From Takakia lepidozioides (taxonomy: Eukaryota > Plantae > Bryophyta), in NCBI GenBank assembly GCA_030704615.1, contig CM060731.1, forward strand, positions 51,274,001 through 51,338,000: 64,000 nt of DNA, written 5' to 3'. The position numbers and the translations under genes are program-made. This document shows positions 1-64,000 of this stretch, piece after piece (position 1 is the stretch's first letter; each line of letters begins with the position of its first letter). The notes under the pieces are model-generated. The model had not been told where the DNA came from and ran no database searches. It saw nothing but the letters and a program-made list of their open reading frames with translations.

Positions 1-38
1 GGATAGTGATTTAGGTAGCAAATTTGTCTTCACTAGGG

Positions 39-469
39 TGTAGTGGCTGGGGCAGCAAGCCTCTTTGCACTACAAACCAAATTTAGATTTTACAAAAGGG
101 ATTCATGCCCTTCTTTTTTCACACTACAGATAATGAACCTCTATATGTTTAGTCTTAGCATGGAACACTGGATTGTTAGCAATCTTAAGACTACTTTGAT
201 TATCACAAAATATAGATGAAATCACTTAACCGAGATGGGAATTTGATAACTCTACCTGATCGCATTGGTTCTGATTGCCTTGGTTGAAGGATGTGTCGTG
301 CACATACATATCGCTACACAACTACATCGCTGTCCAAAACCACACAACACATGTGCACGCCACACACTAGTATATCACTAGTCCACCACTAGTCCAACCA
401 CTAGGCTACAACTAGTCAGTCACTAGGCTGCCACTATGCTGCCCACTATGGCAGTCACTAGTCCACACA
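39..469 (-). repeat. Candidate 3' LTR of the DNMT/PHD Ty3 element
   Basis: On the minus strand a polypurine tract AGGGGGGCGA (480-471) is followed by TGTGTGG at 469. A plausible other end CCACTACA is at 46-39. Short internal CACTAG repeats at 360-460. No partner LTR in the window. Confidence 0.45.
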
Positions 470-729
470 ATCGCCCCCCTAGCTGGTGCTTAGGTCCCTC
501 TAAGTCCAGGTAGCCACAAGATGTGATAGTGACCATAGCCTCACTAAGTCCTCCACCACTATCCCTACTACACTCAAACTCGATAGATCAAGAGGCCAGG
601 TGCAAGAGTTGCCCCATCATTAGTCGCCGTCTTGCAACCTGTGAACTTGAGCTTAGGATCTCATGTATTGACTCCTATGAACTTGGCCTCCCATGTCTTG
701 TTAGCTGCCTCCAGTCATGTCCACTGCCA

Positions 730-2430
730 CTATCCCAAGCAGTGTGGACACAACCAATCTCCGTCAGGAACCTTCTCAAGAGGTGGAGTCAAGCATCCCA
801 TATGCCAACCCCTTGAGCATCGATCACACACCAGCATGGTGGCTGCCCCTTTGGCAGACCCACAAAGCATGCACCTCAAACCTGCAGGTACCACTGCCAA
901 GTTTGGATCAACTCTGCCATCGACATTGGGAAGGTGACATGGCGCACAATTACGCACATGGTCCTTCCAAGTCATGCCATCCTGACCCTCCAAGATCAGG
1001 ACCCCTGAGGGCAACACCTCTCGAACCCTCAGAATAACACGCCCTGTAGTAACATCCAGAGTCGTAGGAGCAGTCTGCTGCAAATAAACATAGTCACCAG
1101 GGCTAAACCTCCAAACCCCATGACGATATCCTCCACCACGTATAGTGGCATACCTCAACGTATCACGGTGCTGTGCAATGGCAAGGTTCTCAAAAGCCAT
1201 GGGCATGACTTTCTTGAACAACTCTGCACGCTGATCACATGCACGTACCCATACGTCCGGATTGTCAAGGTTAAGGACTTGAGCAGTGTCCATACGAATG
1301 GCTGCAGGCAAATCCGGCTTTCGGCCAAATAGAAGGAAATATGGTGAGAATGAGGCAAGTGATGCTTGTTTGCTGAACCTGTAGCCCATGGCTAACCAAG
1401 GAACCTAAAGATCCCAATCTCCTAGGTATCCCTTCTGCAAGCCATACTTGCGCAAACCCCTCTTCACCGTCTGAACAACTCTCTCTGCCAAGCCATCGGC
1501 CTCAGGATGATCCCGAGAAGTGGTGCGGTGGTCTATCAAGGCTTTATCACACAAAGCCTGAAACTCCCCCAAGAACTCTTTCCCGTGGTCCGTGAGTACC
1601 TCAGCTGGAGCACCAAATCGACTAAGCACACGATCCAAGAATGCATACGCAGCCCCCTCACTAGCCTTGTCAGACAATGGAACCAACTCAATCCACTTGG
1701 AGAAGTGCTCCACCATCACCAACACATATCTGTGGTGGCGCATAGTCGGTGGCAACGGTCCTGCGAAGTCAAGACTCCACCTGTAGCCCAATCCCATGAT
1801 TGGTAAAGGATGCAACTGTGGTATAGGGGCGTTGAATGAAGCACCCACCCTGTCACACACCATGCACCTAGCCATGAACTGTTGCACCTCTGTATGCATA
1901 CCACGCCATAAATACTGCCCCTGTAGTAAACTGTGAGTGCATCGCACTCCAAAATGCCCCAACTCCTCATGGGCATGCCGCACTAACCGTGCACGCTGTG
2001 TGGGGTGAGGCACAATCCTCACCCGACCATCCTCCCACACTCGAAGTAGGTGTATCCCCTCCCACTTGAACCTCTTGGCTCGTTGCAGGATCCGATCCCT
2101 CTCCCTGGCAGTCACAGTGGCTGCCGTGTCTCCCGTGCGGAGGTAGTCCAACACAGCCAAATCCTCATGTATATCTCTGGCACCACCTGGCTCATCACTA
2201 GCCTCAGGGTCCTCAGACACTCCGTCTACAGTCATCCCTGTTGTAGGTCCAACCTGACCTCCCGATGCCAAGATACACAAAAATGTAGATGCGTGCCATC
2301 CCGGCACCATCTCCTCGTCCGTCTCACCATGCCACCGAGCTCCAGTGTCATCCTGCTAGCTTGTGCATGGATTGTGACTCAATCCATCCGCATCCCGATT
2401 GACCAAACCCGGTCGATGCACAACCTAAAC
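730..2430 (-). pseudogene. Ty3/gypsy integrase with C-terminal PHD finger, preceded by the RNase H C-terminal tail
   Basis: RNase H tail VVHRPG..N.DADGLS (~2420-2375). H2C2 finger HAHEELGH..CMVC. DDE core SLDFAGP/LTDHGKEF/GLAERVV. SH3-like FSPGDYVYL. C4HC3 PHD CMLC..LVCDRC..WHMGCLTPPL..VPDGDWLCPHC (873-733). One in-frame stop at 1405-1407. Confidence 0.92.
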
Positions 2431-2779
2431 ATGTCTCTCATGCTCCTCCACCGTAGCGCGAGAAGCAAAGAGGACGCGTCCCGTGGTTGCTATGCCGCAA
2501 TCTCTTGAGTACTCCCTCTCCCTGCCTGCTCAGTCAATGACAAGGCCTCATCCTGCCCTATCATCTCATCCTTGAGGACCTCCTCAACCCAAGAAGAATC
2601 CCCAACCTCATCCATCACAGCCGCCTTGGCTGCCAACTCCCTCTGATGCTAAGCACCGCCCACGTATGCCATGGATGTCTACACCCTGTGGTCCTCACCG
2701 GCTCGCCCCCACTCACTGCCTGTACCATCAAAGGAAGTGCACTCCACACTCTTCGTTGCTCAGCCATAGCCAAGCTGAT

Positions 2780-3592
2780 AATCCAGGTCAAGCAATTTAG
2801 ATCCATTGCTTGCCCCAACACCTGACGACGTGATGCCACAGAAAGAGAAGGCACCGTCGTGGTCCCAGTGGAAAAACCCATAGCCCGCTCTCGCTCGTCG
2901 GCATTAGGCTCCACTAATTGCTGCAACTGAGCATCCCACAGGAGGCCAGGTCCATTATCTCGGAAAGCATGCGATCCTGGGAAGCTGAGCAGTGTAGGTA
3001 ATGCTGCTCATGGTTGACCCACCTTGTTGACCACTGCCAAAGGCGAACGGTCATCGTGTCTCACACGCTGAGACTGCCTCCCTGTGTCCAAAATGCTATC
3101 CACTGTGAGGTGTGCTGACCGCTGCACCCCATCAAATGCACGCTTAAGTAGTGCGGGTGACATCAAGTTAGTCCACCATAACCGTGGACGATGAACCCGT
3201 GACCCCACTGTAGCTGCATCCAGCAACACTGCTAACCCAAGCCACGACCGGACTTGATGCACACTGGCCATCACCCTGGCCCGAGAATCGCCCATCAGTG
3301 GTACATTCTCCAAGATGTATGCTGGAGATACAGCTTGATGAAGCTGCAAGTGGCGCAAAACCCGCACCATCTCCCAAAACAGACCCGACTTCGAGTCTCG
3401 CAATCCATTGCCATGCCGGCTGATGAATGCCCTTGGCAGGGCCAACCTGCCACTACCAGATCAATGGAGCCAACCCACTCCAAATCCTACGCCCCCAGCA
3501 ACGAAATGTCTGCTGGCAAGGAATGCTGATATCCACGAACTGCAGACACCGGCAACAACTTAGGGTATCGCTGCACCAACTGAGCAACATGG
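2780..3592 (-). pseudogene. DNMT3-like C5 cytosine DNA methyltransferase domain inside the Ty3 polyprotein (N-terminally truncated, disrupted)
   Basis: Ordered motifs IDLVVAGWPCQG (IV), SGLFWE, YILENVP (VI), LDAATVGSRVHRPRLWWTN (VIII), ERERAMGF (IX), RRQVLGQAM (X). Two stops and one frameshift. Motif I is lost at the 3592 junction. Confidence 0.88.
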
Positions 3593-3845
3593 TGTGTCCC
3601 AAAAGTACCCCTGAATTCACACAGAAAGTACACTTTTCTGGATTCAGGCCCAGACCTCTCATCCTGCATTTGGCCAAACATAACTCCAATTTATGCAAGT
3701 GCTCATTCTTAGAACTGTACACACTGAAGTCATCTAAGAACACCTGCATGAAATCATCCAGATACTCATGGAAAGATTCACTTATCACTCTAGAAAAGTT
3801 GCTGGTGCATTACAAAGTCCAAAAGACATGACTTTGTATGCATAA
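3593..3845 (-). mobile_element. Ty3/gypsy reverse transcriptase fragment, probably a different family, abutting the DNMT domain
   Basis: VMSFGLCNAPATF...FMQVFLDDFSVYS...LNPEKCTF.V.SGVLLGH. More AT-rich than the neighbouring DNMT segment. Confidence 0.85.
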
Positions 3846-4013
3846 GGGATTTGCTATTTTATCAGCTATCAGCCATCAGCCATCAGTGTGACATGGATGC
3901 GGAAGCGGCGGCCACGTCACAATTTATAATTTTTTCTCGGGCTGCCCGTAATTGTATGATTCGATTTGATAGGAACATTAATGAAATATGATAAGGGGTT
4001 GTTCTGACAAGCC

Positions 4014-7000
4014 ACCTTTGGATGCCGAAGGTCGAGGGTGAGAGGGAGTACATAATGGTAACAACGAAATAAATGGATGTCGAAAAAAAAAACCAACATG
4101 AGATATGGGCTTCTAAAAAAAAAGCAGGACAGAGGGTTTGGGGCATAGGAGATAATTTGTAAGAGACCACCTTCGGTTGACGAAGGTGGCTAAAAAATAG
4201 AAGGGATGCAGAAAAGATAACTTACACTCAAGGAAGATAGGGGCGGAAGATTAAGAAAGCGTAGACAGTGTCACCTTTGGGAAACGAAGGTACGACACAT
4301 GATGATAAAAAATGATGGTGTACATCATAAAACCATATGAACCGATACGACGAAGGTGAAATGGGGTGCGAGGGAAAATCAACTGCCATAATATGAGCCA
4401 ATATTGCTTCATAATGAAACGAGATATGAAAAGAAACCTCATTCTGTAATAGCAATAAAAAATATAAAAATACGCCATGCATAAATTCACAGTGCGCAAG
4501 TACTTTCTGCTCAAAAAATACGTTCATAGGATGTTTTAGAGAAACAAAAAAACTGAAATACTCTTCAAGGGCCAAGTTGGAGGAGTCTGAGATAGCTAGG
4601 AAAACATCTACCTCTATTCTTCTCCTGAGCAAAGTCATACTGCCGGCGAGAACTTCCTAGAAATCATTTCTCTCTACTAAGTAGGCTGGCCAATTCAGGC
4701 TCACTAAGTGTTGGATAATGCATCAATGGAGTATAGTCGGATTGACCACCCAAGATGACAAGCATGACAAAAAATATGTGTTTGCAAGGAAGGTATCCTT
4801 TCTAGCTCTCCTCTTATGTTGATCAAAAGCTTCACATGTACAGGAGGGTTCCAAGCCGATGGAGACATCATAAGTCAGTCCACGCTCAAAAGAATTTGGG
4901 GTACTGATTGTATAAACTCGACCCAATCCTTGACCAATGTCAATTTTTTTCAGCACGGTTGCTCCACATGATGCAACTTTTTCAATATTCACTTTAGCCT
5001 TTTTTTAGAGTGGTTCATATCTTCGAACTCTCTGTCCATCGCGTTCTTTGCAAGCTATGGAAGTGGATGAATGGGGCTCTCTAACAACTGATGGTTGTGT
5101 GGGTCTATCCAGGCCTACATGAGATGTAGGACGGATTGCAGAGGGTTTAGACATCCTCATACGTGCTGAACCCTCGGGCACAAGACCGAATCCAGCAGAT
5201 GTTAGTCTGTCCACCTCAATCTGCGTTAAATCAGTTCCCTTAGCAACCGGCCAAACCGACGGAACGTTCCCAGTGTGGGCAACATTGTGTGACACACAAG
5301 GACCTGTGGCATGGCTGAAGTCATCTGCACAGAACCAGAACAACTTTTGAACCGCACGATTCATTACGGGAGGATGGTTCCAACCAAGGAAATTTGGAGC
5401 AGGAATTCCAGAAGTTGAACCTTTAGGAAGAATTCTTCGCATGCAATGCCTTCCTTGCTTATCTGCACCACAACACTGTACAGCTGTTCGCCGGGTTGTA
5501 CGTTCGATCTCCCATCCTTCTCGAGGATGAGTTGTTTCACGTACAAACTGTCCATGTTGTTTGGGAAGCTCTTGCACAGAAGAAAAGATACCTTGGGAAG
5601 GTGCGGAACTTGTAGATCCAATATTCTTTTTTTCAGAATTATCACCTTTCTCGGACTCAGACGTCGTGGAATCAGATTCGTCAATGAGGATTGGTTTGAT
5701 CATCATGGTCCCGGGCACAACATTTGAGTGTATATCCTTCGGCTTCGCGAACCCGCGTGGAGTTACACTTCCGACATTTTCTGTTCTGAGATTTATATCA
5801 GGCCTCCATGAGGAATTGGGATCCTGTGTCTTACATATTCCAACTTTCCTCCGTATTCTCCGGGTTCTTTTGTCTCCCTCCAAGTGGTCGCCACGGGTAT
5901 GCAAAGGAGAACCGGCAATAATGTCTTTCAAAGAAGATCCTATCTTCTTCGCAGTTTTCGCCTTCAGAGCTTCCCTGCAAAACAACTCAGCAGCAACCGG
6001 TCCTACACGAGCCTTCCGTCCGTTTTGAAGATTGATTTCCTCCCCAGTCTGCATCAAGGCCCGTACAATGTCATCTCTTGTGGTCTCAACCAAATCCTTT
6101 TACTGGGACCGGAGCCTTTCTTCCATTTAGCATGCACAGATTCAGCCATGTTCGTATTTGGCATTCCAGCAGCCGCATCTAGATCCATCCGCTGCAACGT
6201 TCCCATCTCATTAGAATGGATGTTGAAATTTCAACTAAATTGTCTATACATATACAGCAAATGCAATGTTGAAAAATCCGTTATATCTTCACTGATGCAT
6301 CTTCAACAGCACCTGCGTGAGCTGATGTGAAGTCACGCAACTTTACACGTGCATTGTATCGGTGAAGGTAGGTCATTTATTCCTTATACAATTTTCAGTC
6401 TGGATTGACTTGAGTACTCTACAATATACAAGCCCAAGATTACTTAAATTTTATGCAAAAAGTTTACTACCTTCGGCCAACGAAGGTATACCAAAAATAG
6501 TTCACCATATTTTATGCATATTTGACTACCTTCGGTCAACGAAGGTACACCCAAAATCGTTCTGAAAAAAATCCATCATCGTTGAACGAAGGTAGGTAGT
6601 AGAGTGTACCAAATTGAGATTCTGATCAAATTATCCTGTCACCATTATCGTGCATTAGTCATTATCAAAAAAATATTAGAGAAAAAAACATATTCATAAA
6701 TGGTAGAGAAGACTTACATAGCGCATAAAGTTCCCCCACATCCGATATCGCACATGCCACCATGAAATCCAACTCTCCAACTCGAGCAAATGTATTTTGG
6801 GACAGTTTGCTTCATTCTCCCACCATGATGTTAGCTTGTCGTAAGCAACATCGGCTTGGCTCTCTGTAGTTGCATCCTTCCATGCATTGCATAGAATAAT
6901 ATGTTGTTGTTGATGGCCGATTGGGATAAGTGTTTTCGTATGGGATTGAACTGATTGAGCCCAGTGAAATGCACATGACCGTTCTTTGCCCTCAAGTGGA

Positions 7001-9497
7001 ATATCAGGGCCATTACCAAACACGGACCTGACAGCTCTGAAATTGGCCATGGCGTTATCAGCCATGAATCCACAAAAATTTGCTTTGTCCATGCCCTTGG
7101 AGGCAAGGACGTTGTTCATCATGTTCCACATTATCATCTGACATTCCATGTCCTCGCCCTTCATTTCGCATATTGCAATGGTTTGAAGCCTACGAGCATG
7201 TGGATTGTATACGTGGCAAGCCACGGTAGTCCAACCGTTGGTCAATCTTTTGACATGGTCAAACATTACCCAACAATGGCCTAGATCACCTCCTCGCCGC
7301 ATCCTGTTGATGAGATCCACCCCAGAGGCTGGGCCAGTGGTAGACATCTTGAATACATAAGAGTCGTCAGTTGCAGACCCCTGACCTGGGAATCGACTAC
7401 CATGAATGTAGTCGTATCCGCATAGTTGCTTCAGAATCAACAATCCTTCCATTTCTCCGGCAGGAAGTAATCCAGACTTGGCATTGTATACAAGATTTCG
7501 TACATTACTTGAGTTGATGAGGGAAGCAGCAACAACTATTGCTCGTTGGAGCTTAACATCTGTGAGTGTATTCTCTGGATTGGACTCATCTTTCGAAAGT
7601 ATAATGTGGAATAGTAATTTCTTTCCCACTTCCAGCTGGACATAACTTGTGCCGCCACCATGATTTTTCACAACCTCTTCGCCCACTGCAGCTTTAATGT
7701 CATTTGCAATTCCTCTACATGGCGATGGACATGTGGAATGCGAATGGTGTCCACAGTGCACTGCTGCTTTAGAGGACATGACCCCCTTCATGGGAACAAC
7801 GTACCACAGTTTTGCATGACAAGCACCTGTACATGTGGGGGGGCAATTTGCAGTGCGCACATAAGAAAGTATCCTTTGGAGCATTCTGACCAACTCTGCA
7901 GGGATCCTTCGACTTTCCCACAAAATTGCTGGAATTCCGAGAGTTCACTCGCAACAGATGTGGGCACGAATCGTTCTTGCATTCAAAATCTCCTGCACAA
8001 ACAACATATTGAAGGATGAACTCTGGCAATGACACATAGGATGTAGACTTTGTGATGCACCAGGGGTGGCCATCGTGCTTCCTGTCCATGCCAATCAAAC
8101 AACCGCACCTATCTTTACATTGGTCTTCATTGTATGGCAACTCAAAGACAATGTCACCATCAAAATCTGATGGCAGGTACTCCACTACCTCGTGCCGAAC
8201 CGCTGAAAAGTTATGTGAGGCTATCCCAGGACCTCGTGGCAAAGAAAGCAACCGCTGCATTACAGATGAAGGGACTGGTAAAGAGCATCGGCGGTCTTTG
8301 CTGTTTGCTGATAGAGGACATTTTACGCTCTTTGTCCTGCTAGATTCTTCACCCCCAGAGGACAATAGCACGGTTTGAACGTCATCGTCGTCCTGATGAA
8401 CTCTTGATTGTTGCAACCTACTTCCTCTCACAATGTAATCCAAATTGTCAGCTGGATGCCGAATTCGGGAGGGAAACAAAATTCGTTTGGACAGAGAACC
8501 TCAGTTTTTTCCCTGTTTTGCACTCCAAACTTGATTTGGTCTCCAGTCCGAATTTCGTTGTCCAACAAAACTGAGTCTATATTAGCAGGCTATGGTCCAG
8601 TACCAGATAGATTAGAAGCAATACCCTCAACATAAATGGCGTTTAAATCCAAATCGATCACACAAGAAAGCCTCGGCAACCTCACATAGTCCATTGCTCT
8701 TTGCAAGCACTTTCACTCTCGTACCTTTTGAGTAGGAAGAAGATACAATGACAGAGAGTATCAAGTGAACAAATTGCGTATGTGTATGTTCCATAGAGAG
8801 GTAGAGGAGAGAAAATACATGTGGTATATATCAGAACAGGAAGGAGATATTCAACACTGTCAGCATCGAATTGAATGCTAAATCTGTTAAATTGAGCTAT
8901 TACTGTACTATCACTATTGAATGCATCCGTGTGACAATAATGAGAAGCACAAATGTGAAATCGTTTGTGTCTGTACTCGAGCTGAATACGTGAGTTGATT
9001 TTTCAGAAAACCTGAAGAGGTTTTCGGAGCTATTGGCAGAATTGGGTGGACAATTGTGATCTTATATTAACTTGGACAATCAACAAGGACAAATTGATCA
9101 ACCTTTGGAAAACGAAGGTTAGAAAGATATTGAAATTTCAGAATTTGTGTTTATCAACTACATGGACAATCATTAAGGGAGAAATTTGATGGACCTTTGG
9201 AAAACGAAGGTTAGATGGATCTGTCAGTTCTTCCGACTTGTTATGTCATTTACCGTAAATACATCTTCGTTGATACGTCATGCCATTTATGGTACACAGA
9301 CTACAAATCATACAACCTACTACTTGCCTACAATATCTGAGAATCCAAGAGCAAGGAAAGCCGTCTAATGTGTTTCTACGGGATGTATTGACAATGAGAT
9401 GTATCAAGGTATACATTCAAAATAAACACATATGCAAATGGAAATGTATATCCACTGATCCAAGTTCATCTTATATGCACCTAATGATGACGAAGGT
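4014..9497. repeat. Dispersed palindromic motif ACCTTYG-N5-CGAAGGT in the non-coding parts of the MULE
   Basis: Copies at 4014, 4169, 4273, 6469, 6528, 9101 and 9193; degenerate copies at 6575 and 9479; one further copy at 51927 in reverse orientation. Confidence 0.85.
4700..8480 (-). pseudogene. Mutator-like (MULE) transposase: GCM-like Cys/His domain, DDE core, long linker, SWIM finger; spliced and frameshifted
   Basis: DGHPWC..CAGDFECKNDSC (8479-7769 ORF). WVMFDH, FMADNA and CAFHW in ORF 7923-6694. GT-AG intron 6717-6192, then PNTNMAESVH with the catalytic E. YDVSIGLEPSCTC...CKH SWIM at ~4870-4770. Confidence 0.8.
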
Positions 9498-10158
9498 GAA
9501 GTCCAAGATAGTCCTACGGAGATTTAAATTTCAATTCGTCCGACAAGGAGGCACATCCTTCAAACAGAAGGTTTCGTTGGGTGGTTCAAATTTCGGAAAT
9601 GAAAGCAGATTCGACATTGAGAATCAGGATATTAAAAGAAACTCGTCAAGAATACGGGCTCCGGTCCAATTATTGTCGATGACGGTGGTTAGGTTAGCCT
9701 AAAATAAGTATCAATATAAAATATTATTTTTGGTTAAGTTGGGCACCTGACCTATCATGTTTGCTTTGGATGAAGGTTTGGGGTTTCCCTTTGATTATCC
9801 GAGGTAATTGAAAAACTGAACATAACTACCTAAAGTGCCAATAATTCTGAATCCAAAGACTAAGTGGAGTTCAAATTTTGGCTTCTCATTATTATCACAC
9901 GAATGCATTCATTTGTGACAGTACAATAATAAGTGAATTTATCTGAAATAGCATTAAATTGTTCAAGAAACTCCAAAAATGGATTATCCAAGAGGGGAAA
10001 TCAGAAATATAAGTTGATTGGACATGGCATGTATTTCATAATTAAGAAAATCTTGAACAACAGTTGGTCATGTCACAAACATTTAAATCGCCATAGGTAT
10101 TGAAAGTCCAATCCAACAAGTACACAGCCCTGTCTACCACAGTAGCAGACAACGAATT

Positions 10159-10872
10159 TTATGCATAGCTGCTGGATGATGCCACAACCGGGATAGTGCT
10201 ATGTCCCCATGAACTTGCCTCTATTAACCGTATAAGATCGTTTTTCTGCACAACCACTGTCGTGCACCAAACTAGTGCTGAGACATTAGCCCTTAATGAA
10301 TCTACTTTGTGCGCTCTTGCAATTCCTCTTTCCTCCTCTGCCCTCATTCGCACAACATTCTCATACCCAGTAAGATTGTCCTGCTGCAACATGTGTCCGC
10401 AAGCAAGCACCCGCCGCTCGTGCTCGGCAGCAGCATTAGACTTCATCTGTCCCTGGGAGTGCAGAAGCTTATTCTCTGCACGAAACTGGAGAATTAGCTC
10501 CCTTTCATATTTAATGAAGTCCATCTCACGAGGACCAATCTGTGCCGCACGTCCGTTGTCCGCCTCCCAAATCTCCTTCTCCAGGGCATGCAGCTGGACG
10601 TAAAGGCCTTCAACGTCCACAACTAGGTTTTCGTACTCGTAGATGAGTTCGATCAACTCCCCATAATAGTCCTCGTTGCTGTCAGGTTCACAAAAACGCT
10701 CCACCTCCTGCTGGATCCTTACGAACCCTTCGCGAATTTTGGTGGTGGTGGAATTGATACTAGTTCTCAAAGTCAGGGCATCCTCCTTCAGTGCCCCAAC
10801 ATAAGTCTTGCCATCTACTGTGACAGGAGATGACGAGGTGGTTACTGACCCCATAAAGAAACTGATAGACAT
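10159..10872 (-). CDS. Uninterrupted 237-aa orphan ORF, helical/coiled-coil-like, probably a MULE accessory gene
   Basis: ATG-to-stop open frame with an E/L/R-rich heptad-like centre and an AT-rich upstream region. Same strand as the transposase. No recognised domain. Confidence 0.5.
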   Translation of the reverse strand: MSISFFMGSVTTSSSPVTVDGKTYVGALKEDALTLRTSINSTTTKIREGFVRIQQEVERFCEPDSNEDYYGELIELIYEYENLVVDVEGLYVQLHALEKEIWEADNGRAAQIGPREMDFIKYERELILQFRAENKLLHSQGQMKSNAAAEHERRVLACGHMLQQDNLTGYENVVRMRAEEERGIARAHKVDSLRANVSALVWCTTVVVQKNDLIRLIEASSWGHSTIPVVASSSSYA

Positions 10873-11261
10873 GATTGTAAAGCTTAATGTAAGACAACGA
10901 TAAGAAAGATGGTAAGAATAAGTGAGATGAGATACTCTTGTACAATGGGAATATATTTTAATTTAATAAATAACTAAATTCCAATTATGATTATATTATT
11001 ATTAAAAAAAATAATACCAAAATTAATAATTGACAGTTAGGGAGTTGGTTTAGGGTGGACGACCATAAGGTCTATTAGTTGTCATACTTTTTTCCGCAGC
11101 CGACGACAATTCCAAAAAATAAAACAACAATTTCACGAAAAAAAAAATTAAAATTTTTAAAAACGGTTGAAACGTCCTCTTGATTTCACATTTTTCCGAT
11201 GGGAGGAAAAAAACAAAAAACAAAAAGAGAAAACTATTAGTCGGTGCCGACGTATCTTCGA

Positions 11262-11979
11262 CGAGGCGGACATGTCGTAGGTCCTTCAAGAGAAAAGGCC
11301 ACATCTCTTCAGTATGCCTCCATGCTTGTGAATCTTGTGGCCCGCACACCTTTCCCGGGGGGCTCCAATGCGAGGCGTGCCATCTCATCAGTTCTGCCAA
11401 TGAGGGGCTTTGGTAGTGTGTCTGCAGTCGCGGGATGATTGGAAAGTAGTGCATTTTCTGGCACCATTCCCATGTCGGCCCCATATCATAATCAGTGTCA
11501 TTCATATCTCTAAGTAAAACCTTGCGTCTTGTAGCGGTTGCAAAAAGGTAGAATGCAATATACAAGTGTATTGTGGCGCGGGTATACCTTGTGCGGGGCT
11601 TTCTTCCCTTGAACATCATCCCGATATCGGTCTTTGTTGCACTTTGGACACTTGGTGAGTTTCGCATCCTCTCCGTAGTACAGGGTTTTATCACATGGAC
11701 ATGCATGAAAAATCTTATAGCCCATCCCCATAGCATCCAAGGCTGCTCTTGCCTCTTTTCTTGATCGTGACATTCTCGGCTTCAAATGTGGGACAAGGAT
11801 GTAGTCCGCAATAGTCCGCATTATGGCGGACATACCTATATTGCTTATGCCAAACCGGATTTGCAAATTCAGCAACAACAAGATGCTTGAAAGTCTACTC
11901 ACTTTGGCCCCTTCGTATAAGGGAGTTTTGGCTTCTTTTTCCATGTCATTCAAAGAGTCTGTGTCCACAGTCGAGTAGC
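11262..11979 (-). pseudogene. CACTA/EnSpm TnpD N-terminal half
   Basis: TPLYEGA..GMGYKIFHACPCDKTLY..CPKC..RY, then HYFPIIPRLQ..MRWH..DSQAWRH..DLRHVRL. Ends just before the Transposase_21 xDGxNP motif. Confidence 0.9.
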
Positions 11980-13153
11980 CAAGTACTATCTAAGTCTAAA
12001 GCCCCAGGTCTTGATCTCATCCCAAATGCCATACTTCAAGCATTGGACCCCCAACTCCACCATCTTATCTTCAAGTTCTTTCAGCTATGCTACAAACTAC
12101 AACAAATTCCACACTCCTGGAAACATAGCCGCACCATCTTGCTCTTCAAAAAAGGTGACCCTACGGACCTAAGCAACTATAGACCTATTGCACTAGCCAA
12201 CACTATATATAAGTTATTTACCAGTACGCTCACCACAACGCTCTCAAGTTATGGAGAACAACATCAAATTCTCAACAACCCTCAAGAAGGTTTCCGCGCT
12301 ACACGCAGTACCACACGACAAATACAATATGTCATATCCGCCCTCGAAGACGCTAAACTTACAAAACAAGACATATATCTTCTATACATTGACTTTAAAA
12401 ATGCCTTTGGTTCCCTAGACCATACTAGATTACTCGCTATCATGCTTGACCTCGGATACCCCGCCGATGTTGTCCAACTTATAGGAAACATCTACACAAA
12501 CAGTACAACTGAATACTTCGGTATATACTATGGCTCCACCCCACCCATCCCCATTCTCCGGGGTACCATACAAGGAGACACCTTAAGCCCCTCTCTATTT
12601 ATTATCTTCTTGGAACCCCTACTCAGATGGCTAGCCGCGGGTAAGCTTGGATACCAATACAAGACCTCTCCCAGTGACATCTCAGCTGCAGCGTATGCAG
12701 ATGATCTCGCCATACTCGCACATAAATCACAACACTTAAACCGATAGGTCAGCAAACTATCCCGATTCAATCAATGGTCAGGCATGGAACTCAGCTTGCA
12801 CAAGTGCGCTATTACAGCTACAACACATCACAGCCGGCTCTCTAAAGATGCTATTGCCTTGCACTGTTAACTCTATATACACTACCAAAACACGCCCTTC
12901 CCTTTTTTGGGACCCGATGAACCCTACACTTATCTAGACATCCGATTAGTTCCCTCCCTCACCTGGCACATCCAAAAAGAATCTACCTCATCCAAACTCG
13001 CTAATAAAAGCCTATCCCTTCTCAAATCCCCTATTGTCATTCGGCCCAAGCTATCAATCATTAAATCAGTACTGCAAACCCAAATCCAATACTCATTCCA
13101 TGCCGCGCCCTTCTCCCTACCCGACATCAGAAAACTGGATAAAACCATTATCC
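11980..13153 (+). mobile_element. Non-LTR retrotransposon RT core fragment matching the piece missing from the LINE at ~58545
   Basis: SKAPGLD, LFKKGDP..NYRPIAL, QEGFR, YIDFKNAF, GTIQGDTLSP, AYADDL, YTYL. Internal stops. Confidence 0.92.
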
Positions 13154-14325
13154 CTACATCTGACTCCGGGAATGACATTCTCGATAGTCCTAGTAAGGAA
13201 CCGTGCGGAAGCGGATGTGGCTCAAACCTGGAAACAGACAACACACTTGCGAAGTGGGAGGATATCACACTTAGTGACACCGCAATTCTAGACTGGAGAC
13301 CACCAGACATACATGTAGCGACTGATGGACTGGGGGGTGCTACAGAAGAGCAACTAATTCTTGTCGATGCCCCAGCAAGCCTTCACATCACCGCGGAGCC
13401 AGTGCCGTATCAAGGTCGTAGCAGACGACCAACAACTTGCTATGGGGATTGGGCTTATGTTGTCAGTGGCGCCGACCAATACAGCTCCGATTTCTCCAAT
13501 CCTAAGGAGCCAGAAATCTTAGAGGCCGATCTCAAATGCCCTGATGAGCCTCTCACAGTGGAAGAAGCGATGCAGAGCCCAGAGAAGGATGCCTGGAAGG
13601 CTGCCATGCAAGAGGAGTATAACTCCCTGCTAGCAAACAATACCTGGTCGATGTGCAGTTTACCGGCAGGGCGTAAGCTGGTCAGAAACAAGTGGGTCTT
13701 TAAGTTAAAATTCAACCAGCATGGAACAGTCGATCGGTACAAGGCCCGATTGGTGGCGAAAGGCTTTACTCAGAAGGCTGGAATCGACTATCCAGAAACA
13801 TTCAGCCCTGTCGTGAAATTTGACTCAATTTGGACTGTGCTCTCCATTGTTGCCGCAGAAAACCTGGAGATGGCTCAATTCGATGTACAAACAGCTTTCT
13901 TGTATGGCGATATTGAAGAAGATATTTACATGGCATTACCTGCAGGATTTGAGGACCAATGTGAGTTAGTAAAGGTGTACAAGCTGCTGAAGGCGCTCTA
14001 TGGGCTTAAGCAGTCGAACAGGGTCTGGAACCAGAAGTTTAATGATTTTCTTGTTAGATATCAGCTTGTACCATCCTCAGTTGATCCATGTGTCTACGTG
14101 AGCCACTGCAACCCGCGCCTCACACTTCCTCATCTTCGTGGATGACGACATCATATGTTGCCCGAGCAGCTTGGGCATAGCGCACATAATCGAATACATG
14201 GCCGGAGCGTTTGTGATCAATGAAGGCCAACCAGTAGTGTACGTCGGCCTACGGATCACAAGGGATTGCTACTCCACACCATAGAGATAGATCAAATCCA
14301 GTACATCAATCGCCTTCATGAAGAA
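13154..14325 (+). mobile_element. Ty1/copia RT fragment
   Basis: EPLTVEEA..WKAAMQEEY..NNTW..KWVFKLK..YKARLVAKGFTQ..DY.ETFSPV..DVQTAFLYG..LYGLKQS, with a frameshifted FVDD. Confidence 0.92.
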
Positions 14326-15349
14326 TGGTTTAAGAAAAAAATCTCCACTGCAGTCCTACGGGGATTTGAACTCCACTCCTTCCTGACATATGTTGCAAAC
14401 CTGGGAGCCTTCTTGTCCGTGCCCAGATGTTTGAGGGCATCGCTGCAGCCCGTCTTCATTGCAGGATTTCGTTGTGCTTCTTACTACTCTCCAGTTCCTG
14501 TTCTCAGAGGAGGACCTTTCCGGGGAAGGAGAAGGTGTTACTGCAATCTGATGCGGTTCCCTCATGCACAGCGGTGCTGATTCACATCTCCCAGTTCGAT
14601 TATGTGTTGTAACTTCCATCAGACACTGTTGTACTGGGATACCTTTTCCGACAGAGATCACGCTTTGATTCCCGTGGAGGTGGTTGTATCTGCAAACGGC
14701 CGAGAATTCAAGAGGCAGGATGCAGTTCAGGCCTGATGGTGGAAATAGTCGGGGGGTTGCTATGCAGAAGCCTGACCCTACCCCACCTTTGCCGGTATAA
14801 AACGTCACTTTACCCAACTTGTGTTCGTGTGCATGAAGGAAAGGCTGATCGATTCTCAAGTTTCTGAGTGTGCGCGGGTCTGCAGGGTCAGATAAGAGAC
14901 TAAATGGTCCTCATGCTTTTAATATCATCTTTGTGTGTATCTCAGAGAGTTAGGATGATTGTAAAGTTGGTTGGGCTGAGCTCCTCTTGCTGGGATGCAG
15001 TGAGAAAACCTCCGTTTTGCAAGGCCAATGGGGAAGTTTTAGAACCCTTGTGTCCATAATTTTACCACAATTGACTTTAGTCACTGCTGGCACTAATTGT
15101 AGTTACAGAGTTGTTGTGAGGGGTACTCTTTAAACTTGTGATTGATGATTGTGTGAATTTTCAGGAATTTTCACAAGCATGGCTGGAAATTATCATGCTC
15201 AAGTTTGAACGTCAAAAGTTCATCGTGTGCATGATGCTCTTTCCCTCTTGATAGTTGGTAGAAACCGAGATTATGGGGGCCAAGCCTCATCTTTGGCAAA
15301 TGTATGAATTACGCATGCATGGCGACGACTAACATTCAGCTTAAAACTG

Positions 15350-18300
15350 ATGCAGGGGGCTCCACCACTACGAGGAGGGTTCCCAGTAGATTATGGGCCC
15401 CGCGCGGATGACAGGCGGCAGCCATTGGCTTCCCCTCTTTCTAAAATTCCCGCCCACAACAACAACAAAGCAGAGGATCAAGAGGAAGCACCCCCGTCCA
15501 GGCATCTATGGGTGGGCAATATGTCACAAGATGTCTCAGATGAGGTTCTGATGGAAAAGTTTGTGAAGTTTGGGGAGGTTTACAGTGTTACAGTCTATTC
15601 ATCCAGGAACTATGCATTTGTCAACTTCAGGAACCAGGAAGATGCTGTGGAGGCTAAGAAACGTCTGCAAGGTGTTAATCTTTGTGGGCTTGCTATGCGC
15701 ATTGAGTTTGCTAAAGGCGTAAGTTCTACACACTTGTACACATATTTACAGAATGTTCTCCTTTGACTTCATTCCACAAGTGCAGAGGCGATGAAAATTC
15801 CGCCTTGGTTGAGTGCTCCCTCTTACAAGGAACCTCTTTTTCTCTTAGATTTTCTAGCTGGAGTGTCTTGTCAGTAAATGGATCTGGTTCATTTAAAAGA
15901 AAGGTTGACCCCTGCCGAAGTGAGCGTAAAGTATGGTGTCTCTTCACCCCGAAGGCCTACTACCTCCATTGGGGGTTCATGTAAGTATATAGTGAAGGTT
16001 TGGATTCTTTTTCCAACTTATCTCCCCCTAGGGCACCTGTTCTCTGTGTCTCTCTCATTGTGATTGTGAGTCATTGGATAAGTGAACTTGGGAGCTTGTT
16101 TCTTGAAACAATCCAGTATCATTATTCTTAGTTACCTGGAGGTAGGGTTCAAAGCAGGATGAGTTTTGCATGCGGTTGCATTTTGAGTTTTCATATGCAG
16201 GCAGACTTAACAGACACCTGATAGGCAACAGTTAATTAGAGGTTTGTAAAGGTAGGTTACTTATGGTCAAGTCTTGGTGAACATGTAGGGTGTTCGCCTT
16301 TCAATGGCAAGTCAGGATTTCATCCAAAAAGATGAAGTATACAGTTAACCTTGAACAGCCTTGTTGCTTATTGAGAAAACCCTAAGCCTTTGTAATTCTC
16401 CAGCGCATGTGTAAATATTCCCAAGCAAGAGCGCGTGGGACTGATTTTGCATACACCGAGAGCTCCGAGGAAGCCGCAGTCGTCAGAGTATGGCTCTCTT
16501 TAGCTGCCAAGTGTGCTATTTTTAAAAATAGACTTTCCAAGTAATATTTTTTTCCATGGAACAATTCTAATGTTTACAGATTTAAAGGTGAACTTCATCT
16601 TTAATACTTGAGCACATTCTAGGTTTCTGCTTACAAATTGTAGTTTAGATTAAAGTAACAACTGTGGTTATTACTGCTGGAATTGCCGAAATATAATTTG
16701 CACCTAAGAAAGCAATTGATATTACTCGATAACTTTGTGCGTTGATTTTTACTGTTAAAGGAGAGTCATGTCTGGACTGAACGGCACATCCTTGGTAAGT
16801 ACTATTCTCCAAATGAATCAGGAGTCTACTTATAGACATTTTCTTTTTGTACACAGGTAAAGCAGAGTCGACATTTGTGGATAGGGGGGATAGGCCAAAG
16901 CACCTTAAGAGAACAAATTGAAGCAGAGTTCAGAAGATTTGGTGTGATTGAAAACTTCAAGATTTTGCGAGATCGCAATTGTGGATTTATAGACTTTACC
17001 AGGTTGGAGGATGCTGTTGTTGCTGTGGAGGCCCTCGATCACAAATGCATTGGAGATGAAGAATTGCGGGTTGATTATGGATGGTCTCAATCTGTAAAGA
17101 GGGTATGTATGTGCATGGGAACTATGCAAAAGGTTTGTAATTACCTTGTTTCTTGGACTCGTGTTTTGAAAATCCATGTATCTGAGGTGCAGGGTATTTC
17201 ACAACTCTTTCAATTCTATATTACTGTCTCTGTATGAGCTGCAGGAACAGTAAAATTGTAGATTTAACACGTCAGGGCACTGTCAGGCTCATTGTCTGGT
17301 CGCTGATTTATCCGCCTCACTCTTCCGTCTTCTCTTTGCCCTTAAAATGTACCCTTTTCCCTCACTCCACGTTATGTCTTGTTATTATGAATAATATCTT
17401 AGGGCATAGTCATGAATCCTATTTGACATAATGTCTGTACGATTGCTATTTCCTCTGCTTGCATGCCTTCTGTGACATCAGGATTCCTCCAGATGCATTT
17501 GTTGGCACCATGTTCAACTGCTGCGGGGTGACGTATATGAAAGCAGGATCTGCGGGGGGATGAACGAGGCAGTACTCAGAGAGAGCATTGGGGTGCGCCA
17601 GATGATTTCCCAGGACCCTATGATTCTTCCCAGGTTCGTTCTTTCGACTGGACTTTTGTCCATGACCTTGCAAAGCTATACCAAAAGTTCCCATTTTCTT
17701 TTCTTAGAGTGGCACATAATAGCAAAGTTAACAGTATGTGGTTGAAGACTGGTTTCATTATTCACTTTCTTCTTGCTCGGTTTTCACTTGACCAGGGTGG
17801 AGCACCCTTGATGGGATCAGGAGAAATTCGTGGGAAGGTAGACAAAGATGGAGGTCCCAGTGAGGTACTGTGGGTGGGTTTTCCTTTGCTCTCCGAAGTG
17901 GATGAGGAGAGGCTTTTAAGAGCCTTCATGCCATTTGGCGAGATCGAGCGTGTGAAGACTTTTCCGGGTCGGACATATGCTTTTGTGCAGTTCAGGTCAG
18001 TCGAAGATGCTACCCGTGCTAAAGACAACCTGGAGGGAAAGCTATTTGGTGACCCACGGGTCCACATTCGGTTCTCCAAGAGTGAGATTGGGGCCATTGA
18101 TAACTCACGTGATATTCCTCGCAACAATGGTGGTCTTATTTTGCCATCTGCTCGGTGGTTGGGAGATGGGCAGGGTTACACAGCAGATAATGCTGGGGCT
18201 GCACTGGGTCCAAGGGGACATCCCTCACCAGGTGGTGAACGATTTGGCAGCCCTGCTAGGCCCTCCAACTCAACCACCATGCGAATGAGTGGTCTGAGGC

Positions 18301-21191
18301 CAGAGTACCGGCCTGATGGACTCATGGCTGGTTTGGGACTGACTGCTCCCCGTTGCAGCACCAGGAACTCTGAGAGTGAACCCGAGATGGGTTGGGGTTC
18401 TGGGAGAGGGGATGGGCGTCTGGATGCAATAGATTATGCCCGGGGTATGCCTGGTTGCAGATCAGATAGCAGGTCCTCATTTGATGATGTCTGGGATCTT
18501 CCAGACGAAGATATTCTTCCAAGAGACCCGAAGCGAATGCGTGTATATCCAGGAGGGGAGGCCAAAACACCTCGGTTTGACGTAATCTATGGGCTTGGAC
18601 ATCGTGGTGGTGACTTTTATACTGGAACAGGAGGTCTTGATGGCCTTGGAACCACCCGAGGGCCAATTAATGCAGACTACAATCAGGGAAAGGGACCCAG
18701 GTATCACGGTGGCGTATCTGTAATTAGTCCTTATCTGTCACCTGATTCTGCCCTTCCATCCACCGTGAGTCAAGTACCTGCACCCAACTTGGGTCCTGCT
18801 AATCCTGGTTATGCGAAGCGTGATGGTTTCAGTGGAGATAGCGGGGCAACCGCTAAGTGGCATGGCATCATAGCCAAAGGTGGCACACCTGTTTGCCGTG
18901 CCTGCTGCCTGCCTGTCAGCAAAGGCATTGATGTGACTATGTAAGTGTGCTTTCAACTCATCTTCCTGCCCGTCTATTTGTGTTAATGGCAGTCAACAGT
19001 GAACATTCCCTCTAGTATGTGTGTTAGCGGTTGTTTCATGGTTTCATTCAGGCTTCTTGCATGTCGAGCACCTTCGAGTGGATTATGGTACCATGTTGTA
19101 TGTTCTACCACACCATCCAGTGGAACTTCTAATTACAAGCATCTACAGATATAGTGTAGTGGGTGGTTTGGAAGATAAAGAGTCATTGTCATTTCACTCA
19201 TAGTTCTTGTATCAGCCATTTATCTCATCATTATACTTACACCTGTCTGTTTGACTGCGTGTTTACAACGTAATACAAGCTCATCATTGCCATCTGAATC
19301 AGTTTTCTTGCATCAGCCAGCCCTTTTCCCCATCCTTATAATTACAGAGACCCGGAAAGTGGGTTGACTGTGTGGCTGCTTGTTTTCATGTCGCAGCCCG
19401 GACGTGGTGAATTGCACAGCACGGACTGACCTCGACATGTTGGCAAAGCATGTATTTCAGGCAGGTGACTTTGGTGTGGTCTTTTTTGTGCCTGAGGGTG
19501 ATGCTGATGTTCCTCCATACCAAGAGTTCATGAACTATCTTGGAGAGAAGCACCGCGCCGGTGTTGCTAAACTGGCAGATGGTACAACCCTTTTTCTGGT
19601 TCCTCCTTCAGAGGTCTCTGAACGAATCCTGAATATCCATGGTCAGAATTGCTTGTTCGGAGTTGTATTGAAGTTCCGGCAGCCTGTCTCTACAGCAGGT
19701 TACAACCCACAACAGCAGCAAGCTCCTCCTCTGCCACCTCCCCTTTCGCTCAAACAACAGCAATCACCGGCCCAGCATGTGCCACTACATGACTCACCCT
19801 ATTCCCAACATGGTGGGCCCATGATGAACTGCTCTCATCCCCAAGAGCCTGGTGGGCTTCAGGGATCCTCGAAACTGCCACCTCATCAAGGACAGCAGCT
19901 GCAAACAGGGCAAGTTACAAATGGGACTAACTTGATTTCTACACAGTCAAGACACTCACAGCTAGCAAACATTGCAGGACTCCCTGGCCTATTGACACCT
20001 GAGCTTATCGCATCTCTCACAGCATTGCTGCCTCAGCACAGTCAATTGTCATCCAGTGCTGATATCAACTCAGCGGCACCATCGGTCTCTGGCAGTTTGA
20101 ATGTACTTTCTGTAAACAGCAGTATGGCTGCGGGGAGTGCACCTATGAGCAGGGATCCAGCTGTGTTAGGAGCTTCTCCACTACAAGGTGATACGAGACC
20201 AATCTATCAACCCCCCTCACAGAACAATCCTCCATCTGCCCAAGGATGGCCGCCCACTCAGAGCACCCGGCAAGACCAACAACCCGTGTTGGGTGCTTTT
20301 CACTCTCAAGGTCCAGACCAGGGTTCTGTTTTTCCACATGCACCATCTCCTGCTCAGCAACAGCAACAGCCACAACAACCACAGCAGCAACAACAAAGCT
20401 ACCAAATGCAGGAAAATCTTCCATCCCATGGATCTGGTGTACCATCGCCAGCCTCAGCTACCCTTCCTGGCCAGGGCCTTCCGTTTTCTGGACCACCCCA
20501 ATTGCAACAAGGATTCATGGGTGTTCTGGGCCTTAATGGGCAACAGTTTCCGCCCCCACCACAAATTACCAGGCCACCCCAGCAGCCAGTGGGGGTCCGA
20601 ACACAGTTACCGGCTGAGCAGCTGACGCAGCTAACAGCATTGCTGACTCAGCAGCAGCAGCAGCCAGCTCAGCAAAAGGCTTCCACACAGATATTGCAAC
20701 AGCATTACCAACAGCAGCCTTCTCTTAGTCAACCATCACCTTCCTCTCTCCCCTCTCACCAACATTCCCAGCAGTCACAACAAGCTTCGACTCACCAACC
20801 TCAACCATTGCCACTGCAGCAGCCACAGCCATATCAAGCTTTCACCCAGCATCCGCAGACACCAAACTATGGGCAGTTCTCTCTGCCTCATTGGGGTCAG
20901 GGTCTTCCTCTCCAGCCACAAACTCAGCAACCACCTCAGTTCCCCTCGCAGCCACAGTCACTTCCACAGCTGCAGCAGCAACATCGAACTCCCTCACAAT
21001 TCCATGTGGGCAGCTGGGATAGTGGGGCATCCCAGGAAGGGGCTGCCCCAGATTCTAGTCAAGCACAGGAAGCAGGTGAGCCAGATGGGCAAAAGACACG
21101 GTTCCAGGCAACATTGCAGCTGGCGGCTGCACTCTTGCAGCAGATGCAGCAGCAGCAGGAACAGTCCCAGGTAGGTGCTGCACAGCGATAG
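15350..21191 (+). CDS. FPA: Flowering-time/RNA 3'-processing protein FPA-like (SPEN family: 3 RRM + SPOC + Q/P-rich C-terminus), ~1213 aa
   Basis: Exons 15350-15718, 16857-17102, 17547-17633, 17796-18940 and 19397-21191, all GT-AG and phase-consistent (3642 nt). RRMs PSRHLWVGN/SSRNYAFV, LWIGGI/RNCGFIDF and PSEVLWVG/GRTYAFVQF. SPOC WHGIIAKGGTPVC..VNCTARTDLDMLAKH..RAGVAKL.DGTTLFLVPPS. Terminal KTRFQATLQLAAALL. Start codon and exon 3 acceptor are less certain. Confidence 0.9.
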
Positions 21192-24100
21192 CGCGTGGGA
21201 TGTGATGGATTCTGAAGGCTTCGTTGGCCAGGTATGTCTTTCTTGTCATCATTTCTTGTTGCTGTCAGTTCCAGTTTCACACCTGCAGTCCATGTTTGCA
21301 AATGTGTGGGACATAGGCCTCCAGGGAGCAGCCTGGACAGGCATAAGCTCTTAGTTGTGCAGGGGTCCTGCAAGCTCAACATTTACCCCTCCACAGTAAT
21401 TAAATGCTCAGCCAACTTAACAAGCATCCTGGGGTCTCTTGCTTCGTCACTAATTCGATAAATGTAGTGGGACCTTGGGCATGCTTCCTGTTGAGACATG
21501 GCCGTGCTACTTTGAACAAGTTGGCCTTGAAGATTGTCCCCAGACACCGGATCTTAATCCATACCCTCATCATACGAGAGAATTCATCAAAATCTGCAGT
21601 CCACAGAGGAGACCTATTATCAAGGTCTCTGTAAACTGGAATAGTGAAGTCGAACTTTTCTTCTTGACAAGAGTTACCCAACTAAAATGCACTCATCAAT
21701 TACTCAACATCTTGGTTTCTTTCGGCTCAGATTGTACCCTACTTCTCTGGACCCAGAAATGCTGTAGGCAAGTAAAGCAACCCCCTCAACTCTTTGCCCA
21801 TCCATAAATGGGTGACAACTGGCAGCTCAAGTATAGAGAAAGTTGCAGAAGAACACATTCCTCATCCCTACTCATTCCTATCATCTGGTCAAGAGATCTT
21901 CCTGCCCACTTGTTTAAGGTGTCACATCGATACCATGTTAGTGACTGGGTTATATTCTCCATATTACTCAACATGGCAAGTTGTCGATATGAATCCATCA
22001 TGAGACATTTCTGACATCCCCATCATACATATTCTTCAATTAAGATGTGAGTTAGGTTCTTGAAACATACAGCTCTCTGTAGTGACCTCCGGACGGCAGG
22101 TGGACCAGCTGATGAATCACTTTCAATTCTTGCAATGCAAAATCCAAAGTTTGTTGGATGCACCGCGGGACTGCTCACAAAATGTGTAGTCTTATTGTCA
22201 CCCTTCCGGTATCTTAGCACGTTTCCCACTCTACACAGAAACTCCCGTTGGAAACTGACAGTAAATATCTGGTGGAATTTCTGGCGGAGGCGTAGAGTGG
22301 TAGCCAAAATATGTTTAGTGGGTCAATCCTCCAAGAACCTGGTGGGCACCATTACGCAAGATAAACCAATACAAGCTTAAGGTGAGTTATTGCAATGTAC
22401 ACTTTCAAATTAGGGACTTGAAATGTGCGAGTAATTGAACAAGCTTTTCGAACCCCAACTGAAACTGTGGCATGCATTTTCTTGTAAAGCGAGCAGACAC
22501 CTTGAGATATCTGCACCCAGTTTGGTGCACCTTGTGAGCGCCCAAGTTGCTGCTCTGCAAAAGGCTGGACATTAAACTTCCTTTACTTCCTCTTTGGATT
22601 TACAGGGTGATGTTTCTAATCAACAACAGGGCGGAGAGGTGGTCGGACTTAAGAAGCCCATCACTATTACTGAAACACCAACCGAGAACCATAATATTGA
22701 CTTTCAGCATCTTCCTTTTGCATAGAAGCAGAGGGTATATATCCAGAACATGCTCTTTCATTGAAAGAACCATTCATGTATCTTCAAATTCAGTGGCATC
22801 TTGACAAGAATCTGGAGTATTATTTGGCTCCCTTGACTTGTGACTACCATGACAATCACATGCAGGCAGATGACAAGCTACAGTTACATGCAGGGACAGT
22901 GAGAGAGACTAACTGATGTGCATGTAACCTGCTGGCATGACTTGCTCCCATTTCTCCTTGGCTGGTGGTATACTGCCAAGCCGAATGAGTTCTCTCATGG
23001 CAAGTTCTAAATGTTTTGTTCGCAGGTAAGTTTGTACTTGATAGGGAACTCATGCAACTTTTACATGCGTGCAGTACATACATGTGAGCATATTCCCTTG
23101 ACCCCCATGCAGACACCAAAGGGGGGAAAGGGATGATGCTGTGTCCTTCTTTTGCAAACAAGGAAGAAAGCCCCCAGCATTTTACCCTCCCTTCACATCA
23201 GACCACATGTGGTGACGTTGACTGCCCAACTCAACTTGCTTACACGAGCACTCAGGTTACAGTTTAGTGGTTACATGCTCACTCCCTCAACTTGAGAAGA
23301 TAGAATTGAGAAGATAGAACTGTTTCAGTATTGTTGATAGTTCAAGTTTTAGTACATATCGTGGAACACAATGGATCAAAGTATCCTTAGCTTACAGAAT
23401 GCATGTGGTTGGTGAGCTCTCATTCTCAAAGGAGCCATGAGACGAAAAGGTCACAACTATGTATTGGCCGAGGAGCCATGTTAGCAGAACCTGCCAGGGT
23501 TCAGGTACTACCTAACTTCATGGAAATGGAGACCCCATGGACAAAAATTGAGTTCATTTATGGCAAAACATTGGATACTGAACAAATCGACGTGCTAACA
23601 ACAGTGATTGAAAGTAAGTGCATGGCAAAACTGTAACCCTCCTCTTCCATTAAGAACCCAGAGGAGGGGGCTTGTCGTATTCCTCTACAAAGACCTGCAT
23701 TATGGAATCTAATTTGGAGAATGACAGTCAAAAAGAGGAAGAGTTGAGCTCTCGTAAATTAGGGATTGCATGCCGAATGGAGTACATGTCTAAACGGACC
23801 AGATCAGATTCTAGTGGGATTGATTTCGGCCAGTTCAGAAAAACCTTGATCTAAACGTTCAACGCTCTCTGCAGAGCATCACAGCAGTTTCATCCAAGCA
23901 CATGAGCACACCGTCATCATCTCTTCATGATTGAATAATCGGGAATGCCTATTCTTGAAGGTTCTTACTGGTCTGTCAGATTGCAGGACCTCAAGGTCCA
24001 CACCTGCGATTAAGGTCCTGGAAGTGCTGGATGAGGATGAGTGGGAGGAGCACCACTACCTGCCCATCATGAAATGCCCTATGTATATGCACTGCCAGAG

Positions 24101-24921
24101 CAAATGCCGCTCCTCGCATGCACCAGTGGACGATGCCTCCCAACCAGGAGTGAATGGCCATGTGCAGACAATTACCACAAGCTTGGAAGGGATACAAGTG
24201 TCAACTCCAGCGGGAACATTGGGTGCCGAGGCCGAGGAAAAGGAAGGGCCAGAAACTCAGTTCAAGGTAAAGGTAAAGTCGAAGAGCTTACCCAACGTTT
24301 CAATGCAGAAGGTAGAGGCTGAATCTGCATCACCCTCTGGGTCTGAGCCACTTAAAGGCACGAAGGGTTTGTTTTCAGAACCTGATTGGCAGTCTGATAC
24401 AAGCCAGAATGGGAGGCAAAGTCTGCAATTGGAGAGTCATGAGACGGGACACCACATTGCGGACAAGACGGGCAGTGTAATGCTTCCAAGAAAACAGGAG
24501 GTAAGTGGTAAAGATCAGAGTCAGTCATCATTTCTCAGTATTGAGAACTTATTTGGCAAGGTGATTATTGAATTCACAGGGCCATTTATGGAAACTCGGG
24601 CAGGAAATCGATTTGTGCTGATGGCGATTGATCCATACTCTGGTAGGGTGGAGGCTCAACCAGTTGCTAGTAGAACTTCAGCACTCGCTGTTCACTTTTT
24701 GGAGAATGAGATCATCGTACGCCATGGTTGCCCTGATTTGATTCTGTCAGGAAAAGGGAAAGAGTGGAGTGGTGAATTTGCCAAATCCTGTGAAAGGTTT
24801 GGAATTAAACATGAAAGGAGTATATCACCATGGCCAGTGTGAGCCTATAGTGTGAAGGGCAATCAAGACGATTAAAAAGAGCATCACAACAATGGGGATG
24901 ATGGGAGGAGATGAGTGGGAT

Positions 24922-27900
24922 CGTAGTTGGCTCGGCTGTGAAGGTTGCTCCTGGTTCAAACCTTGATCCGTTTGACCTTTGTTGTAAATATGGAATGTAG
25001 GGGGCACTATGTTTCATCACATCCCTTTCTAGGTCGGCCTCCTCTACAATTCTCATTTCAATAATCTCGCCGTTCTCCTCCTGAGGAATCTCCGGTTCCT
25101 GCAGACCAACTTGTTCGGCGGATATCGAGAAGAGCTCGGTTAGTGGTTCGAACTCTGGAAGTGCCTCGGTTGATACCGAGTGTACCATCACCTCCTTGCT
25201 TTGGCTTTCTCCGAATAACCAGGCGATGCAGTCTGCATCAGACTCGCATTCATATAAACCCAAACCTAGGGACTTGACGGCGTCCTCTAGTCCTACCTTC
25301 CTTCGCTTAACCTCCCTGCGAGGCACGGTGCTGGTTCCTAATACTCGGTGGGCATGTGACGTTGGATGGATCTCTCTATCTGTCCACCAGTCCTCCTCAC
25401 TCAAGTCCACAGATTCCTCTTCAGAATCAATCATGCTGAGCTCATCCTCATCTGTTTCGTGGGGAGGTGCTCCCGAAAGAAAAGCGACTGTAGTCGTGTA
25501 AGGTTTTATCCCATAAGTGATGGTACCTGCCCCCCAGTCCGTTCGAGCTCGGGACTGGACCAACCATGGCCTTCCTAGTAGGAGTGCGTAGGAATACTCA
25601 TCAATGGGAAATCTTTGATCTGGAAATCTACCGCGTACGTGTAGCCTCCGGTCTTTAGTCGAACATTCGCTAAGTGACCCACTGATCTGATCTTTCGTTG
25701 GTCAGCCAGTCTGATTAAAAAATGGAGACTCCCCTGTCATGTTCAATCCTAACTTTGACAGGGTGGAGAGTGGCATGATGTTGACTGAGCTCCCATCATC
25801 CACTAAACAACGTCGTATCAGACGGTCTGCAATCTCCACTTCTATTTCTATTGGGCCCGGATCAACATGAGCGTTAATGTGGTGGGTCTGAGCAAAAGTA
25901 CCTACTCGCTTCCTCACCAAGGATGCCTTGAGAGCATGTCAAACTGTTGGTGTCAGTGCTATGAGTTGGGCAAATGTAATGTTTGCCTGAATGTGGCGCA
26001 AGTCTTCCATTAGATTATACGGCTCCAACTCATCGGTGAAGCGCATAGTGGGAGTGTTTCTCCTTTTGGGAAGCTTCGCTGGTGCTACTGGTCGATTGGC
26101 CGGACTCTTTGTTCTGGATGTCAAAAGTGGCCGAGAAATGGGTGGCCGGACTGCCGGAGATTCGGCCTCTATAAATGCTACCTCCTCCTTATCCTTGGGA
26201 TGGGTATCCTCTTCCTCCCTGAGTATAGTTTCCGCCACCTTCCGTGCGTCTGACTTCATGACTTTAAAGTTCAGATCTTCCTGTTCTGATGCCGATGTGG
26301 CTGACTCCAACGCCACATACCCAGGGCCTTTCCCTAGCTTATCTCGTTGTTGTCGGGTCATTACTACATACCTTCTTTTTTTTGTGTTAACCTGCATAGT
26401 TTGAGTGGCGCCGAGCTCATTGGAAATCCAATTGACTTGGTGGTGCGTCTCCTGTTGACGGGACGACTGACTGGGATGCATACTAGCCTGCTGTTGGGAT
26501 GGCGCTGAAATAGACGCGTGCTGCCCTCCCTGCACCCTTACATCCTGAGGGGGAGACCACGTATTAGAAGAACCCTGGGCTATCTGAGCCGCAGGATTTG
26601 AATAGGCTGCTCGGGAATTCTGTCCCATAGCTGCATTGCCCCCAGAATATGATGGGCCTGCCTGATCTGTTCTAGGCCGCTGCGCTATCTGCGTTGGAGT
26701 AGCAAAATACATGTTATGCTATTGTGGTAGAGGGTTGGGTGGTTCAGTGGTATACTGATCCGGGAAGGGTGCTCGCTGCCCTTCCAAATTCCTGTCTATT
26801 TGTTGAATGGTGGCTGGCGTAGGCTGGTCCACTTATCTATGAGGACATTTGTCCAAGGGGTGACCTCGTTGGTCGCAGTGCAAACACACCATGTCACTCC
26901 AACAATTTTCAGTTGGGTGAGTGGTTCTTCCACATTTTTGACATCCTCTACGGGATTGATTGACTTGCCTTTTTGGCCTATCTTGATAAGTTGGGTTCCG
27001 GCTTACCTGCCTTTCCCGAATGGGATAAGGACAGTGCTGAGACGCATGTCCCGAGTTGTTGCAATTGGAACACCATACCTTGGCCGGGTTGAGGCCGAAC
27101 TTTCCTACTGGGGCCGCATCTCGGTACCCCACATAGCTAGTAATCTGCTGACCGATTGAGCTCATGCGGTCCCCATTGTTTCAATGGTCTTGATGAGAGA
27201 AGTGACTTGTGCCTCTAGATGGCCCACTCGCGAATCGGATTGTCCGCTTGAATCTACCTGTGAGTTGGTAGGAACAACATTCATGTATTGCGGCACCGTT
27301 GGCGCTACTACGGGGTGTCGGGGACGTTGATGGGGCATAGGGTCTCACTCCTCCTACATAAGATAGCGTGTAATGCAGCGCGGGCTGGATTACCGCTAAT
27401 GGTGTCGGCTCCTGCGCGGGCTCGATTGAAATGTACGATGGTAGAGCAAAGTCGGGCATCTTAGCTCGTTGTACTTGACGATGCATGTTGTCAAATTCTT
27501 TGCCCACTTGTATGACATCTACCAAAGTTGCAGGTCTTTGCTGCAAAACATGAAAGTGAGTGGCCTCTCGTAATCCACTCAAAAAACAATCTTTGAGTAC
27601 CCCATGATCTAGGGGGGTCAAAGGGTTTTGGAGTCGCATTAGCTCCCTGAATCGCATTTCGAAGTCTGCTACCTCCTCTGCGGGGCCTTGACGAATCCTT
27701 GCCAGTGCCATCAAGACACTGGTGAACTGGTGGACTGCCCGAAAATGATCGGGATGCGTCCCGAATCTGCTGCCAAGTAATAAATATACCTGGAGCCTGT
27801 TGCCAATACCAAGTAGATGCTCTTCCCTCATGGTTGTGGGAAACCATATCAGCCAATAGGCATCATTTAGTGCTTGGTTAGAGTAACAACATTGAATGAA

Positions 27901-29870
27901 GCTTTTCACATGATATTCTGGATTTTCATGTGATTCCCCGGAGATCAAGGCAGATGCCTGGGCAATGTTAGCGGGGGTAAACCTGCTGGAACCACAATGG
28001 GTACCTCAGGAGGTCCTGGAATATGTGCCATAATTGACACTAATGACGGCGAGGGACTCCTTGACCTGGCCGGTGGGGTATAAGGGGGATTAGATATAGG
28101 GGAAACCACTCGTGAACACCCGATGTCCGAAGAACTTTCAGTGTTCTCTCCTTCCCACTCTATCTTTCCCAAACTTCTAGTTTCTGAGTCTGACTCTGGA
28201 CTCAATGCTGGGTTTTTCCCTAGCAACTGATCACGGACGGCTTCTCTAGCCAGTCTTCTCTGTAACCTGGTGTCAAACGATATGCTATCCAGGCTTGGGA
28301 GTGTGTCTCTCGATCCTGAGCTAGACATACACTCATTGTTGTACCGACGAGGATTCTCCTGCCTTTGTCAGTACTGAAGGACCTATATTTCCTTGAACTC
28401 CCATGTCAAGAATAAACGAGGTTAAATTTGCATACCTTCCATGAAACCGTGGCGATGGAGGCACGTCCGTGTGCAATCTTCCAGGTATCTTCCAATCTTC
28501 AGGTGGTCGAGGTATGCTGGAATACCTACACTCATCCAGTCTACGCACATAATGGGACGCCAAGAGCTAGCCTACGTGACAATGAGTGAAGAAATCTACC
28601 TGCCACCTTAAATGCGCTGTGAAGGAAGACCTGGGGTGCAAAGCCCCTAGGTATATCCCCGGGCATGAACAATACGGCCAGTTAAGCCTGTCGTTACACC
28701 AGTACAAATGAACTGGTGGGCATGTTGATGAGGGCTGTTCACACCAAACCCGTTTGTCTATCCACCCTTTCTTAATGGCTTTCCGTTGAGCTAAGCGATC
28801 GATGTACGCTTCTATTATAAGTTGAATTTTTGGTTCATGTTGCCAGAATCTGCTTTGAATCCTTTTGATCCAAGTCATACCCACTTTAGAAGTTCATGCG
28901 GCAAATTCTTATCACTCCAAAGCATGATGTGGATGACGTTTTAGATTTCAAGCATTGCATTGATTGTGCCAATTGGCAAACATGGTTAAATGAAATGGAA
29001 AGCATAAATGCAATTGCGGGGTCTTCCCCGATCGCTAGAGGCAGCTTTACTTCTGCTGCTGGCTCATCGTTATTTCTGCTGGCTGAGGTCCAAGGAGAGC
29101 TTCTAACGGAAGAAATAGCATGCACTATCTTTAAGGGAATGATAGGGAGGAAACTGATGGGGATTTCCCGTGCAAAATAAAATGGCGGTGGCCGCTCTGG
29201 GTCCGCAATGACGCCCTGAGGAGCTGCTAAAGGGGGACCTTCAATCCAAGTAATATCATGTATGGCTGGCGTCCAATCGGCCATCAGTGATTAATTCAAT
29301 GATCAATGCTGCTGCACTTTCACTGCGGCTGTTGTAAAATCTGGGTGGACACATATAGGTGATGGTAGTATTCGGGTGAGGCAGGCGTTCCTCTACCTCC
29401 AGATAGTCTTCTAATCCACACCCAAACAATCAAAAGGAAGGTCAATAAAACTCTTCTTGGTTAGATAGGAGATAGCTTCTCCAGACCTCCGAATAGTGGG
29501 ACGAGGACAATGAAAATCGATTCCCTCCTTAGCAATGGTTCGACATAGAGGGCAACACCCTAAATATGCCACTTATCAGGCGAGATGTGCTTCAAGCGAG
29601 GATTGCACGTTGAGGTTCCCTAAGAAGGGGGGTTGGCAACATCCGGGCCAACGCGTATTGAATCTGAAAAAAGGAAGAGATGGGAGAGCCACTTGTCATT
29701 TGAGGCTCGTGTTGTGGGCCTATATCGTGTCATTTCAGGCACCCGATCCGGCGAAGTGCGGACAGAAGATGCCATTGTGGTCTACAGGTTAATGCGCAGA
29801 CGTATCTTGGACATCGCCGAAGAGTACCGTGGGTACTGGATTTTGGCCAAAGTAGGGCCATTGGGAGACA
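24922..29870 (-). mobile_element. Nested 3'-truncated Ty3 element: LTR-like 5' end, upstream ORF remnants, gag, three CCHC knuckles, aspartic protease
   Basis: Starts TGTCTC at 29870. Gag-like WY..W..F..LARIRQGP.E.V..F..RF (27948-27181). CSNCNNSGHASQHC, CQKCGRTTHPTENC and CLHCDQRGHPLDKC. RCLVDDGSSVNIM. Confidence 0.85.
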
Positions 29871-29920
29871 GGGCTAACATCCACCTGGTACTGATGGGGT
29901 ATCGCATGTCATTGCAATAC

Positions 29921-30000
29921 ATAAGGATGAATTCAGTTGCTTACGTAACAAATAAGAGCATTAAGGATGAATTCAGTTGCTTACGTAACAAATAAGAGCA
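29921..30000 (+). repeat. 40-bp tandem duplication
   Basis: (A/T)TAAGGATGAATTCAGTTGCTTACGTAACAAATAAGAGCA x2. Confidence 0.9.
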
Positions 30001-33000
30001 CTCAGCTCAAATGAACAAGCTAGTGCCGGACCAGAAACAATGTCTAAGACTCTTGATGCCAGGAAGGCATTGACAGCACAGCCTGATAGGCAGTTGACTG
30101 AGGGCGTTGATGGGCAACGTGATCTGCAAGTGATGCATCATAGAAGGAATAATGCAGAGAAGAGTGTGTACAAGGAGATTCCAGCCAATGCCTTGGTCAT
30201 GCTGCTCAGAACTGATAGGAGTGACCCAATGATCAGTACTTGGGAAGGACCATACTCGTTTTCTGGATACAAGGATTACAAGGCCCCAAGTAAAACTGTG
30301 GAAAGTGAGCGCATTTGTGAACTAAAGGATGGATCGGGCAAAATTTGAAATTGGAGCATCAAGATGTATCATCCCGAGGAAGAGCTGGAGGAGCAGCCCA
30401 TTGCCAGCCGGGACGCCGGCACTTGAAAAAAGGGAGACGCTCTACATATGTAGGGCGAAATCGTGGTTCAATTTATTTTTGGTTTGAAGCTTGATATTTT
30501 TAAGCTAATTCCCAAAGGTAATATTTTTGAGGTGAATCACTGTATGTGTGAATTTCTGCTAAGCCCAGGGATGAAGTTAGCGATCCCTCAATGATGAATG
30601 GCGGGTACATTCATTGTTGATCCCTATAGTGTCGAGAAGGTAAGCTGCAAGCCGTAGGGTAGCTGATGTCAGCAGTGTTGTAATGGAGGTGCAGACAAAC
30701 AGCCAACTCGCGACTTGATGGAAGCCAATCTGTTCAATGGTTTGGGATTCTCAGTAGATAGGAGGATGGGCGTTTTTGGCTGGGGTTCGACCTGAGATAT
30801 AATTGGTGGACCCTCTCAGTTCAATCCAAATACCTTCCCATTGACCTCAAATTGGTGGATCACCGTCTCAGTTGAATCCAGATAGCTTTCCATCTCAGTG
30901 GCGACCTAATATTGGTGGCTCACCTTCTTTTACACCTACTTATGTTCATCAGCCATTGAGAGGTCTTACTCCAAAGATTATGTCATCTTCTCCTCATATT
31001 TCTCCTCCTGAGCCAATGAAGCAAGCTCTTCCAACAAGAATTGATAGGAGGAAAGAGAAGATTCTTGACATGATGATTGATGATTCTTTTGAGAATGTAC
31101 AGAAAATTGCAGAATTTCGAGATGAGATTGAAGCATGTTAGTCTTTAGACTGGTCTGATGAATGTCAACCTATTGAGGCTAATCATAAGCATCCTATCAT
31201 CTCCGAGCCTTCTATTGTGAAAGATGTTTCTCAAAGCAAAATGAATGTTAGGGCTACGGGGCACTTCTGGATATGCTGCTTATACCGTTCCAGTTAGTTG
31301 TGCTTAGACAGCTCCTACACCTCCTGTAGAGCGAAAGAGGGACTCACACAAAACACCCTATGTTATCCTTAAACTATCAAAGTGACCTTTTGTCATTCCA
31401 CACATGTGTTGCAATGGAAGTAGAAAGCATAGGTGCGGATGGAACTTCAAATGTTGAAATCAGCTTGTCTTGGGGTGATTGCATATGCGAGCAGCATCCC
31501 TGAGCACAAAACAACAATGCAGGAAGGGTGAAGCTCTTGGAGTGGACCCACTGGCATGGTGATTCAGTCATCAGAGGCCTTCACCTGCAGTCCTTGTGTT
31601 TAATGGTACAGAATCAATGCATGTGGAACACTAGAGAAACTCTTCTCTACACCAGAAAATGCACAGTTGTATCATGATTTTTAGTTAGCATAAGGTTCAG
31701 TTTCAAAATGCAGACTCAATGCATTGGGTTTGTAACAAGAGGGAATCAGAGGTAACTATCCTAAACCCTTGTTTACATCAATTACAGGGAGGTCACCAGT
31801 CAGTTTTAAGGATATGGTAGATGAGGTAACATCTATACACTAAGTTCCCAAGACCCTTCATCCCGCTGCTATCCACGCTGAAGCATAGCAGATTTCGAAT
31901 CAGTGATACGAGGAACACTAATTGTAATGCATGCATCCTGGACGAGAGAGAGAGAGAGAGACCTAAGATTAAATGTAAAACATGAATGGGTTAGTTAGTT
32001 TTGTTGTCAATGCTGCAACTACATGCTGTTACCTAGCATGCCACCTATATGCATGAAAGGAAGTGCATAACTATTGGAATTGAAACCCCATCCAACACCT
32101 AAGCCCTACGAGAGTTGCTTCTCTGCAGCAGAACGTGAACCCACTCTGAGCATTACAAATTACCCCAAACATTGTCCGTCACTTTATTCAGACCAACAAT
32201 CACTAGAGAACAACATCATTTAGACAGTTCCACCACCATGTCTACTTCCACATCCTTGGTATCAGCTCCAGCTCTACCCTTCATCACTCATCCTCCTCCA
32301 TTCTTCTTCATTCTCACCTCTGCAACCAGAAAAATAAAAGAGAGCTTTCAGCTTTGCCCGCCCGGCCTATATCCATCCATTTCCTCGTCTCCAGCCATCC
32401 ACCACCAGCCGCATCGCCTGACAATCCTTATCACCATGTTGAAGCTCCAATTTCCAAATAAAGCTCGTACAATAAAAATGAATAAAAAACAAAAACAACC
32501 GCCAGCGATGCCGATCGCTGCATTAAAATAAAAATGAATGCAGAGTTGGAGGCATTGACACAATTGTTCTTCATTACACAAGCAAATCACCGAACACAAA
32601 CATGAGCAAGTGACGGTGCCTTTGGCTGACATTTTGGGTGGTATACATATGGACAACATCTATACACAACAACAATACAAATACTTATAGTGACAATGAT
32701 CACACTGGTATTACTTCACTACAGAAATGTAAACATGTCCACTAAAATGTGCTGATGCATGCCTAGAGGTGTTTTGCTTCAATTCCTTCTACTGCTTTGA
32801 CGGCAGGACGAAGAAGATATTAATCATGATTCTCCGATGGGCTGAAAATCCGAGTCGCCCTTGACTTCACCACCATTGTCATGATCAGTGCTAGAATCGT
32901 CCTCCTTATCCGACCTCCCATATCCAAGCCTTTGAATCTGCAAGCGACCTCGAACCACATTTAGTTCTCTCTGAGGTCGACTCCTACTCCGGTCTTGAAT

Positions 33001-34199
33001 ACCATCCACGGTATCTAGCTTGTTTGTAGGACGATTGCCTACAAAAGATTGGACTGTTCTCTATCGTTTATGGACTTGGGACGCAATCGAAGGTGGTCTC
33101 GCAAGAGGTACTGGAGGGGGGTCTGCCCAAAATGGACCGGCATTAGATGGTCCGACATGTGAGGAACCACGGGTCTACTACGCAACACATCAGTTAAGGT
33201 GGAATTGTAGTGACAGGTTGTCATCATCCGAGGCTTCAACTTTCGTCCGGTCCAATGCAGCAGAATGATGTGTGCGTGTGGAAAACAGATCAACCCTGTT
33301 GCTCTTTAATGCCCGCTGTGTTGATGGGGAGCTAGATGGGTTTTGGCATTGTGGTGGAGCCGGTCGTATCGGTGAGGCATATTCTTGTCCCGTCGACTGT
33401 ACAATGGGTTTGGCACCATCATTTGTATGAACAGGGTTGCGTATGTCGCTCGGTCCTGGTAGTTCATCACCCCTAAGCTCCATTGGGGCACTATGGGTGG
33501 CTTCAGCGTGTAATGGGGGGCGAGGGTCGACCCCAACTTCATTCTGATGACCCTGTTATGGGGAGGACACAATTGCAGCTTCACCTTCATCTGCGATATG
33601 TACTTCCTCAAGAAGGTCATCAAAGGTCGGCTGGATATAAGCATCCTCCTTTGTGAACGTAAACGGGTCATACGCATTTTCGGGACCATCATCGGATCCA
33701 TCTTCACTATCAGAGGCAGATGACTCCCTCTGAGATGATTCCTTCTGAGGTTCAGTATCGTCACTCATCGAATCTACCTCAGAAGCAAAGTCTTCGGAAT
33801 GCAAATTCCTCTCATACCATGCTGCAGCATCATCCCATTAGGGAAAGAATGGGGCCTCCATAGGGCCTCCTCTCTTTAGGAGAAAGTAACCATTCGGTCA
33901 ACTTGAAAAAAACCTGAACGGTCAAGATCGATTTGATCTAACGGCTATTAGCTTAAATTAAAAAATCTGCCCGATTTAGCAATCATTAGGGTCCTAATCA
34001 GCGCTCCACGCGGATCGCCGCCCTCCCCACGCAATTTAGGTGCATCGCTCCCGCGCTCCAGCTCAATCGTGCTCCCGCTCAATCGCTCGTCCCACGCTCC
34101 CACTCAATCGCTCGTTTCCCCCAATCTTGGATCTATCAGTTTGAGCTCACAAAGAGCATAGGTACGATGGCGAACACAATTTGAGCTCAGAAAGAGCAG

Positions 34200-34994
34200 G
34201 GACAGTGTTGACCAGAGCACCAAGAAGGACATAACCAAAGATGCCATCCTGAAGAACCAGGGAAAGTGTGATATTTGTAATGCAGATCCTATGGTGAAGT
34301 TCATGCGAGAGGCTCTTGAGAAGGCAGGCTGTCCTCTAGCAGATCAATTCTTCAAATCTGAAGTATGTGATATGCAAGTTGGTGGTGGCTTCAAGCGCGA
34401 TGATGGGGTCAGGTCTTTTCTGTACTCTCTCTCTCTCCCTCTATTTGTGGCATCCATAGCCACCATTGTCTTCGTCCCTGATGACTCTCCTACTTTGGTG
34501 ATTGCACAAAACTTCGTTGCTGCCCTACTGCTTGCTGGAGCTGGAGGCTTGTTTATAGGATCAATTTTGCTTAGTGGATTGCAAGAAGAATAAAGGAATT
34601 CGCGATTCTCTTGATTCCACTGAGCCTACATATTGTTGCAAGTTATTCCGGCTACCATTTGTCTTTCCAATGTCGTCACCTGTCTGATGAAGTCTTTTTC
34701 GACTGAAGCATTTCGGTGGACAGTTTCATTGACTTCAACACTTCTTTAGCCATTCACAACGAGCAGATTGTGTGTGTCTATTATCCTAACTGCCAAAAGA
34801 TGTGGTCGAATGCAGTCGATGAATAACTGATTGTAGCAACATTCCTCCCTCAAGCTCCTTACGAGATGAAGTCATATGTGCAGGGGTAAATTAAGTGCAA
34901 GGTGCGGTATATTGATGGGTTCTCTACTTTGCAGGTGGTGATCTGCAGCAACCATTTGATGATGCAGGATGAAATGGACGTGGCTATGACCCAT
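34200..34994 (+). pseudogene. ATP23: Mitochondrial metalloprotease ATP23 (peptidase M76) 5' fragment, two exons, cut at the HExxH motif
   Basis: DPMVKFMREALEKAGC..FFKSEVC..VGGGFKRDDG | intron 34408-34934 | VVICSNHLMMQDEMDVAMTH, then unrelated sequence. Confidence 0.85.
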
Positions 34995-36508
34995 CTGCAC
35001 TTGTGGCTCAGAAGTTGTTGACTTGGCACCAGAAGAAAAGTGGGGTCAAAAGCCTCAGAAACTCATAACCAGGTGGGTGAGACAGCAACTTCTCCTGTTG
35101 CAGCAATTGATTGCCTTTGATATGAATGGTGGTATTCCAAGTGCCGAATTGGTTCCAGTGAAGTGGGGACGACGACTGTGGGAGAGGAGAGTGGAGATCC
35201 CACTTTGAATGGAGTATGGAAGAGTGGTAGCATTTAGTGGTTATGCTGCTTATATGGCCTGCTTGTTTAACTAGGATGTGGCCTTTGTTCAGAAGGTGAA
35301 CTTTTGAAGTAGTAGATGTGGTGCAGCTGGGCATAGTTTTCCCCAGACCTTCAGCCCTCGAGTTGCTCATTTCCATTGCTCCCTTGATTTTGGTTGGATG
35401 ATCATGCGACATCTTCACAAATCAGGAGGTATTTTTAAAGAAAATTAAAGACATATTTTTCTAATCAGACCTCTCAGCTAGCGCCCTATTCCGGTGTGAC
35501 TGGTGCGGAAATGGCAGCCCATGAGAGGGAGAGAGAGAGGGATGGGGGTTTGAGAGATGAATGTGGGGTGTAGCCATGGCTCAATGAAGATAAGAGGAGG
35601 GCAGCACTGGCAGAGAAGCATCTACGTGGGGCTGCTGCTCGCACCACCAGAGCTCCGTGACTCAAGGTTTAAAGGTATGTGCAAATCTCTCTTCTCCTTT
35701 GTTTGTGGACGGAGGAACTGTCCCACTGAACATGCCAAAAAATGCTGACAGAGCACACACTCTCTAGGGGTGGCAATCTCATACATTTTGTGATAGTCCA
35801 GTCACCCAAATGACAAACAATCATTTGACCACGTTGCTCTATTTCACTTGCCAGGTATCTGTGTTTCAATGAATTTGCAGCTTCGTGTGAAAAAGTTTAC
35901 TGTGCTGACGTTTGTGACCTCCTTTCGCAGGAAATGTCACCCAACAAGTGAAAGAAAGGCCCCAACCTGAAAAATTCAAGTCATAACCACCCCTATCGCA
36001 AGCCCCCCCAAATCCTCCTTGAAGTCCCTGTGGCTTTTCTGTGCTCATTTCTTCACTGCCAAAACACTGCAGCAACAAGGTGTCTATACCAGTAACAGCA
36101 GCTGTCCAGGAGCTTCCACACGCTACAAATACAACGCAGAGGTCAGCCAATTGTCAGTACTTGCAGCCAATTGATTTCGTGTTGGTTCAAGAGTTGGACA
36201 ACCAAAACACTAATGTAATATATGTATGTACAAATTTTCTCGGTGCAGTCATATCTACAACTCAAGAATTGATTAAAAAATAATGCCTCGAAGTACTCTA
36301 GCCACAGTGACGGCACAGATCACATCCACTTTGGTACTGAAAGTGGAAGGATCATAGCTCGTCGTTCTAAAACATTGTATGAGGAACAACAACTGATCTA
36401 TAGCCTAGACAGTCGCACTCCTTGCAACTTCCAAATCTAAGTTCAAATCCGTGATCATTTCAGTGATGTTTTGTGCGTAGCAACAAGCCTATCAGACTGT
36501 GTTCAAAG

Positions 36509-38520
36509 ATGGCTAATGAGAGGGGAAGCTACAAAATTATCAGCAACCATAGCTGGGAAATATGCACCATTGGTACTAAGAATCGCATGCTTCATGAACA
36601 AACTCCGAAATCAGAATTCTCTCATAGACGAGAAGCAGGGACGAGTAATATTGATTTGTGGGTGGATGGATCTTTGTATCCACACAGCCCCGTCGACGGC
36701 AAACGTCCACAATTTCGGACAGTGAGCAAGTTTCTGGAATTTACTGGGGATGGCAAGAGCGGCCTACTGGGTTACTCTGAAAATCTTGCCGCAAATCATA
36801 CAAGAATTGAATTGAATTTCGTTGAGGCTCAGAAAGAGATATCGTTGTTGCGTGAGCTGGTCAAGAGTTTGCAAGATTCAGCTGAGGAGAGAGAGAGACT
36901 CTTACAATTCAGCAACACAGAAACATCACGTAGACAAAGAGTAGAGGAAGAAAATGGTCAGATTATGTTAGCAAGTGAATCGTTGAAAGCGGAGGTATCA
37001 GCTCTGAAAGAGCAATATCACAACATGAAGGCATCTTACGAGGAGTGTTTAGGCCGCTTGAACGCTGATAAACTGAGCTCCGATGAGCGCAATCAAATGG
37101 AGATAGAATTTTGGATAGAGATAGAATCGCTCAAAGAAGAGCACAAAAGGAAATTGGATTCGATTTGCTCTGAGCTACGCAGAACCAAGGCGACCTTGAA
37201 GCGACGGGAATTGAGGATGGAAAAAATGGTGAGGACTCCCTTTGGGTAGGGGTGTCGTCAGACCAAGGAAGGATATGGCTGAATTGGCGCCTAATGGCAA
37301 ACGTTTGAGGCGTTTAGCAAGAGCTATCATTGCCCCAGCTACTGCGAGAGAAATTCAAAGTGCAAATGCAACCAGGGAACGAGAAATCGCTTGTGTGGAA
37401 GTAAAGAGACACAAGTGCAGACTGCGAGGTGTTCGCCTCTATGTTGTCCCAGACAGAAGTTAAGTCAATGTGCGAATCAGCGAAGTTGAGCAAAGTTGGT
37501 GTGCATATGGCCAACTACTACTTGGATAAGATTGGGGAGAAAGTAGGAGCAAATGAGATTCTAGAAACTTGCGATCGGCAAGGTATAACGCACAATGGAT
37601 ATGGAGCCATCTATAAAAAGTTCAAAATGTCTGCCAAAGCTTCTGGTCGGGGCCTTCGCATTGGTTGCTTGCCAAATCCTCATAAGGTGTCATTGCTTCG
37701 GAAAGTGTTGAATCTCAAGCTATGTGAGTATGTCGGCAAATACTACTGCATCAACAATAGCCTTGAGATTCCAGCCACTGCCAAGTCAAAGAGCAACGAG
37801 CCTGTCAGAATGGCGCTCAATCATAATAATTCCATCTTTGTCGATGTGGAACAAGTGCAGCGCACAATGGTCGAACTCTACGGCATCACACCCGCAGGTA
37901 ACACCTTAATTTTGTAGTGTTGCAAGAGATGTAGGGTAAAGCTTCTGATAGGAATCGATTGATTAAACACCTGGGCATTGAGGATTTGGCTGTGTTTGGT
38001 TTCAGAATTGCAGGGACACCCTCTTATTTTTGTCATCAAGCTAGATGAAGCTGAAATTGTGCACGCTCAAAAGATGGAGAGAGTGTCTCTAACACTGATG
38101 AACCGGGCTTTGGACATTACGATTGAGCCAAACAGTGAACAACTCTTCTCAGTTCAGTCAGAGAGGGAGATTTGGCCCATCGCTTCATTCCAAGTGGTGC
38201 GGGAAACCTATGTAACATTGAGTTGGGTCTTCTCGCAAACTACCATTCCTGCGTTGATTCAAGCACAGGAGCAAGGACAGCCACTGGATGTCCCTGGTAT
38301 TGGATCCTTTCAGGTGGAATGGCATATGGCGGCAGCTATAAAGACAATAAAAGTGATGTACAACTTGGGAGCTGGAGCAAATAGCTTACACAGTTGCATC
38401 TACTGCAACCAAGAACGCACGAAGCCTGTAGTGGGCACCACTACACAAGCCCAAGCAGCCATAAAGAAACGAACCAAGTACACTTGGAATGAAGGGTTGT
38501 TTTCAAGGAAAGTGGACATC
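36509..38520 (+). pseudogene. RAG1/Transib/Chapaev-like DDE transposase, N-terminal two-thirds, with coiled-coil N-terminus
   Basis: LPNPHKV..R, intron 37898-38005, IFVIKLDE (first Asp), SVQSE.EIWPI...RET, FQVEWHMAAAIKTIKVMYNLGAGANSLHSCIYC. The last resembles RAG1 [25 protein letters not shown], with the second Asp as GCT (one base from GAT). Two frameshifts; C-terminus missing. Confidence 0.65.
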
Positions 38521-39120
38521 CTTGTCACAGGGCCCATGCTAGTTTGTTGTAGTAGACCTGGCAGGAAGAGACAGGAACACGAGAGTAAAAAGTAGCTTTG
38601 ACGATGTTGTAAAACGACAATCCCAGAAGGAGAAGTCCCGAGAGGCTTTCTACTCTCTCCTCACAGCTCTAGCCCTGAGACGCAACATAATCTAAGTCTA
38701 GTAGGAAGGCATGAAGCCCTTTGAACTCACCTTGAGGCTATAGATAGAAAGTGAATCACTGCAAATGCAGCTGATGCTGGTGCCCCGACCAGTGGCTCTA
38801 TCAACCAAGGCCTCCACTGCTGTAGACTGTAACCTTGGCCCCTTACCCATCTCCCCCTTCAAAAACACCAATAGCCTTCTAGATGGTAAGTGAAATGTTG
38901 TGCATACAGGTGCACATAGTTGGGTGTACAATGACAATCAAACTCACCACAGTCATACTGCCTCAACCCACCTCTGTAATATACTTGGCAATTTTATGCC
39001 ACCAATTGTGGATGTGGATGTGGATCCCAGAGCACAAGGCATCAGCCAGCCCAGATGATATAATTGCACCTGATTCTCCCGAGCATCAACTCGCTGGTCC
39101 AATACGACACGCCGATGCTG

Positions 39121-39535
39121 AAAATGGCAGCAGAAAAGAGATCTCGCAAAGAAAATTGTTTCATCTCTTTCCAACAGACTGTACATGCTGAAACAGGACT
39201 CTAACGAGCTTCATTCCAAGATACACATTCCAATCATTTCACCAGAATTTGGCCAAACATCACTTGAATGCTCAAATAATCCACGCAATCATGTTTGCTT
39301 GAACAGCTTGTATACCGGCCAAAGACTGCTCATAAATGAAAAACGAACCTAAGAGATAGCAGAGGCAATGGCCAATTCTGCTAAAGGTAAACCACACCAG
39401 AATTTCACTGCAATCCATGTGAATGTCCAGCTGAGATATAAGATCTGCCAAAAATGGCAGCAGAATAGAGATCTCGCAAAGAAAATTGTTTCATCTCTTT
39501 CCAACAGACTGTACATGCTGAAACAGGACTCTAAC
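39121..39535 (+). repeat. 85-bp direct repeat, two copies 330 bp apart
   Basis: AAAATGGCAGCAGAA(A/T)AGAGATCTCGC...AACAGGACTCTAAC at 39121 and 39451. Confidence 0.9.
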
Positions 39536-39641
39536 TCTCACTACCACCACCCAGAAAAGAGGCCCCTCACCATCAGTAACCCCAAGCTTAAACCCCCAGG
39601 CGTGAATGCTCGATTCGGCATGTAGTAATCTGCTAATAACC

Positions 39642-41094
39642 TCAGGTCCTTGCAAGCAATCGCACCATTTTGGGTGGCAAAACAGATTGGACCAGCATGT
39701 TCTTCTCATTCCTTGCATTCACCTGCGTGTCCAAAATAAGGCAAAGGATTTAGGGTTCTTGCTATCGACCATATGACCAAAACAGTGAAGATAGTATTGA
39801 ATAGGGGAAGTTCCTAACCTTAACTGGCGTATTCTCAGCTTCAATGACCCACATTTCCAAGTTTGCATCCGGATCAGATCCCAACTGTATCAAAATCTCC
39901 TGCCGAAGGTCTGCCAAAGACCATGATGATCCAACATCCAAGTCCAGTCTCCATTCTCCAACCTCACAGTGGATACTTACCATGCCAACAGGTTCAAATT
40001 TGTCAATCGCCTCCCAAACTAACTCTGAAACCATTCTCTGCCGATTGTATTGAAAATTTGCATATAATGTGGACCGTCCTATATGGTATCTGAATACAAG
40101 TGAAGGTCGATGGACGGTGCATTTGACAACATCTGCTCCTATCACTATTTTGGTGTCCCATCCCCCATCCATGAGTGTCTCACACAGTTTGTCAGTAATT
40201 CGTTTGAAAACAAACATCGTAGACGTCATGTGCATGTCTACGGCGGCTGCAAATAGATCAATAAAGACACCAATTGGCATGAACCACGAGATATGGGTCT
40301 GTTTGCTGCCTGTGTTAGGTTTCATGACGCTTTGAAAATCATGACGCTTTGAAAATCCAGCTGCAGTCTAGCTCGAAAGGCTTCGGTTGTTGACTGGTCC
40401 GGCAATGGCCACTCGTGATCATCGAAGCCTGGAAGTGGAATTGGCACCAATCGCCCAAAACCTATGTTCGAGGATCAGGGTATGTAGGACGCATTGTAAA
40501 AAAATATTCCATTATCCAAGAGTTCTTTATGTGGACGATTGCCTCGGGTAAGCTCTCCAATCTCTGAGTGCGTTACTGGAATCACCCCCATTATGCATTT
40601 CGGGTCTACCCAATCCTCAAAGTTGGAAGGAAACAAATCTGTCACAACCAACCATATCTTTAGTATGAACAATTGGACCAGCATCAAAGAGAGGCTTTTA
40701 GATTCATAGTCAGAGTTGTAAACCTACAATTGCAAGCACCCGCGGCAGGTAGGTCGTTCGGATCTAGATCCAATTGCCGCCACATGTATGCATGTTGCAC
40801 CCGCACTGCAGACACAACTGTAGCTCCGGCATTCACTCGAAACTTCAACACCTTTGCTTTGTAACAACCATCCATGCTACTACTGCCCCCATGCTTCACT
40901 GCATCTCTTGCATGACTTCCATTTCTACCGGCCATGAGTGTAACCCAAGAGTTAACCTCAATTTTTGTAGGTATCCACCTTCCACTACTGTCGAGTGAAT
41001 TGAACAAAAGAACCCCCTCAACTGAAGATCGAGGCCTCATTGAGATTGGGCTGAAGCGAAGGCTTTGTTGGCGCCAAGGCTTCTGAGCGCTCAA
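39642..41094 (-). pseudogene. Spliced ~415-aa gene: BAH-like domain, unknown middle domain, ubiquitin-like C-terminus
   Basis: Exons ~41094-40728, 40638-39819 and 39722-39642 (GT-AG, in phase). One TGA (40477) and a 17-bp tandem duplication (40322-40355); correcting both restores a single frame. YKAKVLKF..AVRVQHAY..NYLFPSNFEDWVDPKCIMGVIPV..FFYNASY. LDLDVGSSWSLADLRQEI..EMWV. Confidence 0.6.
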
Positions 41095-42244
41095 GCCAGT
41101 AGCAAATTACAAAAGGCAATGTTCTTATGGATATTGCGGGCTCCAAACGTTCATAATGCAACTCCTTCGTTGAAACCATCGTCTATCACCGACTTCATTT
41201 CCTTCAGGTATGCTCTGCAAAAAGCCAAGTTGGTGGAAAAAGCTTGGCTGGGTTAAAAAAAAACATGGTAGTGCTAAAACCGTTACGAATTGAAAAGAAA
41301 TCTCAAAACAATATTTGAAACAATTTGGAAAGCCTGCCATTGGAACTCAGAAGAGCACAAAAAATTGTCACCGTTCCAATCTCCCTAAAAATTGGTTACT
41401 GCTCTTACAAACACTAAGCTGCCTGATCTGCCAGCTGCCTTTTGGGCTGCACCACACCCACAATTGTAAGGTGGACCAGCTCATGGTAAGGCATGCAAAA
41501 GAGCAGTGCATCATCAATAACTATGATACAAAGAGTACTTATTGCAAACAGGAACAAATAGACAGTGACTAATCACTCCCTTGGGCATTTAGCAACATTT
41601 GTGAGTTAACAGATTGACTTATTAACTTCATTACATGTATGACAGAGAGAGCAGAAAAAGTATATTTTGTGTACAAGACAGCCTGCACAGCCTAAGGACC
41701 ACATGACGATTCTATTTGAGATTTCTGAAACTAAGGTAAGACTGAAACCCTGATGGACTTGTTAAGTGGCCCTCAGATTGAGTGCACCATGGAGATAAGC
41801 GGCTAAGCACTTGTGGTCTTCATAGCTTGAGGCCTCTGAAGAGAATAGTACTCATGAGAAGTTGTTTGCTAAAAGGCTCCTGAAGCGGGAGCTCTTTCGG
41901 GTTTCACTGCTATCTTCAGTAGGTTGGCTTGCCCAAAAAAACAAAAGAAAATTACTCGCATGCACCTGAAGAGAGAAAGAAACAGATTACATCCACCTCC
42001 TATGGGACACATTAGGACTGCAAGAGAACACCAAACGGGAAAGAACAAAATTCACTTTACAACGTCCACAGACTTAACTGAATGCGTACAAAAAGCAAGA
42101 GCGAGGTAGAAAATACCAAGTCTTTAAAGAGCAGGAAAACGATGATGAAGAAGAGAACAAGGAGAATCTCAAACTCGGCCACCCGCACCAGCTTGAAAAC
42201 ATAGTCCACAGCCCTGGTAAGCAGCGATCCTTTCGATACTCACC

Positions 42245-43190
42245 TCCATAAACTGTAGCACGAAAGTCGTATATGTTCAAGAAGGGGCAGACAGGCAAGA
42301 GGCGAAGATATTCACTGTTCAACCTCTTTTCCATGTACTTGAAAAGCAAACTTCAAGTGAATGTCGTGGACTTGTGGACTCTCGAAGGTGACCGAAGCAA
42401 CATTGCAAATACACGAAAACATTTGCACGTTCCTAATAAGAAAACAGGTACACATTGGAGCGCCTCTACCTTGAAGAATAAAGAAGATGAAACATTCATA
42501 AGCCACAAAACTCGACAAAACTAATGACTAGTGAAATTCCAGTTTGATTATGCTGACTGGTGCAGGTCGACACAAGCGCTGCGACGGCTAAGCATCTGTT
42601 TCGACAACCCAGTGTTTCCAACCTTTGAGTAAAGGCACCTGGAAGAAGCCCCCGGCTCTGGAACAAGTTCCCTGCATTAATGAAGAATATCCATGCTTAA
42701 GACGCCTTCAATGTAAACTGTTCTCGTTCTGCTGCTCAATTTCTCTACGATTCATGAAGCCCTGAAATCTCATTCAAATCTTTTACACCAGGGCTGTTCC
42801 TCATAATCGATTCCCTGTAGATGCTAAACTCCTGGGTACAATTGTACCTCTTTAAGTTCTGACAGCGTTTCAATGCAAAAATCGTAAATGCTCTCTCTGA
42901 TCAGGTTTTTAGGAGCGTACAAAAGAACGTGGGTTGCGTTTCTCTGGATGGGCTCCTCAGTTGCGTATTCTGTCCCAATGCAGCCACCGGTGCTTTCTTG
43001 ACCCAAACTCCCAGCTCCAGAACGGCCTGCTCCATTCTTACTATCGACCGTACCCCCACCATCGCGTTGTCGGTCGAGCGCGCCTCACCGCCATAGCCCG
43101 TTCCAACCCAACGCTCAAGCCATCGTTGGCGGGAAGGCATCCTCAGGCCGCGTGCCGTCCTCGATCGTCATTGGCTGGACCCTGGTAGCG
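42245..43190 (-). pseudogene. Captured 5' fragment of an unidentified spliced gene, adjacent to the right TIR
   Basis: GC-rich first-exon-like start. Coding-like GQESTGGCIGTEY..HVLLYAP..CIETL and LLFKYMEKRLNSEYLRLLPVCPFLNIYDF, with stops and GT-AG boundaries. Family not recognised. Confidence 0.4.
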
Positions 43191-43853
43191 AAGGTAGTAG
43201 TGGGTGACGTGGATGACGTTCGTCCACCTCAGTTTGGTATTTTTTTTTTCATCCGGTCAGCCCTACCTTTTTCAAAGGCATATCAAAATAATCAAGGCCC
43301 TATATAGGCCCCATTCTTCTCCTAATGGCTGCCCTCTTACGGAGCAGTCGACAATTAGTATACACATACACCAATTTGTCAGCCCTCGCGGGATTCAACC
43401 TGTTGCGAATATTGTTGTGAACAAATGAGTAACTGCTCCAATAGCGTTCGCAAGATGAGGCAGAGCACACTTGGGCAAGAATACGCTTCGCAATGGGAAC
43501 CAATGTTCTTGCTCCAGCTCCAATCAAATCCCACCATTCATGTGGCAACATATTGAGCTCTTTTGGATCCGGCATGTCCTCAAAAGGGTTGTGGCGATCT
43601 GAGAAGCATTGGTACACGGATATAGCTCTCTCTGCCATGTTCGGTGGAATCAGTCGTATGAACACTGTATGTGCACAATTTAACGCGCAAATATTTTTTG
43701 AGTATTTTTGAGGCAAGGAGAACCGATTTGTACACAGATAGCGAAAGAACACTACCATTTGTATTAGAAACGCGAAACATCAAAATGGTTATTGGTATGG
43801 CCCACAAATGGAAGAGGTCTGCGACGTCCATGAAGCCAAAACGCTCAGGAGTT

Positions 43854-45779
43854 TATTTGACTAGGGTACCTGTAGGGAGCAGCAGGGCATGCGATTCCAA
43901 TCGACCGTTTGAACATCGAGGAATCGAATAAAACGACTACAGGCAATGGTCTGTTATCTGTTCCTCACCTCAACATCCGATTGCTATTCAATCATAGGCA
44001 AGTTAGGAAAGCTTGACCTCCATGATAAACTACCCACTGGGTTATTCTTTCAACGACATGGTTGACAACAGTCTCGCAATTCCAGATAGAAATTTTCACG
44101 TTGCTTCAATGCAGTTCATGAGGACGTTGGAGGCGAGGGTCCTTCTCCCATGAACGTATAATGTTTATTTCTTTTACCTTGAGGCTTTTGTGATCCATAG
44201 ATATGATGGCATGAATGACATTAGGCTTAGGGAGTGATTAATGAGGCTAGATGGCCATTTATTAACCCCCCACCCATGGAATAGCCATGCAATGGCTAAA
44301 CGGATGGGGCCAAGTTCCTAAGTATGTGCTAAAAGACGACCCATCCAGGCGTTGACCTGCTGTAGCAGCACGCGGCTGCTGCGTCTGCATGGCTTTTTTC
44401 ATTTAAATTGGGGTCTTAACCTTGAGGTCCCAACCCAACTATGGACCGCTAGATAAAGGCTCGTTGACCCTTGACTAGCTCAGTTTCCAGCCAACCGCGT
44501 GGCGGCAGCACGGGCGCCGTCAGGTCGAAGGACCGCTGGGTAAGAGGTATCATTCTTTATTTGCTAGTGACCAGCAGACGCTGGTTAAGAGGGGTGGCAA
44601 GATCAAATCTTTTTGGGAGAACTAATATACCTTTTGATGGTTAGGTATGTTGAAGGATTAGACCACTTTGGTGGCTAGGGGGGAATTTTGAAGGGGCTCT
44701 GGAGGGTTTGGAGGCCGTAGTCCGGAGCCATAAAATGAACCCATAGGCCAAAACGGCATCGCGGGGTAACACGAGATAGAGAAAGAGGGAGGAAAGTCCA
44801 TAGAAATCGAACCAAGGCTTTTGGGCTTTCAAACGAGAGAGATGACCGGATCTTTGACACATGGCCTTGGTTAGCGGATTGGTTGGATGGATGATGGTGG
44901 ATGAAATAAGCAGTTTTTCATCCATGGGATGGATGTAGGATGGATGAAGATAGGATGATAAATGCAGTTTTTTATCCATTGCAGGGATGAACATTGGATG
45001 AAAGAAAACAATTTTTCATCCGCTGTTTGAAAAGCCAGTTTAGCACTAGGGGGGTTTGAACCTAGAACCTAGAGGCTAGGAGCTATGTATTAAGGGCTTA
45101 GGGGGTTGTTTGGACCTAGTTGGGCCAATTCCCTATGATTCCCACACCTTGATAATGGTTTTTGGGCAATGAGAAGGGGTTCGAGAATTATCTAGAGGCC
45201 AAGCCATGGGTCATTGGAAAGCTTAGATGAATTCCTACCTAATGCCTATTTTTCTAGAATTAGTGAATTTCCAGATTTAATAATTGATTTAAAAGGGGTT
45301 TACTGCTTAGCAAATTATCAGAAAATAGGGATAGAGGTAATTAAGTCTAGGGTTTTTATCTCTATTTCCTAAGTCCAAGAGCTTGCCTATGATAGTATTT
45401 TTCTTATCTTCTCTATTGAATTCTATTACTAGAAAATAGTCGAGGGCTCTAGAAATTAGCAAGAAGTGGGATATTGTCCAGGTTAAGAGCTTTTATTTTA
45501 GGCTAGGGTGTGCTCTCCCCTTCGGATAATGAGAATGTAGGCATCCCCTTTGCACACACGTGCGATCCGGGGAAGCATGATTGTGAAGCGACCCAGACCT
45601 AAGCAGTTTGTCCTTAACGCTTTGTCAGTCCTCTCGAAACCGTCAGGCGGAGAGAACCTGTCGGGAACACTAATAGCTTCGGGATGAAGTTGTGTTAACG
45701 CTAATAAAGAAGTCTTGGAAGGCAATTAGCTAGGAGTAGATTCCGTAGGAGACACGAAGGAATTTTGTCCTGCGAGCGT
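43854..45779. mobile_element. 1.9-kb non-coding insertion (solo-LTR-like or non-autonomous element) in the hAT gene
   Basis: Flanked by AGGAGTT (43847-43853 and 45780-45786); the hAT frame rejoins across it. Internal GGATG-rich repeats at 44880-45020. Termini are not canonical TG..CA. Confidence 0.65.
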
Positions 45780-47869
45780 AGGAGTTGGACCTGCATTTGT
45801 TGGTGGTTTATGATAGCGGGAGGCATTTATCTCCATCGACCGCTGATCCTCCGCCAAACTTAGCGACACACTTCACAAGTGGGGCGGCTCTTAAGCTCAA
45901 CCCACCTCGTCGCCGGACTTCAGGCCCCGGATCGACGTTAGCCTTCGTTTTCCCCACGGATGTTGCGCGCGCGGCGAGGCTCGGCAAGAACTCGCACGAG
46001 GCTGGCCTTGGCATCAGCGTCGTCTCGGAGCATGATATTGTCGAGCAAGAATGGATTGAGCAAAGCCCCCGCATAATGCGAGTTCGTTCAAACCATCGAA
46101 TGACGGTTGTAAAATGCATCCGAAGCACTGTCCGCAAGTTCAGGTTCCAAAGAGAAGGGATAATGCTTCAGGGATTGGACGTGTTTATCAAGATTTTGCA
46201 TTAGTAATCATGCCTTGCCCATTACTGGTTGCTTTCCATCAAACTCCCGCAAGACGATTAACACCGGCTCTACCATGTAAACAAAATTTTCACATTTCTT
46301 CCAAAAATCATCGTTGTGAATGTTGTTCCGAACTTTTCGACTTTTGCCCAATGTTTTGGCTTTTCTGAAGTCCCGCAATGTCCGTATGTACGCATCTCAT
46401 TGAGGATCAATGATGATGTGCTCCAGACTACTATTATATATTGTCAAAGCGATGTGATGTGTGCGGATGAACGACACAACGGTCTTCGCTCGCTTGACAA
46501 GTTGTTTCACCCACTGTTCTCTTCCCCAATCTTCCAAAAAGAGGTCAATGATTTGAGCAACACAACCTTAATAGTATATATGGGGATAACGTGCCAACAA
46601 CATGTCTGCAGTGTTTATCATGTTAGCGGCATTGTCTGTGCATATTTGGACGACTTGTATCACTTCCGACCTATTAATCATTCAATATTTGACATTGATA
46701 ACGTCCATTTTTTTTCTCGCCGCTAGTGTCGACCGATTCCAAGAATTGTTCCACAGCTGAACATGAGAACATGACATTGAACAATGGTCTGTTTGTAACA
46801 AAACTCCAACCATCGACACATATAGTGCTTCCATATATTCTGATGCACTCGTCCGTCCTATCGTTGACCTTTTGGGTAAGCTCGGTCATGACGTCTTCTA
46901 GCAATCATGTGCGGAGATTGTCATAAATCGGAGACACGTATGTGGATCTGGACTCCGAGGTTGCTCTAACGGCAGAAAGAAATGTCGGAAGCCTTGCCAC
47001 ATTAAATGGTATGTTGGCATTGAAGAAAAACTTCGCCCATTTTTTATCCAACTATCTGTTCGTAGATAAGTTAAGACCTTCCTGCATGGATTGCTGCCGT
47101 AATCTTCTACTCCGTTAAAGTGTAGGGATACAAAGAGGTGTTGCTCTAGCACAACCCACTTGTCCAAGGACACCTGATGCCTCACAAGAGTCGCATTGGG
47201 TACTAATCAGGGCATCCTGACGGGAAGATGGAGTGTTCAGCTCAGAGGTCATGTCGAGATCCAGAGACATTGGAATATTGCCTCCACACTGGGCAAAGTG
47301 GCTTTTTACCCATATAAATGCTTTAGGACATAAACCCACCCCGGCGCTCTTCACATCTCTCTAGCCGAGGTGAGCGAGCAACCGATCCGTACGATAAGAA
47401 AGTTTTAATCCACATAGATTACACTCAACACTACCAGTGGCACTGACAGTATTCAGGATTACCGTATACCAAGGGCTCCATTCCTTCCTCATCTTCACCC
47501 AATATCCACTCCCCTGGGCCCTAGCGATGTAAGCAACAAAAAACAGTCACACATAAATGAACGTGTTATGAATTTAGAGTGCAATGCGATAGCCCAACAC
47601 TTCTACACCTGTCACCAACCCAAGTGGGTCGATATGGGTTGTAGTGTTGAGCTTATACACAATATGTTAAAGTGGCTTTGATGGAAGCCACAACGGCAAA
47701 ATGTGCGCACCATCCTCTTTGGCTACACTCTCGTTCAATGGAAAAGAACATTCAAAGCAACCTCAAGTGTTTGCGCCAAAAGAAGTGAGGAGTTTGATGA
47801 CCCTGCTCCCTTATATATATGATCCAAGAAGGATGAAAGTGAAATGAATAAATGACGAACATATAGCGC

Positions 47870-48910
47870 TCACCCGAAAAAGGCGGTACAACCATATTTG
47901 TTATAATTTTGAGATTAAACGTTAATACTGCGGTTGCTATTTTATTTTTTATGAAAAACAAACGACCCGCCACTATTGCGGTCGCTTTTATTTCCTTTCA
48001 TTTTGTGCAATATTGCGGTCACTTCTATTTTGTATATTTTTAAATTTAAACGACTGCCCGTATGGCGGTCGCTACTGTTTTTTATTTCAAAATATAATGC
48101 GACCGCCGGTAAGGAGGTCGCTTCATTTGTTTATATATTTAAAATAAAGCGACGGCCAATATGGTGGTCGCTTTTATTCTTAATATTTAAAAAAACGCGA
48201 CCGCCAGTAAGGCGTCGCTTTTAATCTTTATATTTTCAAGTTTAACCGACCACCAGGTTGGCGGTCGCTTTTATTATATATATTATTAAATTTAAGCGAC
48301 CGCCAGTTTGGCGATCGAAAATATTGTTTTATTTTAAAATAAGCGACAACCGGTGTGGCGGTCGCTTTTATTTTCATATGTGCTTGTTTTTTTTTTATAT
48401 ACTTTTAAATTTACTGACCGCCATATGGCGGTCGCTTATTTTTCTATATATTTTTGAAATTAAGCGACCGCCAAATGGCGGTTGCTTGTTTTTTTTATAT
48501 ATGTTTTGGAAATTATTCGACCGCCATATGGCGGTCGCTTGTTCTGTATATATTTGCAAAATTGTGTGACTGCCAATACGGCAGTCGCTTGTTTTCTTTT
48601 TTAAATTAGGCAACCGCCAATGCGACCACCAATCTTGCTTTTGTTTAAAAAAAACTGAAGCGATCGCCAATATGCCGGTCTTTTTTTTCTTTTTTTTTGT
48701 TTCGAAAAATAAAGCGACCGCCAGTGCGACCACCAATCTTGTTTTTATTAAAAAATAAATTGAAGCAACCGCCAATATGACGGTCGTTATTTCTTTTTTA
48801 ATTTCGAAAAACAAAGCGACCACCATAATTGGCGGTCGCGTTCATTTTAATAATTTTCGAATTGTTTTTGCCACCGCCACCGTGTCGACGTGGCTGCTTA
48901 AATAGCAGTA
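47870..48910. repeat. hAT 5' subterminal array of GCGACCGCCA/TGGCGGTCGC motifs in AT-rich spacers
   Basis: Many paired inverted copies directly upstream of the hAT ORF. A related CAACCGCCA occurs at ~32496, beyond the hAT 3' end. Confidence 0.85.
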
Positions 48911-49024
48911 TTTTACCTGGTACTATTTTTACCAGAATATTCCCCGATCCTGACGTGATGGAGGTCCCGTCAGCGTCAGGTTTGACGTGACCTGACGCTG
49001 ACGGATGGACATGACACTAATAAC

Positions 49025-50413
49025 CGGGAACCATCCGGTCCATTGTTGTTTTGGCAGCACACTCAGGATGGGTAATTTTTCATCTTGATATCGATACGGC
49101 GTTCTTGAATGGAGAACTCAAGGAGGAAATCTTCATAAAACAACCGGAGGGATTTCAAGAGCCTGGGAATGAAACTAAGGTGTGTAAGCTGCTTAAAGCT
49201 CTCTATAGCTTAAAACAAGCTCCCAGGGACTGATATGCCAAGATAGACGCATTCCTTAAGTCACAGGCTCTCGACAGGTTTCATGCAGATTTTAACCTCT
49301 ATTTTCTCAAGGAAAATGGGCTGATAGTGTTATTAATCCTCTATGTCGACAATCTACTTCTAACAGGCAGCCATACAACGAAGATAACCTGGCTACGGGA
49401 CCAACTCAAGCTTCAGTATGACATGACTGATCTTGGCTTGATTCAACTTTACCTTGCAACCGAGTTCATTCATCTCGATGAAGGCATCATGATCACTCAG
49501 AGGGGGCATGTCAGACAAATGCTTGAGAAATTTGGTTTCTCAAACTGCAATCCTCACTCTGTGCCTATGATTGAAAATTTAAAGTTAACGTTGGACATGG
49601 GCACACCTCCCTCTAATGCGACTGAGTATCGAAGGAAAGTGGGCAAGTTGGTTTATCTCATGACACTAGACCTGATTTGGTGTTCCCTGTGGGAGTGGTG
49701 AGTCGGTACTTGGAAATCCCACAGGCCTCTCACATGGATGCGGTGGATCATATCATGAGATATGTAGCAGGCACAGTGGACTATGGGATACTCTACTGAA
49801 AAGGAGAAAGCACTGTACTGAATGGACATACTGATGCAGATTGGGCAGGGGAAAGTGATAACAGACATTCAACCTCCGGTTATGTTTTCAGAATGGGGGA
49901 AAGTGTTGTGACTTGGAGTTTGAAGAAGCAGCAGCCAACTGTGGCACTTTCTTCGACCGGGGCTGAATATCGCGCATTAACATAATGAGCTAAAGAAACT
50001 GCTTGGCTTCGACGTCTTTATGGTGAGTTGGGAATTCTTGATAAAGGACCAACTTTGATTAAGTGTGATAATCAAAGCAGTGCCAAGATTGTAAGGAATC
50101 ATGTGTTTCATGCGCGCACAAAGCACATTGAGGTGCACTATCACTATATTCGTGAGAAGGTAGAGAGTGGAGAGGTTGATCTAGTTCATGTGTCAACTCA
50201 AGATCAGATTGCAGACTTGATGACAAAGCCACTTGGAAGGATAAAGTTTGAAAATTTTAGATCAGCTTTGGGAGTGTGCAGCCTTGCAGATGTCAAGAAG
50301 AAGACAAAAATAGAGTAGGTGAATTCATTCTTGAGTCCGGTCTAGCAACCCAGGTTGCTTCGGCATTCCTTCATGCATATCCTCTTGCTGGCTTTTTGAG
50401 AACTGAGAGGGGG
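49025..50413 (+). mobile_element. Ty1/copia RT-RNase H pseudogene with polypurine tract
   Basis: [88 protein letters not shown] at 50405-50413. Confidence 0.93.
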
Positions 50414-50682
50414 TGTTGATTTACCTTTACCATGGCAGCTCTCAGCCTAGCCATCAGGTATTAAACACCGTTAGAAGTAGGTGAATTACGTAACTAATTT
50501 AGGCTGTTGGTTGGTAGATTCCTATTTTCATGGCTTTCACCACCGCCTCTTGGTGAGGGTTTGTAGGAGGTTTGATAATTAGGCGTTGACTTTTAGCTTG
50601 ATAAATAGTGCACACTCAGGTATGTTTTATATTCCGGTTTTATGGTCCTGCGAAGTAAAGCATTGGCTCAGTATGTTTAACA
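50414..50682 (+). repeat. Copia 3' LTR (269 bp)
   Basis: TGTT..AACA termini immediately after the PPT. Confidence 0.7.
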
Positions 50683-51039
50683 GTACCAATTGTTGCCTAA
50701 TCCGAAGTGAATCCTTCATGATCAATCCTAAGCGCTGGCTCCCTACAAACTGTCGTACGATCCCACTGTTTGTGTTTGGCACCTTGACCTAGCATTGTCA
50801 AATATCTAGTTTAAACACAACAACCTTACAACGATTGGATTGGAGCAGCATCCAAACTCGGGTTTTCTCAACTCTCACACAGCAGGGTTAATGGCAATGA
50901 TCCTTCATGGATTGATTGCAAACTGAGTAGGTGGAAACATGCCTCCCTCTACAGCAGATTTGCATGGAAGAAGTTCCCCTCTACAGCATGTGCTAGGAAA
51001 TTTGGAGTACTCACTCCAAAAAAATGATGATCTTGAGTC

Positions 51040-51951
51040 AAGGGCAATACCTGCTATTTGCAAAACTCGAGCAGCGAAGCTGAAAAGTAAATCCACCCCG
51101 TCCTGGGTCCTTGGGCCCCACCGTACTCTGGCAGCCTCGTCCCCTACCCCCTACTTGGTAGCACTCTATATACACTCTCCTCGTGCAGCAGCCCCAAGTT
51201 CTTGGGCCCATCGTGGCCCCATCGTACTCTGCCACCCTCGCCTCGACGTGTCTTCTCGTATGTTCTACAAGCATGCCGCCATCCTCCTTCATGAATTCTC
51301 TAGAACTTTCACGCGACCCCCCCCCCCCCCCCCCACCCCTTTTCTTTTCCACACTTCCTTGTACACCTGCCCTCGCCATTCATCCATTCCTACAGGTCAG
51401 CCCTCCCTCGCTATTGGCCGGTCCAATCCGTTTCATTTTTTCCGACTTTCAGGAACAGCCTTGAGAAGATTTTAGACTCTTATTTATTTATTTGTTATGC
51501 ACGCATGCCATGTCTAGAAGACCCGCTACAGAACGTACTCTAAGAGCATCTCCACGGTGAGCACAGCCCATCAAACGCTATGCCAAGCATTAGATGGGGC
51601 CCTGGAGTTGAATGCGAGGGACCCGGTTCCGCCAGCGTGGACCCCCCCCCCCCCCCAACCCCACCCCGCACCCACCCCCCACTCCAACACCCGCACACCG
51701 CGTGACACACCCTCCCGCGCCTCATGTTCCCGCTTCCAGGACATGAGACGTGCCCTCTCCGCATTCCCATCCCTCCTCCCATCCTGCCCTCATGCATGGC
51801 ATCGCCCTCCATCCCCCATGCATGCCTTCATCCTCCCCATGCTACATGGCATCCCAAGCATACATCATGCCATCTTTCAATGTACGATAAATGTCCAAGA
51901 CGTCATAAAAAATGAATTTTTTGGCAACCTTCGTTTTCCAAAGGTCCATCA
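51040..51951 (-). mobile_element. Probable displaced arm of the MULE (non-coding, poly-C tracts)
   Basis: The reverse complement of 51926-51951 equals TGATGGACCTTTGGAAAACGAAGGTT at 9187-9212. The left boundary is uncertain. Confidence 0.45.
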
Positions 51952-54775
51952 CTCGGATGGGGTCAACCATTATCTGTCCAGTCATGTAGTCATTCCACTT
52001 GGTCGGTGACCATGGTGAATTACAACATCCCTCCGTATCTTTCAATAAAAAAAAGGCCATATCATACTGGCTGTCATTATACCGGGTGAGTGTTCTCATT
52101 TCATGCTTATTATTACTTTGGATTTTACATTAATCTTCTTCTCTTTGGCGCAATTCCAATGGAAGATTGATGAGTGATGTAATCATGTAGTAAGATATGT
52201 CATTCATTATGAAGTATAATTAGCATAGTGGAGCATTGAGACAATTAATGGTGTGAATGTCTCATAGGGAAAGAACAAGTGAAAGACATGAACACGTACT
52301 TGCGATCTATAATTGATGAACTGAAGGAGCTATGGAGGGGGGTCCCGGCATTGGATGCTTCACTTGACCCTATGGCCGGACAATCTTTTCAGATGAGAGG
52401 CATCTTGTTTTGGACAATGCATGATTATCCAGGTATATTATGTTCCCTATGATAAACCCGCGTACATTTACCTGTCAAGGGATATTGATGAGGATTGGGA
52501 TTGATTGAAGTAGCGGCGACAGTCTTCTGCACCGTAGAGGGGTAGATGCACATGGAAACTTTTTGTCTTTCCTAATGTGGCGGAATGTCTACATGACTTA
52601 CTGTTTGCTCGGGGTTGAGCAGTAAAGGGTACCACGCATGTCTGCATTGTGGCGATGAACTTGATGCACAAAGCTCCAGCAATCTTCGCAAGATGGTGTA
52701 TCCCAACTACCGCAAGTTTCTTCCTATGAGCCATCATTGGAGAAGAAGAGACAAACACTTATTTGATGGCAAAGTGGAGTTACGTCCCCCACCTGTGACA
52801 CCATCCGGGCACTTTTGGGAAGACCGATGGAAGAAGGCCCATCCGGAGGGATCCGGTGAAGTGGAGGTGCCCGGCATGAAGCGGCTTTCAATCTTCTACG
52901 AGTTGCCATATTGGGCGGTACATATTCCACAAAAACACCATCAATATTGCTATGCATGCATGTGATATTGCATGTTTTGTATTATTTCTATTGTCACTTT
53001 CACGACAAAATAGACGTGTAAGAATTTGTGGGTGGGGATATATGTAGGACCTGAAGATTCGTCATCTTCTAGATCCCATACATATTGAGAAGAATGTTTG
53101 CTCGTCCCTTTTTCGTGTTCTTCATGGCACACTGGCAAAGAAGGGTGTGGTTGCGAAAGGAGATTCTCTCGGTGTTAGAAAGGAACTTGAGGAGCAGGAT
53201 CGCATGCCCCATCTATGAGTTGAAGAAAATGGTGTGGACCCAAAGGGTTTTGTACGGTGGAAGTATAGGCGTACACCTTGGCAATGGACAAAGGAGGAAT
53301 ACAAGAAAGTGATAGCCACCATAGGAGCTGTCCGAACACCAACTGGTTATGGGTCCTCCCTCCGTATGAAGTTCAACGAAGACGGGGTCCATGGTTTGAA
53401 GTCTCATGACTACCACAATCTATTGCACCATTGCAGTACGTGGGACATTGACTCTCGTCGCGAGACAGTCTATAGATTGGGAGCATTGTTCCGGTGGATT
53501 TGCTCCAAAGAGCTAGAGGAAGCGGACTTTCCACGAATGAAGAAGGAGGCGGCGGTGGTCATGTGTATGTTGGAGATGCACCTTCCTCCCTCCTTCTTTG
53601 ACATCCAAGTGCACTTGGTAGTGCACTTAGTGGAAGAGGCTTCGATTGCCGGCCCCGTTCATTCTCGATGGATGTACTACCTTGAGCGATACATGAAGAC
53701 TTTGAAAGCACATGTAAGACAAATGGCACACCCGAAGGGTAGCATGGCGGAGGGGTATATATTGTAAGAGGCTATGTTCTATTGCATGGAGTACTTGGCA
53801 AGGGTGGATAAGGAAGCCCCTCCGATGTGGAAGGAAGATGAGGGTGTACGAACCAAGGACATTGTTTGGCCCAAAAATTCAAAGAGGGTAAAATTACCCA
53901 TCATGGTGATTAACCAAGTGCATGAGTCCATACTGAAGAACACCCCATCCATACATGAGTGGGAGGCAAGATACAATAACCTTGTTCAGCAACGACAGGA
54001 GGAGACGGTTGCGTGGAGGCGGAACCATGCAAGGGCGGCGACTACACGCGCTCCGCGAGCAAGGGGCCGGCGTAGGAATGTGCCTTCACAAGAATTGCCC
54101 ATGGAATTGCAGCCTCTAAGTTCATTCCGCCATTGACTTCAGACTGAAGTAAAGGATAGCATTGCGAAAGGTGAGGTGGTTTCAGATTTGGTGCAAGACA
54201 TTGCAAGGGGCCCCTCTCAATTTGCGACCTCATACACGGCGGTTTGGGTTCATGGTCGTCATTTCCGCATTCGTGCTCTTGACATGAAGCGCAAAACAAC
54301 ATTTAATTCTGGCTTGTGTGCCTCATATTGGCAAGACTCCGTGTGGGGCAGGGAAGATACACGACCTACCATGAGCACACTCAACTACTTTGGAGAGCTT
54401 GAGAGCATACTCCAACTTCAGTATACAAGGCACCAGCCTCTTATCTTCAAGGCAAGGTGGTTCCAGCCACATCTTGTGGGGCCATCCGCAACAATAGTGG
54501 AAGACGAGTGTGGTTTCATGCGCGTCAATTCAGATAGGCTCGAGTCTACTTATCGTCCTTTCGATGAGCTTTTTTCATGGCCTTCAGACATGGAGCAAGT
54601 TTTCTTCTCCGGATCAGGAAATTGGAAGGTGGTTGTGCATGCTCAGCCAAGAGGAAGACGTATCTATCATGGTCGGGGATCTACATGGGGCGAGGCAAAT
54701 GCGGAGGAGGAAGAGACTGGTCATGATGACGCTGATGTTGGCCGAGGTTGGATAAGGGGGGGTACAAGAGAATGA
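51952..54775 (+). pseudogene. CACTA/EnSpm TnpD remainder (Transposase_21, DUF4218, DUF4216)
   Basis: SDGVN..STW..VNYNIPP..KKGHIILAVIIPG | KDMNTYL..DELKELW..TMHDYPG | KGYHACLHC; LKSHDYH; FFDIQVHL..GPVHSRWMYYLERYMKTLK..GSMAEGY; FKARWF..DECGF. Confidence 0.92.
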
Positions 54776-54867
54776 TGACGCCCCGGAGAGAGAAGACTCC
54801 GGCCGAAGCCGGCGTAACTAAGAGTCACTTCACTTTTCGGCTACTGCCCCCTTTCGAGGGTGGGCCA

Positions 54868-57800
54868 TATATATATATATATAACTAAAGAGAGAGTGTC
54901 CTGAGGGACACCAGGTAGCCAAGGGGGATGGAGGGCCTATGGCCCCCGATGCGCATTAGAAGAACCAGACTCGAGTTGGCGTTTGTTGGTGATGATAGCT
55001 GTGAGGTGGATTTCCTTGAAGCATTTATGGATGGGGGGGTGGGGAATTTTGAAGTTATTATGTATATCATTGATGCTGGTGTTGTGGATGCCGCCCCTTG
55101 TTCCGGCAGTGACAACGGTGAGTGGGCATGTTGCCCAACCCTGCCGTCGAATTGCCAAGATGAGGGGGGCATATTTTTGTCGTTTCTCGAGGATGGAGTC
55201 GCTAGGGTACCTATCGTGGCAAAATGTAAATTCGATGAAATGGACGGTAAATTGTGGGGACGGGGAGGCAGGTGTTGGGGCAGTAGTGGGTAGTCCTTGG
55301 ATAATAAGTATGTCTGGGCAAAGTCTAGCTGGGCAGGAGCATGGTGATCGGGTACATGTGCATGGTAGCAACCATGGCGGTACAGTGCGGTCTGGTGGTC
55401 TTCTCTGGTAAGTACCAGCATTAATGAGCGTGAACCAACGTGTCTCAGCACGTTTTGAGAAGAGTTTATGCAGGTGCCATATTGCGTGGTTGTGTTGGGT
55501 AATATGTAGGCCGTGAATAATCGGGTGTGTGCATCGGCTAAGGAGGTGAGGCCAGGTATCCCGTTCGTGATGTGTTGTTGAGCACAGGGGGCAGCATGGT
55601 GATGGGTAGAGTCGTGGCCAGAAAATATGTTTACGTTGATGACCCATGTACTGTGCGTATCTGAACTTGAGTGTTTGACGGATTTGCGCATCAGTGGTAG
55701 CTTTGGTTTGCCAGAAGTGGTTTGAGAGTTTGTGGTGCAACACTTTGGATTTGGTCCATTTTTGAATATGGACCTTTGTATGGCTAATTGAGTCAGCAGC
55801 TTGTTTATTGGCTTCACAGGTGAGAGTGGCTAAGAGATTACGTATTGGTCGGGGTGCAGGGGGGTCTGGGACGGGGTGAATAAACCAGAATGGGTGAGTG
55901 TGGGCAATGTGGATAGGGTCATCCGTGGGGTAGACTTTGGGCTTAGTGGTGCCAAGTTGGGCGAGTAGATCCGCTTCCTCATTACCTTGGATGCCAGTGT
56001 GGGAGCGGACTTTGAGGAATTGGATTGGGTGTCTTATAGTTATAGCAGTGTTAACAATGGCTGTAATGAGATTGCGATCAGGATTATGATGATGGGAAGA
56101 AGGACGGGATATATGCGGATCAGAAATAGGGAGGTGAGGTTGTCTGTGAAGATGAAGTATGGGGGCGGGAAGGAGTCTAGTAGGAGGAGGGCATCATATA
56201 TGGCCATCAGTTCGGCCCTTAGGATGGTAGCCGGACCTGGTAGCCGGAGGGCGACCCCTTGCCTTGTTCCTGCATGATAAATACCATAGCCCGCATCGGG
56301 TTGGGTGAGGGAACCGTCAGTGTAGTGCGAGTTGATGAGGGGATATTTGCCTGATATTTGGGGGTAATGTTTTGTTGATAAATTAGGGGGATTGGGGGAG
56401 GGGGTAGTGTGGGTGTAATCTGGTGGGGGCGTGGAACCGTTATGCTCCAGGCTTTGTTTGGTTTGGTCCGAGAGAGGGTGACGGGTGTTGTGGTGTAGGG
56501 GAGGTGAGGTGGGTGATGGATGGTAGCTTTTAATTTATGTTTGATAGTGAGTAGTAACTGTTCTAGCTGTTGCATGAAGGGGGTCGGGACGTTTGTGTGG
56601 AGGGGGTGCTATACCTGTAAGATAAGGGTTAGTGTTGGTTCCTTCTGGTTGAGGTATTTGGGGAGAGGGGGTGTGTGGACATATTTAAGCTGGTTTGGGT
56701 CTATTGTAGCAAGTAGGTTGACTTCTGGCGGGAGACGTAGCAGGGGGTGAGAGGGGCAAGTGGCGTTTTGTTGTGTGAGGATGAGGATGGTGGAAGTGGA
56801 AGGGGATGAGTGCGTTGCTAATTTTGCCCATTTAAGAGCTTCGTATGTGAGGGGACCGGGGAGGGGGGGGGGTGGGCAAAGCCCTGGTCTATCCAGGTGT
56901 GCTGGGTAGCGTTGCCTATGGCTCCAAAGACACAGTCCCGGTGGTGTGGACTGGAAAATGTAAGGAGGTCCATATGGCATGTCAGTGGGCTTGAGTAGTA
57001 TGAATGAGTGAGCTGGAATGTGCTGATAAGTAAGGTGAGAATATCTTGGTGCAGGACTTGGTGCGCGCATGCTGCTCCTAGTTTGTTGAGGGATATTGGT
57101 TTCTTGGGGGGGGGGGGTGTCTTTAAGGTAGCGGTCAACTAGCCAGTATAGCTCGGTAGCGAAGTCTTGTTTCGGGGGTTGAAGAATTTGCGGGTGTGTG
57201 TTTATGGCGGAGTATCTTTCCCAGAGCCATTTTAGCCTATTGTTAGGGATGAGTCCAATGAAGTGGTCATGTTGGGTGTAGATATGGGAAAGGCAAGGGC
57301 TCATATGGATGAATGGGTGATCATGTTTGATATCTTTGTCCGGGTTACATTTAGTTATATCGATGTGCACATTAGGGGCATCAATTGGATTGTGGATATA
57401 TCGGTTGTCTATAGGTTGGGTGGGGGTAGTGTGTTGTTGATGGATGTGTGCTAAGTAGTCGGTGTTTGTCCGTTTATGAAAGGTGGTGAGAAGGGCAAGG
57501 TTATGATCGGGATCACATTCGTGTTGTAGTCCGAGCAGATCATTCTCGGTCTGCCATGTGTTGTCGTCTGAGGAGTAGCCAGCCCATTTGTAGTGATAGT
57601 ATGTATCAACGGAGGTGGCACCAAAGGCGTCAATTGATGTTTGGGTCTTAATTCCCAGTATAGCTTCAATGACGTAGGCATCAGGGTTATCGGAGTTGTG
57701 TGGGGGGGTTACTACGGGAGTAGTTTGAGGGTGGGTACGGGTGTCTGGTGGATTAGGTACTTGACTTGGGGTTTGAAGTGGGTCGTTGCTAGGTTCATCA

Positions 57801-60800
57801 TGTTGTGGGGTAAATGGCTGAGATGGAGGGTTGGATTTGGTGGAATATGTTGTTCTGAGTGTGTGGTAGATGGAGGCGGCTGGAGTAGATCGGTACTGAG
57901 GGAGTAGGTCCTGAACCGTATGGGGGTGGTAAGACATGGAAGGTCACATTGGAGAGTACAGACTGTTGATGGGTGACAGAAGAGGGTACGGAGGTGGTGT
58001 AAGTAACGGCTGGTTTTGGACGTGGCTCGGGAGAATTTAAGGGTGAATTCACTTGGTTTTAAAAGCCGGTGGCCTGTGGCAGTGGTAAGTTGGGTAAGGG
58101 TGGTGATGCAGTGCTCTTTGAAGTAAGTGAGGATAGGGATTTTTTGCTTTGGGTGGGAGATGTTGAACTGTGATAGGAAAGGGCTGGTAAGCCATGCTTG
58201 TTCTAGTGGTGATGAGGTGTTAGGGTAGTCTGGCAAGTCGGTCTATAAGCTAATTTTCATTTGATGTAGGATGAGAAGTGTGCGCGCAGTGGGAGAGTGG
58301 AGGCATGCTTGTGGATGTAGCGATGATAGCGAATATAGGCCATTGTATCTGAGGGCAAGGAATTTAAGGAGACCCTGGTAGATGATACCAAGCCGTCCTG
58401 GGTCGTTTAGTGCTTCTTTGAGTTGTGTAGTACGAGCATATGAAATAATAAGTGGGCTAGAGCCTACTCCGTAATGGTCAGTTGGGAGTTGTGTGAGGGC
58501 ATTAGGGGTACTAGTTGGTAAGCCACATACACGTTTAGTGAGCTGAAGGCATGATTCGTAAAGGTCAAGTGTGAATAGGTCGAGAATACGGTCTGTTGGG
58601 GATCCTCTGTTGTCTAAGGAGAAGCCGTCTATATCGTGCCATGGGTAGTGTCTAGCTTTGCACATGCAATTGTCATTGTGGAGATTGGGATGCAGGCAGT
58701 TCGTAACGGTGGGTGTGTATGTGGAGGATGCTTGTGACCATATTTCATGGTTAATGTCTGTAGGGTTGGTGAGCAAGTGGTCGTGTCGGTGTTTGAAACA
58801 GTCGATGGGCGGGTTTAGGGCCGGGTTAAAGATGGCTTTGTGCGTTTTTTTGGGATTGTCATGCAGTAATTGATTGAAGGAGGAAACAATTTTTTTGTGA
58901 TTGTCGGCAGCTTTTTGTTTGGTGATATTGTAAGCTTCTTTTTTAGCATCTCTTCCAATTTTGGAGAGAGTAGCGATCTAGTCCGAAATACTATGAGGGT
59001 TATCAGGTGGGGGCATGAGTGTTTGGCATGTTGTTAAGGTATTTAGGCTTAGGATGCGAGGGTCAGTTTTCCAGTTATTTCCTGGGTGTATGTGGGAAGT
59101 AGTGGGTATGATAGTAAGGGCGCGTCTAATTGTGTGATATGTGTTAAGATGCTGCTTCCAGGCACGTTTTTGTATATGAGTAAGGTAGCCCCCATTTTGT
59201 TTTGAGCGTGTAGTTTGTGGAATCTCTTTGGAGGCGGAGCAGGTGGCGATGACGCTTTTGGTCATTTCTTCCATTAAAGTTCTGAGTGTTTTTTCAGAGG
59301 CCAGCCAGGTTTCATCAGAGGAATGCCTCAGGTTATCCTCTATGAGTATGTCTGATAATTGAAGTGTTAGATGTGTGGATATGGGATGAAAGTGTGTCAG
59401 AAAGGCGGATATGTTACGTTGGGGGAGTGGATATAAGATTCTAGATTGAGCGGGGGGACTTGTACTTGTGGAATGGGTCTGAAGGGGATGAGGGACGGTG
59501 GAAAGGCTATAGTGACAGGATAATGGTCCGAGTTGCATAAGCTGTTAATATGAACATGGCTGGTAAGGTATGCAGGAATCTCATTATGTGTTTTGAGGTA
59601 AAAACCGTCCAGGAGGCTTAAGGATGAGTAGTTGAGTCCCCCTTGCCGAGAATAGTGATGGTCGGCTGGTATGTATCGGAGATGATGTGATTGGGTGAAT
59701 TGTGCCCATTCTTGGTCTATTGCGGAGGGGGGTTTATGTGTGCCGTTATGTGTGTGGCCCTGCAGGGCAATGTCCCTATTGAAGTCACCTGCTAGAATGT
59801 AGTGTTGGGTGTGGCTTGAAGGTTGGGTCAGTGTGTTGGAAATGGTAAGTAAGATATCAGGGAGTAGAGGTAGATCATCAGTGTGTGAGGGCATATATAA
59901 ATGTGTGAGGGTAATGGGGGAGAGTGCGGGTAAGTGTATTTTTGATGATTTGGAGATGTGAGCGGAGGGGGAGAGCAACGGGTATTTTGACCGTGGTGCT
60001 TGGGGAGTGATGCGTGCGGAGGGTGCCGAAAGCGACACCACCACGGGTGGTATGATATGGCACGGAGCGTCTAGTAAGGCATTGTGGGGCTGTGAATGAA
60101 TTGCCATATAGCATGTAGTAGGCAGGTAGGAGTTTATTGATATAAGAGCTATTGGGGTTGTGTATATTTCTTGTAGAAGAATGATGTGTGGGGCTGCAGA
60201 TTCTGTGAGATGGATTAGGCTTTGAATACTGGTGGCTAGTGATCCTACATTCCAGGTTGTTATGTTGAGTGAATGCGCATGTTGAGAGGGAGGGGTATGT
60301 GGGGGCTAAGGGACGTAGGGGGTCCGGAGGGTGTGCATGGCAGGGGAGTAGGTGAAGGTGGCTTGGGCGTAGGTTGATAGCCAAGGATGCTTGCTTTGGC
60401 TTGAAGGGTTGCGGTGATGATGTTTTTAGAGAGAAATGGGAATTTGGTAGAGATAATGTTCACAGCTTGTGGGGTGTCGGTAATGTGTTCCAGATGTGCA
60501 CCCAGTATTTGATGAACATCTCCTGGTTTAGTTTGTAGTAGGTGGAGGGATTCTTGAAGGTTATATAAATAGTGTGGTGGTGCTAGGTATTCATGGGGCT
60601 GTGCATGTAGTTTTTGCAGTTGTTGTAGGAGCAAGCGTACATGCGTGTCTGGGTGGGTCTCAAAATAGTCATTGCATATAGAGGGGATCGGGGATACGGT
60701 GATGATTAGCGAGAAGAGGATATGTTGCATAGGGTATGCATGGAGTTTATGGGTGACTTTCACTAGTGATGGGTTGTGGCAGGCTGATATACCGAAGGTG

Positions 60801-61300
60801 GCTATTGGGTAGGTAGGTTTCCGGTTATTGGTGGGTGGGTTAAAAAAGAATGGAAAGAAGTGCGTGCTGAGGTGCTGGTATGAGGGGGTGAGTGAGACTG
60901 TTTCTGGTTGGAAGTATAAGTTATATCTTTTTTGGTGATCTTTGGGAAGTTTGTTTATGATACTGGCAATGGTAGAGGGGCCTGGATTGGGGTGTATGTC
61001 ACCACAACGGAGGAGTGTAAGCATTTCACATGCCCGTTTGTATTTTGTAAAATGGGATGGTGGGTGATGGAGGGAGTGCTTGGATGGTAGTTGGTGGTGG
61101 TACCGTCCATGTGGGCACTGGGTTATGAGGTAGATAACATGGGGTGGGGGGGGGGGGGGTGGGGGTGTATGGGATGTGGGTGTTATAATGATGTGTAGTG
61201 ATGTCATAGTGAGTGCGGGTGGAGCTGGTGGTTTGGGCGTGTATGGGGGATTTTATGATGTGGAAATGTGTGTGTAGACAAGCCAGGTGGTCCAGGAAAT
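54868..61300 (-). mobile_element. Dualen/RandI-type LINE: 2A-like motif, APE, (RT deleted), chromodomain, N6-MTase-like domain, RNase H, CCHC, RLE; ends at a (TA)n run
   Basis: GDIHPNPGP. APE TWNV/AGDFN/LDGF/SDHYP. RNase H YTDGS/RAEL/FTDN/KVRSHTG..GNEEAD (56330-55960). CPLC..DTWPHLLSRC..QHN. CPDILI..IEFTFC..KY. Many frameshifts; strongly C-rich coding strand. Confidence 0.88.
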
Positions 61301-62019
61301 GGATAGGTAAGGAAGTATGTTTTAGATAGGGGGAGAGGGGGGGTAGGTGAGGTGGTCGTGTGGGTGGGTGGGTTTAGTTACAGGCCTGAGTGGAGTGATA
61401 TCTAGCCGGGTAGAATGACGACTATGGGTCGCAATGTTGTGATTGGGAGGATTTGGGTTGGAGGAGGACACGTGATATTGTCGTTTTTCCACTTGGCAAT
61501 GTTGTGTTGAATGATTATGTGGGGTAGTAAGTGGGCTAATGAGGGTTGTGTTGCTGTAAACGGAGTATTGCGGGACGCGAGGATTGAACGGGGGAGTTTG
61601 AGTGTAGGGTGTATTGGCGTAACAATACGTTAGAAGGTAAGTCATACAGGGGCCTTTAGTGTGGGAACGGGATATATTTAATAGTGGCGATGGGCTGGGG
61701 TTGGGGATTAAGTGAAGAGGTTGGATGATAAAATGTATGGGTTTGGGGGGTATATATATAAATGAGGCTATAAGGTGATTGGACAAGGTACATGAATGGA
61801 TGGTCTCGGGCATGGACGTGGATGAGGAAACTAGTGGATGAATGAAGTGGCGGTTAGGCGTTACGAGAGTTCGTGCGCTGGGGGGTTTGATATTGAGTGG
61901 GGGTACGTGACGTGTTTGGGTTACAGTGGGGGCAATTGGTGATGGGATGTAGTTGATAGTAGATGGATGATATGCCTCCGAAGGGAGGCGAGTAACGTAG
62001 TGACAGCAATAGATTTTGT

Positions 62020-62460
62020 AAAAATCATTGTATGAAAACATAGAGTAAAGATCATGGTGTAGAATTGTTTGAAGTGAGAACAGATCCTGGTGTAAAATCA
62101 TGGTGTAAAGATCATGGTGTAGAATTGTTGGCAACATACAGAACCAGTGTATCCGAGTAGCTTGTGGAAAATAGAGTGGGTAGCAATAAAATGAGGTATC
62201 ATTTTCCCAAGATATCATTTTTCCAAGGTAACATTTTCCCCAGATATGTAACATTTTCTCAAGGTAACATTTTCCCAAGGTAGCAATTTCCCAAGGGAGC
62301 CAGTAGTTCCGAGTATCTTATAAAGAAGAGTGGGAACGTACTGAGTGGCAACCGTTCGAGTTAGAGTGGTACAGTGAGGTAGCATTTTCCCAAGGGAACC
62401 AGTAGCTCCAAAAATCTTGTAAAAGAAAGTGAGAATGTACTGAGTGGCAATCGTTCAAGA
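62020..62460. repeat. Degenerate tandem repeats
   Basis: AGATCATGGTGTA(G/A)AAT units, TAACATTTTCCCAAGG units, and a ~70-bp duplicate at ~62290 and ~62389. Confidence 0.75.
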
Positions 62461-63199
62461 AATAGCCTGTAAGAGCACTTTGGGGGTTAGAGCAAGAATT
62501 ATGGTACAAAACATATGAAGATATAACAGTACATGGGGAAAAATGAGGCAAGAAGATCACAGTGTACAACATGAATAGCAGGAGCATGTGCATCTGAGTT
62601 AGTAAGATGTAGATAAACAGTAGGGGTGACGACAAGGAACGAGGCCTTGTCATATAGATGGGAAGAGAGGTACATGCTGGTCAGACATTGTTTGGTGTTG
62701 GTGTAAAAGCAGGTACGACTATGAGAGCATAGAACTATTATGTGGGAGGGCCAGGCATAATAGGGCAGGGGCAGGCCTGCTTTGATAGAGCCATGAGACC
62801 ATTTACATTGGGTCTGATTTAAAGCGGGCTTGGCAAGCAGCAGATGCATGGTAAGAGTCCTTAGCTTTGGAAAGGAATCATGCAGCATACAGTATGGCAG
62901 CACTAGTAAGGGAGAAATAGATAAGTCGAGGTGGTGACCTGTGCTGAGACTAAGCTCAGGCGGATATAAATTGAGAGGTCTTGTACTTGGATAAGTAAAT
63001 TGTGTTACCATGGGCGGTGGTTGACATGGGGAAGTCTGTTGAGATTGCTGGTCTTGAGCAGCAGAGTGCCTTTGGGGTTTGTGTGGCTGAGCCTGCTGGA
63101 CAGTGGGTTGCCACTTAAAGTTGGGAGGCCATCTGGGACATAACAACTGTACATCAGAGAGTAATGACAATACATTGTATGCAATGTGAAGTATTTTTA

Positions 63200-64000
63200 T
63201 CAAGGAGGAGGGGAGTAGCCAAGACTGGGGAGAGGGGTGAGTGTGCTCCCTGAGAGTAAAGGGACATTGAGATGATTGGGGACAAAGGTGGAGCCGCCAC
63301 TGCTGCCACTGCCAGGGCTCCAGAGTGTTCTTACTGGCAGCTGCATTCCTGATGCTGGTGTGCTGGTGCTGCGGATGCATTGAGGCACGGGCAGGGACGG
63401 TAATCCAGCGGGAAGACATGCGAGTGGAGGGAGTGGGCGAGCTGGAAAGGTTGAGAGGCCAGCAGTTAGGGGTGCTCGAGCATGGGAGTAGCTTTTGAAG
63501 TCCCAAACATAAGCCAGAGCGCTGTTTGCTGCGACAGCAGGGCTCTTCATAGAGCAAGAATACTCGGACTGTTGTCTCGCATGAGCTGTGCTATGGAGCC
63601 TTTGCAGCAGTAAGTTATTGACGGCTGCAATCCGGTCATGTTTCCTGAAGCACTTGACATGCTTCACTGATGGGATATGCCGAAGGTTGAGATCAAGGTG
63701 GAGAGGGTTGACGTCAAAATGAGAGGAGGCAAAAAGGCTTGCTTTGTGCTTGGAGTGAATACAACCACTAACAGCAGCATTGCATCTGAGGGAGCGGGGG
63801 TGGAGTCTCATCAACTGCCCATGTCGGAGCACCGGGGTGATAAAGTTGGCAGTTGCAGCTTGACGTGTATCGTTCATGCTCGCACAGTTGGCATACATAT
63901 CTGCAGGGGCAGTCTCCAGGACGACATCTGTAGCAATTCCAGCTTTGACATGGCCATCCAACCTGGCCTGCTGCTTCTGCCGTGGAGGCAGGGGTAATTC
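63200..64000 (-). other. Coding-like ORF entering from beyond the window edge, possibly the LINE's upstream ORF
   Basis: 253-aa open frame on the same strand as the LINE. No recognised domain. Confidence 0.25.

Follow-up and report, generated by a model that had tools for sequence, protein, structure and literature searches.

The RAG1/Transib lineage is the textbook case of a transposase that was tamed into an immune recombinase, and the debate on how and why RAG1 came by its partner RAG2 continues. A locus in the bryophyte Takakia lepidozioides raises the question of whether land plants carry a comparable two-gene unit. The original prediction, made on the window (the whole 64-kb stretch of DNA analysed), proposed a RAG1/Transib-like transposase facing a partner gene that is not homologous to RAG2. 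In the present study, we found that this unit is probably a degenerate copy of a two-gene family of cut-and-paste DNA transposons of land plants. We establish the fold of the transposase (on a predicted model) and its motifs, show that the two genes are linked and co-diverge, and document the repeats on either side and the decayed state of the window copy; the features are collected in Table 1. The literature searched held no description of such a two-gene RAG1-fold plant element, in line with the earlier statement that none was known from plants.

Table 1. Coordinates of the features of the unit in the window
Feature	Position	Strand	Evidence
Left inverted-repeat block (CATTAGG...GGGCC), transposase side, probable terminal or subterminal repeat	33836..33867	+	Pairs with 43296-43327
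Left TGACAGAG of the original prediction, chance 8-mer, not an element end	35746..35753	+	8-mer sharing versus shuffles
Transposase N-terminal region: start ATG, conserved N-terminal motif, coiled coil	36509..37249	+	Homologous to N-terminus of P0238, L003, L004, L010-L013, L015
Same transposase exon continued in another frame, shifted by small deletions	37242..37463	+	Frame-0 ORF aligns to P0238 past the coiled coil
Transposase exon A, pre-catalytic; matches RAG1 DDBD/PreR in a relative's model	37429..37897	+	50-70% identical to exon in L003, L004, L010-L013, L015
Transposase intron, GT..AG, phase 1	37898..38005	+	Frame preserved across intron
Transposase exon B, RNase H-like catalytic part	38006..38515	+	Family alignment A1; language-model neighbours are RAG1 RNase H/ZnC2 clusters
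Unrelated filler in place of the transposase C-terminal 45%	38516..39640	.	No transposase remnant; no copy elsewhere in window or loci
Partner last exon, end of ubiquitin-like domain	39645..39722	-	Translation matches family C-terminus (..RNEK..LPPK..)
Partner intron, GT..AG on minus strand, 96 nt	39723..39818	-	Frame kept; skipped in paralogue contig
Partner main exon: C-terminal half of BAH-like region, central alpha/beta domain, ubiquitin-like start	39819..40638	-	Family alignments A2/A6; model mbeb7c2a2b3d8
Partner N-terminal exon, first half of BAH-like region	40687..41106	-	37-65% identical to exon in L001, L011-L015
Right TGACAGAG of the original prediction, chance 8-mer, not an element end	41640..41647	+	8-mer sharing versus shuffles
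Right inverted-repeat block, partner side	43296..43327	-	Pairs with 33836..33867

The transposase gene occupies 36509-38515 on the + strand. It had been described as spliced, which holds for the single GT..AG intron, whose donor GT at 37898 closes exon A; the relative P0238 translates through the homologous intron, and the residues there are not conserved. The other break, between the N-terminal open reading frame (36473-37249) and exon A (from 37429), is due to frameshifts instead, and P0238 reads from this frame through exon A without interruption. The N-terminal region of the window gene closes in a frameshift-made stop where paralogues have two extra bases (AC) at 37247, and close paralogues of the same organism carry an inserted C at 37371 and an inserted A at 37426. 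The K-L-D, [D]xK and CxxC layout that first drew attention to exon B is present, with the first catalytic Asp in KLD (38038-38046), the [D]xK site at 38329-38343 and CIYC at 38395-38406. The middle site, however, reads AAAIK against a family consensus of ADMK, and the second catalytic Asp is therefore an Ala (38335-38337). Homology to the transposase ends at 38515, where paralogue contigs, unlike the window, run on with the expected coding sequence, and tblastn found no transposase match farther downstream in the window. With the truncation, the gene lost its zinc histidines and catalytic Glu; the filler contains a 90-nt direct repeat (39116-39205 and 39446-39535).

The transposase belongs to a large, unannotated family with 41 close homologues and 442 cluster representatives, and its more distant relatives turn up in aquatic and marine algal or metagenome data. 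The DDE residues are conserved throughout the family, as D in KLDE, D in ADMK and E in QGMEKSH, and the C-terminal exon of other copies carries HxxxxH..GS...W...G.E. Both CxxC (CIYC) and HxxxxH are kept in the plant and marine lineages and were lost together in the P0174/P0177/P0215 lineage; judging from the motifs, the two should form a zinc site of the RAG1 type. Pfam searches, which covered every exon and 10 long homologues, gave no significant RAG1 or Transib match (best PF12940, E 0.11, in one of nine pieces), and PDB searches with phmmer/hmmsearch and four profiles returned nothing for the transposase.

Structural comparison gave a different picture. We used an AlphaFold model of the full-length relative P0177 (pLDDT 80, pTM 0.77), which represents a distant lineage without the zinc motifs and not the plant lineage. 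In VIA-align, this model matched mouse RAG1 (RAG1/2, PDB 4wwx) with Z 21.2 over 449 residues spanning RAG1 460-1008, Helicoverpa zea Transib (HzTransib, PDB 6pqn/6pqx) with Z 20.4 over 427 residues and amphioxus RAGL (BbRAGL, ProtoRAG, PDB 6b40) with Z 18.5, versus 11.1 for the P element, 9.6 for ISCth4 and 7.7 for Hermes. All 49 Foldseek matches at E <= 1e-3 were RAG1, BbRAGL or HzTransib, over about 600 columns, and the next was Hermes (E 3e-3). The model follows the order of the RAG1 core, that is, DDBD, pre-RNase H, RNase H, ZnC2, ZnH2 and C-terminal domain. Its D118, D208 and E465 are spaced by 90 and 257 residues, and those of RAG1 by 108 and 254, the equivalence being judged by spacing. 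On the predicted structure, a RAG1/Transib fold of the transposase is thus supported, as had been proposed from the window.

The ends of the unit were reconsidered. In the original prediction, the unit was bracketed by TGACAGAG as an 8-bp target duplication and began with CAC. The letters are there, including CAC at 35754, but they are not element ends: the two 1.5-kb flanks share 49 8-mers versus about 37 in shuffles, so that the bracket does not rise above chance, and the sequences inside it are not inverted repeats. About 2 kb farther out on each side lies a conserved CATTAGG block of 32-34 nt, whose left and right copies pair over 34 nt with 88% complementarity. The block stands on both sides of the unit in the window, L011 and L015, and as one arm in L001. 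It was found just twice in the window, and over the 277 kb searched all seven close matches (0-4 mismatches) were such arms, with four others elsewhere at the loosest setting. In the window, 2.2-2.7 kb separate the blocks from the genes, versus 0.3-0.7 kb in other copies. We also asked whether the block might be where the coding sequence of a hAT-like ORF ends; this is true only of the right arm in the window and not of the six other arms, and the reading was rejected. No target-site duplication of 2-10 bp was seen at any offset in three copies, and no second inverted repeat came to light beyond the block. The repeat itself lacks a CAC heptamer, and no RSS-like heptamer or nonamer could be recognised. 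Because a target duplication and a CAC heptamer are missing, the exact termini are not proven, and the block may lie subterminally. The copies are old, and a target duplication may therefore conceivably have been lost with age.

These results also bear on whether the transposase should be placed in the wider CMC assemblage (EnSpm/CACTA, Mirage, Chapaev) and not to Transib proper, in which case RAG1 would be merely the default match because no CMC transposase structure is solved; we know of no solved CACTA or Chapaev transposase for comparison. CMC elements are likewise plant-borne, with TIRs, a D...CxxC motif and repeats that start with CA. CACTA transposases carry D-x-K/P ... G ... CxxC after the second Asp, and the repeat start CATTA recalls CACTA. 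The CAC heptamer and the 5-bp duplication are both absent, as this alternative would have it, but a 2-4-bp duplication was not seen either. Among the language-model neighbours one cluster is Transposase_21 (at 0.94), whereas RAG1 domain families make up nine of the ten best named; by language model and by fold alike, the neighbours of the plant transposase are RAG1 and not tnp2. Furthermore, Pfam gave no match to a CACTA, Plavaka or KDZ family, and the structural match takes in the DDBD, PreR, ZnH2 region and C-terminal domain of RAG1. Around the catalytic Glu lies the motif HxxxxH-8-GS-3-W-3-G-x-E, which we take to follow RAG1. Overall, membership of CMC is unlikely, and we prefer the RAG1/Transib assignment.

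The partner gene lies at 39645-41106 on the minus strand and faces the transposase, with its stop codon at 39642-39644. Its frame was said to be restored by fixing one stop and one 17-bp duplication, and both lesions were confirmed in the main exon: an in-frame stop at 40475-40477 and an exact tandem duplication (40322-40338/40339-40355). Homologues read on through both sites, and the duplication is missing from a 1458-nt contig of a 95%-identical paralogue, from a run guessed to be RNA, which is spliced at the 39723-39818 intron. A second splice of this contig (40639-40956) does not keep the conserved partner reading frame, and in the intronless copy L013 the N-terminal exon runs directly into the next one. 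The protein is about 430 residues long and falls into three parts: a beta region at the N-terminus with a weak likeness to BAH, an alpha/beta domain in the centre and a ubiquitin-like domain at the C-terminus.

The original prediction of a BAH plus ubiquitin-like partner was borne out mainly at the C-terminus. In the model of the partner (P0043 residues 84-295, about the C-terminal 70%), residues 214-295 form a predicted ubiquitin-like beta-grasp with block-mean pLDDT 85-95. VIA-align matched it to a UBX domain (Z 9.6, rmsd 2.1 Å, 74 residues) and to the TBCE Ubl (Z 9.6), and the structural matches were all ubiquitin-like domains (Foldseek TM by target 0.6-0.74). The middle domain (residues 84-213) had no match in the whole-model lists, which the ubiquitin-like domain filled. 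The modelled part has no beta-propeller, and therefore no homology to RAG2 was seen, as anticipated; the remaining N-terminal residues, about 190, are too short for a six-bladed propeller. At the N-terminus, three of 17 partner pieces matched the BAH family PF01426, all below threshold and confined to the C-terminal half of the profile. The best (E 0.0041) scored 17.5 bits against a cut-off of 30.8 over profile positions 62-115 of 121, and another had E 0.25; there was no PDB profile match to BAH and no such language-model neighbour. From these partial matches, the region may be called BAH-like only in a weak sense.

The claim that the two genes belong together was supported by other copies. 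The tail-to-tail arrangement was present in seven of nine long loci (window, L001, L011, L012, L013, L014 and L015), six of the seven coming from a second land-plant assembly, and was missing only in two truncated copies. Over the seven copies, the pairwise identities of transposase and partner are correlated (Mantel r 0.68, p 0.001). These results support the view that, in another plant genome too, the convergent second gene is conserved as part of the element. The facing gene could still be a passenger, captured or neighbouring, of host origin and with no role in transposition. The window copy carries host-gene fragments as well, between the inverted-repeat blocks and the two genes; the partner, however, sits inside the inverted repeats in the window, L011 and L015 and co-diverges with the transposase. 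No partner was found beside the distant aquatic and marine relatives L016-L020, on contigs that end 0.3-1.5 kb from the gene, and a metagenome scan gave six loci too short to judge linkage. Set against this is the same gene in the same orientation and position across subfamilies just 40-66% identical, with tens to hundreds of bases between its 3' end and that of the transposase. Complex prediction of the exon-B protein P0069 with partner residues 84-295 scored 0.01, a value that speaks neither for nor against binding. We regard a mere passenger as rather improbable, and the partner is taken in what follows as a component of the element.

The window copy is dead. It cannot work: three small deletions shift the frame of the transposase, Ala has replaced its second catalytic Asp and everything past 38515 is gone, and the partner gene is likewise damaged by the stop and the 17-bp duplication. 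All seven copies examined carry stops, and therefore no intact element was seen. Queries in the searches were single exons, database proteins or ORFs left as they stand. Paralogues at 90-99% identity are numerous in DNA runs of the same organism, consistent with a multi-copy and recent family. That the locus holds a domesticated pair of host genes rather than a transposon copy, as the lost catalytic Asp might suggest, is hardly credible, since both genes are broken by frameshifts, stop, duplication and large deletion, such paralogues are many and inverted repeats flank the unit.

Among known systems, Transib has the overall transposase fold in common with the plant family, together with the DDE triad, a long insertion before the Glu, CxxC and His-His zinc motifs and TIR cut-and-paste transposition. 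The plant family differs in having no detectable sequence similarity to Transib, an extra N-terminal coiled-coil region, spliceosomal introns, a land-plant host and a second conserved gene where Transib has one. Its repeats start with CATTAGG instead of CAC, and the 5-bp target duplication of Transib was not seen. RAG1-RAG2 and the RAG-like transposons are the best structural match, and the latter likewise have two convergent tail-to-tail genes between inverted repeats. The plant partner may bear a chromatin-reading module like the PHD finger of RAG2; RAG2 is a Kelch propeller, whereas the partner combines the ubiquitin-like C-terminus with an unmatched alpha/beta middle and the weakly BAH-like N-terminus. 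CACTA elements also need two proteins (TnpA and TnpD), but these arise by alternative splicing of one transcript and not from separate convergent genes. PIF/Harbinger elements are plant DNA transposons that likewise need a transposase and a separately encoded second protein; they differ in an unrelated transposase fold family (DDE_Tnp_4), a Myb-like partner and a 3-bp (TAA) target duplication. In a previous study, Tao et al. (2022; PMC9435367) reported 39 'Transib-like' proteins in plant assemblies (Capsicum, Hordeum, Silene and others), found via sequence similarity to canonical Transib, with the Capsicum example on a 3.6-kb scaffold. No partner gene was described for these proteins, and the motifs of the plant family were absent from the supplementary sequences compared.

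The compact copy L015, of about 5.2 kb, suggests how an element may be organised. An inverted repeat of 32-34 nt and a leader of about 0.3 kb would be followed by the intron-bearing transposase gene, then by the tail-to-tail partner gene, a second leader of about 0.3 kb and the second inverted repeat. The transposase would consist of the conserved N-terminal motif and coiled coil, then a core of RAG1/Transib architecture with an RNase H fold. By analogy, excision may take the RAG1/Transib route, with a nick at the repeat end and then a hairpin on the flanking DNA. The partner may be an accessory subunit, either regulating the transposase or serving as its tether to chromatin, a role that would parallel that of RAG2 for RAG1 with a different origin. 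More tentatively, RAG1-fold transposons of land plants could have evolved independently an obligate BAH-like/ubiquitin-like subunit that directs or licenses cleavage via chromatin; we put this forward as a possibility that has the odds against it.

As the window copy is dead, its value lies in the architecture that it reveals and not in activity. A deep-branching RAG1-fold family in land plants, missed by sequence searches, widens the host range of this fold, and the unrelated partner gene gives an independent two-protein design to set beside RAG1-RAG2. For annotators of plant genomes it is a new type of element, both genes of which are without annotation in public data. If the tentative proposal on the subunit is true, the design of a recombinase with a chromatin-reading partner would have arisen at least two times, and plants would offer a system to test why.

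Sequence methods left RAG1 out of reach of the transposase family, in which no member was annotated or had a Pfam match; queries throughout were single exons, unaltered ORFs or database proteins. PDB profile searches were blank, the best Pfam result was PF12940 RAG1 for one piece (E 0.11), and in the language-model search exon B (window 38006-38515) adjoined clusters with RAG1_RNase_H, RAG1_ZnC2 and RAG1_ZnH2 (scores 0.95-0.96). The full-length relative P0177 (585 aa) was modelled from a 67-row alignment (pLDDT 80, pTM 0.77). In Foldseek against the PDB, 49 of 49 matches at E <= 1e-3 were RAG1, amphioxus RAGL or HzTransib, over about 600 columns, and the next was Hermes (E 3e-3, TM 0.23). VIA-align placed the model on RAG1 460-1008 with Z 21.2 over 449 residues, on HzTransib with 20.4 and on BbRAGL with 18.5, against 11.1 for P element, 9.6 for ISCth4 and 7.7 for Hermes. 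Its D118, D208 and E465 are spaced by 90 and 257 residues (108 and 254 in RAG1). Together, these model-based matches and the triad spacing establish a RAG1/Transib fold for the family, as modelled on a distant branch and compared without any CACTA or Chapaev structure; to our knowledge none exists. The RAG1/Transib likeness in the original prediction was thus recovered as fold in a relative, without significant sequence similarity.

The search with exon B returned 41 proteins (49-71% identity), and a profile from these reached 442 cluster representatives among 1.84 billion proteins. The family consensus reads FVLKLDEAEI ... WHLxADMKTIK ... CIYCxQxR ... RVHICTLHA ... HVTHYIV. In other copies, an additional downstream exon carries QHVIVKH..WFVEEYGSLSVWSCQGMEKSH, an HxxxxH followed by the third acidic residue; in the marine relative L017 it runs on from the exon before it without a break. 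The zinc site of RAG1, in its published structure, is formed by C727, C730, H937 and H942. CxxC and HxxxxH co-occur in plant and marine lineages, and both are missing from the lineage of P0177, P0174 and P0215, which retains D, D and E; such joint presence and absence is expected if the four residues make a single, RAG1-like predicted zinc site. The genes of this distant lineage (JGI/NCBI proteins; locus L016) are intronless and lie on short metagenome contigs. The P0079 cluster (loci L017-L020) bears EukProt labels of Pyramimonas and Prorocentrum transcriptomes and also occurs in aquatic metagenomes, so the plant transposase has relatives in marine protists or algae. In P0143 and P0101, a transposase piece is fused to an integrase (Integrase_H2C2/rve) or DUF7794; these are probably gene-calling chimeras over nested insertions.

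Features of the transposase-partner unit and its surroundings in the window
Feature	Position	Strand	Remark
Transposase ORF with catalytic motifs	37978-38595	+	ORF
K-L-D motif	38038-38046	+	within ORF 37978-38595
AAAIK	38329-38343	+	within ORF 37978-38595
CIYC	38395-38406	+	within ORF 37978-38595
GT..AG intron	37898-38005	+	connects ORFs 37429-37917 and 37978-38595 in frame
Partner ORF pieces	41106-40687, 40723-40325, 40367-39765	-	three pieces of one gene
Partner in-frame stop	40475-40477	-	interrupts gene
Exact 17-bp tandem duplication in partner	40322-40355	-	interrupts gene
TGACAGAG	35746-35753 and 41640-41647		originally predicted bracket
CAC	35754		directly after left TGACAGAG
Longest inverted repeat around unit	33835-33868 / 43295-43328	inverted pair	34 nt, 88%
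ORF in left spacer	34291-34593	+	Peptidase_M76 fragment (E 5e-5) and DUF1118 fragment (E 3e-17)
152-aa ORF, hAT C-terminal dimerisation domain	43300-43758	-	Pfam E 8e-8

The predicted transposase motifs (K-L-D, a [D]xK-type site and CxxC, here CIYC) were all located in one window ORF, where AAAIK against the consensus WHLxADMKTIK means that the second catalytic Asp is replaced by Ala. Contigs of public same-organism DNA runs, aligned to the window, include many paralogues at 90-99% identity. These have AC at 37247, C at 37371 and A at 37426, all missing from the window, so the apparent splicing at 37247-37426 consists of frameshifts, and P0238, a database protein, confirms this with one continuous frame across the region. 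Of the spliced gene first proposed, the in-frame intron stands, but the splice further 5' does not. Beyond 38515 the paralogues continue with the expected coding sequence; window 38516-39640 has no match to it and is unrelated to the transposase. Within this filler, which replaces the 3' half, a 90-nt direct repeat (97%) lies at 39116-39205 and 39446-39535, 330 nt apart. Short islands at 38729-38824 and 41122-41196 are matched by longer contigs, from runs guessed to be RNA, which diverge from the window on either side; the islands resemble exons, or conserved fragments, of other transcripts. One such contig departs at CAG|GT (41207), which would be a plus-strand donor.

The 187-aa partner ORF retrieved 27 proteins (44-63% identity), whose alignment passes uninterrupted through the stop and the duplication and thereby confirms the proposed repair of the frame. 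The partner is matched at about 95% by a 1458-nt contig whose source run is guessed, not with certainty, to be RNA; this contig has no 17-bp duplication. Two segments bounded by GT..AG on the minus strand are absent from it: 39723-39818, an in-frame intron beyond which the family C-terminus resumes, and 40639-40956, whose removal does not keep the conserved reading frame and so may reflect a non-productive isoform.

Linkage was examined in the window and in long contigs of ENA assembly ERZ25073694, a land plant judging by its PPR E-motif genes, and a different species since identity is 62% at best. Transposase on plus followed by partner on minus was found in the window and six loci (L001, L011, L012, L013, L014 and L015), so the predicted convergent layout recurs; the partner is missing only from L003 and L010, both with truncated transposases. 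Transposase and partner meet directly at their 3' ends in L015. Across the seven copies, pairwise identity in the transposase correlates with that in the partner (Mantel r 0.68, permutation p 0.001), so the two genes have diverged as a unit. Stops are present in all seven. In L013 (11500-17450) the genes are 6 kb apart, with a 394-aa minus-strand ORF in the gap showing only weak coiled-coil and RING hints, and its partner has no intron within the BAH-like region.

For the partner, the model was built from P0043, whose 295 residues span the C-terminal 70% of the protein (37 alignment rows; pLDDT 75.5). Residues 214-295 form the foretold ubiquitin-like domain, a beta-grasp that VIA-align matched to a UBX domain (Z 9.6, rmsd 2.1 A, 74 residues) and the TBCE Ubl (Z 9.6), and Foldseek matches of P0043 were TBCE, ISG15, SUMO and PB1 domains. 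Over residues 84-213 confidence is mostly good (block means 59-96, with the minimum at 84-90), and this stretch had no match when searched within the whole model. No beta-propeller is present in the modelled part, which thus shows no relationship to RAG2, as had been proposed. BAH is a weak, unproven lead: the start of the second exon gave sub-threshold Pfam matches to profile positions 62-115 (E 0.0041 and 0.25; 3 of 17 pieces), and PDB profile and language-model searches with the intronless L013 version gave nothing.

The TGACAGAG bracket was rejected as the element ends: 49 8-mers occur in both of its flanks, compared with about 37 in shuffles, which is not significant, and the sequences inside are not inverted repeats. 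The longest inverted repeat is composed of CATTAGG, a purine-rich run and GGGCC, and this block also surrounds the unit in L011 (7794 / 14019) and L015 (577 / 5766; a 5.2-kb unit), with one arm in L001. All arms face inward, and conservation begins abruptly at the C of CATTAGG. In 277 kb searched, these seven arms were the only close matches (0-4 mismatches); the loosest setting added four poorer ones (window 1337, 25068 and 30992; L011 6594). Subfamilies L012-L014 have different ends. Neither a target duplication, at any offset, nor a further-out repeat beyond the block was found, so exact termini at the block are putative. Block-to-gene distances are 2.2-2.7 kb in the window versus 0.3-0.7 kb in other copies, which, with the Peptidase_M76/DUF1118 ORF, suggests insertions or the capture of host DNA; this ORF may represent captured host exons or an insertion within the element. 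The hAT ORF lies just outside the right block, its last ten codons running through it; since a comparable ORF is absent at the other six arms, it is probably a neighbouring hAT remnant. Mobile-element genes also lie near other copies (L003 11426-11872, DUF7869; L011 16830-17486, retroviral-type integrase; L014 6439-7456, Tc1/mariner-type HTH and DDE_3; L015 10083-10457, DDE_1), and by these annotations the surrounding regions are transposon-rich.

Our literature searches returned no description of a Transib- or RAG1-like element from bryophytes, or of any such element accompanied by a BAH or ubiquitin-like partner. Tao et al. 2022 (PMC9435367) report 39 'Transib-like' proteins in plant assemblies, with named examples that are all angiosperms (the Capsicum one shown is on a 3.6-kb scaffold), as well as a RAG1L-RAG2L pair from a pelagophyte alga. 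None of the supplementary sequences examined contained the motifs of the family studied here. Overall, the core idea of a two-gene plant transposon held, but its boundaries and target duplication did not. The window copy, judged by its sequence, is dead. The family itself is a real two-gene transposon family in land plants with a RAG1/Transib-fold transposase, undescribed as far as can be told, and we infer that the partner functions in its transposition.
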